Below are positions 1 to 64,000 of a stretch of 64,000 nucleotides of DNA, piece by piece. Numbering within the stretch: the first letter of the stretch is position 1; each line of letters opens with the position of its first letter. Origin of the DNA: a bacterium (GTDB lineage: Bacteria > SAR324 > NAC60-12). The stretch is taken from NCBI GenBank assembly GCA_965205865.1, contig CBDBHR010000028.1, positions 96,001-160,000 on the forward strand, in the 5' to 3' direction. The translations under genes and the position numbers were made by a program. Below the pieces are notes generated by a model. The model saw only the letters and a list, made by a program, of their open reading frames with translations. It searched no databases and had not been told where the DNA came from.

Positions 1-165
1 GACATAGGTCAATGTCCCTCCGTATTCCGGTGCAGTCACGACCTCACCAGTTGTGGGATCGGTCACATACTTCTGGGCGGCAGCCGGGCTGACCCAAAAA
101 GCTGTCACCATCAGGATGAGGGTTAACAACAATGGTTGCATTTTTCCTCTTTTACTTTTTTGCAT
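1..165 (-). CDS. 5' end (runs off window) of a family-5 ABC solute-binding protein, identical over the visible part to the gene at 3080-4906
   Basis: 1-165 equals 4742-4906; encodes MQKSKRGKMQPLLLTLILMVTAFWVSPAAAQKYVTDPTTGEVVTAPEYGGTLTYV with AAGGAG RBS. Confidence 0.9.
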   Translation of the reverse strand, partial: MQKSKRGKMQPLLLTLILMVTAFWVSPAAAQKYVTDPTTGEVVTAPEYGGTLTYV

Positions 166-193
166 GATTTCTCCTTTTTTACTTAAATTTTAC

Positions 194-848
194 GTAACTA
201 TTCAGGTCTCTGAAAAACCCGTTTAGTTACAATATCGTTTAAAAAGATTCCCGGGGAAGATCAATCGTTTTACGTCCTCCCACGATATTGTTCCATCGAT
301 CGGGAACCCTCTCCTTCACTAAAACAACTCAGTGAAGGCATGATTGTAGCAAACAAAAACGCAATGTCAAGCCCCTGATACAAAATAAATGCGGGATTCG
401 CAAAAAAAAAATCAATAAATCTGCTCAAATCCGGGGACAGTCAGAAGCCGTTCAGTTCAATAACAAAGATTCCCGGCAAGGATCCATCTTTTTCACATCC
501 TCCCAGGGTACTGTTCAATCGATCGAGCGGGAACCCTCCCAAGATTTTGTTCAATCGATCGAGCGGGAACCCTCAACAAAGAGGGGCATGTGAAGCCTGT
601 CCCGGACTTGATCCGGGGGATGCAAAGCCCGAGTGAGCAACTCGAGGATGGATTTCCCTTGTTTTCCGGTAGTGGAAATGGGTTCGGATACAAAAAGCCT
701 GCGTTCCTTCAGCAGTTCGGAAGCCGCCTGAGATTTTTTGTTTCAGTTTAACCATGCGCACATCTCGCTCGGCTTGGTTGTTGTCAAAAGGAACTTGAAA
801 GTCATGCATGAATAACAAGCTTTTCTTTTCATAGAGGATCAAACGATC
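194..848 (-). mobile_element. IS66-family derived non-autonomous element, copy 1 (right end lost)
   Basis: Starts with terminal repeat GTAACTATTCAGGT at 194; 573-842 encodes IS66 transposase C-terminal motif [26 protein letters not shown]. Confidence 0.8.
343..370 (-). promoter_or_regulatory. sigma70 promoter driving the SBP gene (second copy 5084-5111)
   Basis: Minus strand TTGACA-16 bp-TACAAT with extended TG motif (TGCTACAAT). Confidence 0.75.
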
Positions 849-849
849 C

Positions 850-968
850 GACCGAAACCGAATTCCGGAATGGCATCAAGTAGCAGTTGATTCATACGCC
901 ATCGGAAGAAACGAGGAACAGGAAATTACTTCGACAGAATCCTCTAGTGGATTGGGAGTTGCGCATAG
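850..968 (+). pseudogene. Fragment of RelE/ParE-like toxin
   Basis: Reads QLIHTPSEETRNRKLLRQNPLVDWELRI, resembling the ETRNRK..NP...WELR signature of a RelE/ParE subfamily; in-frame stop just upstream and truncated. Confidence 0.55.
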
Positions 969-989
969 ATCCTCAGGAGAGGGCTGCTG

Positions 990-1958
990 CTAAGAGAACG
1001 GGTTGATCAGTCTGGCGAAGAATCCTCGTTTACGTTTCACCATCGCGGTGCCGTAGCTGCCCTCACCGCCCCGCAGTCTGGGATCGAGCAGGTCCCTGAG
1101 GGCGTCGCCGAACATGTTGAGGGAGTAGACGACAAGCGTCAGGCAAAACCCTGGCCAGAGCGCCAGCCAGGGCGCCTGCTCCATGTACTGACGCCCTTCT
1201 ATGCTGAGCAAACTTCCCCAGTCAGGACTGCCGGGGGGCAGACCGAATCCGAGGAAGCTCAGCGAAGCCAGGCTGAGGATGTGGCCTCCGAGGCTGATGC
1301 TGAAAACGATGATGATGACCGGCATAATATTGGGCACGACATGACGGATCAGGGTTCTCACTCTTCGGTTGCCTGTCGCCTCTGCCGCCAGAAAGTAATC
1401 ATTCTCCTTAATGGCTATCACGGCGCCTCTGATGACTCTGGATCCGCCGATGCCTCCGGATATCCCCAGGACCAGGATGATCTGGGGGATCCCCGGCCCC
1501 ACGATGGACATGATCGTTAGCAACAGGATCAGTCCCGGGAAAACTATCCAGGCATCGACAACCCTCTGCACTATAATGTCAAACTTACCCCCAATGAATC
1601 CGGAAGTGCCGCCGATCAGGGTACTGATCACCGTACTGAGCGCGGTGATGGACAGACCGATCAGGATGGAAAGACGACCCCCCAGGATCAGGCGGCTCAG
1701 GAGGTCTCGCCCCAAATGGTCGGTCCCCAGGAGATACTGGGTGGAGGAGCTTGTCAGCCGGTCTCTCAAGTGGATTTCATCAGGGGGATAAGGGGTCAGC
1801 GCATCGGCAAAGATCGCCACCAGAATCCAGATCAAGATGATCATCCCGCAGACAGTACCCAGCGGCTTCTCCTTGACCAGCCTGATCAAGAATTCCGCCA
1901 GCCTGCTACGTCTCTTTGGCTCGATTACTGGTAATGGTATCCCTGTGGCGTCACTCAT
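990..1958 (-). CDS. Peptide/nickel ABC transporter permease (DppC/OppC-like)
   Basis: LGTDHLGRDLLSRL, EAA-loop region, SFLGFG, GDALRDLLDPR. Confidence 0.92.
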   Translation of the reverse strand: MSDATGIPLPVIEPKRRSRLAEFLIRLVKEKPLGTVCGMIILIWILVAIFADALTPYPPDEIHLRDRLTSSSTQYLLGTDHLGRDLLSRLILGGRLSILIGLSITALSTVISTLIGGTSGFIGGKFDIIVQRVVDAWIVFPGLILLLTIMSIVGPGIPQIILVLGISGGIGGSRVIRGAVIAIKENDYFLAAEATGNRRVRTLIRHVVPNIMPVIIIVFSISLGGHILSLASLSFLGFGLPPGSPDWGSLLSIEGRQYMEQAPWLALWPGFCLTLVVYSLNMFGDALRDLLDPRLRGGEGSYGTAMVKRKRGFFARLINPFS

Positions 1959-1967
1959 ATTCCCCCT

Positions 1968-2981
1968 TTAGCTGTAGCGGACCCTGGGGTCCAAATAGGG
2001 ATAAATCAGGTCGGTCAGGAGAATGATCACCATCACGAGGGAGGCGTAAAACATGTTGACTCCGGAGACCACCGGGTAGTCTCGCAGTTTGAGGGCATTC
2101 AGCAAGAGATCACCTAGTCCGGGCAGGTTGAAGATGTTCTCCATGATCACCGAGCCACCGATCAGGAGTGGCAACTGCATGCCGATCAGAGTCACGACCG
2201 GGATGAGGGAATTTTTAATGGCGTGTCTTATCACCACGATACGCTCCCGGAGCCCCTTGGACCAGGCGGTGCGGATATAATCCTGCCGGAGCACCTCCAG
2301 CATCATGGTGCGCGTCATCCGCATGGTGCTGGCCGACATGGCCGTCCCCAGAATTAGGCTGGGAATGATGAGAATCCCGAGATTCCCCAGCGGGTCTTCG
2401 GTGAAAGGAACCCACTCCATCGGGGGCGACCAACCCCACCAGATCGCTGGGAAGATCATCACCATCAGGGCCAGCCAGAAGTTGGGAGTTGCCATGCCGA
2501 TGATGGCGGCGGTGCGCCCCACGTAGTCGGCGGCCGTATCCTGGCGAATCGCCGAGTAGATGCCGACGGGCAGCGCGATCACCAACCCGATGACGATGGA
2601 CAGGACACCAAGCCCCATGCTGACCGGTAATCTACCTATTAGCTTCTCCTCTACCGCCCACTGGCCAAACAGTGACGTGCCAAGGCTGCCCTGGAGGAGA
2701 CCTTTAAAGTGGGACTCACCGGTAAGCCAGTCAGGGGTCGGCAACACTCCTATCCAGCGTCCATACTGCACGTAGACAGGCACGTCCAGTCCCAGCATAC
2801 GCTCAAGAGCTTCACGGTCAATCTCCCATGCCCCCCCCAGGTACTCCTCTGACACCAGCATTCCCACCATTACGTCTATTGCATCGCCCGGGATGAAGCG
2901 CACCGAGAGAAAGACGATGATGCTCAGGATAAACAGGGTGGGGATGATCAGTAATATCCGCCTGATGATATAGGCTCTCAT
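1968..2981 (-). CDS. Peptide/nickel ABC transporter permease (DppB/OppB-like)
   Basis: MRAYIIRR start with GAGGTG RBS; EVLRQDYIRTAWSKGL; C-terminal DPRVRY. Confidence 0.92.
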   Translation of the reverse strand: MRAYIIRRILLIIPTLFILSIIVFLSVRFIPGDAIDVMVGMLVSEEYLGGAWEIDREALERMLGLDVPVYVQYGRWIGVLPTPDWLTGESHFKGLLQGSLGTSLFGQWAVEEKLIGRLPVSMGLGVLSIVIGLVIALPVGIYSAIRQDTAADYVGRTAAIIGMATPNFWLALMVMIFPAIWWGWSPPMEWVPFTEDPLGNLGILIIPSLILGTAMSASTMRMTRTMMLEVLRQDYIRTAWSKGLRERIVVIRHAIKNSLIPVVTLIGMQLPLLIGGSVIMENIFNLPGLGDLLLNALKLRDYPVVSGVNMFYASLVMVIILLTDLIYPYLDPRVRYS

Positions 2982-3035
2982 CTCGCACACCTCATCATTT
3001 TTGAAATTGGCAGGGAAACGCGGGGTATCCTAGAG

Positions 3036-3061
3036 TGGACCGGGCAGTCCTGCCCGGTCCA
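3036..3061. terminator. Perfect intercistronic stem-loop between SBP and permease genes
   Basis: TGGACCGGGCA-gtcc-TGCCCGGTCCA; no U tract, so more likely an mRNA-stabilising hairpin than an intrinsic terminator. Confidence 0.55.
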
Positions 3062-3079
3062 TCAGTACTTCCAGTCGGC

Positions 3080-4906
3080 CTACCACTGGCTCTTGTCCTT
3101 CAATTCCTGGTCAATCCAGAGCCGGGCGAAGATGGCAACATTATTGCTCTGGACGGACAGACCGCCTTCAGCGTTGAAACCTATGACCCACGGCTGGCTC
3201 GCGTAAAACTGCGGAATTTTAGGACCCCATATATGCTCGTGCTTCAATATCTGGTGCCAATCGCACGCTTTAACCAGCCTCGCCTGCTCCTCAAGGGTGG
3301 TAGCGGCCTTGACCCCTTCATGCATTGCCTCTTGGACCGGATCATCCGGAAGCTTCATGTAAAATTTCGAGGGCGCATAGCACGTGCTGGTAGGGGGATA
3401 GTCGAGGCCCAGATGCCACCCCTGCAACGCTAACCCGCCCCCGCCCCAAGTACCTTCCTCGGCCATAGCCATCCAAACAGGTCGCTCTATTGTCTCAATC
3501 TCTCCAGCAATGCCAATCTCAGCAAGGTAGGCTTTAACTATTTCAAGATAGCCCAAATCAGTGTTAGAGCGGAGTACCAGGGGGAGCGAGAATCTAACGC
3601 CGTCGGCGCCGCGCGGAAACCCGGCCTCATCAAGGAGCTTCTCGGCACCTTCCGGGTCATAGATCCAGTATTGCTTGACCTCCTCGGGCCACTCTTCAAA
3701 TGGGTTTCTATACCCGCCGATGATATTGTCCCCTACTTTCCCCTGAGGTATCCACTTGCCCTGACCCTTAAAGTAGGTATTTACAATGGTCTCGAGGTCC
3801 AGTGCCATCTGTATTGCGTGGCGCACCATAATGTCGTCAAGTGGCGACGGCACGAAAGGATTATAAGCCGACAAACTGTAGTTCGACCGAAAATCCCACT
3901 TGTACAACTTGATTTCGGGGTTGGTCCGCCTGATGCTCTCTGCAAATTCGACATTCATATAGGCCCCATCGTGCTTAATGATATCAATCTTAGCCGTGCG
4001 CAGTGCCGCCGCGACTGTTGCGGGTTCCTGAATAAGCAGGTTCCTTACCTGGTCAGTATAGGGCAAGCGGTTCTCCGGGTATTTTTCGTCGTAGCCCCAG
4101 TAGTCAGGATTCTTGGTATAGGTTATAGAGCTGCCTTCGACCCAGTCCGTGATCTCATAGGGCCCGGTGCCGACCAGATTCTTCCAATCCGCTCTCTTAA
4201 TAATGCCCTGTGGCACTTCAGCAGTCCTTGATTCCTCGATTACCTCAGGGGGAAACATATAACCACTGTACGTGGTGGCGATATTCACAAGCGCATTGAG
4301 GTCAAACTGGCTCAGCTTAAAAACAACCGTCCATTTGTCGGTCGCTGTTATCGATTCCATTCGCAGCGTCCCATAAGCCATCATCCACACCCCGGGTTCG
4401 GCTTCACTGAACTCGGTCCCTGTTAACTCGTTTCCCATTATACGGTGAAAGTTGTATTCGACATCAGCAGCAGTAAACTCTCTCCCGTTCATCGGTGGCT
4501 TATTATGCCAGCGAACGCCCTTACGGATATGGAAGGTCCAGGTGAGGCCGTCCGGGGAAATTTCCCAGCTTTCCGCCAGCAGCCCTTTTATCACTTTAGA
4601 ATCCAGGTACGATGGGGGAAAGGTCCATTCATTCCTATCTATTCCCCAGTCCGCCATGCCTAGCGTCTCGACGACGCCGGCGATGACCCACGGCCCCCCG
4701 CAGCAGTAGTAGGTGTCAATCTGGGTCACGTTTGCTGCATGGACATAGGTCAATGTCCCTCCGTATTCCGGTGCAGTCACGACCTCACCAGTTGTGGGAT
4801 CGGTCACATACTTCTGGGCGGCAGCCGGGCTGACCCAAAAAGCTGTCACCATCAGGATGAGGGTTAACAACAATGGTTGCATTTTTCCTCTTTTACTTTT
4901 TTGCAT
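3080..4906 (-). CDS. Family-5 ABC transporter solute-binding protein
   Basis: Signal peptide ending SPAAA-Q; GLLAESWEISPDGLTWTFHIRKGVRW, VGTGPY, VRHAIQMALD motifs. Confidence 0.93.
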   Translation of the reverse strand: MQKSKRGKMQPLLLTLILMVTAFWVSPAAAQKYVTDPTTGEVVTAPEYGGTLTYVHAANVTQIDTYYCCGGPWVIAGVVETLGMADWGIDRNEWTFPPSYLDSKVIKGLLAESWEISPDGLTWTFHIRKGVRWHNKPPMNGREFTAADVEYNFHRIMGNELTGTEFSEAEPGVWMMAYGTLRMESITATDKWTVVFKLSQFDLNALVNIATTYSGYMFPPEVIEESRTAEVPQGIIKRADWKNLVGTGPYEITDWVEGSSITYTKNPDYWGYDEKYPENRLPYTDQVRNLLIQEPATVAAALRTAKIDIIKHDGAYMNVEFAESIRRTNPEIKLYKWDFRSNYSLSAYNPFVPSPLDDIMVRHAIQMALDLETIVNTYFKGQGKWIPQGKVGDNIIGGYRNPFEEWPEEVKQYWIYDPEGAEKLLDEAGFPRGADGVRFSLPLVLRSNTDLGYLEIVKAYLAEIGIAGEIETIERPVWMAMAEEGTWGGGGLALQGWHLGLDYPPTSTCYAPSKFYMKLPDDPVQEAMHEGVKAATTLEEQARLVKACDWHQILKHEHIWGPKIPQFYASQPWVIGFNAEGGLSVQSNNVAIFARLWIDQELKDKSQW

Positions 4907-4934
4907 GATTTCTCCTTTTTTACTTAAATTTTAC

Positions 4935-5702
4935 GTAACTATTCAGGTCTCTGAAAAACCCGTTTAGTTACAATATCGTTTAAAAAGATTCCCGGGGAAG
5001 ATCAATCGTTTTACGTCCTCCCACGATATTGTTCCATCGATCGGGAACCCTCTCCTTCACTAAAACAACTCAGTGAAGGCATGATTGTAGCAAACAAAAA
5101 CGCAATGTCAAGCCCCTGATACAAAATAAATGCGGGATTCGCAAAAAAAAAATCAATAAATCTGCTCAAATCCGGGGACAGTCAGAAACCGTTCAGTTCA
5201 ATAACAAAGATTCCCGGCAAGGATCCATCACTTCACTTCCTCCCGCACCTATTTTGAATCGATCGATCGGGAACCCTCAACAAAGAGGAGCATGTGAAGC
5301 CTGTCACGGACTTGATCCGGGGGATGCAAAGCCCGAGTGAGCAACTCGAGCATGGATTTCCCCTGTTTTCTGCTAGTGAAAATGGGCTCGGGTACAAAAA
5401 GCCTGCGTTCCTTCAGCAGTTCGCAAGCCGCCTGAGATTTTCTGTTTCAATTTGACCATGCGGATATCTCTCTCGGCTTGGTTGTTGTCAAAAAGAACTT
5501 GAAAGTCATGCATGAACAACAAGCTTTCATTTTCATAGAAGATCAAACGATCGAGTAAATTTTGAGCTTTCGTCTGTTTGGGGCGTCCTCGTTTCTTTTT
5601 TTTGAAGACTTGCAGGATAGTGCTCGAGTGCTTTTTGACTGATGTCGTGGTAACGTTGCCGGAAGCGATCGAAGAGGTCTCTAAAGAAACCTGAATAGTT
5701 AC
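4935..5702 (-). mobile_element. Internally deleted IS66-family element (MITE-like, 768 bp) with both terminal inverted repeats
   Basis: GTAACTATTCAGGT at 4935 and ACCTGAATAGTTAC ending 5702 (14-bp perfect IR); residual transposase C-terminus [18 protein letters not shown]...[21 protein letters not shown]; no exact 8-bp target duplication. Confidence 0.85.
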
Positions 5703-5819
5703 CAATTTTTTTGTGAAGATCCCACGCGTGCCGAGTGCTCATCAGTCCTTGAAATGATACGCTCTGAATCCCATGCCCTTCGGGACGATAAGGGCAGGAT
5801 TGCACAGTATTTTCAAGCA

Positions 5820-6670
5820 GCGGGATAATTATCTTGATCTTGATTTTGGTGGCAATCTTTGCCGATGCGTTGAGCCCTTATCCCTATGATAAACTAAACC
5901 TGGTAGATCGGCTGCAGGGCGCCTCTGCCCGGCATCTCTTGGGGACCGACCAGTTGGGGCGAGATCTCTTGAGCCGCTTGATCTTTGGGGCTCGTATTTC
6001 CTTAGTGGTCGGTCTGGCCGCAACCACCCTCAATGTGTTGGTCGCGCTCCTGGTCGGCGGCACGTCCGGATTCCTTGGAGGGAAAGTAGACCTGGCGGCG
6101 CAGCGCTTTGTCGATGCCTGGATGGCCTTCCCGGGACTGCTGCTCTTGTTAACCATCATGTCAGTCGTGGGGCAGGGGTTGATCCAGATCATCGTGGTCC
6201 TGGGGATCGCCGGAGGCATCGGAGGCTCCCGAGTCGTCCGCGGCGCGGTGATCGGCATCAAAGAGAATGACTATTTTCTGGCATCCCGGGCCGTGGGCGC
6301 TCCCACGGGCCACATCCTGACCCGCCATTTCCTGCCCAATATTATGGCACCGATCATCATCATCTTCTCGATTAACATTGGCGGGGTCATTATTGCCGAA
6401 GCGTCGCTGAGCTTCCTGGGATTCGGGCTGCCCATCAAGGTGCCCAGTTGGGGAGGGATGCTCAGCCGGGAAGGGCGTCGGTTCATGGAACAAGCCCCCT
6501 GGCTGGCCTTCTGGCCGGGGCTTTTCCTGACGATTGTCGTCTACTCTCTGAACATGTTCGGTGATGCCATGCGGGACCTGCTCGACCCGAGGCTGCGAGG
6601 GCCGTTACGGCACCGCGATGGTGAAACGTAAACGAGGCCTCCTGGCCCGGCTGATCAACCCGTTCTCTCA
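5820..6670 (+). pseudogene. DppC/OppC-like permease paralog, 5'-truncated and with a 3' frameshift
   Basis: Inverted paralog of 990-1958; lacks the N-terminal ~35 codons; short deletion after DPRLR shifts the shared YGTAMVKRKRG...LINPFS tail out of frame. Confidence 0.8.
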
Positions 6671-6671
6671 G

Positions 6672-7195
6672 GGGTGAAAAAAGCCTGCTTCTATGAACCG
6701 GATATCAATCCCACTTACCACGAATTGGCCCCTCAGAAAGGAGTTTATGATTACTGTCTCTACTTTTGAAAAATTGAAATCCATGAAGTTTTGGGGAATG
6801 GCCAAGCTTTTCAAGAACAAATGTCCTCCAGTCAGTATGATCGTTTGAGTTTTGAAGAACGCTTGGGCTTGCTGGTGGACCGGGAAGCCAGTGAAAGAGA
6901 AAACCGTCGTATGCAATCCGGATTGAAACAAGCTGCTTTACGACAACAAGCCTGTATCCGGGACATTGACCATACGCTGCCCGGAGGATTAGATCCCGCA
7001 CTGATGCAATCCCTCTACAGCGGCCTGTGGATTAAAGAACATCTCAATATCCTCATCTGCGGACCGACTGGGATCGGGAAAAGTTTTATTGCCTGTGCCC
7101 TGGGACATCAAGCCTGTTTGCAGGGAGCCCGAGTCAAATACTTGAGAATCCCTCGATTGCTGCCCCAGTTGGCCTTAGCCAGAGGAGATGGCGCC
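6672..7195 (+). mobile_element. IS21-family remnant (short istA piece fused to frameshifted, truncated istB)
   Basis: YEPDINPTYHELA (IstA-like) near 6693; IstB start at 6747, LSFEERLGLLVDRE, Walker A GPTGIGKS, truncated at ARGDG. Confidence 0.85.
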
Positions 7196-7435
7196 AATCT
7201 GATCAACGGGTTTCGCTTCAATTAAAAAACAAAAACATTAAAGTTTAAGGGGATAAGTGCGTCCAAAACATGAGAAATGAAGACTTTCCACATCTGAAAA
7301 CAGCATATTGATGCTCATTCTCACTCAAACATCCATGGATTTGATGATCAAAATCTGATTTCAGAATGATTGCCTTTCTCAGGTAAAAAAATCATCTTGA
7401 AAATCTGATCCTTTTTTAGAATCGCTCAATTTAGG

Positions 7436-8197
7436 AAGAACTTACTGCTTGATTTCCTAAACAGTGTCCTGTCACCACAGTTTCCCATTTCGGATGTTGA
7501 AATCCTCAACCCCTACAATGATCGCGAGTTTTATTCGGACAAGTTGACGATTGTCGATGTGAAAGCCAGAGATGAAAAAGGGACGACCTATCAGATCGAA
7601 ATTCAATTGGCGGTTTTTTCTTATCTGCCGGAGAGGATGCTCTACACGTGGAGTGATATCTATCAGTCCCAGTTACAAAGTGGGGAGCCATTCTCAGAAT
7701 TAAGTCCGGTTATCTCCATTTGGATGTTGACTGAAAATCTGATTCCTGATAGTCCGGCCTTTCATCATCACTTCCAACTGGTGGATCGAGAGAACCAAAA
7801 ACGATTATCGGACCATTGCTCAATTCATATATTGGAATTGGACAAATGGCGGTATTCCGAGACCTTGAACACAGAAGATCAATGGTTATATTTTTTTAAA
7901 GAAGCTGAGCATTGGGAGGAATTACCCGAAATCATCAACACCCCTAACATGAGACAAGCGATGGCAGTCTTAGAGCGATTTTCAGAAAAAGAAGCCAACT
8001 ATCACTTATACCAAGCCCGTCAGAATGCTTTGCGTGAGGAGAAAACAAGACAAAAGTTTTTGGAAGAAGCCTTGCGGAGAGAGGAAGAGGCGGTGAGAGA
8101 GAAGGAAGAGACTCTGAGGAGAGAAGAAAAGGAGAGAGCTGAGAAAGAGCGGCTCATGGAAAACTTGAAAAAAGCAGGAATTGATCCGGATGAATAA
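7436..8197 (+). CDS. Rpn-family recombination-promoting nuclease / putative transposase (PD-(D/E)XK), N-terminus apparently truncated
   Basis: LLLDFLNSVL..VEILNPYN..DKLTIVDVKARDEKG..YQIEIQ..IHILELDK; charged coiled-coil tail; frame closed by TGA just upstream without the usual N-terminal DxxFK segment. Confidence 0.85.
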   Translation, partial: KNLLLDFLNSVLSPQFPISDVEILNPYNDREFYSDKLTIVDVKARDEKGTTYQIEIQLAVFSYLPERMLYTWSDIYQSQLQSGEPFSELSPVISIWMLTENLIPDSPAFHHHFQLVDRENQKRLSDHCSIHILELDKWRYSETLNTEDQWLYFFKEAEHWEELPEIINTPNMRQAMAVLERFSEKEANYHLYQARQNALREEKTRQKFLEEALRREEEAVREKEETLRREEKERAEKERLMENLKKAGIDPDE

Positions 8198-8253
8198 ACG
8201 GTCTTTCCTCGGTTTCTCATGACGAGCACACATGCGATAATTCAAGAAAAAAG

Positions 8254-8378
8254 TGCCAACCAGGCGGTTCACTTGACGCCCACCCCTGCGCTTTTCACGA
8301 AGGTTTGTGACAGATTGTCAGTTCATCTCTATTCCAATGGTCATTACCGGGTGGGCGCAAGTGACCTTGACGTTCTGC
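8254..8378 (+). other. Integron attC site 1
   Basis: R'' TGCCAAC ... R' GTTCTGC; arms GGTTCACTTGACGCCCACCC / GGGTGGGCGCAAGTGACC pair with two extrahelical bases. Confidence 0.85.
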
Positions 8379-8404
8379 CTCAAGAATAGACTCTCCTCAA
8401 AGTT

Positions 8405-8450
8405 TTGCATTTTTACAATTAATGACCTAAAATAGGTTCTATATTTAGAG
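8405..8450 (+). promoter_or_regulatory. TA operon promoter and operator
   Basis: TTGCAT-17 bp-TAAAAT overlapped by palindrome GACCTA-AAA-TAGGTT. Confidence 0.6.
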
Positions 8451-8476
8451 CTTATTTTTATTAAAAGGAGTGAATT

Positions 8477-8728
8477 ATGGATCTTATTCTTGCAAAATAT
8501 TCTGCCAGTATTTCAGAACTCAAAAAAAATCCCTCTGCATTACTTCAGCAAGCCGATGGCAGCCCTATCACCATTTTAAATCACAACAAACCAACAGCTT
8601 ATCTAGTCCCAGCAGAGACATATGAAGCGCTTTTGGAGAAACTAGAAGATTACGAATTGGGAGAGTTGGTGAAACAACGCCAACATGAAAAGGGAAAAGC
8701 TATCGAGGTTTCACTAGATGAGTTATAA
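8477..8728 (+). CDS. Phd/YefM-family antitoxin (StbD-like)
   Basis: SASISELKKNP...ILNHNKPTAYLVP; overlaps the downstream toxin. Confidence 0.9.
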   Translation: MDLILAKYSASISELKKNPSALLQQADGSPITILNHNKPTAYLVPAETYEALLEKLEDYELGELVKQRQHEKGKAIEVSLDEL

Positions 8729-9008
8729 ATTAAAGTTTTTGCCGACGGCATTGAAGGAGTGGAAGAAATTAGATACTTCTATTCAATCACAGTTGAAGAA
8801 AAAACTGGCGGAACGTTTAGAGAATCCACATATACCAGCTAGTAAGCTTTCAAGTTTTGCGAATCACTATAAAATCAAGCTCCGTACAAGTGGTTATCGG
8901 TTGGTGTACGAGGTTATTGATGATGAATTAGTCGTGATGGTGATTGTAATTGGAAAACGTGAAAGAGAAAGAGTCTATGAAATTGCAAAAGATCGATCAA
9001 AGGCATAA
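8718..9008 (+). CDS. relE: RelE/StbE-family toxin
   Basis: YKLKFLPTALKEWKKLD...YKIKLRTSGYRLVYEV; stop codon lies inside R'' of attC2. Confidence 0.92.
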   Translation: MSYKLKFLPTALKEWKKLDTSIQSQLKKKLAERLENPHIPASKLSSFANHYKIKLRTSGYRLVYEVIDDELVVMVIVIGKRERERVYEIAKDRSKA

Positions 9009-9087
9009 CAAATCAGTCCAGTGTATTTCGGGGGCGCTAGTCGTACCTCCTTCTGCCCCACTCAAATACTGAATTTTCACGTTGGAC
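9003..9087 (+). other. Integron attC site 2
   Basis: R'' GCATAAC ... R' GTTGGAC; imperfect arms CAGTGTATTT..GGGG / CCCC..AAATACTG; R'' GGCATAAC complements the GTTCTGCC that opens this cassette at 7 of 8 positions. Confidence 0.75.
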
Positions 9088-9132
9088 TCCAAAAAGTTTT
9101 CTCTCACATATATTTTCTAAAACATTTTATCG

Positions 9133-9267
9133 TTGAAAACTAATTCTACTTATTGTACGATATTACCGTACTTTTAAATCAAATTAGTTTCACATCCCTT
9201 TATTGGAGGATGAGCCATTATGCGAGAGGTGACAGTAAATCAATTTAGATCTACCCTTAAATCTTGA
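9133..9267 (+). pseudogene. Promoter and 5' stub of a second YefM-like antitoxin cassette
   Basis: TTGAAA-17-TACGAT with GTACG..CGTAC operator-like palindrome, GGAGG RBS, ATG at 9220: MREVTVNQFRSTLKS*, cut by the dppC fragment. Confidence 0.65.
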
Positions 9268-9681
9268 GCATCCCGCCCCAGCTGGGAAACTCGACGGGCA
9301 GACCGAATCCCAGGAAGCTCAGCCATAATCACCCTCCCGATGTTGATCGAGAAGACGATGATGATCGGGGCCATGATATTCGGCAGGACATGGCGGATCA
9401 GGATTTGGCTTGTCGAGGTGCCCACGGCCCGGGCGGCCAGAAAATAATCATTCTCTTTGATGCCGATCACCACGCCTCGCATGATTCGGGAACCGCCGAT
9501 GCCGCCGGCGACCCCCAGGACGACGATGATCTGGAGGAGACCCTGTCCCACGATGGACATGATGGTTAACAAGAGCAGCAGCCCCGGAAAGGCCATCCAG
9601 GCATCGACAAAGCACTGCATGGCCAGGTCCACTTTCCTCCCCAGAAATCCGGAAATGCCGCCGATCAGGGTACTGATCACA
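9264..9681 (-). pseudogene. Internal fragment of another DppC-like permease
   Basis: FVDAWMAFPGLLLLLTIMSIVGQG..IKENDYFLAA, closely matching 6050-6465; small deletion/frameshift near 9320. Confidence 0.85.
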
Positions 9682-9739
9682 ACCCTTTCTTTTTTTTGCC
9701 CCCTTTTTTTCGAGCGTTTCCGTTCCGTTTTCATGCCTT

Positions 9740-10071
9740 GACATGGAAATCATGGCCTAGTTATCCCTCTGGTAGGATAGGAGAGGATGACCTCGTAGGT
9801 AAACTTATCGGTTGCAATTTGCCGACAATGGGGTTACCCTGACCGATGATAAAAGGCAGTGTGATGCCTGAAATGGCAGTGTGACTCTCTCTTGTCGCTC
9901 ATACACCAAGATGATGAAAGCGAGAGGACAGAGAAAAACGTTCTCATATGTCGTCAGGCTAAGTGATCAGTGCTGTCATCCGGGTGGAATTTGCTTGAGC
10001 CTCGTGCTTGGAAAGGTGCATGCGAGGATCTGAGAGATCTGGGACTTGGCAACAAGTCCTGGCTACCCGAC
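9740..10071 (+). ncRNA. Group II intron remnant (ORF-less, 5'-truncated); domains V-VI recognisable
   Basis: 34-nt domain V GAGCCTCGTGCTTGGAAAGGTGCATGCGAGGATC (9997-10030, AGC triad, GAAA loop); domain VI hairpin GGGACTT-GGCAAC-AAGTCCT; 3' end CTACCCGAC; left boundary uncertain. Confidence 0.75.
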
Positions 10072-10099
10072 AGGAATTCACAATCATCAGGAGAAAATT

Positions 10100-10312
10100 A
10101 TGAGTAGCAAAGAATTATTAAAAGAAGCCTTGCGTCTAAGGCCCCAAGAAAGATTCGCAATCATTGAGGGGTTGCTAAAAAGCTTGGACGAGCCAGACAA
10201 GGACATTGATGAAATTTGGGCGATTGAAGCCGAAAAGAGATTAAATGCTTATCGATCTGGAGGATTGAAAGGCATTGCCATGGAAGAAATATTTGGGAAC
10301 ACAAAAAAATGA
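10100..10312 (+). CDS. Putative addiction module antitoxin component
   Basis: ELLKEALRLRPQERFAIIEGLLKSLD..DIDEIWAIEAEKRLNAY; AGGAG RBS; overlaps the toxin start. Confidence 0.85.
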   Translation: MSSKELLKEALRLRPQERFAIIEGLLKSLDEPDKDIDEIWAIEAEKRLNAYRSGGLKGIAMEEIFGNTKK

Positions 10313-10605
10313 AAATTTTGTTTACTGAATTGGCGAGAGCAGAGTTGATTGACGCGATTGCCTATTATGAAATGGAAGTTCCAGGATTAGGAGAGACATT
10401 CAAGGACGAAGTTGCTTCTGCGACAATGCGCATTAGTCACTTTCCTCAAGCTTGGTCCATCGAACGAGGCGACGTTCGCAAATGTATTATGCATAAATTC
10501 CCCTATAAGGTTTTGTATTCCATTGAAGAAGATCACATTCTGATTATTGCGATTGCGCACCAGCATAGAAAACCCGACTACTGGATCGATGACAAACCTT
10601 CCTAA
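10309..10605 (+). CDS. ParE/RelE-family toxin
   Basis: ARAELIDAIAYYE..GLGETF..KFPYKVLYSI..IIAIAHQHRKPDYW; stop inside R'' of attC3. Confidence 0.9.
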   Translation: MKILFTELARAELIDAIAYYEMEVPGLGETFKDEVASATMRISHFPQAWSIERGDVRKCIMHKFPYKVLYSIEEDHILIIAIAHQHRKPDYWIDDKPS

Positions 10606-10668
10606 CCAGGCATTTGACCTGATCGCTTTCCGCTATGCTCTAAGCGACAGGTCAACTTTACGTTGGGC
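10600..10668 (+). other. Integron attC site 3
   Basis: R'' TCCTAAC ... R' GTTGGGC; arms TTGACCTGATCGCTT / AAGCGACAGGTCAA with an extrahelical base. Confidence 0.88.
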
Positions 10669-10767
10669 TCTGCATATCAAACAACATCACAAACATGGAG
10701 TATCTATGTCAAATGATGATTTAGAAGAAGATCGGGAAACTCGTATTGAGAACTTAAAACGTAAAAT

Positions 10768-10794
10768 GAAAAAAGGGGACAGTCCCCTTTTTTC
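10768..10794. repeat. Perfect 27-bp palindrome
   Basis: GAAAAAAGGGGAC-A-GTCCCCTTTTTTC; truncates the ORF that follows attC3 and could act as a bidirectional terminator. Confidence 0.8.
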
Positions 10795-10862
10795 GGGTGT
10801 GGACGCGCCCACTCGGTCACGCCCGATCCCAGCCTGACCATTGTCGTCCTTACCCTCTGAAG

Positions 10863-11666
10863 TCATTCCCCAGCCGGTTGGTCTGGTTTTGACCACCCCT
10901 TGTCGCCAGCCTTCAGACCCCCGTCAACGTTGATGAACGTTCCCGAAACGAAGTCAGAGGCCGGGGAGGCAAGAAACACAGCCGCCCCCGCCAGGTCCTC
11001 CGGCTCGCCTATCCGACCAGCAGGGGTCTCGTCGATGATGTAGGCGTTGCGCTCTTTGTGCTCAAAGACACGGGCGGACATGTCCGTATGGGTCCAACTG
11101 GGCGCCAGCAGGTTGACCTGAATGTTGTCGGCTCCCCAGTCCAGGGCCATGGTCTGCGTCAGGTTCAACAAACCGGCCTTGCTCGCCGAATAGGGCGCAT
11201 TGCCCGCAGCGGCTATCAGGGAATAGCCCGACCCAATATTGATGATTTTGCCCCCTCCGGCTTTTACCAGCATCGGGTGGGCCGCCTGAGAGAACAGGAA
11301 CACCGAGGTCAGGTTGGTATCGATGACCCGATGCCAGGTCTCCAGGGCCACAGTCTGGGTCGGTTCACCGCCGTGACCGATGCCGGAATTGTTGACCAGG
11401 ATGTTGAGGCTGCCCAGTTCGCGGACCGCCATCTCTACGGTGTTGAGGATGTCGTCCTGCTCGAGGACGTCGCAGCGCACCCCGATGCAGCGGCGACCCA
11501 GGGCTTCGATTTCTTTGACGACGGCTGCCGTCTTCTGTTCATTGCGCGCCGCCACGACGATATCCGCCCCGTGCTGTGCCAGCCCCACGGCAATGGCGCG
11601 CCCAATCCCCCCGTTACCGCCGGTAACGATGGCCATCTTTCCGGTAAGATCAAACATGTCACTCAT
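10863..11666 (-). CDS. Short-chain dehydrogenase/reductase (KduD/gluconate 5-dehydrogenase-like)
   Basis: TGGNGGIG, LVNNSG, YSASK catalytic motif, VDGG. Confidence 0.9.
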   Translation of the reverse strand: MSDMFDLTGKMAIVTGGNGGIGRAIAVGLAQHGADIVVAARNEQKTAAVVKEIEALGRRCIGVRCDVLEQDDILNTVEMAVRELGSLNILVNNSGIGHGGEPTQTVALETWHRVIDTNLTSVFLFSQAAHPMLVKAGGGKIINIGSGYSLIAAAGNAPYSASKAGLLNLTQTMALDWGADNIQVNLLAPSWTHTDMSARVFEHKERNAYIIDETPAGRIGEPEDLAGAAVFLASPASDFVSGTFINVDGGLKAGDKGWSKPDQPAGE

Positions 11667-11879
11667 GTTACTACCTCCATGTCATAGAAACTCCTCTAAA
11701 GTTCTCATCAATTCCTAGGATTGAGCGAGAGATTCCTCATTTTCTTCGTCATCGATGGGGATGTAGCGCACTGCCCCCCAATTGACGATGCGGTCGTCAT
11801 TCTCAACGCGATACTTTTTCCCATGGTGGGTGACGATCTGATTCATGATTTGGCTATACGTTTTTCCGGAGGTTCGCTC

Positions 11880-12392
11880 CCGCCGGGGAACGGTTCAAAA
11901 GGATACATGTTGGTATCGGCATGTAAGCCCCCGTAATTAAAGTAAATTGTGTCCCCCATAGCCCTCCGGGCCCTGCCATTTGACAATCCCGCTCAAATTC
12001 GAAAGCAGGCAACCGGGACCCAGGTAGTAATCGATCAAGGGCAGAGTCAGGGGATGCTGGATGATTTCCTCAAAAATCGGATCCTTTTCCAGAATCCCGT
12101 GGTAAAAATTTTGGGTTGGGGTGGTACCCGTGCAGTCGGTGAAACCATGTTCCCCGGTCTCCTCATTGGGCCGCACCCCGGTGATTTCTTCCCCAACCCG
12201 TAAGAGCGCTTCTTTGCTTTGCTCAAACAGGCGAGGGTCGCCCATTTGCTCAGGGGAAATCACGGTGAATCCCTGTGCTTCAATCTCTTCCAGATTTTTT
12301 GTGAGGCCACGCGCTTCGATCTGCTGAGAGGCGATTTTTTTCCAATTCTCCCAAGTGCGCCATTCTGACCGTTTTTTGGTAAGCATAATCAT
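11880..12392 (-). pseudogene. Phytanoyl-CoA dioxygenase (PhyH)-like fragment
   Basis: EAQGFTVI..DPIFEEIIQHPLTLPLIDYYLGPGCLLS; AT-rich insert AATTTACTTTAATT breaks the frame just before LHADT; remainder lost. Confidence 0.65.
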
Positions 12393-12484
12393 TCCTTTCT
12401 TATTTTTCTTTATTTAAGTACTTAAGACAGCCAATAATCTTGCTCTGAAAATCATTAAGCTCTCTTTAGGCGAGACCTCGCCTG

Positions 12485-13398
12485 AGACCCGCCATAGCGC
12501 CCTGCAGCACCCCGTAACCGGGGGTCGAGCAAATCCCTGAGGGCGTCGCCGAAAATGTTGAGGCCTTAGACGACAATCATCAGAGCAAGACCAGGCCAGA
12601 TGGACATCAAAGGAGCGAGGAACATGTAAGAGCGTCCGGAGCCACTGAGCATCCCTCCACAGGTAGGCTCCGGGGGGAGATGCCCAAACCCAGGAAGCTG
12701 AGGGCGGCTTCCCCTAAAATCATATTCGGCACAGTTGCCGAAAACAGGATGATGATGGTAGGCATAATATTGGGCAGGATATGTCGGGTTATGATATTCG
12801 TAGTCGGACTGCCAATCGCCACCGCCGCTTCTACATACATATTCTCTCGAATGGCGATAACGGCGCTTCTCATGATCCTTGAAACGCTGATACCGGAGAC
12901 CAACCCCATCGCGATAATCAGCTGCCACATCCCTGGCCCCACGATAGAGACAGCAAATAAGAAAATGATAAACGGGGGAAAGCAAATCCAGCCATCCACA
13001 AACCGCTGCGCCACCATATCGAACTTACCGCCGAAAAACCCGGACGGGACCCCGATCAATAAGGCAATCAGTATCGCCAGAGTAGTCGCCCCGAGACCGA
13101 CAAACATCGAGTTACGAGCCCCAAAGACAATACGGCTATAAATGTCCCGCCCCAGGTTATCCGCCCCGAGGAAATACTTGGTTGAGGGGGGATGCAGGTA
13201 ATCTCTGGGGTGAATGTCGTTCACTCCGTAAGGCGCCAGCCAATCGGTAAAAATACCAGTAAAAAGAAAGAGCAGCAGGATAATCCCCCCAATAAGACCC
13301 AGGGGTTGCTCCTTGACCAGCCTGGTCAAGAACACCACCGGCCTGGCACGTCGCCTGGGCTCCCTGATTTCGGGTGGGATTTCCAGGGTATCATTCAA
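12485..13398 (-). pseudogene. DppC-like permease with a frameshift and a nonsense codon
   Basis: LGADNLGRDIYSRI..SFLGLG; frameshift at the C-run near 12675; TAA at 12566; GDALRDLLDPRLRG continues downstream. Confidence 0.85.
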
Positions 13399-13409
13399 GA
13401 TCGCTCCTT

Positions 13410-14393
13410 TTATCTATACCGAATCCTGGGGTCCAGGTAGGCGTAGGTCAAGTCAATCACCAGAATGGCCAGCACCAAAATGATAGCGGCAAATATCGTT
13501 ACTCCGGAGACTATGGTATAGTCTCTTTCGTTAATGGACTGTACCAATAAATGACCCAGGCCGGGTAAGCCGAATATCCTCTCTATGATAACGGAACCCC
13601 CAATCACCCACGGTAACATATATCCGATTACGGTGACCACCGGAATGAGGGCGTTGGGAAGCGCATGCCGGAGGATGACCATTCTCTCCTTGAGTCCCTT
13701 TGACCACCCAGTCCTGATGTAATCTTGCCTGAGCACCTCCAGCATCATGGTTCGCGTCATCCTCATGACCATCCCCGACATCAGCATGCCCAAAACAAGA
13801 GAGGGCACGATGAACTGCTCCAGGTTTTTAAGCGGGTCCTCAGTGAAACTGATATACTCTAACGGCGGAGACCACCCCCACCAAACCGAGGGGAAGACTA
13901 TTACCAGCGTCCCCAGCCAGAAGTCGGGCATCGCGATAGCGAGCATAGAAAAGCTGCGCGCGGTGTAGTCCCCCATGGTGTTCTGCCGTATCGCTGAATA
14001 GACCCCGATAGGGAGGGCCAGGAGGACGGCTATTGTCATCGTAAAGATAGCGAGCTCAAAGGTTACTGGTAATCGCTTGAGGACTATCTCAGTCACAGGG
14101 AGCTGGGACCATAGGGATAATCCAAGGCTGCCTTGAAAAAGTCCGGAAAAAGAGCCATGATGGTCCCGAATCACTCCTAACCAGCGTCCGTATTGGACAT
14201 AGTTCGGCGCATCCAGTCCCAAGCTTATTCTTATATTCTCTTCGGTCTTGTCTGTAAAGGACCCCTGCCTCCCAGCTGCCATCTGGGACACTATATCGCC
14301 GGGAATAAAGCGAACAGCGAAGAACACGATGAGACTCGCTACGAATATAGTGGGTATAACCAGGAGTACTCTCCTGATGATGTAGGCTTGCAT
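13410..14393 (-). CDS. DppB/OppB-like permease
   Basis: MQAYIIRR..EVLRQDYIRTGWSKGL..DPRIRY. Confidence 0.92.
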   Translation of the reverse strand: MQAYIIRRVLLVIPTIFVASLIVFFAVRFIPGDIVSQMAAGRQGSFTDKTEENIRISLGLDAPNYVQYGRWLGVIRDHHGSFSGLFQGSLGLSLWSQLPVTEIVLKRLPVTFELAIFTMTIAVLLALPIGVYSAIRQNTMGDYTARSFSMLAIAMPDFWLGTLVIVFPSVWWGWSPPLEYISFTEDPLKNLEQFIVPSLVLGMLMSGMVMRMTRTMMLEVLRQDYIRTGWSKGLKERMVILRHALPNALIPVVTVIGYMLPWVIGGSVIIERIFGLPGLGHLLVQSINERDYTIVSGVTIFAAIILVLAILVIDLTYAYLDPRIRYR

Positions 14394-14537
14394 TTTGTAT
14401 CCTCTTGTTTCTCTACCCTAAACCTCAAAACATAAACCTCCCCCCGTTCACAACGTTATATACACAAATTCGACGGGTATTGCGGCCAAAGTCAAAAAAC
14501 ACCAGGCTCAACGCATTTTTTTGAATCCTGCCTAAGT

Positions 14538-14612
14538 TGTCATTCCCGCGCAGGCGAGAATCCAGGGTTTGAAGCTCCAGACCCCTGGATCCCCGCTTTC
14601 GCGAGGATGACA
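14538..14612. repeat. Palindromic element of the GTCATTCCCGCG..GGAATCC type (dRS3/RPE-like), copy 1
   Basis: TGTCATTCCCGCGCAGGCGAGAATCCAG ... CTGGATCCCCGCTTTCGCGAGGATGACA; relatives at 28241 and 47290. Confidence 0.85.
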
Positions 14613-15267
14613 TACGGACAAAGTTTTTCAGGAATTCCAACGAAATATGACACTACTCGTCGACTTTGAATATATAGTGTTCTTTTTTAAATTCACTCAC
14701 CCCCTCAACTGAGCCCGGGAGAAGGGAAGTGACCCTCCCCCCGGTTTGTCGGGGTGGACGCGAAGCGGAGAGAAGTATGAGGCCGCTCCATTCCCCGATT
14801 GGCTCATTACTGTCCCAATATTTTTGCCCTTAAATCGCTGTTGATCCAGGCACGAGCGAAAATTTGGCCTACAGAAAAAGTATCGACATCATTGACTTCG
14901 CCTTAGTAGTTCTCTACCCATGGCCAGTATGGCTTCGGCGTAGCCAGGTGTACAAATGGAGTTGGTACATAGCCGAAATAACTTTTCGCCAGTACATTCA
15001 GGTTCAACTCCTTGATGAGCTTAGGGGACCAGGGTGTCTGCTCGATATGCCTCCAATCCGCGATCAATTCAGGGTCATTTACCATGGATAAATTATAAGT
15101 CGCTTTCGGGTTCAAGACAATGTTCCATAAAGTACCATGCGGATTACCAACTGAGTTAGCAAGTATAGTCATCGGAGCATGCGTTTTATTATTTGCCAAG
15201 CCTATCATAGTAGGCCCCTCCCGCAGATCAATTATAACGTCGACTCCGATATCCTTCCACATAGCTA

Positions 15268-17984
15268 GACCCTAGCCGAAAAGGGTTTCGAAAATAGTAA
15301 ATGTAACCAATTTGATTCTATTTGATTCTCTATTTGATTCAATATGACGAGAAAACGATTTTTTTGTTTTTTATTCGCCCACAGCACAGTTTTTATAGGG
15401 AAAAAATCTTTTTTGGACATACTTTCCTCGCCCCTGCTCATATTTCACACTCCCCCATTGAATATTCAGGCCGCTTGTTTGAGTTGTCTTTTTTTCAACT
15501 CAATCATTTTGCAAAAATTATAGGTTAATGCTTTTTCCAGCAACTCTGCCCGAACGTTTTCAATCCCTCTGCGCATAACTTGTCCGAAATGGAAACGATG
15601 CTTAAGATGAAACATCAACGACTCTGCAGCAGATCTTCCATTTCGTGATTCCAAATAGATTTCACTTTCCCATTCTTCAATCGGGGTCATCTTTTTTCCC
15701 TTTGCCCCACTAATACTAAAAACCTTAACGCCTTTGCCCATCCACTTTTCTCTGATCGCCTGATTGGCATATCCATCATCAAGGCTCACTTCAGAGGGAA
15801 TGGTGATGGTGCATCGCAAATGTTCAACAAGGGCAGGGTCGAGTTGCCCTGAATCAGCAGCATTGCCCTCCGGAGTAATTAACACGGAAATAAAACCATT
15901 TCCGCTCCTTCCTAATTGAGGCTTATATCCGATAAGCGCTTCTCGATCTCCCTTTTGAATATAAGCCGAGCTCTGATCGGAAAGACTCAATACTTTCTCA
16001 GTAGAAGGAACCTTCTTTTCTTCAAAAACTCTTTGATGACAGTAGATGATTACCCGTTGCAAATTAGAAATATCTTCATTCATCATTTCAATGAGGCGAA
16101 TCAAACGCGTTTTCCGAGAAGGGGGGAGAAGAGCTTTTTGGGCACGGATATCCACCTTTGCCATTTCTTTTAAAAATTTCCCATGAGCGCTTTGAGCTTT
16201 CTTCAATAGGGTTTTGTAATGTTTTTTTCGCTTCGTTTTACTGTCCTTTTTACCTGTCTCATTCAAAGAAATCAATTTTTTCATCTTAGTATGAAGAAGC
16301 TTATTCATCTCCTTGATGAGGAAATCAAAATTTCTTTCACTGATCTCAGCGATTCAAAAGCAAATGTATCAAGGATCTGAACGCCCCTCGATGAGAATAG
16401 CTTCGCTCCACGAGACGAGTCAATATCGACGAGGATCAGTAGGCGACAAGCTGTATTTCCTTTTACAGAGGTGCTATCGTTCGCAGGAGTTTGAATTAAA
16501 AGTGTGCCTTTTTTATCCAGCAAGTTCACGCTGATTCTGTGGGCTGTGAGCGCCCTTGTCCCAACTCACGACCGCAAGCTCAAGCGTTTTTTGGTTTCTT
16601 CATTTGAGCATCACCTGATGGTGAAGGATGAATTGATGCTGGTCCTCGACCCTGAGTTTCCACCGGCACTCCCGCCTTGCCCTTGCTGATCCACTCGGTG
16701 TGGGGCTCGAAAGGGATCGCAGCAACCCTGCGGATGATTTGGTCATGAGTTTTTTTGCATAGCCCATGTACTCCCGCAAGCGTAGCTGGAGGAGCGCACC
16801 CGTTTTTCCAGTTCCATTGACTCGCATTATTGGCCAAGGACGTATTGAGATATTCCTTGCGCCTCTTTTCTTCACGGGCACGCTTTATTTGCAACTTTCG
16901 AAGTTGAGCTTTTGGATGAGACGATCCACTTCCTGAGGGTTCCGAGCAGAACTGGCAACTCTGTGAAAGTCTGGCGCATCAACCGTCTTACGTGTCGAAG
17001 AGCAGGTTGATGTCGGTCGGATAATGTACATTGGTTTCAACCACAAAGGAGTCGCAGCGTGCACGTAGCGCCTTGCTTGAATCATGAAGTTCAATCTTCT
17101 TCTCCGTGCGAATTCGGGTTGGCCCATCTTTTGGGGCGTTTTTTTTTACCAGCCCATGTCCGACTTTGATAACCAACTGATTGATCTCAAGAAAGGTGTA
17201 TCGTCTGCCGGTTGTATGTCGTTTTATCCTCCCACCCACCATGTGAGCATCTGCCGGATGGTGTCGTGATGGTTAGCCAACTCATGGATGCGGGCTGTTG
17301 AGACCCAGGCGCAGTCAGAATCTTCCACTGTTTGACCCGTTCCAGAACCTTGAATACCGATGCGCGTAATGCTGGCGTGGCGGATAGGGGGGACTTGATC
17401 TTGAAGATTTATGCGAGGTGGCGCAAACTCGGGTTTTTTCAAATCTTCGCGTCACAAATTCTCTAATCCTGTGAAATTGAAGAATTGTCATTTAATATCA
17501 GCAATTTGAGTATTTTTCGGCCAAGCACTAAGTATCCCCGAATCATCATAAAAAGGTAGACTAAAAAAGCCGACATCCGAGGACACCCTATTTCCAGCCT
17601 CAGTTCTTCCGGCTTCAATTCCTCATCTTCTACGGGAAGATGAGGAAGCCATGGATTCCGGGCTTCCTGCCATCGTTTATCCTCTAAACGCTCTTTCTTT
17701 TTATTTCTTGCGTATTTCTCCAAATCCTGTTCAATTTTGTCCAATATCTCCGGCTCTCGCTCAGACAATTGATCAAGTTCTGATAAGAAATTTTCAAATT
17801 CTGTATCAGGAGCCTTACCAACTGAGCTTAAAATAAGATGTTTTTCTGCTCGAATGAATGGTTTCATTTTGGGTGCCATAATTCTTAATATTGAAGTTAT
17901 TCACAGTTATTTCAATGAATTATGGCACTTTTTAACCTCAAGTTTAAAGATATAATTCTAAAAAATACCTTTTCGGCTAGGATC
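15268..17984 (-). mobile_element. DDE insertion sequence (IS5-like/ISNCY), itself interrupted
   Basis: IRs GACCCTAGCCGAAAAGG / CCTTTTCGGCTAGGATC; 6-bp target duplication TAGCTA (15262-15267, 17985-17990); transposase pieces 17879-17530 and 16480-15466 (EKVLSLSD, GYKPQ, GNAADS, SLDDGY, RSAAES). Confidence 0.88.
16485..17530 (-). mobile_element. Nested, degraded ISNCY-family element
   Basis: ARCDSFVVETNVHYPTDINLLFD, FEPHTEWISKGKAGVPVE and DKG.HSPQNQ motifs in shifting frames. Confidence 0.75.
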
Positions 17985-19287
17985 TAGCTACCAGAAAAGC
18001 AGCCACATCTTGCTCAGGCTCCTTTGCTATTGTTTGTATGGTACTCTTGAAACCCTTCGGGTAGCCCGCCTCGGCTAATAGTTGCCTCGCACGAACAGGG
18101 TGATACTCAAAATTCTCCCGAGTTGATGGCGGGAGCTTCTCCAGAGGAGTATAGAATTCCTCTGACACTGTTGAATGGACCTCAGCGCTTAAAATATTTC
18201 CTTTACCCCCCCCCACAACGTGTTGATAAAGGCTTCTCGATCTATAGCCATGCTCAGTGCTTTCCGCACCCTGATATCGTCAAAGGGCTTTGTATCCGTC
18301 CTATAGCCGATTCTCCAGGCTCTCTCCGCCACTCTCCCTATCAACTTTAGTTCGGGACTTGATTTTTCTAGCGTCGGGATGAACTTTTGTTCAACGACAT
18401 CATACACGTCAATCTTCCCTGTTCGTAACGCAGCGATCTGGGAGGATTTATCCTGTATTAGAGTTTTTACCATGCGGTCGATAAACGGAATCTCGTATTT
18501 CTTGTCATTGTATACGTAACTGTCCCAGTAATTGGGGTTCTTTGCGTAAGCTACATGGCTGCCTTCCACGTAGTCCTCGAGCAAAAACGGGCCTGTCCCT
18601 ATCCCCACATGATTCCTCCAGTCATCTATCCCCGCCGTCACCAACTCCTCAGGATAGATGGTGCACGCACCCCAAGTGGCGTATCCAAACCACCACCACC
18701 ACTCCATCAAGTATTTATTCGTCTTGAATTCAACCGTGTGCTTATCCGTAGCTGTAATCGACTCCAAGGACTGATATGCAGGAGCCCAATGTTCGTCTTT
18801 CTTTTCCCACCCTATATCACGCTTGTAGCTATAAACTATATCCTCCGCTGTCAGCTCCCTTGATTTCATGACTCCCGGCTTGCCCTGGTACATGATTCCC
18901 TGACGTAGTTTGAAAATAATTGTTTTATCATCGGGTAACGACCAGCTTTCAGCCACCTTACCTTTTAGTAAAGGTAGAGGAGCACCTCCAGATAGATAGA
19001 ACGGATTCTCATTGGTGCCGCGTGGCCCATACTTCTCAAAGTCTGAAGCCATAATGGTCTCAAAATAATTTGAATGATATATAGCTGAGGTCCAGACACC
19101 TCTCTTGGGGTACCAGCTTGTAGGTGGGAAGGCCGCCCCATATCCGTCCAGGAATGTAATACTCCCACCGTATTGCGGCTCTTGGGCTGCCGCCGGACTG
19201 CCCAAGAAGCCTGCCCCCCCTAGAATGAGGGCCAGAATGAGGGCAAGCAGGGTTGTACTGAAGGTTGATTTGCTTTTTAGATTAAAC

Positions 19288-19393
19288 ATAGCGATTTTCG
19301 ATTTCATAAGATTCTCCTTAAAAAAAATACCATCAGGAATGGCAATTACAGAATAGCGATTTTCGATTTCATAAGATTCTCCTTAAAAAAATA
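19288..19393. repeat. Direct repeat (~40 bp) of the RBS and first codons of the SBP gene
   Basis: ATAGCGATTTTCGATTTCATAAGATTCTCCTTAAAAAAA at 19288 and 19353. Confidence 0.9.
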
Positions 19394-19521
19394 AATGACA
19401 AAATGACGCTCTCAAGCGCCCATAAGCTGTTTCAAGCGGGAATCCTCCCACAGCTAATTTTGAATCAAACGAGCGGAAGTCCTCTCCTTCCCTGAAACAA
19501 CAAGGCATGATTTCAGCACTA

Positions 19522-19830
19522 CTACGCGGCGCAAAGCCTATAGCAAGTTTGGATCAGGAGAATTGCGCAACAATGGTGATCAGCTATAAAAAGATATATT
19601 GCGGTCCATCTTCGGCATGAGCCAAAAAGCGAATGTTCGCTCCACAGTCCAGCGTTTTTTCCAACGGCGATAATGATCGTAAACGCTTTGCCAGGGAGGT
19701 AAATCATGGGCAAGCATGCTCCACTGACAACCCGTTTTCAGGACATACAAAATCGCATTGACGATGCTATGTTTGCTATGAATACTTTTGGCCACGCAGG
19801 GGGCGGAACGTTTAAAAAAAGGAGAGTTTC
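19522..19830 (-). mobile_element. IS5-family remnant, internally deleted
   Basis: IVNAILYVLKTGCQW..DLPPWQSVY (N-terminal) fused directly to KRWTVERTFA (C-terminal). Confidence 0.85.
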
Positions 19831-19833
19831 AGT

Positions 19834-20868
19834 AACAAGGAGGAGCATGTGAAGCTTGTCCCGGACTTGATCCGGGGGATGCAAAGCCTGAGTGAGCAAC
19901 TCGAGCATGGATTTCCCCTGTTTTCTGCTAGTGGAAATGGGTTCGGATACAAAAAGCCTGCGTTCCTTCAGCAGTTCGCAAGCCGCCTGAGATTTTCTGT
20001 TTCAATTTGACCATGCGGATATCTCTCTCGGCTTGGTTGTTGTCAAAAGGAACTTGAAAGTCATGCATGAATAACAAGCTTTCCTTTTCATAGAGGATCA
20101 AACGATCGAGTAAATTTTTTGCTTTCGTCTGTTTGGGGCGTCCTCGTTTCTTTTTTTGAGGTTTTGCAGGATAGAGATCGAGTGCTTCTTGGCTGATGTC
20201 GTGGTAGCACTGCCGGAAGCGATCGAGTTGGCTTCGACATCCATTCCCGCTTTGCCGCGTTTGTCATGGATAAAATAAAAAGTCATCTGCTCCGTGGAGG
20301 CCGAGTGAAGCCAGCGACGTTGTTTGTTTTCAAAGAGGGAGATCAAACACCTGACGTTTAAGCGTGGACTCGACCGTCACCTTGGATAAGTCTTTTCCAC
20401 AGGCTTCACAGGTGCTGGCAATTCCACATGATCTGGCGATTCACTGAAAGCCAAATGATGGCCTTGATGACCGGCTTGAGCTCCCACGATATTGTTTAAT
20501 CTATCGTGTGGAAACCCTCCGCGAGAGCGACCCCTGTTTTTACCTGAACTTTTGCTCTTGCGACTTACATCGGTGGATGGTGGCTTACTCGATTTTTGGC
20601 TGTTGAGAGCCAGCCGATCTCGTAGTTGCTTATTTTCTGTCTCGAGAGCTTCAATACGTTTGAGGAGTTCTAAGCGCTCTTGCTTCCATTGCTCTCGTTC
20701 TTTTTCAAAGAGTTGACATGCCTCTTGAAGAGCCTCGAGGTGGGGAGTCGATGAAATGGAATCAATATATTTTTGAATTTTCGAGAGCATAAAATCCTTT
20801 CTGGATTTTATGCTATGCAAAATCCGTGCTTAAATCGATGGGCTCTCTGAAGATACCTGAATAGTTAC
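19834..20868 (-). mobile_element. IS66-family remnant, longest copy
   Basis: Left end CTGAATAGTTAC ending 20868; coiled coil plus NSQKSSKPPSTD..GAQAGHQGH, WLHSAST, HDKRG, and the same 3' segment as 575-848 and 5279-5670. Confidence 0.88.
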
Positions 20869-21311
20869 TTTGAAACTCAAGTGTCATTAAAGAATCTAGT
20901 TCCTCTTTATGAGTTGTATGTGTTTGCGTCAAGCAGTTTGAGATGGCCATTTTGAATGTAGCAAAACCCTCATAATATTTTGAGTAAAGGCATTTCTTTT
21001 TGACAAATTTCCAAAGCCTTTCAATCAGATTAAGGTTAGGAGAATACGAAGGCAAATACAAAAGTTCAATACCAAGAAATTCCGCCAATTCCCCAACCAT
21101 TTTACATTTTTGATAGCAGGCCTTATCGAGGACCAGAGTCATCGGAGTTTTCAAGTTCATGTGGTGTAATTTCCAAAGGAGATTACAAATACTTTGAGCG
21201 TTGATATAAGAATCATTGGTCACTGTAACAAGCTGATGAGTGATGGTGTCTATCGCTCCTAATACATTAAATCGTTTTCTGCCAGCGGGAGTTCTTATTT
21301 TGATTTTCCTA
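20869..21311 (-). mobile_element. IS630-family transposase fragment
   Basis: GRKRFNVLGAID..TLVLDKACYQKC..LLYLPSYSPNLNLIERLWKFVKK. Confidence 0.88.
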
Positions 21312-22736
21312 CTACCTAAGCTCAGGTGGCCTCAGATGCGCCCACGGCGCCGCCTGCTCGCATGCCGCGGCGGCCTGCAGGACCAGCGTATCGGCGTGCC
21401 AGCGGCCGACGATCTGCAGCGCCACCGGCAGCCCCTCGGTGGTGAATCCACACGGCACGCTGGCGGTTGGCTGTCCCGTCAGGTTGAACGGAAAGGTGAA
21501 CGGCAGCCGGTCGAACATCGACGGCGTTGGGGTGCCGTCGATGGAGCTTGGGCCGCGCTCTACCGACCACGCCGCCAGCGGCATTTGCGGGGTGAGCAGC
21601 AGGTCGTAAGTATCGAACAGGCGCCGCACCTGGTGGTAGAACTCGGTGCGCGCCAGCTGCGCCAAGCCCAACTGCACGGCGGAAACCCGCTGCCCGGCCT
21701 CGATCATTTCCACCAGGCTGGGCTCGAACCACTCGGGCCGCCGGGCGTAGCGCTCGGCGTTACGCGCCGCGAAGGAAACGTTCCAGGTCATGGCTGCGGC
21801 CTCGCGTTGGTCGTCCCAACCAGGGTTGACGGCCTCGACCTCGCAGCCGAAGTCGCTGAAAAGATCGGCTGCTGCAGTGGTCAGACGCCGCACCTCCGGG
21901 TCTACCGCGGCGTAGCCCAGGTCGACGCTCCAGGCGACGCGCAGCCCGCGTAGGGCTTCGAGCGGCTGTGCCACCGCGGCGGCGTAATCCTCGGGTGGGC
22001 TGTCGATGGTTGTGGGGTCGCGCGGGTCGGGTCCGGCCAGGGCGCCGAGAAAGAGGGCCGCGTCGGCGACCGTGCGGGTAAGCGGACCGTTGTGCGTGCG
22101 GGCTGCCCAGATGTCGGGATTGGGCCAGTATGGTACGCGCCCGAAGGATGGCTTGTGACCGAAGACGCCGCACAACGCGGCGGGAATGCGGATGGAGCCC
22201 GCGCCGTCCGAGCCGTGCGCCAAGGGTCCAAGTCCGGCGGCCACTGCCGCTGCGGCGCCGCCACTGGATGCGCCCGAGGTGCGGTCCAGCCTCCACGGAT
22301 TGCGGCACGGCGGACCAAGCAGGTTGTCGCACATGTCCTTGTGCCCGTAGTGCGACGTATTCGTCTTGCCGATCACGATACCGCCGGCGGCCTTGGCGTG
22401 TTCGGTCACCAGGCCGTCGCTGTCCGCGATGTTGTCGGCGAAGAATTTGGAGCCGAACGTGCAACGCAGGCCGGCGACCGGTTCCAGGTCTTTGATGGAT
22501 ACGGGCAAGCCGTACAAGGCGCCTGCCGACTCGCCCCGCATGATACCCGACTCCGCCGCTCGCGCCGCGTCGCGCGCCCGCTCACCGTCCACCGCCAGGT
22601 AGGCGTTGATATGCGGGTTAACCGCTTCGATGCGCTTCAGCACCGCGTCCATGATTTCCACCGGCGAGAGCCGCCGCTCCCGAATCGCCGCTGCCAACTC
22701 GGTGGCCGGCGTAAAACAAAGCTCCGTTGCATCCAT
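21312..22736 (-). CDS. Amidase-signature family enzyme (high GC)
   Basis: [39 protein letters not shown]. Confidence 0.92.
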
Positions 22737-23010
22737 CGCGATCTCCCATCACGTCAAAGGAAATTGGAAAGAGAACAATCACGCATTCTGTTTGATCTGA
22801 ATTGTTTTCACGAGAACCTCCTACATGTCAGCCAATGCCTTCTGAATCGCTTTCAACTCAGCATCATTGATACCCCACATTCCGGCGGTCACCCAATGAC
22901 CTGATGATTGCTGCCACAGCAAAAGTTCATAACCTAATTGTCGTAACCCATAACATTGATGAATTTAGCTGTGTTGAAGGATTGCGAGCAGAAGATTGGG
23001 AGTAAAATTG

Positions 23011-23380
23011 TCACTTCCATATAGCTTCAATCCCATTTTTTCCCAGGAATTCAACAGCCATTTGTTCGATACAAGTCTCTTTGTATTTTTCAAAGGTATT
23101 GGGAATTTCGTAACTGTCATAGCTCTCCAGGATTGTCTTCCGCCATCTTCCAATAGAACAACCCACGCCATAGTAGACATCCTGGACTCTATTTTTCAGT
23201 TCTTCGTTGTCCGTCCAATCGGAATTGAGAAATTCCTGAAGAATCTTGTGATGTTCATTATGAGTCAGTCCAGGAATTTCAAGACAATCATTTGGATAAG
23301 ATTCAACCTTCATGCGAAGTTCTTGATTTTCTTCTTCAGGGATTCCTGTTTCCATATTGGCATCCCAATCATCGATTAGA
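23011..23380 (-). pseudogene. UPF0158-like protein, 5'-truncated
   Basis: Acidic region then CLEIP..HKILQEFL..SIGRWR..AVEFLGKNGIE; upstream part replaced by the REP-like element. Confidence 0.5.
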
Positions 23381-23390
23381 GGTAGAATCT

Positions 23391-23461
23391 GGTAGGGCCA
23401 GGTTACGCCCCGGCCTCTGCAAGCCGTGCGTTTCAAGGCCGGGACGTAACCCGGCCCTACC
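23391..23461. repeat. GTAG-type REP doublet (REPIN-like)
   Basis: GGTAGGGCCAGGTTACGCCCCGGCC and inverted copy GGCCGGGACGTAACCCGGCCCTACC. Confidence 0.8.
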
Positions 23462-23514
23462 GTTCTATTAATTCACTGTTATTATTGATGTTTCCCCTTG
23501 TATTAGTGCCATTC

Positions 23515-23548
23515 GGGACAGATTTATTTTATAAAATCAATCTGTCTC
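23515..23548. repeat. Palindrome GGGACAGATTTATTTTA/TAAAATCAATCTGTCTC
   Basis: Imperfect inverted repeat downstream of the AKR stop, followed by a pyrimidine run. Confidence 0.65.
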
Positions 23549-23581
23549 TTTTCCCCCCTTTTTTTTGACCCTTACATATTG

Positions 23582-24670
23582 TCAAGACGTGCTTACTGTC
23601 AGCGCGCTTGACACAGGGTCCCAATAATAAGGGTAATCTTGATTTAAGGAATCAATTATCGTCATATCAGAGGCACTCAATTCAAAGTCAAAAATCGCCA
23701 GGTTTTCAGTGATATGATCTCGTGATTTAGACCTTGGAATCGGTATTACGCTATTCTGCAACATCCATCTCTCCACGATTTGAATATATGCTTTACTCAT
23801 CTTGCTGGCAATCAGTTCAATCTCCGGATGTTTGTAAAGGGTACAAGCAAGCCCAATTCCGTATCCAATCAACACAACTCCTAGTTCCATCGCAACAGAA
23901 CGTAAATCGGGCGATGCAAACATGGGATGAAATTCTATTTCATTCACTGCAGGCATCACTTCCGCGTAATTCATCATTTCCAGCAACATATTCGCTGGAT
24001 AGTTTGATACCCCGATATATTTGCATTTACCGGCTTTTTGGGCCATTTCCAATGTTTTCCATGACTCTTTTCGGATAGCTAGCGCCCTTGCCAGATCACT
24101 TTCGAGTTTAACTCTGTCCTGCTTGTGTTTCATTAAGATAGGTCTCAATATTTCACCATCCGGGAACTTCATGCTCAAAGCAGATTTCCCACCAGAATGA
24201 TTGCCTAACTCGAAATGATGAGGCAAGGTTGCCGCATTGTACTCCACCGCACTGGTCGTAGGATTATGGAGTAAACACAAGTCAATCTGATCAACCCCTA
24301 ATTTTTGCAGACACAAGTCAATTGATGCCTCTTCCCTGCCTTTCAAATTGTTTTTGTTGAGCATCCATAAATTGTCTGAATCCGAGGGAAAGAATCCAAC
24401 TTTGCTTGTAATCCAGATTTCTTCCCTGGGGATTGAACTCTTGAGTATTGCTTCACCCACTTCTACTTGATTACCATATAGTAGGGCGGTATCAATCATA
24501 CGATAGCCAGCATTCAACGCATTCGTCACAGCTTCAATACAAACATCGCCATGCAATGAGGCTGTACCAAATCCCACTGTAGGGATCTGCCCTTGCTGTC
24601 CAGCTACATGAAATGAATATTGTGGACTGGTAAATCCTGACATCATAGCTTTTCTTGGTTTAGATCTCAT
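23582..24670 (-). CDS. Aldo/keto reductase with a large internal insertion
   Basis: GFGT, IDTALLYGNQ, ITSK, DLCLLHNP, IGVSNY, VIPIPRSK. Confidence 0.9.
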   Translation of the reverse strand: MRSKPRKAMMSGFTSPQYSFHVAGQQGQIPTVGFGTASLHGDVCIEAVTNALNAGYRMIDTALLYGNQVEVGEAILKSSIPREEIWITSKVGFFPSDSDNLWMLNKNNLKGREEASIDLCLQKLGVDQIDLCLLHNPTTSAVEYNAATLPHHFELGNHSGGKSALSMKFPDGEILRPILMKHKQDRVKLESDLARALAIRKESWKTLEMAQKAGKCKYIGVSNYPANMLLEMMNYAEVMPAVNEIEFHPMFASPDLRSVAMELGVVLIGYGIGLACTLYKHPEIELIASKMSKAYIQIVERWMLQNSVIPIPRSKSRDHITENLAIFDFELSASDMTIIDSLNQDYPYYWDPVSSALTVSTS

Positions 24671-24879
24671 GTCGCCTTTTTAAGATATAAGGTTTGATTA
24701 CCACCTAGTGTTTCGCTGAAACAGGTCTATCATTTATTCCCTGAAGTTACTACGTAAAACAGACAGTCTCCAAGGGTTGTGATAATAATGAAGTTTCACA
24801 AAAACAAACAAATCTTTTTAAGGAGACTATCATGGAAAAAATTAACATTGAATTTTTATCAGGCCATTTCGGCATGAAC

Positions 24880-25091
24880 CAAAAAATGAGGAGTTCTATT
24901 TGCTCTTGCTGTCATTGCTTACGTTCTTTTTCAAAGAGTAGACAGGCTTCTTGAAGAGCCTCGAGGTGGGGAGTCGGTGAAATGATCAATAAATTTTTTA
25001 ACTTTCGAAGCATCAAATCCTTTCCGGATTTTATGCTGAGAAAAATGCGTGCTTAAATCGAAGAGATCTCTAAAGAAACCCGAATAGTTAC
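24880..25091 (-). mobile_element. IS66 left-end remnant marking the island boundary
   Basis: CCGAATAGTTAC ending 25091; matches about 20650-20868 (CTTGAAGAGCCTCGAGGTGGGGAGTCG). Confidence 0.8.
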
Positions 25092-25121
25092 CCTGAAACA
25101 AAGGAAGCTACTGCCAAGAAA

Positions 25122-26048
25122 ATGTCAGAAAAAAAAATTCCTGGAATCATCGCCATTGTTGGTCCGACTGGTAGTGGAAAAAGTGCTTTGGCTCTTTGTC
25201 TGGCACAAACGTTGGGAGGAGAAATTATCTGCGCTGATTCCATGCAGGTTTATCAAAAATTGAATATTGGTACTGCCAAACCGACGGCTGCCGAACAAGC
25301 CTCAGTGCGGCATCACCAGTTGGATCTCATTGAACCGGATGGGCATTATTCCGCAGGACGGTATGAAAAGGATGCTGACGTCGTCATTGCAAAACTTCAT
25401 CAGCAGCGCAAACCCGTTATTTTGGTGGGAGGAACTTCCCTTTATTTTCGTTGCGCTATCTTTGGAATTTGTCCCATTCCCGATATTTCTCCTCAAATCA
25501 GGGAAAAAGTTCGGCACTGGTACAATCAGGGGTTGTCTTATTGCTACCACAAACTTCAACAGTTGGATCCTGCCAGCGCCTCTAAACTACACCCGAATGA
25601 CAGGGCTCGTATCTTAAGAGCTTTGGAAGTGCAACTCCATACGGGCAAATCGATCCAAGTCTACCAACGCGAACATGGCTTCAAAAACAAAAAATATTCC
25701 GTGTTTTCCGTGGGATACCGGTATGAAAGGGAGCGGTTATACCATTTGATCAATCAAAGGACTCTTGCCATGCTGGAAGCAGGTTTTGTGGAGGAAGCGC
25801 GCTCCCTGCTAGCGGAATATCCTTCGAATCTTCGTTGCTTGCAGAGTATAGGTTATCACCAAATTATACGTTTCCTCGACAATCGTTTGACGGAGGAAGA
25901 AATGGTAGCGGAAATTCAACAGAAAACCCGGAATTACGCCAAGCGTCAATTGAGCTGGCTTCGGAAAGACACGAGCATTCACTGGTTTTCTGCAAAAGAA
26001 CAAGCCCGAATCTTACAGACAGTGCGGAATTTTTTACAAAACCACTGA
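25122..26048 (+). CDS. miaA: tRNA dimethylallyltransferase
   Basis: GPTGSGKS, ADSMQVY, IGTAKP, TRNYAKRQ. Confidence 0.96.
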   Translation: MSEKKIPGIIAIVGPTGSGKSALALCLAQTLGGEIICADSMQVYQKLNIGTAKPTAAEQASVRHHQLDLIEPDGHYSAGRYEKDADVVIAKLHQQRKPVILVGGTSLYFRCAIFGICPIPDISPQIREKVRHWYNQGLSYCYHKLQQLDPASASKLHPNDRARILRALEVQLHTGKSIQVYQREHGFKNKKYSVFSVGYRYERERLYHLINQRTLAMLEAGFVEEARSLLAEYPSNLRCLQSIGYHQIIRFLDNRLTEEEMVAEIQQKTRNYAKRQLSWLRKDTSIHWFSAKEQARILQTVRNFLQNH

Positions 26049-26163
26049 TTTCCTTCTCTTTGAGACCTACGAAACCCCTTGTGATTTCGGACGATAAAAG
26101 TAATGCTCATTGACGAATCGTAGTGCCCAAATCTAAACGCGAATTGCGAACTGAGAACGTAAC

Positions 26164-26470
26164 ATGACTGAAAAAAAGAAGGGAAAACTGAGAAGCCGTC
26201 AGTGGTTCGATGATTCCGGAGAAGCAGGCTCGACTGCATTGCAGGTTGAACGCCATACCAATTTTTGAATCACAGCCAAAGAATTACGCTCCGGGAAACC
26301 ATTGATTTAGAGATTCCTCTCCTTGGCAAAACTATTGCGGAAAACATGGCCAACACACCCTCGCGCAACGAAGCGGTGATCCGATGCTACCATAAACCTT
26401 TGAAGGAGAATGAGGGATTTATCGTGCTCAAAGGCAACCTCTTTGATGCTGGTATAATGAAAACCTCGGA
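26164..26470 (+). pseudogene. IlvD/Edd-family sugar-acid dehydratase remnant
   Basis: N-terminus LRSRQWFDD..TALQVER joined by a large deletion to GKTIAEN..KPLKENEGFIVLKGNLFDAGIMKTS. Confidence 0.7.
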
Positions 26471-26488
26471 CCCGGGAAAGACTGCAAT

Positions 26489-27457
26489 ATGAATGTCTAT
26501 ATTGCTGCCATTGATGTGGGGAGTAATGCAGTGAGGATGACTTTGGGAAATTGCCAACAGTCCGCCCAAACCGAGGTTTCGCTGAATCTGATAAAGTCTT
26601 GGCGTAGTTTTTTACGATTGGGAGAAGATGTTTTCCAATTCGGTCACATAACGACAAGCAGTCTGGAAATATTGACGGATATTTTGAAGCGATATGTCAA
26701 CGAGTTGCGGGCCTATCCCAACGTGTCTATTTTCATTGCTGCAACGAGTGCAATGCGTGCGGCAAAAAACCGGCAGGAAGCTCTCCGGCATGCGCAGAAA
26801 CATGCTGGTATTAAAATCAAAATCTTGTCTGGTATTGATGAAGCCGACTGTATGCTCAACGCCTTGCGCAATATGATGGCATGGCGTTCCCTGGATGCGG
26901 GAATTAAACGATTCCTCCTGGCAGACTTGGGAGGAGGCAGCTTGGAAATTTCCGTTGTGGAAGCCTCCCTGCTTCTTTACCGGAAAAGTTTGGATTATGG
27001 CGCTCTGCGTCTGGCGAAGTTGAGTTCAAATGCTCAGAAGGCGGCCTTGAAAACTCTGTATCGGGAGATCCGGGAAATTAGAAAATACTTTGCGGAGCAC
27101 CGAATCAATATTCCGTTTCGATTGGTTTTGACAGGAGGGAGCGCCAAAGTGATGGCTCGTTTGATCCATCAGAGACAACACCCCGGAAGCCCCCTTCCGT
27201 CTCTGCTCACCATCTCTTGGGAACAATTCATGGAAACCAGGATTGCAGTTCTTAATCAGGCGACTGATCATTATGGGTCGTCTCTCGAAATCCGATCAGA
27301 TCAAGCAGAAACGTTTAACCCTGCACTTCACGTTTTTGAACAGTTGGGTAATATCGTTGGTTGTGAAGAAATTTCAATACCATTCATAGGGTTGAAAGAA
27401 GGTTTGTTACTGCAACGAGCTCAAAGGATTTTCCCTCAATGCTCCTTATTGTTGTGA
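26489..27457 (+). CDS. ppx: Ppx/GppA phosphatase family protein
   Basis: AAIDVGSNAVR, ATSAMR, ILSGIDEA, DLGGGSLE, GLKEG. Confidence 0.88.
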   Translation: MNVYIAAIDVGSNAVRMTLGNCQQSAQTEVSLNLIKSWRSFLRLGEDVFQFGHITTSSLEILTDILKRYVNELRAYPNVSIFIAATSAMRAAKNRQEALRHAQKHAGIKIKILSGIDEADCMLNALRNMMAWRSLDAGIKRFLLADLGGGSLEISVVEASLLLYRKSLDYGALRLAKLSSNAQKAALKTLYREIREIRKYFAEHRINIPFRLVLTGGSAKVMARLIHQRQHPGSPLPSLLTISWEQFMETRIAVLNQATDHYGSSLEIRSDQAETFNPALHVFEQLGNIVGCEEISIPFIGLKEGLLLQRAQRIFPQCSLLL

Positions 27458-28144
27458 ATGATAATGTTGGCATTCACTCGACAGTTGGGGATATTGATCT
27501 GGAAGGATGTGGTTATTGACATTCGCAGGAAAGAAAATTTTCTTTCCATGTTTTTATTTTCGCTCTTAACTCTCATCATTTTCAATTTTGCTCTCGGAGA
27601 TGATCCGAAATTTTTCCGTTTGATGATCCCCGGGATCATTTGGGTAGTATTTTTACTGGCAGGTATTTTGGGATTGAGTAAAACTTTTATTCAGGAAGTG
27701 GAAAACGGGTGCATGACAGGTTTGCTCATGGCTCCCATTGACCGAGGCCAATTGTTTTTGGGGAAAATGTTGAGCACGACCCTTTTTCTGTCACTGGTTC
27801 AGCTGCTAATCGTTCCCATGTTTATCGTTTTTTTTGATCTGACATTGGCCCGCGAATGGTGGATGCTGGTATTGGTGATGCTATCAGGCACCTTAGGCTT
27901 CACTTCCCTGGGGACATTGTTGGCCGCCATGACTGCAAGCCTGCGGGGGCGGGAAGTGCTCCTCCCTATCCTGTTATTTCCACTGATGACTCCTAATCTG
28001 ATCAGTGTGGTTCACATCACCGAGTATATATTTTTTGGAGGACAATGGGAAGAAGTATGGTCCTGGTGGAAGCTACTGATTATATTTGATGTGATTGTGG
28101 GGACTGTTTCCTATCTCAGTTTCGAATTTGTTCTGGAGGAATGA
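27458..28144 (+). CDS. ccmB: Heme exporter protein B
   Basis: WKD, PGIIWV, EVENG, LFLGK, REVLLPILLFPL. Confidence 0.9.
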   Translation: MIMLAFTRQLGILIWKDVVIDIRRKENFLSMFLFSLLTLIIFNFALGDDPKFFRLMIPGIIWVVFLLAGILGLSKTFIQEVENGCMTGLLMAPIDRGQLFLGKMLSTTLFLSLVQLLIVPMFIVFFDLTLAREWWMLVLVMLSGTLGFTSLGTLLAAMTASLRGREVLLPILLFPLMTPNLISVVHITEYIFFGGQWEEVWSWWKLLIIFDVIVGTVSYLSFEFVLEE

Positions 28145-28240
28145 GCTAAAAGAAAACAATTAAGGATTTGGACTTTGAATGCCTAGTATCGTAAGGTAAA
28201 AGTATGGACATGTTTTTCTCCTTCTGGCTATTCGTAGCGT

Positions 28241-28305
28241 TGTCATTCCGGGCGAAGACCCGGAATCCAGAGATACCCTGGATTCCCGCCTTCGCGAGAA
28301 TGACA
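28241..28305. repeat. dRS3/RPE-like palindromic element, copy 2
   Basis: TGTCATTCCGGGCGAAGACCCGGAATCCAG ... CTGGATTCCCGCCTTCGCGAGAATGACA. Confidence 0.85.
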
Positions 28306-28548
28306 CAGAGGGTGTGTACGGACTTTCGCCACAGTGTACTAGCATAACCAGACTGGAACGCGCAGCATATTGAGGACGCTGAAGAACAAAGACGAAAAAC
28401 AGTTTTAAAAATGGACTTATGATGGTAATTTCTATGATATAGTGCTATCTGCCAAAGATGAGAACTGCAAAAGCAGGAAATTTAATTGTTGATCAGAGGA
28501 ATGAGTCTTCATTCAAAAAAAATCAATCACCCAAATTAAGTTATTGAT

Positions 28549-29541
28549 ATGAAAGCAATTATTGTTCCTGAATTTGGAGATGCCGATGTGTTGCAAGTGG
28601 CAAAGGTTCCTGCTCCTCGTCCCGGATCAAATGATCTCCTCGTCAATGTTCATTCAGCCGGAATCAACCGTGCGGATATCCTACAAAGGCGCGGCCATTA
28701 TCCACCACCACCGGGCGCCTCGGAAATTCTGGGATTGGAAATTGCAGGTATTGTGGAGGAAACAGGGTCGCAGGTATTGGATTTTCAAAAAGGGGACCGG
28801 GTTTTTGGTCTTATTGGTGGTGGGGGCTATGCGGAACAGGCGGTGTTGGATTATCGACTGGCTATGCCCATTCCCGAAACCTGGGACTTTAGCATGGCGG
28901 CAGGAGTTTCTGAGGCTTTTTTTACTGCCAATGAAAACCTGTTCACGATGGGGGAGTTGGTTCCTGATGAAACTGTTTTAATTCATGCGGGAGGCAGCGG
29001 TGTGGGCAGTGCAGAAACGCAGATGGCTCATTTGATAGGAGCAAGAGTTTTCATCACGGCAGGTTCACAAAAAAAAATTGAATCCAGCTTGAAATTGGGA
29101 AGTGTTGCCGGAGTGAATTATAAAACTCAGGATTTTGTAGAAGAGGTCACACGGTTAACCGCAGGACAAGGCGTCAATCTCGTACAGGATTTTGTGGGGG
29201 CAGCATATTTGAATCGAAATTTACAGGTTTTACGACATCAAGGCCGATTGGCGTTGATTGGTCTGCTCGGAGGAGCGCAGGCAGAAATTAATCTGGCGAC
29301 TGTGATGTCGAAACGTCTTCGCATTTTTGGTTCAACATTACGCAGCCTTCCGATTGGAGAAAAAATTGCAATCAAAGAACGCTTTGAAAAAAATTGGTTC
29401 CCCCGATTGATCGACGGCAAGGTTCGTCCCATTATTGATCATGTTTTCCCATTGGAACAAGCTGCCGATGCGCATAAATATATGGAAGCGAGCGAGCATT
29501 TTGGGAAAATTATCTTAACCGTCACGCCTGCGCACCGCTGA
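28549..29541 (+). CDS. NAD(P)H-quinone oxidoreductase, PIG3 family
   Basis: GINRAD, YPPPPGASEILGLE, HAGGSGVG, GSTLR. Confidence 0.92.
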   Translation: MKAIIVPEFGDADVLQVAKVPAPRPGSNDLLVNVHSAGINRADILQRRGHYPPPPGASEILGLEIAGIVEETGSQVLDFQKGDRVFGLIGGGGYAEQAVLDYRLAMPIPETWDFSMAAGVSEAFFTANENLFTMGELVPDETVLIHAGGSGVGSAETQMAHLIGARVFITAGSQKKIESSLKLGSVAGVNYKTQDFVEEVTRLTAGQGVNLVQDFVGAAYLNRNLQVLRHQGRLALIGLLGGAQAEINLATVMSKRLRIFGSTLRSLPIGEKIAIKERFEKNWFPRLIDGKVRPIIDHVFPLEQAADAHKYMEASEHFGKIILTVTPAHR

Positions 29542-29631
29542 TCTTCCATGTTCTGCCTTTTCAACTGAAAAGTCGGGCAAAGATTGGCTATTTTGACAGG
29601 TGTTGATTATTCAATACGAAATAGTGTAAAG

Positions 29632-30654
29632 ATGTCTTTCAATACGCCAATACAGTTTTTCCAATCAGGAGAATTGGATAAGATCTTTGCTCCAATACAG
29701 GCGGAGTTGGACCTGGGAAAACAAGCCATTCAGAACAATTTGGACGGACAATTGCCTTTGTTGGCAGAGGTGATTGATCATATCCAGGCTGCCCAAAGAA
29801 TTCCTTTGCGATCTATTCTGCTGGCATTGAGTGCTCGCCTTTTCTCCTATACAGGAAGCGAAGTGCCTCACGTTGCCAGCGTATTGGAATATTTGAACAC
29901 GGCAGCGGCTCTCCATCAAAAAATCATATTGACCGAAGAGTTTCGACGTAATCAGAAAGATCTGTCAAATATCTGGGGCAATGAAGCTAGCGTCCTCTTG
30001 GGAGACTATTTGTTGTCCATCGCATTTAAAACCATGACACGCTTAGGAAATTTCGAATTGTTGGATACGATTTCCGCAACGACCCAATCAATTGCGCGAG
30101 GTCAGGTTTTATCCATTTCCCCATTCTTCTGGAAAGATGCCGAATCCCATGCCTTAGAAGTCATCCGCAATAAAAAAGCTAGTTTGTTTATGGCAGGAGT
30201 CAAATGCGGGGCTATATTGGGTAACGCCAGTCAGGAAATCCAGCAGGCGCTCAACGACTTCGGATCCAATCTGGGAATGGGAGTTGTATTGAAAAAAGAA
30301 CTATCCCATATGCAAAATCTCGACCTGACGATTGTGGCATTTGAGAAAAACAATCTACAATTTCCATTGTCTGCACTCATGCAGCAAATGCATGCCCGAG
30401 GACAGCAGGCTGACTTGGAACAACTTTTGTCGAATTTGGCGCAAGAGAATTTCTCTGAGGCATATGGGGAAAAGCTGCAATCCTTTCTTCGTGAGAACCG
30501 GATCTATGATTACACGCAGAAATTAATTGCAAATTATCTAGACGAAAGTGAGAGAGCTTTGATCCCACTGACCCACTTGGATACATCTTCCATGCTCAAG
30601 CTTGCGCATTCGCTGCTTGGTCCTGATGCAGTTTATCCAAGAAATGGGATGTAG
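29632..30654 (+). CDS. Polyprenyl synthetase-like protein lacking the DDxxD motifs
   Basis: WGNEASVLLGDYLLS, IARGQ and NKKASLF match IspB; FARM reads LHQKIIL, SARM reads KKELS. Confidence 0.8.
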   Translation: MSFNTPIQFFQSGELDKIFAPIQAELDLGKQAIQNNLDGQLPLLAEVIDHIQAAQRIPLRSILLALSARLFSYTGSEVPHVASVLEYLNTAAALHQKIILTEEFRRNQKDLSNIWGNEASVLLGDYLLSIAFKTMTRLGNFELLDTISATTQSIARGQVLSISPFFWKDAESHALEVIRNKKASLFMAGVKCGAILGNASQEIQQALNDFGSNLGMGVVLKKELSHMQNLDLTIVAFEKNNLQFPLSALMQQMHARGQQADLEQLLSNLAQENFSEAYGEKLQSFLRENRIYDYTQKLIANYLDESERALIPLTHLDTSSMLKLAHSLLGPDAVYPRNGM

Positions 30655-30693
30655 GCATGTACTGGTTTCAATTTTTTTGTGGTAAAGGTAAAA

Positions 30694-31620
30694 ATGAGTG
30701 AGCGGCGAGAACAACATTTAAAACGGCTGGAAAATGAGTCGATCCATATTATTCGAGAAGTAGTAGCGGAGTTTCAAAATCCGGTAATGCTATATTCTGT
30801 CGGAAAGGATTCTTCGTGTATGATACGATTGGCACAAAAAGCCTTTTATCCCGGGAAATTCCCATTTCCGCTCTTGCATGTGGACACGGGGTATAAATTC
30901 CAGGAGATGTACGAATTTCGGGATGCCTTTGCCAAGGAAATCGGCGCCACTTTGCTAGTGGAGCGTAACGAAGAAGCCATCCGCAACGGAGCCCATCCTC
31001 AAAAGCTGGGAGCGGATAAATGCTGTGCTCAATTAAAAACTCGAGCTCTACTGGATGCATTGAAAAAACATGGGTTTGATGCGGCATTTGGCGGTGCTCG
31101 ACGAGATGAAGAAAAATCGCGGGCCAAGGAACGCATCTTTTCTGTTCGTGATGAATTCGGTCAATGGAATCCCAAAGACCAGCGTCCTGAACTTTGGAAT
31201 TTATACAATGGTGAAATCAACCCTGGGCAATCCGTACGCGTGTTTCCTTTGAGCAACTGGACGGAAGCCGACATCTGGCAATATATCAAACAGGAAAAAA
31301 TCCCTCTGGTGCCGCTCTATTATGCCCGGAAACGCAAAGTCGTTGTGCGCAGTGGAATTACAATCCCATTGGATCTATATGATGTGGTGGACCCGGCGGG
31401 TAAAGAGCCTGTGAAGGAAGAGGAAGTGCAAGAGACAATGTGCCGCTTTCGTAGTTTGGGCTGCGCTCCTTGTACCGGCGCCATCCAATCAAAAGCTCAA
31501 ACATTGGATGATATAATCGATGAAGTATGGCAAGCCAGGAAGTCGGAGCGGGAAAATCGCATCATTGATTTAACCAGTGATTCCTCCATGGAACAAAAAA
31601 AACGGGAAGGGTATTTTTAG
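30694..31620 (+). CDS. cysD: Sulfate adenylyltransferase subunit 2
   Basis: [30 protein letters not shown]. Confidence 0.97.
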
Positions 31621-33509
31621 TGCAGGAAAGAGCAAAATCATTGTTGCGCTTTACTACGACCGGCAGCGTCGATGATGGCAAATCCACCTTGCTGGGGCGG
31701 CTTTTGTATGAAACGCGCTCCATTTTCGAGGACCAGTATGCCTCTATTGCGGAAACCTCGAAACGCAGGGGCAAGAAAGATGTCGATCTGGCTTTGTTAC
31801 TGGATGGATTGGCTGCTGAGCGCGAACAGGGGATTACGATCGATGTGGCCTATCGTTATTTTTCCACGAAGAAACGAAAATTCATCATTGCCGACACTCC
31901 GGGTCATGAGCAATACACCCGTAATATGGTCACTGGAGCTTCCACGGCCGAATTGGCAATTATATTGATTGATGCCAGCAAAGGAGTGTTGACACAATCG
32001 AAACGTCATGGTTTTCTCCTCTCGCTTCTGCAGGTCCCCCACCTGGTTGTGGCGGTCAATAAAATGGATCTGGTCGATTATTCCCAAGAGGTATATGAAG
32101 CAATCGTACAGGACTACCTGGCATTTTCCGAGAAATTAGACATCCATGAAATCACCTTCATTCCGGTTTCCGCGCTCAAGGGAGACAATGTGGTCTCCAA
32201 GAGTTTCCACACTCCCTGGTACGATGGAGAAACGCTGTTGCACCACCTGGAAAACGTCCATGTCACATTGGATAAAAATTTAATAGATTTTCGATTTCCC
32301 GTGCAACTCGTCCTCCGTCCGGATTCGAAATTTCGGGGGTTTGCCGGAACAATTTCCTCTGGCACAATTCGGGCAGGAGAGGAAATTGCCGTGCTTCCTA
32401 CCGGGAAAACTTCTAAAATCAAGGAAATTCTAACTTATGATGGAGTGCTTGAAGAAGCCCGTAATGGACAAGCCGTGGTGTTGCAGCTTGAAGATGAAAT
32501 TGATATCAGCCGGGGCGACATGTTTGTACGTCCCCAGAATCTGCCTCATGTGAACAACCACTTCGATACCCACCTTTGCTGGATGGAGGAGCAACCGCTT
32601 TCCCTCACCAATCATTACCTTCTCAAAAACGGCACAAGAATGGTGAAGGCTTATATTTCTCGTATTCACTATACCGTGGACGTCAACACGCTTCATCGAC
32701 AAGAAGGGGTGTCGACCTTTCAATTGAATGAAATTGGCAGGGTGGAAATCCAAACAATCCAACCTCTTTTTTTTGACACATACCGGAAAAATCGTGCAAC
32801 CGGAAACTTTATTTTGATTGATACCGAAAGCAACCGAACGGTTGCGGCAGGGATGATTCGGGGATTGGTTACGTCTATTGACGATATTGTACAACCTGCC
32901 AAGACTCAAATATCTTCTAATGTGGTTTGGCAGGAAGCCAGCGTTGACCTGGAACATTATATTGGTAGAAACGAACACAAACCTGCAATTTTGTGGTTCA
33001 CGGGTTTGCCTGGCTCCGGCAAATCTACTGTTGCGCGCGCTTTGGTGAAATGGTTGTTTGAGCGGCATTGCGCTGTCGTCATGCTCGACGGTGACAACGT
33101 GCGACACGGGCTCTGTGGAGATCTTGGCTTTTCCATAGAGGAACGTAGTGAAAACATCAGGCGTGTCGGGGAAGTGGCAAAGCTTTTTTATCAAACCGGG
33201 CATGTTGTGGTTTGTACCTTCATCTCTCCGCTCATTGAAGATCGGCAACTGGTACGCTCCATGTTGGATGATCAAGGTTTTTACGAAATCTATGTCAAAT
33301 GCGATCTGGATGTTTGTATCCGTCGTGATCCTAAAGGACTCTATGCCCAGGCTCTTGCAGGAAAAATTTCTGATTTTACCGGAATTTCGTCTCCTTACGA
33401 AATACCTGCATCAGCAGAAATCGTAATTGAAACCGAGGTTCAATCAGTTGAGCAATGCGTGGAAAGGATCTTTGACCAAATTCAAGATATATTTCTAAGC
33501 AGAAATTAA
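31620..33509 (+). CDS. cysNC: Bifunctional sulfate adenylyltransferase subunit 1 / APS kinase
   Basis: GSVDDGKST, DTPGHEQYTRNM; C-terminal WFTGLPGSGKST, LDGDNVRHGL. Confidence 0.96.
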   Translation: MQERAKSLLRFTTTGSVDDGKSTLLGRLLYETRSIFEDQYASIAETSKRRGKKDVDLALLLDGLAAEREQGITIDVAYRYFSTKKRKFIIADTPGHEQYTRNMVTGASTAELAIILIDASKGVLTQSKRHGFLLSLLQVPHLVVAVNKMDLVDYSQEVYEAIVQDYLAFSEKLDIHEITFIPVSALKGDNVVSKSFHTPWYDGETLLHHLENVHVTLDKNLIDFRFPVQLVLRPDSKFRGFAGTISSGTIRAGEEIAVLPTGKTSKIKEILTYDGVLEEARNGQAVVLQLEDEIDISRGDMFVRPQNLPHVNNHFDTHLCWMEEQPLSLTNHYLLKNGTRMVKAYISRIHYTVDVNTLHRQEGVSTFQLNEIGRVEIQTIQPLFFDTYRKNRATGNFILIDTESNRTVAAGMIRGLVTSIDDIVQPAKTQISSNVVWQEASVDLEHYIGRNEHKPAILWFTGLPGSGKSTVARALVKWLFERHCAVVMLDGDNVRHGLCGDLGFSIEERSENIRRVGEVAKLFYQTGHVVVCTFISPLIEDRQLVRSMLDDQGFYEIYVKCDLDVCIRRDPKGLYAQALAGKISDFTGISSPYEIPASAEIVIETEVQSVEQCVERIFDQIQDIFLSRN

Positions 33510-33592
33510 TCCACCTTTTTTCGCGGCTTTCACGGTTAGCTGACATGAGTGGTAAGAGAGCCGGCTTTTTGGAATATTTATCGGAATAAAAA

Positions 33593-34729
33593 ATGCGTCT
33601 TTCCCATTTGGAAACTCCCTGTTTGATCTTGGAAAAAGGCAAACTTCAGCAGAATATCACTACAATGCGACTACATTTGAAGAAGTTGAATGTGGGATTG
33701 CGGCCTCACGTCAAGACTGCCAAATGCATGGAAGTCATTCGTTTAACGCTGGAGGGGCAACCGGGGGGCATTACGGTTTCGACTTTGAAAGAAGCAGAGT
33801 ATTTTTTTGAAAGAGGCATCACCGACATTCTGTATGCGGTCGGTATTGCTCCGGTCAAACTGGAACGGGTCGCAGAACTAAGAAAAAAAGGGGCGGAACT
33901 CACGATATTGCTAGATACGCCCGATCAGGTGAAAGCAGTGGCAGCCAGAGGTGAGGAATGGGGGATGATTTTTCCCGCATTAATTGAGATTGACTGCGAT
34001 GGGCATCGATCTGGCGTCCAGCCGGATGATCGCGCTTTATTGATTGAAATCGGACAGCTCCTGCATAATCATCAATACACGGAACTGCGGGGCGTGATGA
34101 CCCATGCGGGAGAATCTTACAACTGTTATACCTTGGATGCTCTCGAACGCATTGCGACGCGAGAACGCAATGTCATTTTAAGCTGTGCTCAGATATTGCG
34201 GGAAGCAGGTTTGCCCTGCCCGGTGACCAGTGTGGGTTCCACTCCCACTGCCTTTTTTTCCAAGGATTTCAGTGGAATTTCCGAAGTCCGCGCCGGGGTG
34301 TACATGTTTCATGATCTTACTATGGTAGGCTTGCAGACGTGCCGGATCGAGGACATTGCCATTTCAGTCCTGGCATCGGTCATCGGAACTCAAAAAGAAA
34401 AAGGATGGATCATCACCGATGCCGGTTGGATGGCTTTATCCCGGGATGTGAGCACCGCCAGTCAACCTGTTGATCAGGGATATGGACTGGTGTGCGGAAT
34501 CGATGGCCGAGTCTCTGAAGATTTGATAGTAGCAGAAACCAATCAAGAGCATGGCATTCTGGCAAACCGATTCAACAATCCTTTGGACTATGAGCAATTT
34601 CCCATCGGGACCCCCCTTCGCATTTTGCCCAACCATGCTTGCGCCACTGCCAGCATGCATGACCGCTATCACCTTGTGGATGGCACCACAGAAGTTTTCG
34701 AGGTCTGGCACCGCTTCAATGGATGGTAA
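33593..34729 (+). CDS. DSD1-family PLP enzyme (D-serine dehydratase / D-threonine aldolase-like)
   Basis: LRPHVKTAK, GSTPT, NQEHG, ILPNHAC. Confidence 0.9.
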   Translation: MRLSHLETPCLILEKGKLQQNITTMRLHLKKLNVGLRPHVKTAKCMEVIRLTLEGQPGGITVSTLKEAEYFFERGITDILYAVGIAPVKLERVAELRKKGAELTILLDTPDQVKAVAARGEEWGMIFPALIEIDCDGHRSGVQPDDRALLIEIGQLLHNHQYTELRGVMTHAGESYNCYTLDALERIATRERNVILSCAQILREAGLPCPVTSVGSTPTAFFSKDFSGISEVRAGVYMFHDLTMVGLQTCRIEDIAISVLASVIGTQKEKGWIITDAGWMALSRDVSTASQPVDQGYGLVCGIDGRVSEDLIVAETNQEHGILANRFNNPLDYEQFPIGTPLRILPNHACATASMHDRYHLVDGTTEVFEVWHRFNGW

Positions 34730-34805
34730 ACACGGACTGTAAAGTCAAGAAACCACGGTGCTTATTTCCTCGTCTTCGCATAAATCAGGAAAAGAGGGAC
34801 GTCTC

Positions 34806-35894
34806 TCAAAAAATGGCTTTTTCTGAGCTTGTGTCAAAAACGTGCAATGCTTCGGTATTGAAGGTGACCTGCACGCCAGCACCCCTATCAGGCATGTCTT
34901 TTCCATCCACCTCGGCCATGATTTCATGACTGCCCATCTTCAGATCCAATAAGGCGATTGCGCCGAGCAATTCGGTCACTTCCACACTGGCATTAAAATT
35001 CCATTCGGCAGGAGTGTTCTCCTGGACCAGACCGACATCGTTGGGGCGAATACCGACAAACACCTGGCTATTGGGTCTCACTTGATGCCCTTCTTTTTCA
35101 GGAAGGGTGAATTTGAAGGAATCCGACTCCAAAACCAGACTGCCGTTTGCGCTTTGGACTTTCATGGGGATAAGATTCATGGCGGGACTGCCAATAAAAG
35201 TAGCGACAAAAATATTGTTCGGACTATTGAACACTTCTTTGGGAGAGCCAATTTGTTCAATATATCCGTCTCGCATGACCACAATCCGGTCTGCTAGCGT
35301 CATGGCTTCCACTTGGTCATGAGTCACATAAATCGTAGTGGTTTTCAATTGTTGGTGAAGCTTTTGAATCTCCAGACGCATTTGGGTACGAAGTTTAGCA
35401 TCGAGGTTGGAGAGAGGTTCATCGAAAAGAAAGACTTCCGGGGTGCGGACCATGGCGCGACCCATAGCAACTCGTTGCCGTTGTCCTCCGGACAAAGCAG
35501 CGGGACGCCGTGCGAGGAGTTGTCCTAATTCCAAAATGTTGGCCACTTCGTCCACTTTCCTTTTGATTTCCGCTTTTGGCATTCTTTGCAGTTTGAGGCC
35601 AAAAGCCATGTTTTGTTCCACCGTCATGTGAGGATAGAGGGCATAATTTTGGAAAACCATGGCAATTTTACGATCTTTGGGAGCCACGTCATTGACCACT
35701 CGTTCTCCAATCTTGATTTCTCCGGCAGTGATATCTTCCAAGCCTGCTACCATACGCAGGGTGGTGGATTTTCCACAACCGGAAGGGCCGAGTAAGACCA
35801 TAAATTCGTCGTTTTTGATATCCAGGTCAATGCCGTGAACGACTTCCAAGTCCCCAAAACTTTTTACAACTTTATTCAAATTCACTGTTGCCAT
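34806..35894 (-). CDS. Sugar ABC transporter ATP-binding protein (UgpC/MalK-like)
   Basis: GPSGCGKST, LSGGQRQR, DEPLSNLDAKLR, TOBE-like tail. Confidence 0.93.
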   Translation of the reverse strand: MATVNLNKVVKSFGDLEVVHGIDLDIKNDEFMVLLGPSGCGKSTTLRMVAGLEDITAGEIKIGERVVNDVAPKDRKIAMVFQNYALYPHMTVEQNMAFGLKLQRMPKAEIKRKVDEVANILELGQLLARRPAALSGGQRQRVAMGRAMVRTPEVFLFDEPLSNLDAKLRTQMRLEIQKLHQQLKTTTIYVTHDQVEAMTLADRIVVMRDGYIEQIGSPKEVFNSPNNIFVATFIGSPAMNLIPMKVQSANGSLVLESDSFKFTLPEKEGHQVRPNSQVFVGIRPNDVGLVQENTPAEWNFNASVEVTELLGAIALLDLKMGSHEIMAEVDGKDMPDRGAGVQVTFNTEALHVFDTSSEKAIF

Positions 35895-36198
35895 GTTTCT
35901 TCTCCAAAAAATAGTTTTTCAAATTCATAGAGATTCTTCTCTATCAGAACACCAGAAATGATTGCTTCCACGTCACTTTGAGTATTGAAATTTCAAACTC
36001 TTCAAGTCCTGCGCTATTAAAAATTAATCAGGATTCCCAACGCTTTGGGTTGTCAATAAAGGTTTTGTTGTATACCACGATTTTATCATATACACAAAAA
36101 ATGCTGTAATGTCATCCCTTCAAATCAATAAATTTTACGCCTCTCTTCATAAAATTTGAATTATAATATAAAAGTGGACCGGATTGTCCATACCTTCT

Positions 36199-38898
36199 TC
36201 ATAAAGATATTCCTCGCATTCCCCGGCTGAGTTGATAGATATGGTTGTCGCGGGAATTGTTTTTAGGCATATATTCCCGCGACAGAACCGATATCAACAT
36301 GTCGAGCAGTTGCATACTCCCCCGCTGGAAGTCCTGGGGCAAAATTAAGTCGAAGTCTTCCTGAAAAGGATTGTGGCGGCTACCTGACCAAGTAGCTTGC
36401 ACCACGGGGATCATCGGATGAGAACCAATTGGGCGATTTTTCAAAAAAGTAAAAATAATCTGTGTACCGCTTCCACCAATGCCTGTCAAGGTTTCTTCAA
36501 TGGTAGCGGCTGCGGAAGCCATCACATGAAAGCCGGGTGTTCGCAACTGTTGGCCATACGCCAGGGTGGGTTGAGGGGATTCTACTAGAATTGACTGTCT
36601 GGCAGGTTTCGACAACAATGAAGAATCTTCTGGGACAACGACAGAGAGCCCACCATCCAACAACTTCTGGCAAAATAAGATCAGTGCGCACTGCAGAAAT
36701 TCTGGCAGTGGGCCTCGTGTGAGGAGACCCACTCGGGTGCCCTTGGCGTCCACCGTTTCAAGGCGGCTCTCGGAAAGATCAGGTTGGGATTGACACCAAG
36801 AGACGGCCTTTTCTAAAACACTGTCGATCCCTCCATCGAGTTGAATACTGAACCATCCTATCTTTTCCGCATCACCTCCTAGTTTTTCCAATTCCTGGCG
36901 CATGTATGCATTATGAGTTTTTTCGCAGCCATGCTCCAGGGAGACGGCAAGCGCAACATTTGGATGCAAAAGATGACTCAGGTTGGTGCGCACAAAAGTC
37001 TCCAAATTGGTTCCTCCGGAAAATCCGCATCCTTCCGTATGCGGTAGGGCTACGAATCGTGATATTCGCAGATGACGAGCGATTCCTTGACGATTGAGTC
37101 GATCTGCCAGAATTTTTGCGATTTCTCCCGCACACAAACTGGTGGGCAAGACCAGTCCCACCCGGTCCGCTTGATAGCCCTTCTTGCTGTGAATCGCCCG
37201 GTAACGAATCGGTGTGTCATGGATTTGATAACTCAACGGCAAAGGGTTTCCTGGCAACAGATCTTCTGATTGCAGAGAGAGAAGATCCATGGAGTCGTCA
37301 AGATACCAATTGCGCCAAAGATTTACTTGAGAATGCCCGGCCTTTTCTCCTGCGGATTTTTCTCCGGACAATACGTTTAAGGTCAACTCCAAGGTTTGCT
37401 TACCCAATGAATCGAGGGATTCTCCTTCCAAGTATCGTCCGGCATTGATATCAATGTCCCCGTGGAGCAAGTCAAAACGTTCCGTGGTAGTCATGATTTT
37501 CAAACTCGGCACAAAGGGGAAATTAGTAATGGCGCCATTGCCTGTGACAAAATAAATGAGATTAGCACCGCTGGCTACTTGACCGGCAATGCTCTCGGGA
37601 TCATTGCCGGGGCTGTCCATGAAGTAGAATCCCGGTTCTGTCATGGGCTCTGCATATTCGATCACGTGGTCGAGTCGTACGTCCGGATGCCGTTTTCGCG
37701 CGGCACCAATAGATTTGATGGCAATATTGTACAAACCCCGAAATAAATTTCCGCCGGAAGGATTGCCTTCTGCCGAATGCCCATGCCGATGAGTCCAGGT
37801 CTTGAATCGCTCAGACATAGCAAGGAATTTTTCTGCAACTTCCCGATTCCTCACGTTTTTCAAAACGTACGCTTCCGATCCGATCAATTCATCGGTCTCG
37901 GCCAGGTTTGCGGCGCCGCCATGGCGGATGATTTCTCTCCCCATCCAGGAAGCCAAAGGATTTCCTGATACCCCTGAAAAGGCATCAGAGCCCCCACATT
38001 GCAGAGCTATTTTCACCTTACTGAGTGATTGGGGGGTGCGTTGAAATCGATTTACTCGAGGCAGCCATTGGTCGATCACATCCTTGGCAAGGGATTGTGC
38101 TTCATCATAAGAAGTATCGATTCTAAAAAATTGATGGAGGACTTCGTCTATGGGATAGTGATGCTCTCCTAAATATTCTTTCAAGGTCTGGTTGTTGATG
38201 ACTTCATCCCCAAAATCGACGCTCAATACGGCTCCCACATTGGAATGGATAAAAAAACCACTCAGTGTACGGAGTAACAGAGCCTTGTTGTTGGGAGATT
38301 CTTCAGTTGCGCCTTCGGTATGAGCAACAGGAACCACTCCATCAACATTGGGATAACGGTTAAACAGCCGAGTTGCCGCAACTGCGTTGAAAGACGCGGC
38401 GAGATTGCGAACAAAACCTGCCGTACGCGCACTTGTACCTAAAACGATAATATAATTGCGGGTTCCTATTCCGCGAAGACCTCGGTCAAATCCCGCAAAA
38501 AACTTTTGCTCCGGGGAGAGCAACACTTGCTCTCCTATTTTCAAATCCTTATCCAAGTTGACAGGACGGATGTAATTCTCAAAATTAGGAGATGATGGGA
38601 ACTGGGAGGCCATGGAACGTTTTGCAAACTCTTCCAGCACCATGGTGTTGCACAAATAATCTCCCGGATGAATGGTCGAAAGCGCCCTCCCAAAAGGTTG
38701 TCCCCAGGAATAAATGAATTCACCTTCCAAAATCGTTTTCACTGCAAAACGATGCGCCAGAGGAGTGGAATTGGAAATTACAATTTCTGATTCTTGATAT
38801 TTGACGATAGTGCCTGCTTCGATTGCTCTTACTGCAATGGCGGAATTGTCGTCGGCATCAGGAAGTCTTGCAATGTTTTCAAAAAGTTCTGTAATCAT
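36199..38898 (-). CDS. Long UxaA/GarD-family dehydratase with internal duplication
   Basis: SAF domain, GTRNY, HTEG, LQCGGSDAFSG, GNPSGGN; second LPHTEGCG..HGCE module. Confidence 0.85.
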   Translation of the reverse strand: MITELFENIARLPDADDNSAIAVRAIEAGTIVKYQESEIVISNSTPLAHRFAVKTILEGEFIYSWGQPFGRALSTIHPGDYLCNTMVLEEFAKRSMASQFPSSPNFENYIRPVNLDKDLKIGEQVLLSPEQKFFAGFDRGLRGIGTRNYIIVLGTSARTAGFVRNLAASFNAVAATRLFNRYPNVDGVVPVAHTEGATEESPNNKALLLRTLSGFFIHSNVGAVLSVDFGDEVINNQTLKEYLGEHHYPIDEVLHQFFRIDTSYDEAQSLAKDVIDQWLPRVNRFQRTPQSLSKVKIALQCGGSDAFSGVSGNPLASWMGREIIRHGGAANLAETDELIGSEAYVLKNVRNREVAEKFLAMSERFKTWTHRHGHSAEGNPSGGNLFRGLYNIAIKSIGAARKRHPDVRLDHVIEYAEPMTEPGFYFMDSPGNDPESIAGQVASGANLIYFVTGNGAITNFPFVPSLKIMTTTERFDLLHGDIDINAGRYLEGESLDSLGKQTLELTLNVLSGEKSAGEKAGHSQVNLWRNWYLDDSMDLLSLQSEDLLPGNPLPLSYQIHDTPIRYRAIHSKKGYQADRVGLVLPTSLCAGEIAKILADRLNRQGIARHLRISRFVALPHTEGCGFSGGTNLETFVRTNLSHLLHPNVALAVSLEHGCEKTHNAYMRQELEKLGGDAEKIGWFSIQLDGGIDSVLEKAVSWCQSQPDLSESRLETVDAKGTRVGLLTRGPLPEFLQCALILFCQKLLDGGLSVVVPEDSSLLSKPARQSILVESPQPTLAYGQQLRTPGFHVMASAAATIEETLTGIGGSGTQIIFTFLKNRPIGSHPMIPVVQATWSGSRHNPFQEDFDLILPQDFQRGSMQLLDMLISVLSREYMPKNNSRDNHIYQLSRGMRGISL

Positions 38899-39171
38899 GT
38901 CATTGCTCTCAACGAACGGATTGGTAAGAAGAACTAAGGTGCTGGTTCACTTGTATGTCAAATTCACTTGAAAACCTCAATTGAGATGCGGGAAAGGTAC
39001 GCAATCGGTTCCGTCATCTCTCTTTCACGGGCTATTTCTGAAACTTCCATGAAGCATCAAGGGAAATAGTATATATAGAATCCCAAAGCAACTGCCAGGA
39101 AAATAAGGAGCAGCAATTTGAAAATCACATGCCGTGCCGCACGATCTTTCATAAGTTCTCAATTTTATCAT

Positions 39172-40338
39172 TCATACAAAAGCACTGATCCCAGTGATGT
39201 GTTTGCCTAGTACCAAGGTGTGGATATTGTCGGTGCCTTCGTACGTGAATGTGGATTCCAGATTCATCATATGCCGGATGACCGGATATTCCAGGCTGAT
39301 GCCGTTGGCGCCCAGCAGATTTCTGGCTATTCTGGCAATATTCAAAGCCTCTTTGCAGGCATTCTTTTTGGCCAGAGAGGTCATCACGAAAGAGTCCTTT
39401 CCTTCATCCTTGAGTTGCCCCAAGCGCAAATTGACCAACTGCGCTTTGACAATTTCGGTTAACATGGCCGCCAGATCTTTTTGAATCAATTGGAAGGAAG
39501 CTAAAGGTTTACCAAATTGGTTTCGCTCCGTCGTATAGCGTACAGCCATTTCATAGCAGTCGATCGCAGCCCCCACCGCCCCCCAAGCCACTCCATATCT
39601 GGCTTGATTGAGACAACTGAGTGGGGCTTTCAATCCCTGAGCATGGGGTAGGAGGTTCTCATCCGGAACGAAGCAGTCGTCCATCACCAATTCACCCGTT
39701 GCAGAAGCTCGCAGTGACATTTTCTTTTTAATTTCGAGCCGCTTGAATCCCTTGAATTCTTTTTCGAGGAGGAATCCCCGAATTCCTTTATCAGTTTTTG
39801 CCCAAACCAACGCTAAGTCTGCAAAGGGACCATTGGTGATCCACATTTTAGTCCCATTGATAATCCATCCACCTGCCGTCTTTTTGGCAAAGGTGCGCAT
39901 ACTGCCTGGATCCGAGCCCGAATCCGGTTCAGTCAATCCCATACATGCCACCCACTCTCCACTCGCCAACTTCGGGAGATATTTCATTTTTTGTTCTTCA
40001 CTACCATAGGTGAAAATTGGAAACATGCACAAGGAACTCTGTACGGATACAAAACTTCGCAATCCTGAATCTCCCCGTTCCAATTCCTGATTCACAATGC
40101 CATAACTCACATAACTGCTCCCATTGCCTCCATATTTTTCCGGGAAAGTGACGCCCAATAGGCCCAACTCTCCGATCTTGGGAATCAATTCTACCGGAAA
40201 AAATCCGGCATCATAAGCTTCTGCTACGAGAGGTTTGAATTCTTTGTCGACAAATGCCTGTGTCGTCTCCCTCATCATTTTTGCTTCCTCGGACAAGCAG
40301 TCATCCAATCGAAATAAATCTTCCATATTTTCTCTCAT
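39172..40338 (-). CDS. gcdH: Acyl-CoA dehydrogenase, glutaryl-CoA dehydrogenase-like
   Basis: ELERGDSGLRSFVSVQSSL, GLTEPDSGSDP, TYEGT. Confidence 0.88.
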   Translation of the reverse strand: MRENMEDLFRLDDCLSEEAKMMRETTQAFVDKEFKPLVAEAYDAGFFPVELIPKIGELGLLGVTFPEKYGGNGSSYVSYGIVNQELERGDSGLRSFVSVQSSLCMFPIFTYGSEEQKMKYLPKLASGEWVACMGLTEPDSGSDPGSMRTFAKKTAGGWIINGTKMWITNGPFADLALVWAKTDKGIRGFLLEKEFKGFKRLEIKKKMSLRASATGELVMDDCFVPDENLLPHAQGLKAPLSCLNQARYGVAWGAVGAAIDCYEMAVRYTTERNQFGKPLASFQLIQKDLAAMLTEIVKAQLVNLRLGQLKDEGKDSFVMTSLAKKNACKEALNIARIARNLLGANGISLEYPVIRHMMNLESTFTYEGTDNIHTLVLGKHITGISAFV

Positions 40339-40606
40339 TTAGTGGTGTGGAAATCATCTTGAAGTGTTTGAAGCAGGGAGTGCTAAAAAATAGAAATCCC
40401 GGATAGAATGCAATTGCTACCAAGTAGAAAGGGAGAGGCCAATTATTTCTCCCAAGGAAATATGATGATCGGCATTGCATTAATCTCAAAAAAAATATAT
40501 ACAACTCATAATTGTTTTCCGCAAGGCTTCATAAACAACCAGAACACCAAGGCTCATGGATCATACTCAGAATCCTGAGATCAACCCAAGCAAGTAAAGA
40601 AGTGTA

Positions 40607-42130
40607 ATGAATGTAAGAGAACATACTCTATACGAACGAATTGTGGAAAATGCAAGATTGCATGGAAACAAGCCAGCCTTCACTTTCAAGGACCAATCCC
40701 TGTCTTTCAGCGAATATTTAAAGCAAGTCAATCAACTCTCTCACGGGTTGACGACGGCTGGTCTGAAACGAGGAGATCGTCTGGCAGTTTTGATGGACAA
40801 CAACTTGGAATATCCCTTGATATATGGCGCGTGCGCCCAAACCGGTATCATTGCTGTCGGCCTCAACATTCGCGCTTCTGCAGAAGAAATGAAATTGTTT
40901 CTGAAAAATATCGGGCCAAAGATGCTGTTCTTTGAGAAAAAATATGAAGAAGCGGCTGGAATGTTGCAGAATTATTTATCCATGAATCACCTGGTTTCTG
41001 CCGATCCAACAGCTCTCGACGCGACTCTTTTTAAGGATTTTATTGATACCATCACTTTCTCGAATCTGCCATCTCAAAAGGGAAAAGACGCGCCAGGTCA
41101 GGAGGACGGGTATATGATTATCCCAACCGCGGCAGTGGATGGGATTCCCAAGGGAGCCCTCTTGAGTCAGAGGAATATTTTGATATCCAACATGTTGAGC
41201 ATCAGCGAATATGGTAAAGAAAACATTGAGTGTTACCTGGCACTCTTGCCTTTATTTCACGTGGCAGGATTGACGGGAACTTGGGCTACTTTCCATGTGG
41301 GAGGGCATACGGTGCTCATGGAAAAATTTGAACCCACACAGGTAGTGGATCTTGTTGAAGAGCACCAACTCACCTATTTCGGATCTTTCCCACCAATTTT
41401 GGAAAATGTCCTCAATGCCGCCAAAGCCAAAGGAAGCCGGCTGCCAAGTTTGAAAATGGTGACCGGATTGGAATTTGGACCCGCGATCATCGAGAGGCTG
41501 TACGAAGAAACCCAAGCCGAATTCTGGGTGGGATTTGGTCAAACCGAAACCAGCGGATTTGTCTCTACTTGTCCCTTCAAAGAGCATCCGGGTTCGGCAG
41601 GACGACCGAGTGTCTACAATTCGATTGCTATTGTCGATGAAGCCGGTCGGCCCGTTGCTCCTGGAGAAGAAGGAGAGATTGTGGTTCGTGGAGAAAACAT
41701 TTTTCTCGAATACTGGGGCGATGAGGACGCCACGCAGTATACCTTGCGCAATGGCTGGCACCATTGCGGAGATATCGGGAAAATGGACGAAGAGGGCTAT
41801 CTCTGGTATGTGAAACCCAAAGCGGAGAAGGAATTGATCAAAACTGGAGGAGAAAACGTCTATCCTGCAGAAGTGGAGTTGGTTTTATCGAAACATCCTG
41901 CTATCGAACGTTGTGCTGTAATAGGAACTCCCGACAAGAGATGGGGAATTGCGGTCAAGGCTGTTTGTCAGCTGAAAGCAGGTGCTACCCTCACTCTCGA
42001 GGAAGTTTCAGGATTTGTCGGCAGTCAAATTGCCGGTTACAAAAAACCACGATATGCTGAGTTTGTGGAAAATATACCTGAAAAAGATGGTAAAGTGGAC
42101 CGGGATAAAGTGAAAGAATTTTACGGATGA
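40607..42130 (+). CDS. AMP-dependent acyl-CoA synthetase
   Basis: PTAAVDGIPKG, GFGQTE, HHCGD, IKTGGENVYPAEVE. Confidence 0.9.
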   Translation: MNVREHTLYERIVENARLHGNKPAFTFKDQSLSFSEYLKQVNQLSHGLTTAGLKRGDRLAVLMDNNLEYPLIYGACAQTGIIAVGLNIRASAEEMKLFLKNIGPKMLFFEKKYEEAAGMLQNYLSMNHLVSADPTALDATLFKDFIDTITFSNLPSQKGKDAPGQEDGYMIIPTAAVDGIPKGALLSQRNILISNMLSISEYGKENIECYLALLPLFHVAGLTGTWATFHVGGHTVLMEKFEPTQVVDLVEEHQLTYFGSFPPILENVLNAAKAKGSRLPSLKMVTGLEFGPAIIERLYEETQAEFWVGFGQTETSGFVSTCPFKEHPGSAGRPSVYNSIAIVDEAGRPVAPGEEGEIVVRGENIFLEYWGDEDATQYTLRNGWHHCGDIGKMDEEGYLWYVKPKAEKELIKTGGENVYPAEVELVLSKHPAIERCAVIGTPDKRWGIAVKAVCQLKAGATLTLEEVSGFVGSQIAGYKKPRYAEFVENIPEKDGKVDRDKVKEFYG

Positions 42131-42167
42131 GTCCGGTCAACAGCTTCTTTAATCATAGGAATTGCTT

Positions 42168-43535
42168 ATGTCTGCGGCATTGAAAAAAAATTCGACGGTG
42201 ATGCCTGTCCGTAAAAGAGAAATCTTCGGCTGGGCCATGTATGATTTTGCCAACTCGAGTTACACGACTGTAGTCATCACAGTCGTTTATTCAGTCTTTT
42301 TTGTGGAACACATTGTCCCCGCATCTTCCCCGGCACGGGATTCATTCTGGTCGCTTGCCATCATCCTGTCCACTCTGATTGCCCTTGTCTTGTCTCCTAT
42401 TGTCGGGGTTTTATGCGATTTTAGCGGACACAAGAAACGCTATTTGCTGGCAACGACAATTCTCTGTTCCCTGGCGACCATGAGCATTTTCTGGGTCGGA
42501 CCTGGCATGATTGCTCTGGGAATCACCTTGCTGGTGGTCAGCAATACGGCATTCATGCTCAGCGAAATATTCTGCGCCAGTTTTCTGCCGGAGCTTGCCA
42601 ATAAAAAAAATATGGCCATGATTTCAGGGATTGGCTGGGGGATTGGATACATGGGGGGGCTGGCCAGTTTGATTCTGGTACTGCAAATCATTCAAGATGT
42701 TGACCCTGCCAATGACTATGCGGGGTTTGTTGAGAGAAATCAATGGGCGATGGTGGCAATTGGGATCTTTTTTTTCATAGCAGCCATCCCCACCTTCCTG
42801 CTGGTGCGCGAACGATCTAGGCCGGCAGCTGGTTTTGAGATCTTTGACGGGAAAAAATTACTCATTGCCGGAATCAAAAGCTTTCAATCTTCCCTGACCT
42901 TGGTACGTCAATATCCGATCCTCTTTCAATTCTTGGCCGCATTCATGGTCTACATGGCGGGTATTGAAGTGGTTATAAAATTCGTGGGCATTTATGCAAC
43001 TGCAGAATTGAAGTTCAAAACTGCAGAATTAACGGTGATGTTTCTTATTCTGCAGTTCAGCGCCATGGGAGGGGCTTTAGGATTTGGCTGGCTGGAATCA
43101 AGAATTGGTCCCAAGAAAACGGTACTTTGGACATTGGTTTTGTGGGTTGCCGGAGTTTTGGGAATCTTTTTTCTGGATTCGATTGCCTCAGCGTTCACCC
43201 AATCGCCCAAAAATATTTTCTTTGCCATTTCTCTCATCGCCGGTGCTGGAATCGGAGCGACACAGAGTTCCAGCCGAGCCGTCGTGGGGATGTTGACACC
43301 TTCCAATCGTTCTGGGCAAATGTTCGGTTTTTGGGGTTTTTTCCTCAAACTGGCGACCATATTAGGGATGAGCTTCGGGTTTGTTTCCGATGCGCTGGAT
43401 TCCAGACGAATGGCATTGCTATTGATAATTGGTTTCTTCATCGTCGGCGGTTACATGCTTATGCGGATTCCTCTGGCACAAGGTATCACAGACTCCGTTG
43501 CCAACCAAGAAGGTCTCGAATCTGAAGAAAAATGA
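42168..43535 (+). CDS. MFS transporter (UMF1/Atg22-like)
   Basis: GWAMYDFANSSY, SGIGWGIGYMGG, QSSSRA. Confidence 0.9.
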   Translation: MSAALKKNSTVMPVRKREIFGWAMYDFANSSYTTVVITVVYSVFFVEHIVPASSPARDSFWSLAIILSTLIALVLSPIVGVLCDFSGHKKRYLLATTILCSLATMSIFWVGPGMIALGITLLVVSNTAFMLSEIFCASFLPELANKKNMAMISGIGWGIGYMGGLASLILVLQIIQDVDPANDYAGFVERNQWAMVAIGIFFFIAAIPTFLLVRERSRPAAGFEIFDGKKLLIAGIKSFQSSLTLVRQYPILFQFLAAFMVYMAGIEVVIKFVGIYATAELKFKTAELTVMFLILQFSAMGGALGFGWLESRIGPKKTVLWTLVLWVAGVLGIFFLDSIASAFTQSPKNIFFAISLIAGAGIGATQSSSRAVVGMLTPSNRSGQMFGFWGFFLKLATILGMSFGFVSDALDSRRMALLLIIGFFIVGGYMLMRIPLAQGITDSVANQEGLESEEK

Positions 43536-43556
43536 ATCCAATTAGCCCGAATCATC

Positions 43557-44606
43557 ATGAAAGACACGCCTGAAATCACTGGAGTGCGCAGCGCTCATCG
43601 TATTGATGAGTCCAGCCTACAGACATATCTGAGTCGGCATTTGCCCGATTTCTCCGGAACTTTACAAGTGCGTCAGTTTGAAGGAGGACAATCCAATCCG
43701 ACATACTATCTATCGGCTGGTAGTAAGCGGTATGTGATGCGCAAAAAGCCTCCAGGAGAAATTTTACGGTCTGCCCATCAAGTTGATCGTGAATACAGGG
43801 TGATGTCAGCGCTGTCTGACACCGACGTCGTTGTGCCAGAGATGTACCTCTTCTGCGAAGACCCGGCGGTCGTTGGTACCGAATTTTTTATTATGGAAAT
43901 GATTGATGGACGAGTGATAACCGATGTGAGCTTGCCGAATTTTACACCCGTAGAACGACGGGCTCTTTATAATCAATTTATAGAACTACTGGTGACACTG
44001 CATCAAGTGGATTACAAGACCGTTGGACTTGAAGCAGGGTTTGGGCGGCCTGGTAATTATTTTTCCCGTCAAATTTCCCGTTGGTCCAAGCAATATGATG
44101 CTTCCAAAACAGAGGAACTGGAAACGATGGAACGTTTGATGCGGTGGCTTCCGGAAAATATCCCATCGGGGGACGAAACTGTGATCGTCCATGGTGATTA
44201 CCGTATCGGGAATTGCATCATCCATCCTACCAAACCTCGCATCGTGGCATTGCTGGACTGGGAGTTGTCAACATTGGGACATCCCATGGGAGATCTCGCA
44301 TACGCATGCATGAGTTATTACAGTGGTACCACAGCAGGCGACCTCACTCCGAAAAAACTCTTTGGATCAGGAATTCCAAATGAAAAGGAATTCGTAGCAC
44401 GTTATTGCGCACTCAGTGGACGGGATTCGATTGAAAATTGGATCTTTTACGTGGTCTACAATTTGTTTCGCTCGGCTGCGATTGTTCAAGGTGTCTACAA
44501 ACGAGGATTGGATGGCAACGCCAGTTCGGAATATGCCATCACCATGGGAGAAATTTGTAAAAACCAAGCCACTCGAGGATGGTCTCTGGTCGAAAAAAAC
44601 GGCTGA
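43557..44606 (+). CDS. Phosphotransferase family protein (ACAD10/11 N-terminal-like)
   Basis: GGQSNPTY, SAHQVDREY, VHGDYRIGN, LDWELSTLGHP. Confidence 0.92.
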   Translation: MKDTPEITGVRSAHRIDESSLQTYLSRHLPDFSGTLQVRQFEGGQSNPTYYLSAGSKRYVMRKKPPGEILRSAHQVDREYRVMSALSDTDVVVPEMYLFCEDPAVVGTEFFIMEMIDGRVITDVSLPNFTPVERRALYNQFIELLVTLHQVDYKTVGLEAGFGRPGNYFSRQISRWSKQYDASKTEELETMERLMRWLPENIPSGDETVIVHGDYRIGNCIIHPTKPRIVALLDWELSTLGHPMGDLAYACMSYYSGTTAGDLTPKKLFGSGIPNEKEFVARYCALSGRDSIENWIFYVVYNLFRSAAIVQGVYKRGLDGNASSEYAITMGEICKNQATRGWSLVEKNG

Positions 44607-44817
44607 AGGCGACCTGGGGAAAATATTATGGGCAGCAAAGGGGGTGATAGATGGATACAACGCATGTAACCGGAACGACCAGTCCCCAATCCGGAAAAGC
44701 CAAGGGAAGGACGATTTTTAATAGAGGATTATTAATCACTGCATTGTTCGCATCTATTATATCTTTAACATTTTAGTCGCGCATGACAACATCAATTCTT
44801 AAATAAGGAGCATTTCC

Positions 44818-45800
44818 ATGACGGACACTACCTTGGACGGCCGAGACGATAAAAGTAAATGGCAACCTGAACCTCTCAAAGAGGACGGAATTTATTTCTG
44901 GCCTATTCGGCTCCGCACATCTCTTCAATGGCTGAAAGGCTATTTCTTCAGTCCTATCTCCCTCTTCCACACGGCTCTTCCGCTCCTGACTTGGTTTTAT
45001 CTGACGCCTGATCTGGCGAGCATGAAGACCTTTGAACTCGACTGGATTGTGATAATCTTTATACGAAACGTGCTTCTTCTTACCCTGCTCAACTCGATCA
45101 TACACTATCGACTTTACGTCCGGAAGGCGCAGGGGACCCAATACAAGTACAATCCGAAATGGCCCGAGCGCAATCAAGCTGGCTTTCTCTTTCGCTACCA
45201 GACTGGGACAATATGTTTTGGGGCATAGTCAGTGGCTGCTCTATCTGGACAGGCTATGAGGTGGTGAGCTACTGGATGTTCGCCAACGGCTATATGCTTT
45301 TCCCTGTGGAATGGTTCGATTCTCCAATCTATTTCGTGTTACTCTACCTCGCGATCCCACATTTACGTGCTCATCACTTCTATTTCACCCACAGACTGAC
45401 ACATTGGAAACCGTTGTACAAAGCCGCGCACTATCTGCATCACAAGAATACCAACACGGGTCCCTGGTCGGGACTCTCGATGCACCCCATTGAACACTTG
45501 ATCTACTTTTCCGGGGCAATACTGCACTGGATCATCCCCTCACATCCTTTGCACGTACTTTCCCATCTGCAACATACAGGTATGGCACCCGTGTGGGGAC
45601 ACAGCGGGTTTGAAAAGCTCATTCTCAAAAAGACCGAAATCAAATTATCAGATAATTTTCACGACCTGCACCATCGCTACTTCGAATGCAACTATGGGGG
45701 GCCTGAGACGCCCTGGGATCGGTGGTTCGGCAACTACCACGATGGAACGGAAGAAGCCCACAAGCTCATGAAGGATCGTTTGAAAATGATGCGCAGTTGA
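44818..45800 (+). pseudogene. Sterol desaturase / fatty-acid hydroxylase family, frameshifted
   Basis: Two overlapping ORFs join at YQT|WDN (~45203); His boxes HFYFTHR, HYLHH, HDLHH. Confidence 0.8.
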
Positions 45801-45832
45801 CGCAAGAGAATTTGGTCCTTTCTTCACGACTA

Positions 45833-46612
45833 TCAATCTTTGTTCAAGCGCTTACTTGAAGTGTGCTCATAAATATAGAATCGGGAGCCCCAACAATCAA
45901 AGGTTTGTAGTGGTTTAAACAAACCTCTCGCTGTAATGAAATTCGTATAATCGGTAGTATGGCTATGATAAATCAGCCATGCTTTTCTGGGGAACGTCTT
46001 TAATGACAAATGGATCCGATCCAGGCACCAGCTTAAGATATATTCATCAAATGGGTGAAAAAAATAAAAAAAATTGTCTTCATTTTGCACTTCATAATTG
46101 ACAACATCGGTATGAATCAACTCGAAGTTTACTTTTCCGTTTCTTTTTACGTAGTCTTGTATATTACCGAGTGCTATTTTATACAGTGTTAGGCTGAACT
46201 CCAATCCTTTGATTCTATCAATTCCGCATTCAGCAGACATGATCATCACTCTTCCTTGCCCCGCCCCATAATCTACCAGTACGATGAAATCTGTCGAGAG
46301 GTTCAGTGTTTTGATCATTTTTTTAAATGGGACAATTGGAGTTGCGCAATAGAAAGTGGCATGTTTTTTATTGATCAGATGATCTTCAATATGCTTAGAG
46401 TTCAATAGAAACTCATCTGTTTTTCGATACGCTCCAAACCAAATCCACTCTCTTAAGTAGTTTAATAAAAAAAGACAGTTGGAGTAAGTACTTCTACTAA
46501 AAATAGAGTGAACGGCTGCTCTCAGCACTTTACCTGGAATAGAAATTTCTCTAACTCTAGTTCTGATTTGCTGGTTCATTCTATATTTGAATCTGGTGTT
46601 AAATTCTTCCAA
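45833..46612 (-). CDS. Class I SAM-dependent methyltransferase
   Basis: LVDYGAGQGRV, GLEFS, FYFFHPF. Confidence 0.75.
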   Translation of the reverse strand: MEEFNTRFKYRMNQQIRTRVREISIPGKVLRAAVHSIFSRSTYSNCLFLLNYLREWIWFGAYRKTDEFLLNSKHIEDHLINKKHATFYCATPIVPFKKMIKTLNLSTDFIVLVDYGAGQGRVMIMSAECGIDRIKGLEFSLTLYKIALGNIQDYVKRNGKVNFELIHTDVVNYEVQNEDNFFYFFHPFDEYILSWCLDRIHLSLKTFPRKAWLIYHSHTTDYTNFITARGLFKPLQTFDCWGSRFYIYEHTSSKRLNKD

Positions 46613-46708
46613 CTAATTCGAGGACGCACTCCGTGAACCTTCCCCGAGTATGGACTTTCAGTCCACGGAAAAATCGTACTAATGTTCAGTTATTATAATT
46701 CGTATTCA

Positions 46709-47174
46709 CTACTCTAACAACGGATTCACTCGCCTGACATTTACTCCATAATCATAGTCCGGATATCTCCCTGTCATTCCGGATAGAATCAAGCCAACCA
46801 TGCCAATCAAAATGAGACACAGACAAAAAAGGTTGGTCACTGCATCTACTCCTTACCTATGAGAACGCCACCGACTAATTATCATTGAAGATGAAAAAAT
46901 AGTGACTGCAAAACTTTATTTTTGATGTGTTTCAATCACGTCGCGCAAAGCAGTGGTTTAATAGACAAAATGGGAATTCACTCCTGCGATACTCGCCACA
47001 TAGGTTTTTAATGTTCCAACCCACAACAAAATCCAGGAAGCGAGTTGCGAATTGGCACCGAGTTTGATGCCAGTGACCAAGCTCAGTCCGACGCTAACCA
47101 CCAAGAGAACAATCGGAAAATGAACGGTGATAGGGTGTAGATCTTCAATTTTGTGGGATCGATATTTGCAACAT
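46709..47174 (-). pseudogene. DUF2231-like membrane protein pseudogene
   Basis: LHPITVHFPIVLL..ETHQ..SGMTG..YDYGVNV with stops and frameshifts. Confidence 0.6.
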
Positions 47175-47289
47175 TTCTCCCTCCTTTACTCAGTGTTTTT
47201 TTCACATATTCGAAACGCATTATCTTATAAGGAGGCGAATAAATCTATTCAAAAAAGGGCACCTTTCATTTTCCAGTTTACAGTTCCTC

Positions 47290-47359
47290 TGTCATCCTCG
47301 CGAAGGCGGGGATCCATCTTCGTGACTACCACTAGATTCCTGCCCGCGCAGGAATGACA
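47290..47359. repeat. dRS3/RPE-like palindromic element, copy 3
   Basis: TGTCATCCTCGCGAAGGCGGGGATCCA ... TAGATTCCTGCCCGCGCAGGAATGACA. Confidence 0.85.
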
Positions 47360-47557
47360 ACAAAGGCGGCAAACTGTAAACCACTTTTTTCTATTTTTAA
47401 AGAGTCCCCAAAAAAGTAATATTTCGTAACATAGCTTTGAAAAATTTTTCCTTCATCTCTGCAAATGTGATACGCTAAAAATCCAGTGAAAATCACGCAT
47501 TGGAACACTATGGAAGTTTTTCTGTAGTGTCAACCTTTAATTAAAGGAAAGGGAATC

Positions 47558-48172
47558 ATGGTTTTGAGAATCTTTTTACTGGCAGTGGCATTTTCCTTGA
47601 TGGTTTCTTATGCAGGAGCCCAGGGGAAAATTCGGGGAACCTACGAAGTTTTGGGCAAACTTCCCCCTAAAAATAGTTTGGACAAAGTCGTTTTTGAGGA
47701 ATTTATCAATTTTGCCTGTCCCCACTGCAACAATTTTCGCTTACTTTCCAGGGAAATGAAAGAAAGGTACAAAGACCTTGTGGAGTTTGTCGATGTGCCG
47801 ATTTTGTTCCGGGGGCAGGACGATGCGCCATTGCGCTTGTATTATGTCGCCAAGTCTATGGGAAGGGCAGAGGAGGTGAGAAATGCAATTTTTGAGGCAC
47901 GCTTTAAATATGGCGTGAATGTATTTGATCCGGGAGTCATCAATTATCTGGCACGATCCCTTGGGCTGGGAGATGCCTATAAGCATGGTGCGCAAAAAGC
48001 AGAAATCACCCAAGCGATCGTGGAGGGAGAACAAAAATCGAGACTCTACAATATCACCGCCACACCTACCATTGTGCTTGCAAGAACTTTGAAATTGAGG
48101 GTCGGCAAAAGCATGGAATTCTTTGTAGATAGTCTACCCGATACCCTGGACGATCTCTTAAAACAAAATTGA
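47558..48172 (+). CDS. DsbA-family thiol:disulfide oxidoreductase
   Basis: Signal peptide, CPHC, cis-Pro motif ATPT. Confidence 0.85.
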   Translation: MVLRIFLLAVAFSLMVSYAGAQGKIRGTYEVLGKLPPKNSLDKVVFEEFINFACPHCNNFRLLSREMKERYKDLVEFVDVPILFRGQDDAPLRLYYVAKSMGRAEEVRNAIFEARFKYGVNVFDPGVINYLARSLGLGDAYKHGAQKAEITQAIVEGEQKSRLYNITATPTIVLARTLKLRVGKSMEFFVDSLPDTLDDLLKQN

Positions 48173-48239
48173 AGGTTAAAAATCCGCTCCCTCAATTAAA
48201 AAAAGGAAACCAGGTAGATTTGAAGTTCTTTGGCAATCA

Positions 48240-49148
48240 TTACAGGGAATCAAAAAAATCGCGCTCGCTGCTCATCAACAATGTGGTGCCTTGTTTGAGT
48301 GTCAGGCGATAGGCGTCGTGGGAGCGCTGGAATCTGAAGAATTCCGGATCTTTTCCATACGCATCCGCATAGGTGCTCAATGCAGTCGCATCGGCAACAC
48401 CTCGGATTTTTTCGGCCTCTTTTTCTGCCTCGGCCAGTAACTTCACCCGGTCCCGGTTCGCTTCGGAACGGATGGTAAGGGATTGTTCCTCTCCTTCAGA
48501 ACGATAACGTTTGGCGTCCCTTCGCCGTTCGGCTTCCATACGTCCGTATACTGCGCGACTATTCTCCGGTGGCAAATCAGCCCGTTTGATGCGTACATCG
48601 ACGATTTCGATACCAAACTCTTTGGCTTCTTCGCGGGCATTTCTGGTGATTTCGTTAAGGATACTGGTTCGCAGGTTGATAGCTTGTTCCAAATCCTTCA
48701 CCCCGCTTGTGGATCCGCCTTCATGGTCATCTCCGGAAACAATTTCTGTGAGTGTGTGCTTTCCCAGCACTTGACGCACCTGGGAATAGATAATGTCGTC
48801 CAGCCGGGCTTGGGCCCGAGTCGTGCTGCGCATGGTTCTGTAGAATTTCAAAGGATCCGTAACCTTCCACTTCGCGTAGTTGTCAACTACCATTTCTTTC
48901 TTGTCTTTGGTGAAAATAGAACCGGGATCCGCATCATAGGTTAGCTGGCGGTTGTCTACGGCAAAAATTCGTGTAATGAAAGGAATCCTGAATCGAATCC
49001 CCGGTTCGGTATAGATGGAAACCGGATCCCCCAAGCGAATTTTGATCGCATATTCCGTTTGATCAATTACAAATGCCGTGGCGGAGTAGACCACTACGAT
49101 AGCAATCACGGCGACAATTAAAATTTTAAATGCACTCAAACTTTTCAT
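48240..49148 (-). CDS. hflC: Protease modulator HflC
   Basis: TKDKK..VDNY, GIEIVDVRIKRADLP, RMEAER, DPEFF. Confidence 0.93.
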   Translation of the reverse strand: MKSLSAFKILIVAVIAIVVVYSATAFVIDQTEYAIKIRLGDPVSIYTEPGIRFRIPFITRIFAVDNRQLTYDADPGSIFTKDKKEMVVDNYAKWKVTDPLKFYRTMRSTTRAQARLDDIIYSQVRQVLGKHTLTEIVSGDDHEGGSTSGVKDLEQAINLRTSILNEITRNAREEAKEFGIEIVDVRIKRADLPPENSRAVYGRMEAERRRDAKRYRSEGEEQSLTIRSEANRDRVKLLAEAEKEAEKIRGVADATALSTYADAYGKDPEFFRFQRSHDAYRLTLKQGTTLLMSSERDFFDSL

Positions 49149-49373
49149 GGTTACTTTCTTGAATATGGTGAGATGTTAAACAAAAACAGATGCCATAGTT
49201 TCCACAGGAGAGGCACCATTCTTATTCTTTCAGTGAAGAGAATGCAATAGCGCAATATAACACCATCCCTCTTTTTTATATACATGTTTTTACAAATTTT
49301 CTTGTCAGGACGCTTGACGACAAAAGTAGAATGATATCATGTCTGATTTTAATACCTCCCAAGCGTGGATAAA

Positions 49374-50546
49374 TTAGGGGACTCCCACTTTTTGCAGCCA
49401 CGCCTCCACAAATTCCGCTTTATACGGCATGTGAGCTTCTCCGCATTGGAAGCCCATCTGAATTTCCTTTTTTTCTTCCTCAACAAATTCTGAAATCGCG
49501 GAACGAAATCCGGAATGCATAATCCAATGGGCGCTGTAAGTGAATTCAGGTAAAAATCCGCGCTGCACTTTGTGCCCCCCTTGCGCTCCGGCTTCAAATA
49601 AAGCGATTTTATGGGCAATGGCATATTCTATCGTCTGGTAATAGCATAGTTCGAAATGGAGACTCCTGAACTCTTCCAAACAACCCCAATATCTCCCATA
49701 AAGGCCGTTGCCTTTGTGATAGTTTACGGTCCCTGCCACCCAACTTCCTTCTGAGCGGGCCAGAACCAACACTACTTGATCTTTCATATCGAAAAACACT
49801 CGTCGGAAAAAATCGGGAGAGAGGTAGTCTATGGCGCCACGTTTGTATATGGTGGACAAGTAAAATTCATACATTATACCACTGTGCTCTTCTTGTAGGG
49901 CATTGCCGGTGAGCACATGAATTTTGATTCCTTGCTCTCTGACCTGACGCCGTTCTCTGAGGATTTCTTTTCTTCGTTTTCCTTTTAATGTTCTAAGAAA
50001 ATTATCAAAATCCGCATAACCACGATTTCTCCAGTGATACTGGCTGCTATGACGAACAATGAAACCGTTTTTTTCAAAGATCGGCACTTCCGTTGCCGGG
50101 ATAAACAAAAAATGCAATGAGCTGCATTGCCACTCTTCTGTCAATTTCAAGACAGTTTTCAACAATATGGCTTGTACTTGACGAGAGTCGGCTTGCGGAT
50201 GGATGAGAATCTTATTCCCGGTTGCCGGCGTGAACGGAACTGCTGAAACGAGTTTGGGGTAATAGTCAATGCCGTGTTGCATGTAAGCATGAGCCCAGGA
50301 CCAGTCAAAAATGTACTCTCCATAACTGTCGCTTTTCAAATAAAGATAGATCGCTCCGATTAATTTTTGCGACTCCCAAAGAGTCAGATAACAAGGTATC
50401 CACCCCGTTCGCTTGCCCACGCATCCTCCCATTTCCATGGCGCACAAGTAATCGTATTCTGAAAATGGGAAATGATCGCCGATCAGCAAACTCCACTCTG
50501 ACTTGGGAATGTCTCTCAGAGTATTGAATATCTTTAATTCCATCAT
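49374..50546 (-). CDS. GNAT/FemAB-related protein (DUF482-like)
   Basis: SYGEYIFDWSWA, YYPKL..VPFTP, LHFELCYYQ, EAGAQGGHK. Confidence 0.9.
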   Translation of the reverse strand: MMELKIFNTLRDIPKSEWSLLIGDHFPFSEYDYLCAMEMGGCVGKRTGWIPCYLTLWESQKLIGAIYLYLKSDSYGEYIFDWSWAHAYMQHGIDYYPKLVSAVPFTPATGNKILIHPQADSRQVQAILLKTVLKLTEEWQCSSLHFLFIPATEVPIFEKNGFIVRHSSQYHWRNRGYADFDNFLRTLKGKRRKEILRERRQVREQGIKIHVLTGNALQEEHSGIMYEFYLSTIYKRGAIDYLSPDFFRRVFFDMKDQVVLVLARSEGSWVAGTVNYHKGNGLYGRYWGCLEEFRSLHFELCYYQTIEYAIAHKIALFEAGAQGGHKVQRGFLPEFTYSAHWIMHSGFRSAISEFVEEEKKEIQMGFQCGEAHMPYKAEFVEAWLQKVGVP

Positions 50547-51209
50547 CCACGTTTTAGCTATCAAATCGCATCACGGTATCCACTATACGTGTACGCATTA
50601 ATTTGTTCCTGAGTTGAACGATTCACAGTAAAAAAGCTCTCAACCGTGGAAAAATTCGTTATATTTCAGTGAGTAACACTGATTTTACGACGAAATCCAA
50701 CACAACCGGACCGGTAGAGAGCTTTATGAAATGTGGAGCGTGATGTCGTTCCCTGTCCATCCCATGTAGCGGGCGGTTCTACTGACGTTTTGATAGTCCG
50801 AGACCGTGTGGATGTGACTCGCCACCGACGGAACGCTGTCGGCAGTCTCGTCCTGCGCCATCGCATGCGCTGTTGTCAAGACCATCATCGCCACAATGGT
50901 AGGCCGTAAGATCATTGGGGCGCGGAATCCATAAATCATAGAAAACCTTCTTTTCTCGCATAATAATAAACCAGAAAATAATAGCATCTGGAAATATGTA
51001 AGTAAAGCCTGGATTGAGCGATTGGTAGTGGCGTAAAACTAAATGACAGGGTATTCTTCGGTGGAGAAGACTGCCAACCTATCGACGTGGTTGAGGTGGA
51101 TGAGCTATGGTCCGTAAGTTGAATGGAGTGAGCATCTTGCGCGCAAAAAGGGGTCCGGACGGCCTCTCTACTTTATTTTTTGGGATTCTATAAATTTCAG
51201 GGCTGGTCG

Positions 51210-51842
51210 ATGAATGAACGTCGAAATAAAAAGGTGGAAGCTTATTACAGCAACAAAATCCCTTATGTTGAACTATTGATCGACAATGTGTGGGACCCTC
51301 ACAATGTGTCGGCTGTTGCCAGAACCGCTGATGGATTGGGCATTTCTGAGATCAACCTTTATTACACTTACAATGAATTTCCCAAATTACGCCAAGTGGG
51401 CAAAAAAACCAGTGCCAGCGCCAATCAATGGATGTATTTTAATAAAATTGAGGATCTTCCAAGTTTCGTAGCGCAAAAAAAATCCCTGGGTTTTGTTTTT
51501 CTGGGAGCAGGTCCGGGGAATTCTGCGAAGCAATTGCCACAATTCAAATTTCCCCAAAAATGTGTGATCCTATTGGGAGCGGAAAGTAGGGGAATGTCTC
51601 CCGAACTCGAGGCAATTTGTGATGAATTTATCTACGTCCCGATGGTGGGTATGGTTACCAGTTACAATATTTCTGTGGCAGCAGCCATCATCCTCTATGA
51701 AGTATTTCGGCAAAAGGGCCAATCATTGCGTTTGAAACCGGCAGAGGACTTTCAAAAGCACCATCATCACAATCACTCCCTTTCCCCACGTCAAGCGCAA
51801 AAAAGTGAAAAATGTGGAATAAAAAAACCCACCACTTACTAA
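51210..51842 (+). CDS. TrmH/SpoU-family RNA methyltransferase
   Basis: DPHNVSAVART, LGAESRG, PMVGMVTSYNISVA. Confidence 0.88.
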   Translation: MNERRNKKVEAYYSNKIPYVELLIDNVWDPHNVSAVARTADGLGISEINLYYTYNEFPKLRQVGKKTSASANQWMYFNKIEDLPSFVAQKKSLGFVFLGAGPGNSAKQLPQFKFPQKCVILLGAESRGMSPELEAICDEFIYVPMVGMVTSYNISVAAAIILYEVFRQKGQSLRLKPAEDFQKHHHHNHSLSPRQAQKSEKCGIKKPTTY

Positions 51843-51858
51843 CCAACACCGGATGGTT

Positions 51859-52236
51859 TCAGTCTGGAATACTTCTACATTTTGTGGAGGTTCCATTGAT
51901 GTCGTCTCTATTCAGGCGTTCACAACGTCGTTTTTTTCGTTTTTTTGATTGAGCAAATTCCAGCCCAAGCCCTCTGAGAATTCTTTGGGGGTCGGACAAA
52001 TTTCCAAAGACACTTTTCGTGGGTTCAGGCTCCACTTTCACGAGAGTGGGAGTGGCAATGATTCCTGCTTTAACCGCCTCCTCTGGGTTTATCAGCACAT
52101 TATGAATGATCAACTCATAGGGTGCAGCCAATTCACGAAGCGCCGTCTCGTTGAAACGACGTCGGGGTTGGTAGGGTTTGGGGATAATGCGATCCAATGG
52201 TAGCTGTAGCAGGACCTCTGGGAATTCTACTGGCAT
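51859..52236 (-). CDS. ParB N-terminal fragment fused in frame to a KaiB-like C-terminal half
   Basis: LPLDRIIPKPYQPRRRFNETALRELA (ParB box I) + YELIIHNVLINPEEAVKAGIIATPTLVKVEPEP..FGNLSD (KaiB). Confidence 0.7.
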   Translation of the reverse strand: MPVEFPEVLLQLPLDRIIPKPYQPRRRFNETALRELAAPYELIIHNVLINPEEAVKAGIIATPTLVKVEPEPTKSVFGNLSDPQRILRGLGLEFAQSKKRKKRRCERLNRDDINGTSTKCRSIPD

Positions 52237-53018
52237 ACCGAACGTCCTTCAATTACTTTTTGTAAAAAAATAAAAAATTCTTTGTTGCTGCTCTTTTTTC
52301 CTTCGATCACCGAATCCACCCACTGCAAAACCCGGAAACCTTGTGCTTGAGAAACTTCTGTAATTTCTGCTTTCACCCGTTGATGAACAGCAGGACTTCT
52401 CACGCGTCCCCGCTTCTCCACTTCGCTTTTACCTGCTTCAAACTGAGGTTTGACCAAGGCGATAACATGGCCTCCGGATTTTAAAAAACGTGACGTATGC
52501 GGAAAAATCTTCTTGAGAGAAATGAATGAGGCATCGATCACAACCAAATCTACCAGCACTCCAATTTGTCGAAATTCCAAAGTACGAATATTGGTACGCT
52601 CGAGGCAAGTCACCCGACGATCCTGCCGTAGCTCCCAGGCAAGCTGGCCATATCCCACATCTACGGCATATACGTGGCTCGCGCCTTGGAGCAGCAGGCA
52701 GTGTGTGAATCCCCCCGTTGACGCTCCAATATCCATTGCCGTCAGAGCTTGGGGGGAAAATTGAAAACACTGCAAAGCCGCTTCGAGTTTCAAACCACCC
52801 CGGCTCACGTATGGGTGGTCTTTCTCGGTGATGTGGACTTCCGCGTGGGTTGGGATCAGTTTTCCGGATTTCTCGACACGCTCGTGATTGACGTAGACTT
52901 TACCTACCTGTATCAAGGCTTGCGCTTTTTCGCGGGAAGCCACCAGTTGCCGTTCCACTAAAAGTACGTCGATTCGTTTCTTCAGAGATTTGTTTTCCAC
53001 CCTCCTGTTTCGAAGCAA
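52227..53018 (-). CDS. tlyA: TlyA-family rRNA methyltransferase
   Basis: S4 domain, YVSRGGLKL, DIGASTGGFT, LVKPQFE. Confidence 0.95.
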   Translation of the reverse strand: MLRNRRVENKSLKKRIDVLLVERQLVASREKAQALIQVGKVYVNHERVEKSGKLIPTHAEVHITEKDHPYVSRGGLKLEAALQCFQFSPQALTAMDIGASTGGFTHCLLLQGASHVYAVDVGYGQLAWELRQDRRVTCLERTNIRTLEFRQIGVLVDLVVIDASFISLKKIFPHTSRFLKSGGHVIALVKPQFEAGKSEVEKRGRVRSPAVHQRVKAEITEVSQAQGFRVLQWVDSVIEGKKSSNKEFFIFLQKVIEGRSVCQ

Positions 53019-53032
53019 TTCGTGAGTAACCG

Positions 53033-54367
53033 TTAGTACAATTGCAAAATGTCGTTGTAGGTCACGGCAATCATGAAGAACATTAGCAGAGCAAACCCTA
53101 TCATTTGAGTACGTTCCCGGACCCCGGGGCTGAGCGGAGCGCCTTTCAATTTTTCAATGCCCAGGAAAAAAATATGTCCTCCATCCAGAGCTGGAATCGG
53201 CAAGAGATTGAAGATACCCAGTTGCAAACTGATGACAGCCATCAAAAAAAAGAGATTGGGCAGTCCCGTACGCACGGCATCGCCAATCACCACCCCAATA
53301 CGCAAAGGTCCTCCTAAATCGTCAAGAGATCCTTGACCTGCGATTATTTTTCCCAAAAATTGAAATGTCATGACAGTAATGAAAACCAGTCGCTCTGTTC
53401 CCATCACCACGGAATCTACGAAGCCATACGATTGTTTTACTTGTTCGACAGTCATACCCAGCAAGTAGGATCGAGTGCTTGCATTGAAATAAGGAGTTAC
53501 TGAAACAACCCGAATTTCTCCTCCATGTTCCACTTCGACATCAATTGGAATTCCCGCAGTCGCTTGTTCTTCAGAAAAAGAGGCATCCTCATTATTATCC
53601 AGCTGAGACTGGGTTTGCTGGATTATTCTGGCAATATCTCCCCACCTCGTCACTTCAAAATCATTGATTTGTAAAAGACGATCTCCGACTTGTAGCCCCG
53701 CTTCCCGAACCGGGGAGATTTGAGAAAATCCTCCAACGACCGGCGCCACTTGCGGGCTCCACCCGGGTCCTTGTTCTTTCAATTCTTCCAAAGTACCGCT
53801 CACTGCGGTCACATATCCTTCTCGTTCTATTTCAAAGGTGATGGCACTTTCTTCAACAGCAGCCAGCCGGCTTTGTAATTCCTCCCAACTACTGACAGGA
53901 TTTCTGTTGACGGCAATAATCTCATCACCTACTTTCATTCCGATATTGTCGGCAAAACTCTTTTGCTGAATTGCGGCAATGACGGGTGGGTCGAATAGAT
54001 ATTTGGGGATGCTGATACCGACCATGTAGACCAGCGGCATGAATAAAAAAGCAAAAAACAAGTTCACCGCTGGTCCTGCTACCAGAATATAAAAACGCTG
54101 TGCTATGCTTTTAGAGGCATAATTGCTGGGGTCCTTGGGATCTTCATCATTCATGTTCTGCCCGAACAATCGCACATACCCTCCCAGGGGAATCCAAGAA
54201 AGCGCATATTCGGTGTCTCCATATTTTTTGCTGATGACTCTTGGGGGAAATCCAATGGAAAAAGTCTCCACCCTCACTCCTACATGGCGAGCAGCCAGAT
54301 AATGCCCCATTTCGTGGATGAAGATTAGAAACCCTAAAACCAGAATGAATGAAAGAATCGTGATCAT
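53033..54367 (-). CDS. rseP: RIP metalloprotease RseP
   Basis: HEMGH, PLGGYV, PDZ domains, NLLPIPALDGG. Confidence 0.95.
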   Translation of the reverse strand: MITILSFILVLGFLIFIHEMGHYLAARHVGVRVETFSIGFPPRVISKKYGDTEYALSWIPLGGYVRLFGQNMNDEDPKDPSNYASKSIAQRFYILVAGPAVNLFFAFLFMPLVYMVGISIPKYLFDPPVIAAIQQKSFADNIGMKVGDEIIAVNRNPVSSWEELQSRLAAVEESAITFEIEREGYVTAVSGTLEELKEQGPGWSPQVAPVVGGFSQISPVREAGLQVGDRLLQINDFEVTRWGDIARIIQQTQSQLDNNEDASFSEEQATAGIPIDVEVEHGGEIRVVSVTPYFNASTRSYLLGMTVEQVKQSYGFVDSVVMGTERLVFITVMTFQFLGKIIAGQGSLDDLGGPLRIGVVIGDAVRTGLPNLFFLMAVISLQLGIFNLLPIPALDGGHIFFLGIEKLKGAPLSPGVRERTQMIGFALLMFFMIAVTYNDILQLY

Positions 54368-55557
54368 GGTTTTTCTCCGTTTACGATTGACTGGGCGGTC
54401 CGACGGCCCCAATCATCCGCTTTCAATGCGTCCTCGACGCTTTTGATGTGATGTAAGAACGGGATTTGTGTTCCGGGATCGTTCTGTTGTTGGAATTGTT
54501 CAAAAGTTTGATTTAAAACAGATGCAATGTCCAGAAAATGAATATTTCCTGCCAGATAAGCAGCCACTACTGCTTCATTGGCGCCGTTGAGCACGGCAGG
54601 AGCCGCCCCACCCATCTCTCCCGCCGTTTTTGCCAATTGCAAGCAGGGGTATTTCTCCAAAGAAACATCTTCAAAATGTAGTTGCCCCAACTCCGATATC
54701 CTCATTTTAGGCCCTTTCAAAGGCAGACGATCGGGATAGGCCAGACAAAAAGCGAGGGGGATTCTCATATCCGGAAGTCCCAATTGCGCTATGAATGAGC
54801 CATCTCTGTATTCTACCAGTGAATGGACAATGCTTTCCCGATGAATGACCACCTTTATATCGGAAGTCGGAATACCAAACAACCATCGCGCCTCAATGAT
54901 TTCCAGTCCCTTATTCATCATGGTTGCCGAATCGATGGTGATCTTGTTTCCCATTTCCCAGTTGGGATGATCGAGAGCTTCTTCCAGCGTGATGGTTCCA
55001 AATTCAGACAATGGCCTGTCTCGGAAGGGTCCGCCGGACGCGGTCAAAATAATTTTTTCAATGTCTGACTTCTGGTGCCCCAGCATGGATTGAAATATTG
55101 CATTGTGCTCACTATCGGCAGGAAAGATCATGCTGCCTGTTTGATCGGCTTTATTCATAATCAATTCGCCGGCCAATACCATGGTTTCTTTGTTTGCCAA
55201 CACAATATCCCGCCCGGCGGTGAGCGCTGCAAAGGTAGAACTCAAACCGGCAGAACCAACAATTCCAGCAACCACCAACTCTGTCTGCGCTTCTGCCGCA
55301 ACTCGTACCAAACCTTCGGCACCATAAACGACATCCACATGGGAGGTTTTATGCTCGAGCCATTGAGCTTGTTCCGGAGACCCCACACAAACCATTTGTG
55401 GCTGAAATTCGCAGATTTGTTCGAATAATTGCTCCACCTTGTTTTGACAAGATAAGGCTATGATCTTAAATTGATCCGGAAACTGCCGGACAATATCAAG
55501 GGTGTTGACCCCTATGGAGCCTGTGGAACCCAAGACTGTCAGCCGCTTTGCTTCCAT
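54364..55557 (-). CDS. dxr: 1-deoxy-D-xylulose-5-phosphate reductoisomerase
   Basis: LGSTGSIG, LANKE, DSEH, HPNWEMG, MNKGLE. Confidence 0.97.
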   Translation of the reverse strand: MEAKRLTVLGSTGSIGVNTLDIVRQFPDQFKIIALSCQNKVEQLFEQICEFQPQMVCVGSPEQAQWLEHKTSHVDVVYGAEGLVRVAAEAQTELVVAGIVGSAGLSSTFAALTAGRDIVLANKETMVLAGELIMNKADQTGSMIFPADSEHNAIFQSMLGHQKSDIEKIILTASGGPFRDRPLSEFGTITLEEALDHPNWEMGNKITIDSATMMNKGLEIIEARWLFGIPTSDIKVVIHRESIVHSLVEYRDGSFIAQLGLPDMRIPLAFCLAYPDRLPLKGPKMRISELGQLHFEDVSLEKYPCLQLAKTAGEMGGAAPAVLNGANEAVVAAYLAGNIHFLDIASVLNQTFEQFQQQNDPGTQIPFLHHIKSVEDALKADDWGRRTAQSIVNGEKP

Positions 55558-55564
55558 ATCCTGA

Positions 55565-56404
55565 TTATTGACTGATCCAAAACATAAAATAAAAGAACAC
55601 GGGAGTCGCCGTCAAAAACCCATCCACTCGATCCAATACTCCGCCATGTCCCGGAAATATCGTGCCGGAATCCTTGACCTCACACAAGCGCTTGATTTTG
55701 GACTCGAGTAAATCCCCCACCTGCCCTAGATACGAGACTCCTGATCCTACTAAAAATCCTGCGAACCAACCCAGGTTCTCAATAAAAAAACAGGAAAAAA
55801 CTGCGGCGACAATGCCACTACCCAATGCGCCACAGATGCTTCCCTCGATAGTTTTTTTTGGACTGACGGACGGCGCCAGCAGTATGCGACCAAAGGATTT
55901 TCCACCAAAATAGGCTGCCATGTCACTCGTCCAAATGCACAATACCAGCAATAACAAGAAAACCCTGCCTTCCGGCAACCCCCTGATCAAAGTCAAGTGA
56001 TTGAAACTCCAAGGGATCCATAAGATTCCGAACAAGCTGATACCCAAGACTTGCAACTCCGAAATATCATGGGAGGTCGTGAAGAGCAGATAATAAAAAA
56101 ACAACCCCAGACAGACAACCACCAAAGCGACCGTCAGACCCATCATTCCTCCCAGAATGGTCGCTCCTCCCATAAAAAACGTACTGCCCGTCATGACCAT
56201 CAGACTGAGACGCACTTTCTGCTCGAGCATATCATCAAATTCGTAAATGCCGACGAAGGTCAACGCCAACACCACGATTCCGACAACGGAAACGGGCGCA
56301 GAGAGCATAATGCCAATCACCAGGATGGCGGCAGGAACTGCGGTTTTAACACGAGTGGCCAACTCTCTTTTTTTTTCAGAAGCCGGCACTTCAGATGCGC
56401 TCAT
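55565..56404 (-). CDS. cdsA: Phosphatidate cytidylyltransferase
   Basis: SPKKTIEG, GDLLES, KDSG..PGHGGVLDRVD. Confidence 0.95.
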   Translation of the reverse strand: MSASEVPASEKKRELATRVKTAVPAAILVIGIMLSAPVSVVGIVVLALTFVGIYEFDDMLEQKVRLSLMVMTGSTFFMGGATILGGMMGLTVALVVVCLGLFFYYLLFTTSHDISELQVLGISLFGILWIPWSFNHLTLIRGLPEGRVFLLLLVLCIWTSDMAAYFGGKSFGRILLAPSVSPKKTIEGSICGALGSGIVAAVFSCFFIENLGWFAGFLVGSGVSYLGQVGDLLESKIKRLCEVKDSGTIFPGHGGVLDRVDGFLTATPVFFYFMFWISQ

Positions 56405-56430
56405 GCTGAACTTTGAAAAATTACTGGCAA

Positions 56431-57150
56431 TCAGACCCCTCCCAAACGACGTTGACGTTGTTGAAAAACATGCAATGCCTCATAAAAATCGTTTTGGGTG
56501 AAATCCGGCCAAAGGATATCCGTAAAATAAAATTCGGAGTATGCAGACTGCCACAGCAAAAAATTGGAAATACGATGCTCCCCGCTGGTACGAATGATAA
56601 GATCCGGGTCCGGTAGATCGGCCGTGTACATGTATTTTGAAACAAAGGCTTCATCAATGAGATCCGGAGAGAGAGAACGTTGCTGGGCTTGTTTGGCGAT
56701 CAACTGAATGGCACGGATAATTTCTGCCCGTCCGCCATAATTCAATGCCAAATTCAGAACCATGCCACTATTATCTGCTGTGAATTCTAAAGTATGGTTG
56801 AGATATTTTTGTAAAAAATCCGGCAACCCGCTTCGGTCGCCAATCAAGCGAAAACAAATATTGTTGCGATTGAGATTATCGAGTTCTTTTTGGAGATATT
56901 CGGCAAACAGGTCCATCAATAGCGAAATCTCTTTTTGAGGGCGCTTCCAATTCTCTGTGGAAAAGGCGTAAAGTGTGAGAGAAATCAACTTCAGTTCTGC
57001 AGCGGTTTCTACGGCGCTTCTCACCGCATTGATCGCATTTCGGTGCCCTTGAGAGCGCTGCATGAGTCGTTTTTTGGCCCAACGCCCATTGCCGTCCATG
57101 ATTATGGCAACATGACGAGGCAAATGCTCTAAATCCAGTTGCTCCAACAT
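56431..57150 (-). CDS. uppS: Undecaprenyl diphosphate synthase
   Basis: IMDGNGRWA, FSTENWKR, RTSGEHRISNFLLWQ. Confidence 0.96.
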   Translation of the reverse strand: MLEQLDLEHLPRHVAIIMDGNGRWAKKRLMQRSQGHRNAINAVRSAVETAAELKLISLTLYAFSTENWKRPQKEISLLMDLFAEYLQKELDNLNRNNICFRLIGDRSGLPDFLQKYLNHTLEFTADNSGMVLNLALNYGGRAEIIRAIQLIAKQAQQRSLSPDLIDEAFVSKYMYTADLPDPDLIIRTSGEHRISNFLLWQSAYSEFYFTDILWPDFTQNDFYEALHVFQQRQRRLGGV

Positions 57151-57248
57151 GTTTCTTCCGTCCTCAATGAATCGATGTGAGCATGACAATAAACCTGTCA
57201 CTTATGGACGCCTTTACGATTAATTTACCATAGACTGTAAAAAACTTA

Positions 57249-57806
57249 TCAACTTTTCAGCAAAAAATCGAGTTTGCTTTGTCCATACTGTTTTGACTGA
57301 ATAGGCTCCAAACGAGAGGGAAAGGCATATTGGAACAGCCGGGGCGATTCGACGACCAAAAGGGATTGGGAAGGAATTACCGCAAGCCCTCCAATCATTG
57401 CCAGAATTTTCTCGTATTCCTCAGAATGGTAGGGAGGATCTATAAAAATCAAGCATGGATGAACAGCTGTTGAAAAATGAGGCAACCAACGCCTCACCGG
57501 ACTGCGAATAAGAAGAGCTTGGTCCGCTTCCAATGGAAAAATGCTGATATTTTTTTTCAAAACCTGAAAGACGTTCCATGAATTCTCCACAAAAATAGCT
57601 TGCAGCACGCCCCGGCTCAGGGCTTCCAATCCCATTGCCCCGGAACCTGCATATAGATCCAGCGCGGTCATTTCCTGAAAATCCACCAGATTTTGCAAGA
57701 CATTGAATATCGACTCACGGTTTTTACTCAAGGTAGGACGAACTTTTTTACCAGGAGGAACTTCAATTTTTTTTCCGCGAAATTTGCCGCCTGCAATTGT
57801 AATCAC
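57249..57806 (-). CDS. rsmD: 16S rRNA m2G966 methyltransferase
   Basis: VRPT, DLYAGSGAMGLEALSRG, IDPPY; GTG start with AAGGAG RBS. Confidence 0.93.
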   Translation of the reverse strand: MITIAGGKFRGKKIEVPPGKKVRPTLSKNRESIFNVLQNLVDFQEMTALDLYAGSGAMGLEALSRGVLQAIFVENSWNVFQVLKKNISIFPLEADQALLIRSPVRRWLPHFSTAVHPCLIFIDPPYHSEEYEKILAMIGGLAVIPSQSLLVVESPRLFQYAFPSRLEPIQSKQYGQSKLDFLLKS

Positions 57807-58215
57807 CGCTTCTCCTTTTCTTGGAAGGACGTCTTTGCGGATTTCGACATATTCAAACAATAGATAATCGCTTCAATGTGGTTCCCTCGCTCTTCTTCTT
57901 TCAGAGCGCGTATCCTTAACGGCGCATTGCTTCGAATCGCATTGCCGGCTTCGTCTTTTTCAGAGACTTATAATACTCTCCCAGCTTCCCGGATCGATCC
58001 ATTCCAAATCTAATGACAACATGGCGACCTGATTTGATCATTCCAAAATTGCATGTAATTAAGGACTTCGGCTGAACCTGTCCGGTAAATTATTTCCATA
58101 TAAAAGAAAAAACTTTTTTTGCTTCAAAGTTACTCAATTTACGGTACCATGCAACGTCTGATTCAAATCCGTTGGCAACAACGATTCTCTGAAAACAAAT
58201 TATTGTGAGGATATT

Positions 58216-60030
58216 ATGAAGAAGTTGCTTTTTCTAATGATTTTATTCTGGAGTTCCATGATCTGGGCGGCTCCTCAAGTGACTGTCACCCACGCGCTCG
58301 CTCTGCTGGGTGAACCCAATTATGCTGCTGATTTTTCTCATTTTGAATATGCCAATCCCAATGCGTTGAAAGGGGGGACTCTGACGATCGCGGCGATTGG
58401 GACCTATGACAATTTTCACCGTTATGCTCAGCGGGGAGTAGCCGCTGCAGGAAGTGGAGATCTGTATGATTCCCTGATGGTGCAATCTGATGATGAAATC
58501 GAAGTGAGTTATGGATTGATTGCCGAAAAGGTCGAGTATCCGGAAGATTTCACCTGGATGATCTTTCACTTGAATCCAAAAGCTCGATTTCAGGATGGCA
58601 CCCCCATTACCGCTGACGACGTGGTATTTTCCTACAACACTTTTTTTGAAAAAGGAGTCCCTCAATTCAAGCAATACTATCAGGACGTGAGCGAAGTCGT
58701 TGCCTTGGATACCCACAAAGTGCGCTTTTCAGTCAAAGAGAGCAACAAGGAACTGCTTTTGTCCCTCGCCAGTCTGAATATCATGCCCCGCCATTTTTGG
58801 GAATCCCACGATTTTTCCGAGCCGCTCACCACCGCTCCTCTGGGGAGCTCCGCTTATCGCATCAAAGATTATAAAATCGGCCAGTATATCGTCTATGAGC
58901 GCGTAAAAGACTATTGGGCGGCCGATCTGCCCGTCAACAAGGGACAACATAACTTTGATCAAATCCGTTATGATTATTACCGGGATCAAACCGTTTCCCT
59001 GGAAGCATTCAAAGCCGGCGAGTTTGATTTTCGCAGTGAAAATATTTCCAAACAATGGGCCACTTTGTACACGGGGCCCAATTTTGACAAGGGTTATATT
59101 GTCAAAGAAGAAATCGAGCATGACATCCCCCAGGGAATGCAAGCCTTGGTCTTCAACATTCAAAAGCCTATTTTCAGTGACGTGCGAGTGCGGGAAGCAC
59201 TGAATTACGCATTGGATTTTGAATGGATGAACAAAAATCTCTTCTATGATCAATACAAGCGCACGCGCAGTTATTTTCAAAATTCTCAATACGAAGCGAA
59301 AGGGTTGCCTGGTGCGGAGGAGTTGAAAATTCTGGAACCAATGCGGGACCAGATTCCGGAACGCGTTTTCACCGACGAGTATCAACCTCCCGTCACTGAG
59401 GGTTCCGGCAATATCCGTCAACAAATCCGTGATGCCTTGAGACTCTTCAAAGAGGCAGGTTGGGAGATCATAGACAAAGTGCTGACCAACGTTGAAACGG
59501 GAGAACCTTTCGAGTTCGAATTATTGATTTACAGTCCTTCCATGGAACGGATTGCCGTACCCGTACAAAACAACCTGGAACGCATGGGCGTCAAAATGAG
59601 CATAAGGCAGGTAGATACCACCCAATTCACGAACCGGATGCGTGAACGGGATTACGACATGATCTCCGGAGGATTTTCTGCCAATTACTATCCTGGTACG
59701 GATCTGAAAATCGTCTGGCGCTCCGATTATCTGGATTACACCTACAATGCCGCCGGTGTCCAGGATCCTGCCGTCGACGCGATGGTAGACGGAATCGAAG
59801 CTTCGCAGCAGGATGAAGAAGCCCTCTTGCACTATGGTCGCGCTTTCGACCGGATCCTGCAATGGAATTTCTACGTCATTCCCGAATGGCATATCAGCAT
59901 ATTCCGGATCGCCTATTGGGATAAATTTTCCCGCCCTGAAATACGGCCCAAATACGACATTGGGATCGATACCTGGTGGGTGGACCCGGAAAAGGAAAAG
60001 AAACTACCCGAACGCAATGTGGCCCGGTAA
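58216..60030 (+). CDS. yejA: Microcin C/peptide ABC transporter substrate-binding protein
   Basis: HFEYANPNALKGG, YGLIAE, LPVNKG..NFD; operon context. Confidence 0.9.
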   Translation: MKKLLFLMILFWSSMIWAAPQVTVTHALALLGEPNYAADFSHFEYANPNALKGGTLTIAAIGTYDNFHRYAQRGVAAAGSGDLYDSLMVQSDDEIEVSYGLIAEKVEYPEDFTWMIFHLNPKARFQDGTPITADDVVFSYNTFFEKGVPQFKQYYQDVSEVVALDTHKVRFSVKESNKELLLSLASLNIMPRHFWESHDFSEPLTTAPLGSSAYRIKDYKIGQYIVYERVKDYWAADLPVNKGQHNFDQIRYDYYRDQTVSLEAFKAGEFDFRSENISKQWATLYTGPNFDKGYIVKEEIEHDIPQGMQALVFNIQKPIFSDVRVREALNYALDFEWMNKNLFYDQYKRTRSYFQNSQYEAKGLPGAEELKILEPMRDQIPERVFTDEYQPPVTEGSGNIRQQIRDALRLFKEAGWEIIDKVLTNVETGEPFEFELLIYSPSMERIAVPVQNNLERMGVKMSIRQVDTTQFTNRMRERDYDMISGGFSANYYPGTDLKIVWRSDYLDYTYNAAGVQDPAVDAMVDGIEASQQDEEALLHYGRAFDRILQWNFYVIPEWHISIFRIAYWDKFSRPEIRPKYDIGIDTWWVDPEKEKKLPERNVAR

Positions 60031-60048
60031 AGAGGGATTCTCAAACTT

Positions 60049-61149
60049 ATGGCTGCCTATATCGTTCGTCGATTACTGCTGATCATCCCCACCCTGTGGG
60101 CCATCATCACGATCAATTTCTTTGTGGTACAAATCGCGCCGGGAGGCCCGGTCGAACAGATGATCGCCAATATTACCGGGACGGGTTCCGGCCTGATGGA
60201 AAGGGTTTCCGGGGCCAACCAAACCGAAGTCCGGCAAGAGGCTACTACTAAAATTGGAGAAAAGAAGCAAAGTACCTATCGTGGAGCGCGGGGGCTCGAT
60301 CCGGAAGTGATTGCCGCCATTGAAAAACGCTTCGGTTTCGACAAAGCTCTCCATGTTCGCTATCTCGAGATGCTGCAAGATTATTTTTTCTTCAATTTTG
60401 GAGACAGTCTCTTTCGCGGGCGGACAGTCATTGATTTGATTGTTGAACGTCTGCCCGTTTCCGTTTCACTGGGGGTTTGGAGTACCTTGATTATTTACCT
60501 GGTGTGCATTCCCCTCGGCATTCGCAAAGCCGTCAGTCATAGCAGCCGTTTCGATGTCTGGACCAGTACCGTGGTCATCCTGGGCAATGCCATTCCCGGT
60601 TTCCTTTTTGCAATTGCGCTTATTATTTTTTTTGCGGGAGGAAGCTACCTGGACTGGTTTCCCCTGCGGGGACTGGTCTCTGTCAATTTCGCGGAACTGA
60701 GTTGGTACGAAAAAATCATTGATTATTTCTGGCACATGACCTTGCCGGTCATTTCCATCGTGATTGGCGGCTTTGCCACCCTGACTTTCCTGTCGAAAAA
60801 TTCATTTCTGGACGAAATCCAAAAACAATACGTGATGACGGCCCGGGCCAAAGGGTTGAAAGAAAAACAGGTGCTCTACAACCATGTTTTCCGTAATGCC
60901 ATGTTGATTATCATTGCCGGATTCCCCTCCGCCTTCATCAGCATGTTTTTTACCGGTTCCATGCTCATCGAAGTGATTTTTTCCTTGGAAGGGTTGGGAC
61001 TGTTGGGTTTTGAGGCCATCATTCAAAGAGACTATCCGGTCATGTTCAGCACCCTGTATATCTTTACCCTACTGGGACTCGTGCTGGGTTTGATCAGTGA
61101 CTTGACCTACACCATAGTCGATCCACGCATCGACTTTGAAAAGCGCTGA
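60049..61149 (+). CDS. yejB: ABC permease YejB
   Basis: [33 protein letters not shown]. Confidence 0.93.
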
Positions 61150-61160
61150 AAAGAGGAACA

Positions 61161-62183
61161 ATGCAATGGACTCGACTGCACCAGGAGCGTTGGAACAAAT
61201 TCAAAGCCAATCGCCGGGGATATTGGTCTCTCTGGATATTCGCATTCCTTTTTGTGGGCAGTATCGCCGCCGAATTGATCGCCAACGATAAGCCCTTACT
61301 CGTACGCTATCAATCCCAGTTCTTTTTCCCCTTCCTCTTCGACTATGCTGAAACCGAATTTGGAGGAGAATTCGATACCGAAGCGGATTATCGGGATAAA
61401 TATGTGCAAGAATTGATTCTCGAAAAAGGCTGGCTGCTGGAACCGCCCATTCCCTTCAGTTATAACACCATCAACTATAGTATACCCAGTCCCGCCCCTT
61501 CTCCTCCCACTTACGAAAACTGGCTCGGAACGGATGACAAGGGACGGGACGTGGTGGCACGGCTCATTTATGGTTTTCGCATTTCAGTTTTGTTCGGCCT
61601 TTTGCTCACTTTTTTTTCTTCCGTCATCGGTATTGCCGCAGGCGCCATCCAGGGATATTACGGAGGACGGGTTGATATCCTGGGACAGCGATTTATCGAA
61701 GTCTGGTCGGGGATGCCGACCCTGTTTTTGTTGATCATCCTATCCAGCGTGGTCCAACCCAATTTCTGGTGGTTGTTGGGGATCACCTTGCTTTTTGGCT
61801 GGATGGCGCTCGTGGGAGTGGTACGGGCCGAGTTCCTGCGGGGTCGCAATTTTGACTATGTGCGAGCCGCAAAAGCCCTCGGGGTCAGTGACAGGCAGAT
61901 CATGTTTCGTCATATTCTGCCCAATGCCATGGTCGCCTCCTTGACGTTCCTTCCTTTCATCCTCGGGGGTTCAATCACAACCCTCACTTCACTGGATTTT
62001 TTAGGATTTGGTCTTCCCGTCGGATCTCCCTCTCTGGGGGAATTGCTGGCGCAGGGAAAAGCAAATCTTCAAGCCCCCTGGCTTGGCATATCCGCCTTTT
62101 TCATGCTGGCCGCCATGCTCAGCTTACTGGTCTTCATTGGCGAAGCAGTGAGAGATGCCTTTGATCCCCGCAGGAGTTATTAG
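61161..62183 (+). CDS. yejE: ABC permease YejE
   Basis: NRRGYWSL, AELIANDKP, RAEFLRGRN, GEAVRDAFDPR. Confidence 0.93.
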   Translation: MQWTRLHQERWNKFKANRRGYWSLWIFAFLFVGSIAAELIANDKPLLVRYQSQFFFPFLFDYAETEFGGEFDTEADYRDKYVQELILEKGWLLEPPIPFSYNTINYSIPSPAPSPPTYENWLGTDDKGRDVVARLIYGFRISVLFGLLLTFFSSVIGIAAGAIQGYYGGRVDILGQRFIEVWSGMPTLFLLIILSSVVQPNFWWLLGITLLFGWMALVGVVRAEFLRGRNFDYVRAAKALGVSDRQIMFRHILPNAMVASLTFLPFILGGSITTLTSLDFLGFGLPVGSPSLGELLAQGKANLQAPWLGISAFFMLAAMLSLLVFIGEAVRDAFDPRRSY

Positions 62184-62188
62184 ATTTT

Positions 62189-63784
62189 ATGACGCAGGCA
62201 TTGATTCAAATAAAGGATTTGACGATTGCTTTCCAAAAAGGCGAGCAGATCGACCGGGTTGTGCAAGGCGCCTCCCTGGAAATCAATCCGGGAGAAATAC
62301 TGGCGCTCGTAGGAGAAAGCGGCTCCGGAAAAACCGTCACTGCCATGTCGATCCTCCGTCTCCTACCCATGCCCCCTGCCGTCTATCCCAACGGGCAAAT
62401 CTGGTACGACGGCAAAAATACGCTGCAACTCTCGGAGCAGGAACTGCAGCGTATCCGGGGAAATCGCATCGGCGTCATCTTTCAAGAACCCATGATGTCG
62501 TTGAATCCTTTGCATACCATTAAAAAACAATTGAATGAAACCCTTTCCCTGCACCAGGGACTGACGACTGCCCAGGCGACGCGACGCAGTTTGGAATGGT
62601 TGCGGCGCGTTGAGATCAATGATCCTGAAAAACGATTGACCGCCTATCCTCATCAATTGTCGGGTGGCGAGCAGCAACGGGTGATGATCGCTATGGCCCT
62701 GGCCAACAATCCCGATTTGCTGATCGCCGATGAGCCGACGACCGCCCTGGATGTCACCGTGCAGGCTCAAATTCTTGCCTTGATCAAGGAATTACAAAGT
62801 GAACTGGGCATGGCCATTCTCTTCATCACTCATGATTTGGGTATTGTCCACCGTATTTCCAACCGCGTGACCGTAATGCGGCACGGGGAAATTGTCGAAC
62901 AGGCGGCCACCAAAACTATCTTTCAAACCCCCAAGCACCCCTATACGCGCTTGCTGCTTGATTCAGAACCCAAAGGAGACGCGCAAGAATCAAAAGCAGA
63001 CGCAGCGCCCCTGATCCACGTTGAAAACCTCAAAGTCTGGTTTCCGATACAACGTGGTATCTTGCGTCGCACCCAGGATTATGTCAAAGCCGTCAACAAT
63101 ATTTCGTTTGACGTTAAAAAAGGACAGACATTGGGAATCGTAGGGGAAAGTGGTTCCGGTAAATCTACCACCGGACTGGCGCTCTTACGATTGGTGGAGA
63201 GTGAAGGGAGAATCCAATTCCAAGACCAGCAGTTGCAGGAATTTTCCAATAAGGAAATGCGTCCCTTCCGAAAACGCATGCAAATCATTTTTCAAGATCC
63301 CTTCGGCAGTTTGAGCCCCCGCCTTTCGGTGGCTCAGATTATCGGAGAAGGACTGCAAATTCATAGCGATGCGTCTCCTGAGGAAATCGACCGGAAAATC
63401 GTCCGGGTGATGGAAGAAGTGGAGTTGGACCCGCAAACCAGACACCGCTATCCCAACGAATTTTCCGGGGGTCAACGTCAACGCATCGCCATGGCGCGGG
63501 CCCTGGTGTTGAAGCCCGATTTCATTGTTCTGGATGAACCTACCTCTTCCTTGGACCGTTCCGTACAATTTCAGGTGATCCAGTTGCTCAAGGACTTGCA
63601 GGAACACTATGGATTGACCTATATCTTCATCAGCCATGACTTGAAAGTTATCAAATCCCTCTGTCATGAAATATTGGTGATGAAAAAAGGGGAAGTGATG
63701 GAATATGGTTTTGCCAATCAGATCTTTTCTCGACCTCGGCATGCTTACACCCAGGAGTTGATGGAAACGGCATTCGAACGGTAA
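62189..63784 (+). CDS. yejF: Fused double-domain ABC ATPase YejF
   Basis: Two VGESGSGK Walker A motifs, YPHQLSGG and YPNEFSGG. Confidence 0.93.
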
Positions 63785-64000
63785 ACTCTTATGGGGTTTT
63801 CAAGGAGAACAAAAAAAATTGTCGCAAAAACAGTTTCCTGCGAGAGATGGTCCATGCTCTCTTTCGTATCAGGATTGCTTTTCTTCTTGTTCCTATTGAT
63901 CAATACCCTTGTTTGCTTCAGCATCATGGTGCCTGCCATGTGCTTGAAACCACTCGCTGACCGCACTTCTTTTTCCACACGATTCTCGGTATTTCTAATA

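What the first reader, a model, noticed from the sequence alone, without database searches (positions are those of the whole stretch)
9740..10076. Non-IIC group II intron remnant inserted exactly at an integron cassette core site, on the top strand
Seen: the intron 3' end (..CTACCCGAC, 10071) is followed immediately by AGGAA. The cassette's own R'' is TTCCTAAC, whose complement is GTT-AGGAA, so the 3' exon starts right after the GTT of the expected core site. Domain V is 34 nt with an AGC triad and the intron is co-oriented with the cassette. Known: described attC-targeting introns are class IIC (shorter DV, CGC triad) and insert in the opposite orientation at the inverse core. Inference: a different intron class targeting attC/attI core sites, possibly an undescribed link between retroelements and cassette arrays.
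Basis: partly seen in the sequence, partly recalled or inferred. Interest (0 to 1): 0.75.

Follow-up and report, generated by a model that had tools for sequence, protein, structure and literature searches.

The report
Dead intron tail at cassette boundary
This is the decayed last 77 bases of a self-splicing mobile intron, sitting at the first base of a toxin-antitoxin gene cassette in a worn-out integron; it is an inactive example of a rarely described habit, in which introns insert in the same direction as the genes into integron recombination sites.

Summary
Partly confirmed. Bases 9995-10071 (+) are a real but sub-threshold group II intron 3' end (domains V and VI; Rfam 33.2 bits against a cut-off of 40, E 1e-4). 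Domain V has 34 nt and an AGC triad, and the element points the same way as the cassettes.

The claimed 5' part (9740-9930) is not intron. It is the leader of a broken, GC-rich ABC-importer operon on the other strand.

The surroundings are a decayed integron array with no integrase in this genome. Its homologue in the sister genome G001 lies 12 kb from an integrase fragment.

In G001, a related non-IIC intron (family F3) sits, co-oriented, one base after the GTT of the neighbouring attC. Metagenomic relatives of F3 end their 5' exons in CGTTA (15 of 17 readable), pair it with an intron loop UAACG, and often follow attC hairpins.

I could not show that the window's remnant belongs to that lineage, and its own 5' exon is lost.

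The kind is already in print (Sonbol and Siam 2021), and this scan has noted sense-strand attC-homing introns before on other DNA. It is a new, dead member of a known kind.

The parts
9995..10071 (+). Group II intron 3' remnant. Domain V is 9997-10030 (34 nt, AGC triad). Domain VI is about 10033-10071 (bulged A at 10065, ends GAC).
   Evidence: Rfam RF00029 at 33.2 bits, E 9.7e-5, full model. Own-genome scan E 1.8e-4. Sequence read. Aligned to metagenomic relatives.
9931..9994 (.). 64 unassigned bases between the ABC-leader homology and domain V. They may be a scrap of intron domain IV.
   Evidence: No match in the own genome, in 88 genomes of the phylum or in 80 metagenomic intron loci.
10072..10668 (+). 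Toxin-antitoxin cassette: antitoxin 10100-10312 (Unstab_antitox), ParE-type toxin 10309-10605, and the attC-like site 10599-10668. Its first five bases, AGGAA, complement its own R''.
   Evidence: Pfam. Sequence. DNA fold z -2.9 on the top strand and -3.0 on the bottom strand.
10599..10668 (+). attC-like site c: R'' TTCCTAAC, an imperfect 13-bp palindrome with one extra base on the R'' arm, and R' GTTGGGC. The ParE stop codon lies inside R''.
   Evidence: Read by eye; no attC covariance model was available.
9700..9930 (-). Leader or upstream region of a GC-rich ABC-importer operon. It is not intron.
   Evidence: Homologous to C26:283020-283163 (88%) and C23:116889-117069 (71%). In C23 it lies upstream of an SBP_bac_5 gene.
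9243..9734 (-). Truncated DppC/OppC-type permease fragment fused to the leader's short ORF.
   Evidence: Pfam BPD_transp_1 matches only profile positions 2-124 of 184. Paralogues lie at 1384-1631 and 12824-13071.
9082..9254 (+). Start of a third cassette, carrying the first 15 codons of a Phd-like antitoxin (ATG at 9220). It is cut off by the ABC fragment.
   Evidence: Sequence. Repeat family D13 starts at 9254. A contig of run X1 bridges this junction.
8373..9087 (+). Phd/ParE cassette (8477-8728 and 8718-9008) with attC-like site b at 9002-9087 (R'' GGCATAAC, R' GTTGGAC). The cassette start TTCTGCC fits its own R''.
   Evidence: Pfam. Sequences. The fold is weak, z -1.15.
8253..8379 (+). attC-like site a (R'' GTGCCAAC, 18-bp imperfect arms, R' GTTCTGCC). 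Its homologue in G001 carries an F3 intron one base after the GTT.
   Evidence: (z -3.0).

Best explanation
Bases 9995-10071 are the dead 3' end (domains V and VI) of a group II intron of the IIB-like type. Domain V is 34 nt with an AGC triad, and its basal sequence GAGCCYCGUG...CAUGCGRGGAUCUG is shared with a large environmental group whose domain V ends in a 5-nt loop, as reported for classes E and F. Inferred history: the intron reverse-spliced into the top (coding) strand at the R' core of an attC site in a chromosomal integron, at or within one base of GTT|AGGAA. Its 3' splice site therefore abuts the first bases of the antitoxin/ParE cassette. A later rearrangement brought in a fragment of a GC-rich ABC-importer operon. 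That event removed domains I-IV, the reverse-transcriptase gene, the upstream attC and most of the preceding Phd cassette. What remains does nothing: it cannot splice or move, and it is drifting. Shown: the DV/DVI identity, orientation, junction sequence, array context and reality of the assembly. Inferred: the original insertion site and the order of events.
For: DV/DVI match at E 1e-4 over the full model. The genome holds 55 other DV/DVI hits at E<=1, 10 of them above the cut-off, falling into several sequence groups, so intron debris is expected here. The 3' end ...GAC| agrees with the ends of 47 aligned relatives...G(A/T)(C/T)|. AGGAA at 10072-10076 complements the cassette's own R'', and the neighbouring cassette shows the same rule at 8 of 9 bases. 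Integron integrases above the cut-off occur in 6 of 41 related genomes. G001 has an integrase fragment (122 bits, one TAG stop) 12 kb from the homologue of attC-a, pointing away from the cassettes as in a canonical integron. In G001, an ORF-less F3 intron follows attC-a at ...GCGTTA|GCGCG in the cassette orientation. F3's domain V differs from the remnant's basal helix only by one compensated pair. Of 18 metagenomic 5' junctions of the F3-type lineages, 17 end in GTTA; 15 of the 17 with at least 5 readable bases end in CGTTA. By my own reading, 10 of the 16 with at least 60 nt of 5' exon follow an attC-like hairpin. The intron loop UAACG pairs with CGTTA, with compensatory variants CAACG/CGTTG (two copies in G008) and UAAGU/ACUUA (L079). 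Contigs from three studies carry the same junctions.
Against: The Rfam score is below the gathering threshold (33.2 against 40). No attC, no GTT and no intron 5' part lie upstream, so the insertion site rests on a 5-base match (about 1 in 1000 at a fixed position). The lineage model R1 gives the remnant 34.7 bits, whereas F3 copies score 89-94 and unrelated families score 31-50, so membership in the attC-homing lineage is not shown. The remnant's domain VI geometry (6 nt from the bulged A to the end) is nearest to lineage C, whose four visible 5' exons are neither CGTTA nor attC-like. F3-type introns insert one base after the GTT, whereas the register here implies insertion directly after it. 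No close relative of the remnant was found in the own genome, in 88 genomes of the phylum, or by two exact-pattern scans. No integrase is present in this 92%-complete genome (best hit 43 bits against a cut-off of 265). The attC sites were called by eye, and site b folds weakly (z -1.15).
Confidence: 0.6

Rival explanations
1. It is a real intron remnant, but its contact with the cassette start is accidental. The intron had an ordinary homing site, or was brought next to the cassette by the same rearrangements that scrambled this region, and the 5-base match to R'' is chance.
For: The region is a patchwork of IS66, IstB and PD-(D/E)XK transposase fragments and three ABC-permease paralogues. The remnant's nearest domain VI relatives (lineage C) do not sit at attC sites. 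Model R1 does not place it in the attC-homing lineage. Only five bases support the site.
Against: The match falls exactly at the 3' splice junction and in register with the R'' box of the same cassette. A rearrangement would have had to break exactly at the intron's last base. Related introns demonstrably use this kind of site in the sister genome's copy of this array.
Confidence: 0.25
2. It is a chance look-alike of domains V and VI, not an intron remnant at all.
For: The score is below Rfam's gathering threshold. There are three non-pairs. The fold z-score is only -1.88. No relatives were found by sequence.
Against: E is 1.8e-4 for the whole genome, with a full-length model match. 26 basal domain V positions are identical to metagenomic intron L093. 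The end has correct AY geometry and a bulged A.
Confidence: 0.05
3. It is a degenerate class C (IIC-attC) intron, the known integron-homing kind.
For: This genome holds class C introns with a short CGC-type domain V, which insert after hairpins.
Against: The remnant's domain V has 34 nt and an AGC triad, and the element is co-oriented with the cassettes. IIC-attC introns lie in the bottom strand, opposite to the cassette genes (PMC3001079, passages read).
Confidence: 0.01
4. The remnant has been kept because it does something for the cassette, such as acting as a promoter, an RNA-processing site or a stabilising 5' structure for the toxin-antitoxin transcript.
For: It persists in diverged strains from several studies, and a metatranscriptomic contig covers 9988-10608 (DNA carry-over is not excluded). 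Promoters inside attC-associated introns are reported (PMC3001079; PMC7923331).
Against: No promoter-like site lies between 9735 and 10100. Strain differences hit paired positions of domain V, as expected for neutral decay.
Confidence: 0.05

Closest known systems
H.ha.F1 and H.ha.F2 of Halorhodospira halochloris, and UHB.I2 (Sonbol and Siam 2021, Mob DNA 12:8, PMC7923331)
   Same: They are non-IIC (IIB-type) introns with endonuclease-less proteins, lying in the same orientation as the cassettes directly after attC or attC-like hairpins. H.ha.F1 and F2 are 5'-truncated, keeping DV, DVI and part of the intron-encoded protein ORF. They sit in an integrase-less array rich in toxin-antitoxin cassettes.
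   Different: The exact insertion base and the sequences are in supplements I could not open, so identity of lineage or site is untested. Here the upstream attC is deleted as well, and no protein fragment survives, so no protein class can be assigned.
Family F3 of this genus and its metagenomic relatives (lineages A and B of this report)
   Same: The basal helix and linker of domain V are the same (GAGCCYCGUG...CAUGCGRGGAUCUG). The 3' end is AY. The orientation matches the cassettes. One copy lies in the homologous array of G001.
   Different: F3-type introns insert after GTTN (mostly CGTTA|T) and have 7 nt after the branch A. The remnant implies GTT|A and has 6 nt. The lineage model does not single it out (34.7 bits).
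Group IIC-attC introns (S.ma.I2 and relatives; PMC3001079, PMC4424553)
   Same: They are retroelements that use integron attC sites, relying on a short exon pairing plus a DNA hairpin.
   Different: They are class C, insert into the bottom strand and lie antisense to the cassettes. The remnant differs in domain V (the CGC triad of class IIC is stated in PMC7923331, read; the short domain V is seen in this genome's own class-C-like family F5) and in strand.
Group IIE and IIF ribozymes (Nagy et al. 2013, PMC3753933)
   Same: Those classes are reported to have a 5-nt terminal loop in domain V and to rely on EBS1-IBS1 alone. The relatives found here have such loops.
   Different: No attC association is reported in the passages I read. 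The class of the remnant and of F3 was not established by phylogeny here.

Membership tests
Group II intron (Rfam RF00029, domains V-VI) | Covariance-model score at or above the gathering threshold (40 bits) | tested here: not met
   33.2 bits over the full model; E 9.7e-5 locally and 1.8e-4 genome-wide. Significant but sub-threshold.
Group II intron (Rfam RF00029, domains V-VI) | A 34-nt domain V with an AGC triad and a two-base bulge, and a domain VI with a bulged A and an AY end | tested here: met
   Read. There are three non-pairs.
Group II intron (Rfam RF00029, domains V-VI) | [quoted passage not shown] | tested here: not met
   9700-9930 is ABC-operon leader. No RT ORF was found. It is a remnant only.
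Group IIC-attC introns | Class C domain V (shorter, CGC triad) | tested here: not met
   34 nt with AGC. Compare the genome's own class C family.
Group IIC-attC introns | Insertion in the attC bottom strand, antisense to the cassette genes | tested here: not met
   The remnant is on the same strand as the antitoxin and ParE genes. The criterion comes from PMC3001079.
Sense-strand attC-homing IIB-like introns (F3 type; Sonbol and Siam type) | Co-oriented with the cassettes, with the 3' splice site at the first bases of a cassette | tested here: met
   AGGAA at 10072-10076 complements the cassette's own R'' at 10599-10606.
Sense-strand attC-homing IIB-like introns (F3 type; Sonbol and Siam type) | The 5' exon is an attC ending in (C)GTTN, paired with the EBS1 loop UAACG | not testable with these tools
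   The 5' exon and domain I are deleted in every copy seen.
Sense-strand attC-homing IIB-like introns (F3 type; Sonbol and Siam type) | DV/DVI fits the lineage's covariance model better than other intron families do | tested here: not met
   R1 gives the remnant 34.7 bits, F3 copies 88.7-93.7, and other families of this genome 31-49.5.
Integron cassette array (CALIN) | Two or more attC sites (R''...R' with imperfect inner repeats) flanking promoterless cassettes | tested here: inconclusive
   Three sites were read by eye. Fold z-scores are -3.0, -1.15 and -2.9. No attC model was available, and my crude detector was uninformative.
Integron cassette array (CALIN) | The cassette start is complementary to its own R'' box | tested here: met
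   Met in 2 of 2 testable cassettes: 8 of 9 bases (start 8373 against R'' 9001-9009) and 5 of 5 visible bases (10072-10076 against 10599-10603).
Integron cassette array (CALIN) | An integron integrase nearby | tested here: not met
   The best hit in this genome is 43 bits against a cut-off of 265. G001 has a 122-bit fragment beside the homologous array. 6 of 41 relatives have intact integrases.

The most novel reading that the evidence does not exclude
The remnant and the F3 intron in the sister genome are traces of a large, barely described clade of IIB-like (class E/F-type) group II introns. This clade homes to the TOP strand of integron attC sites by pairing a 5-nt intron loop (UAACG) with the conserved core CGTTA of the R' box. 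That makes it a sense-strand mirror image of the class C attC introns. Because it splits the R' box three bases from the integrase crossover, it travels as the first element of the downstream cassette.
Probability: 0.4. Interest if true: 0.65.

Novelty: new member of a known kind. Interest (0 to 1): 0.4.

Why it matters
The remnant itself is inert and matters little. Its value is as a pointer. Integron arrays in uncultured marine and sponge bacteria are colonised by sense-strand, non-class-C introns that read the conserved attC core by base pairing. Standard reviews (PMC4424553) credit attC and hairpin targeting to class C only, and I found only one paper (PMC7923331) reporting the sense-strand kind, from three cases. 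Such introns would ride along with cassettes. They could block or alter integrase recombination at the split R' box. They could also supply promoters to cassettes in arrays that have lost their integrase. The short, programmable 5-nt recognition with observed compensatory changes can be tested directly in a mobility assay.

Tried and rejected
1. Searches for close relatives of 9931-10071 all failed: own genome by blastn with word size 7, 40 relatives, 88 genomes of the phylum, and exact domain V patterns in genome contigs and metagenome contigs.

2. A relaxed pattern in genome contigs gave 5 stretches, all chance matches in coding DNA.

3. My crude regex-and-fold attC detector over the genome returned 32 unconvincing sites and missed the window's own sites, so I dropped it.

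4. Aligning the 150 nt upstream of domain V across 11 representative intron 3' ends from this genome (including the remnant itself) showed nothing shared with the remnant.

5. The start of the cassette that owns attC-a (expected GTTGGCAC) was not found upstream.

6. No integrase was found in the 80 metagenomic loci (302 kb, mostly short contigs; one weak 41-bit tyrosine-recombinase hit). Those attC calls therefore rest on structure alone.

7. Comparison with solved reverse transcriptases did not assign F3's protein to a class (LtrA 148 bits, GsI-IIC 138, the 6me0 maturase/RT 136).

8. A plasmid search with F3 found only DV/DVI-level matches to unrelated plasmid introns, none in integrons.

9. 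The promoter scan found nothing between 9735 and 10100.

10. Lineage D turned out to begin at the ORF region in the two contigs I examined, so its 5' exons could not be read.

11. The RNA-library contig over 9988-10608 is not evidence of transcription, because DNA carry-over cannot be excluded.

Full report
**What is at the coordinates**

A whole-window Rfam scan at gathering thresholds finds nothing. A sensitive scan of 9600-10200 finds one credible match: Intron_gpII at 9995-10071 on the + strand. It covers all 77 model positions at 33.2 bits (gathering score 40), with E 9.7e-5. In a scan of the whole 4.74-Mb genome, the same hit has E 1.8e-4.

Read directly:
- Domain V is 9997-10030, 34 nt. 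It starts GAGCC (AGC triad), has an AT bulge and ends GGATC.
- After a short linker comes a 10-bp hairpin with a GCAA loop.
- The element ends GGCTACCCGAC at 10071, with a bulged A at 10065.

The element is damaged: two non-pairs in the distal helix of domain V and one in the basal helix of domain VI.

**What is not intron**

Bases 9735-9929 have two other copies in this genome: C26 at 88% over 145 nt, and C23 at 71% over 161 nt (alignment).
- In C23, the stretch lies about 500 nt upstream of a family-5 solute-binding-protein gene.
- In C26, it lies beside a permease fragment.
- In the window, it runs on the minus strand into a truncated DppC-type permease (9243-9734; Pfam profile positions 2-124 of 184). 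That permease has paralogues at 1384-1631 and 12824-13071.

None of the other 55 intron hits of the genome shares this stretch. The intron remnant is at most 9931-10071, and the 64 bases 9931-9994 match nothing I could find.

**The assembly is sound**

Contigs from public runs of three different studies carry the same arrangement:
- One covers 8900-9294 without a difference.
- One covers 9751-10800 with two differences.
- One covers 9584-10480 with one difference.

A diverged strain has the remnant with 10018 G>A, an insertion after 10015, 10044 A>G and 10071 C>T. These changes touch paired positions of domain V, as expected for neutral decay.

**The setting is a decayed integron array**

Pfam shows two complete toxin-antitoxin pairs on the + strand: Phd/ParE at 8477-9008, and Unstab_antitox/ParE at 10100-10605. 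The first 15 codons of a third Phd start at 9220. Around them lie IS66, IstB and PD-(D/E)XK transposase fragments and ABC modules.

Three attC-like sites can be read:
- Site a, 8253-8379: GTGCCAAC ... GTTCTGCC.
- Site b, 9002-9087: GGCATAAC ... GTTGGAC.
- Site c, 10599-10668: TTCCTAAC ... GTTGGGC.

Each has imperfect inner inverted repeats, with the extra bases on the R'' arm. Both ParE stop codons lie inside the R'' box. Fold z-scores are -3.0, -1.15 and -2.9, so site b is weak.

A cassette begins with the TT of the preceding GTT and should complement its own R'' (the integron model as I recall it). The cassette starting at 8373 does so at 8 of 9 bases.

This genome (92% complete) has no integron integrase: the best hit is 43 bits against a cut-off of 265. 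However, 6 of 41 related genomes have one above the cut-off. The same-genus genome G001 has a 122-bit fragment with an internal TAG stop. The 40 kb around that fragment is homologous in pieces to the window, including the PD-(D/E)XK gene and site a at 87-95% identity. The integrase fragment points away from the cassettes, as in a canonical integron.

I had no attC covariance model. The attC calls are my own reading.

**The junction**

R'' of site c is TTCCTAAC, so its cassette should begin TTAGGAA. The intron ends at 10071 and AGGAA follows at 10072-10076. The match is in register if the intron entered directly after GTT. That is five observed bases, about one chance in a thousand at a fixed position.

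The intron's last base is well placed. The 47 distinct DV-DVI sequences of lineages A, B and D that I aligned, taken from the 80 metagenomic loci, end ...G(A/T)(C/T) at the same distance from the basal helix.

The GTT, the attC that carried it and the whole 5' part of the intron are missing. In their place stands the ABC fragment, which also cuts the preceding Phd cassette at about 9254. The truncation is therefore not the 5' truncation left by incomplete reverse transcription, which would keep the 5' exon. It is a later deletion or replacement.

In G001, the homologue of site a is followed, after ...GTGACCTTTGCGTTA, by an ORF-less group II intron of family F3. This intron starts GCGCG and ends ...CCTACCGCGTC. 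It lies in the cassette orientation, and a new cassette follows it. With the intron removed, that cassette starts TTAGGCA, against GTTGGGCA expected from its own R'' (7 of 8).

Properties of F3:
- Domain V is 33 nt with an AGC triad.
- The full copy is 2.0 kb and encodes a 443-aa reverse transcriptase/maturase (TIGR04416, 348 bits). The protein matches the RT/maturase model over residues 40-404 and is too short to carry an endonuclease domain.
- About 580 nt precede the ORF. It is not class C by its RNA.
- Its domain V basal helix differs from the remnant's by one compensated pair.

Other copies in related genomes: three in G008 follow ...CGTTG| (two copies) or GGTTG|, and one in G010 follows ...GTTCGG|. 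One G008 copy and the G010 copy lie after textbook attC hairpins.

**The wider lineage**

All carry proper DV/DVI. In 47 distinct sequences, 98.4% of cells pair, and 13 of 27 pairs show changes on both sides; 0 of 500 shuffles reach this. Their domain V ends in a 5-nt loop, a trait reported for classes E and F (PMC3753933, passages read).

A profile of the 5' end found 18 intron starts at E<1e-10:
- 17 follow GTTA.
- 15 of the 17 with at least five readable bases follow CGTTA. The exceptions are ACTTA and TGTTA.

By my own reading, 10 of the 16 with at least 60 nt of 5' exon follow an attC-like hairpin (R'' xYTAAC ... R' GTTA). The other 6 lie inside genes or plain DNA.

Objective but blunt checks:
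- A forced AAC...GTT fold of -15 kcal/mol or better occurs in 6 of 16 junctions, against 36 of 400 random CGTTA sites of this genome (Fisher 0.003).
- Against other CGTTA sites in the same loci, the figures are 6 of 16 against 37 of 300.
- The 7-mer expected for the downstream cassette's own R'' is present in 12 of 47 downstream flanks, against 176 of 2961 control triplets (binomial 1.4e-5).
- The longer ORF downstream is on the intron's strand in 31 cases and on the opposite strand in 16 (p 0.02).

An intron loop...GGGUUU-UAACG-UAC..., is complementary to CGTTA. It changes to CAACG in the two G008 copies that follow CGTTG, and to UAAGU in the copy that follows ACTTA. Positions further upstream in the 5' exon are not conserved.

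This lineage therefore recognises a 5-nt core that coincides with the R' box, on the top strand. It often does so at attC sites, but not always.

**Does the window's remnant belong to that lineage?**

This is not shown.
- A covariance model of lineages A, B and D gives the remnant 34.7 bits. F3 copies score 89-94, and unrelated intron families of this genome score 31-50.
- The remnant's domain VI (GAGAG.../...CTACCCGAC, six bases after the bulged A) is closest to a sister lineage C (...CTACTCGAT).
- Lineage C's four visible 5' exons end TTATAT, TTAATAG and TTGG (twice). The three that are long enough to judge are not attC-like.
- F3-type introns enter one base after the GTT. The register here implies entry directly after it.

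The claim 'inserted at the core site' therefore rests on three things: the five-base match, the array context, and the precedent in the sister genome.

**Literature**

- Class C attC introns insert in the bottom strand, opposite to the cassette genes (PMC3001079; abstract and introduction passages).
- A 2015 review assigns attC and terminator targeting to class C alone (PMC4424553; passages).
- Sonbol and Siam 2021 (PMC7923331; abstract, sections 7 and 10 part 1, and passages) report three relevant items. A IIB1/CL1 intron lies co-oriented immediately after an attC. Two class E introns, 5'-truncated (only DV, DVI and part of the intron-encoded protein ORF remain), follow attC-like structures in an integrase-less array of H. 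halochloris. And the arrays are rich in toxin-antitoxin cassettes.

The junction sequences of Sonbol and Siam are in supplements that I could not open, so I cannot say whether the site or lineage is the same as here. My four library searches found no other description of sense-strand, non-class-C attC introns.

Earlier reports of this scan on other genomes describe the same phenomenon. I reached it independently here, but it is not new to the scan.

**Verdict**

This is a real but dead intron tail of the non-class-C kind. It most likely marks an old top-strand insertion at a cassette boundary of a decayed integron. The kind is already in print. It is a new, inactive member of a known kind. The wider CGTTA-homing lineage is the part worth following.

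Noticed in passing
whole genome G000: The 4.7-Mb genome holds 56 DV/DVI matches at E<=1, 10 of them above the Rfam cut-off, falling into several sequence groups. One group, with a 96-nt DV/DVI, has about 33 near-identical copies, many with the same 3' exon TTTGATTA.
   Followed up: partly
G000: C25:23741, C15:9016, C26:167763, C28:366699, C28:370642, C28:266663, C23:180919, C24:45926, C10:72245: A class C family (short CGC-type domain V) has nine 5' ends, all reading TTGT|GTGTGCCC. Several follow hairpins. One (C25) follows an attC-like R''...L''...L' structure in the sense orientation.
   Followed up: partly
window 243-570, 4984-5274 and 20480-20515: A 36-nt repeat (CCTCCCA...TCGATCG...GGAAC) occurs six times next to IS66 fragments, twice in tandem. 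Its nature is unknown.
   Followed up: no
window 9700-9930, C26:283020-283163 and C23:116889-117069: A conserved 150-230-nt leader lies upstream of the GC-rich ABC-importer operons, ending in a short lysine-rich ORF (MKTE(R/W)K...). No Rfam family matches it. It may be a regulatory RNA or leader peptide.
   Followed up: no
L059 and L108 (metagenome loci): Lineage D elements share homology only from the start of the reverse-transcriptase ORF to the 3' end (about 1960 nt) and have different DNA upstream. They appear to be copies that lack domains I-III.
   Followed up: partly
L136 3' exon and L102: Some metagenomic contigs carry two introns of this group in tandem or close together. In L136 the 3' exon begins like another intron's 5' end (GTGCGCCAGGCG).
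   Followed up: no
G000:C30:920720-920975: A CRISPR-like array with the repeat GTAGCACTCAACCTCCGGGTTGGGTGAGGATTGAAAC was picked up by the crude attC detector.
   Followed up: no
plasmid collection: The DV/DVI of F3 is 82-84% identical to that of a group II intron (ltrA) present on Klebsiella plasmids; 3,517 of the 3,977 matching plasmid records are Klebsiella. In the one locus I opened, the intron lies between IS elements and not in an integron.
   Followed up: partly
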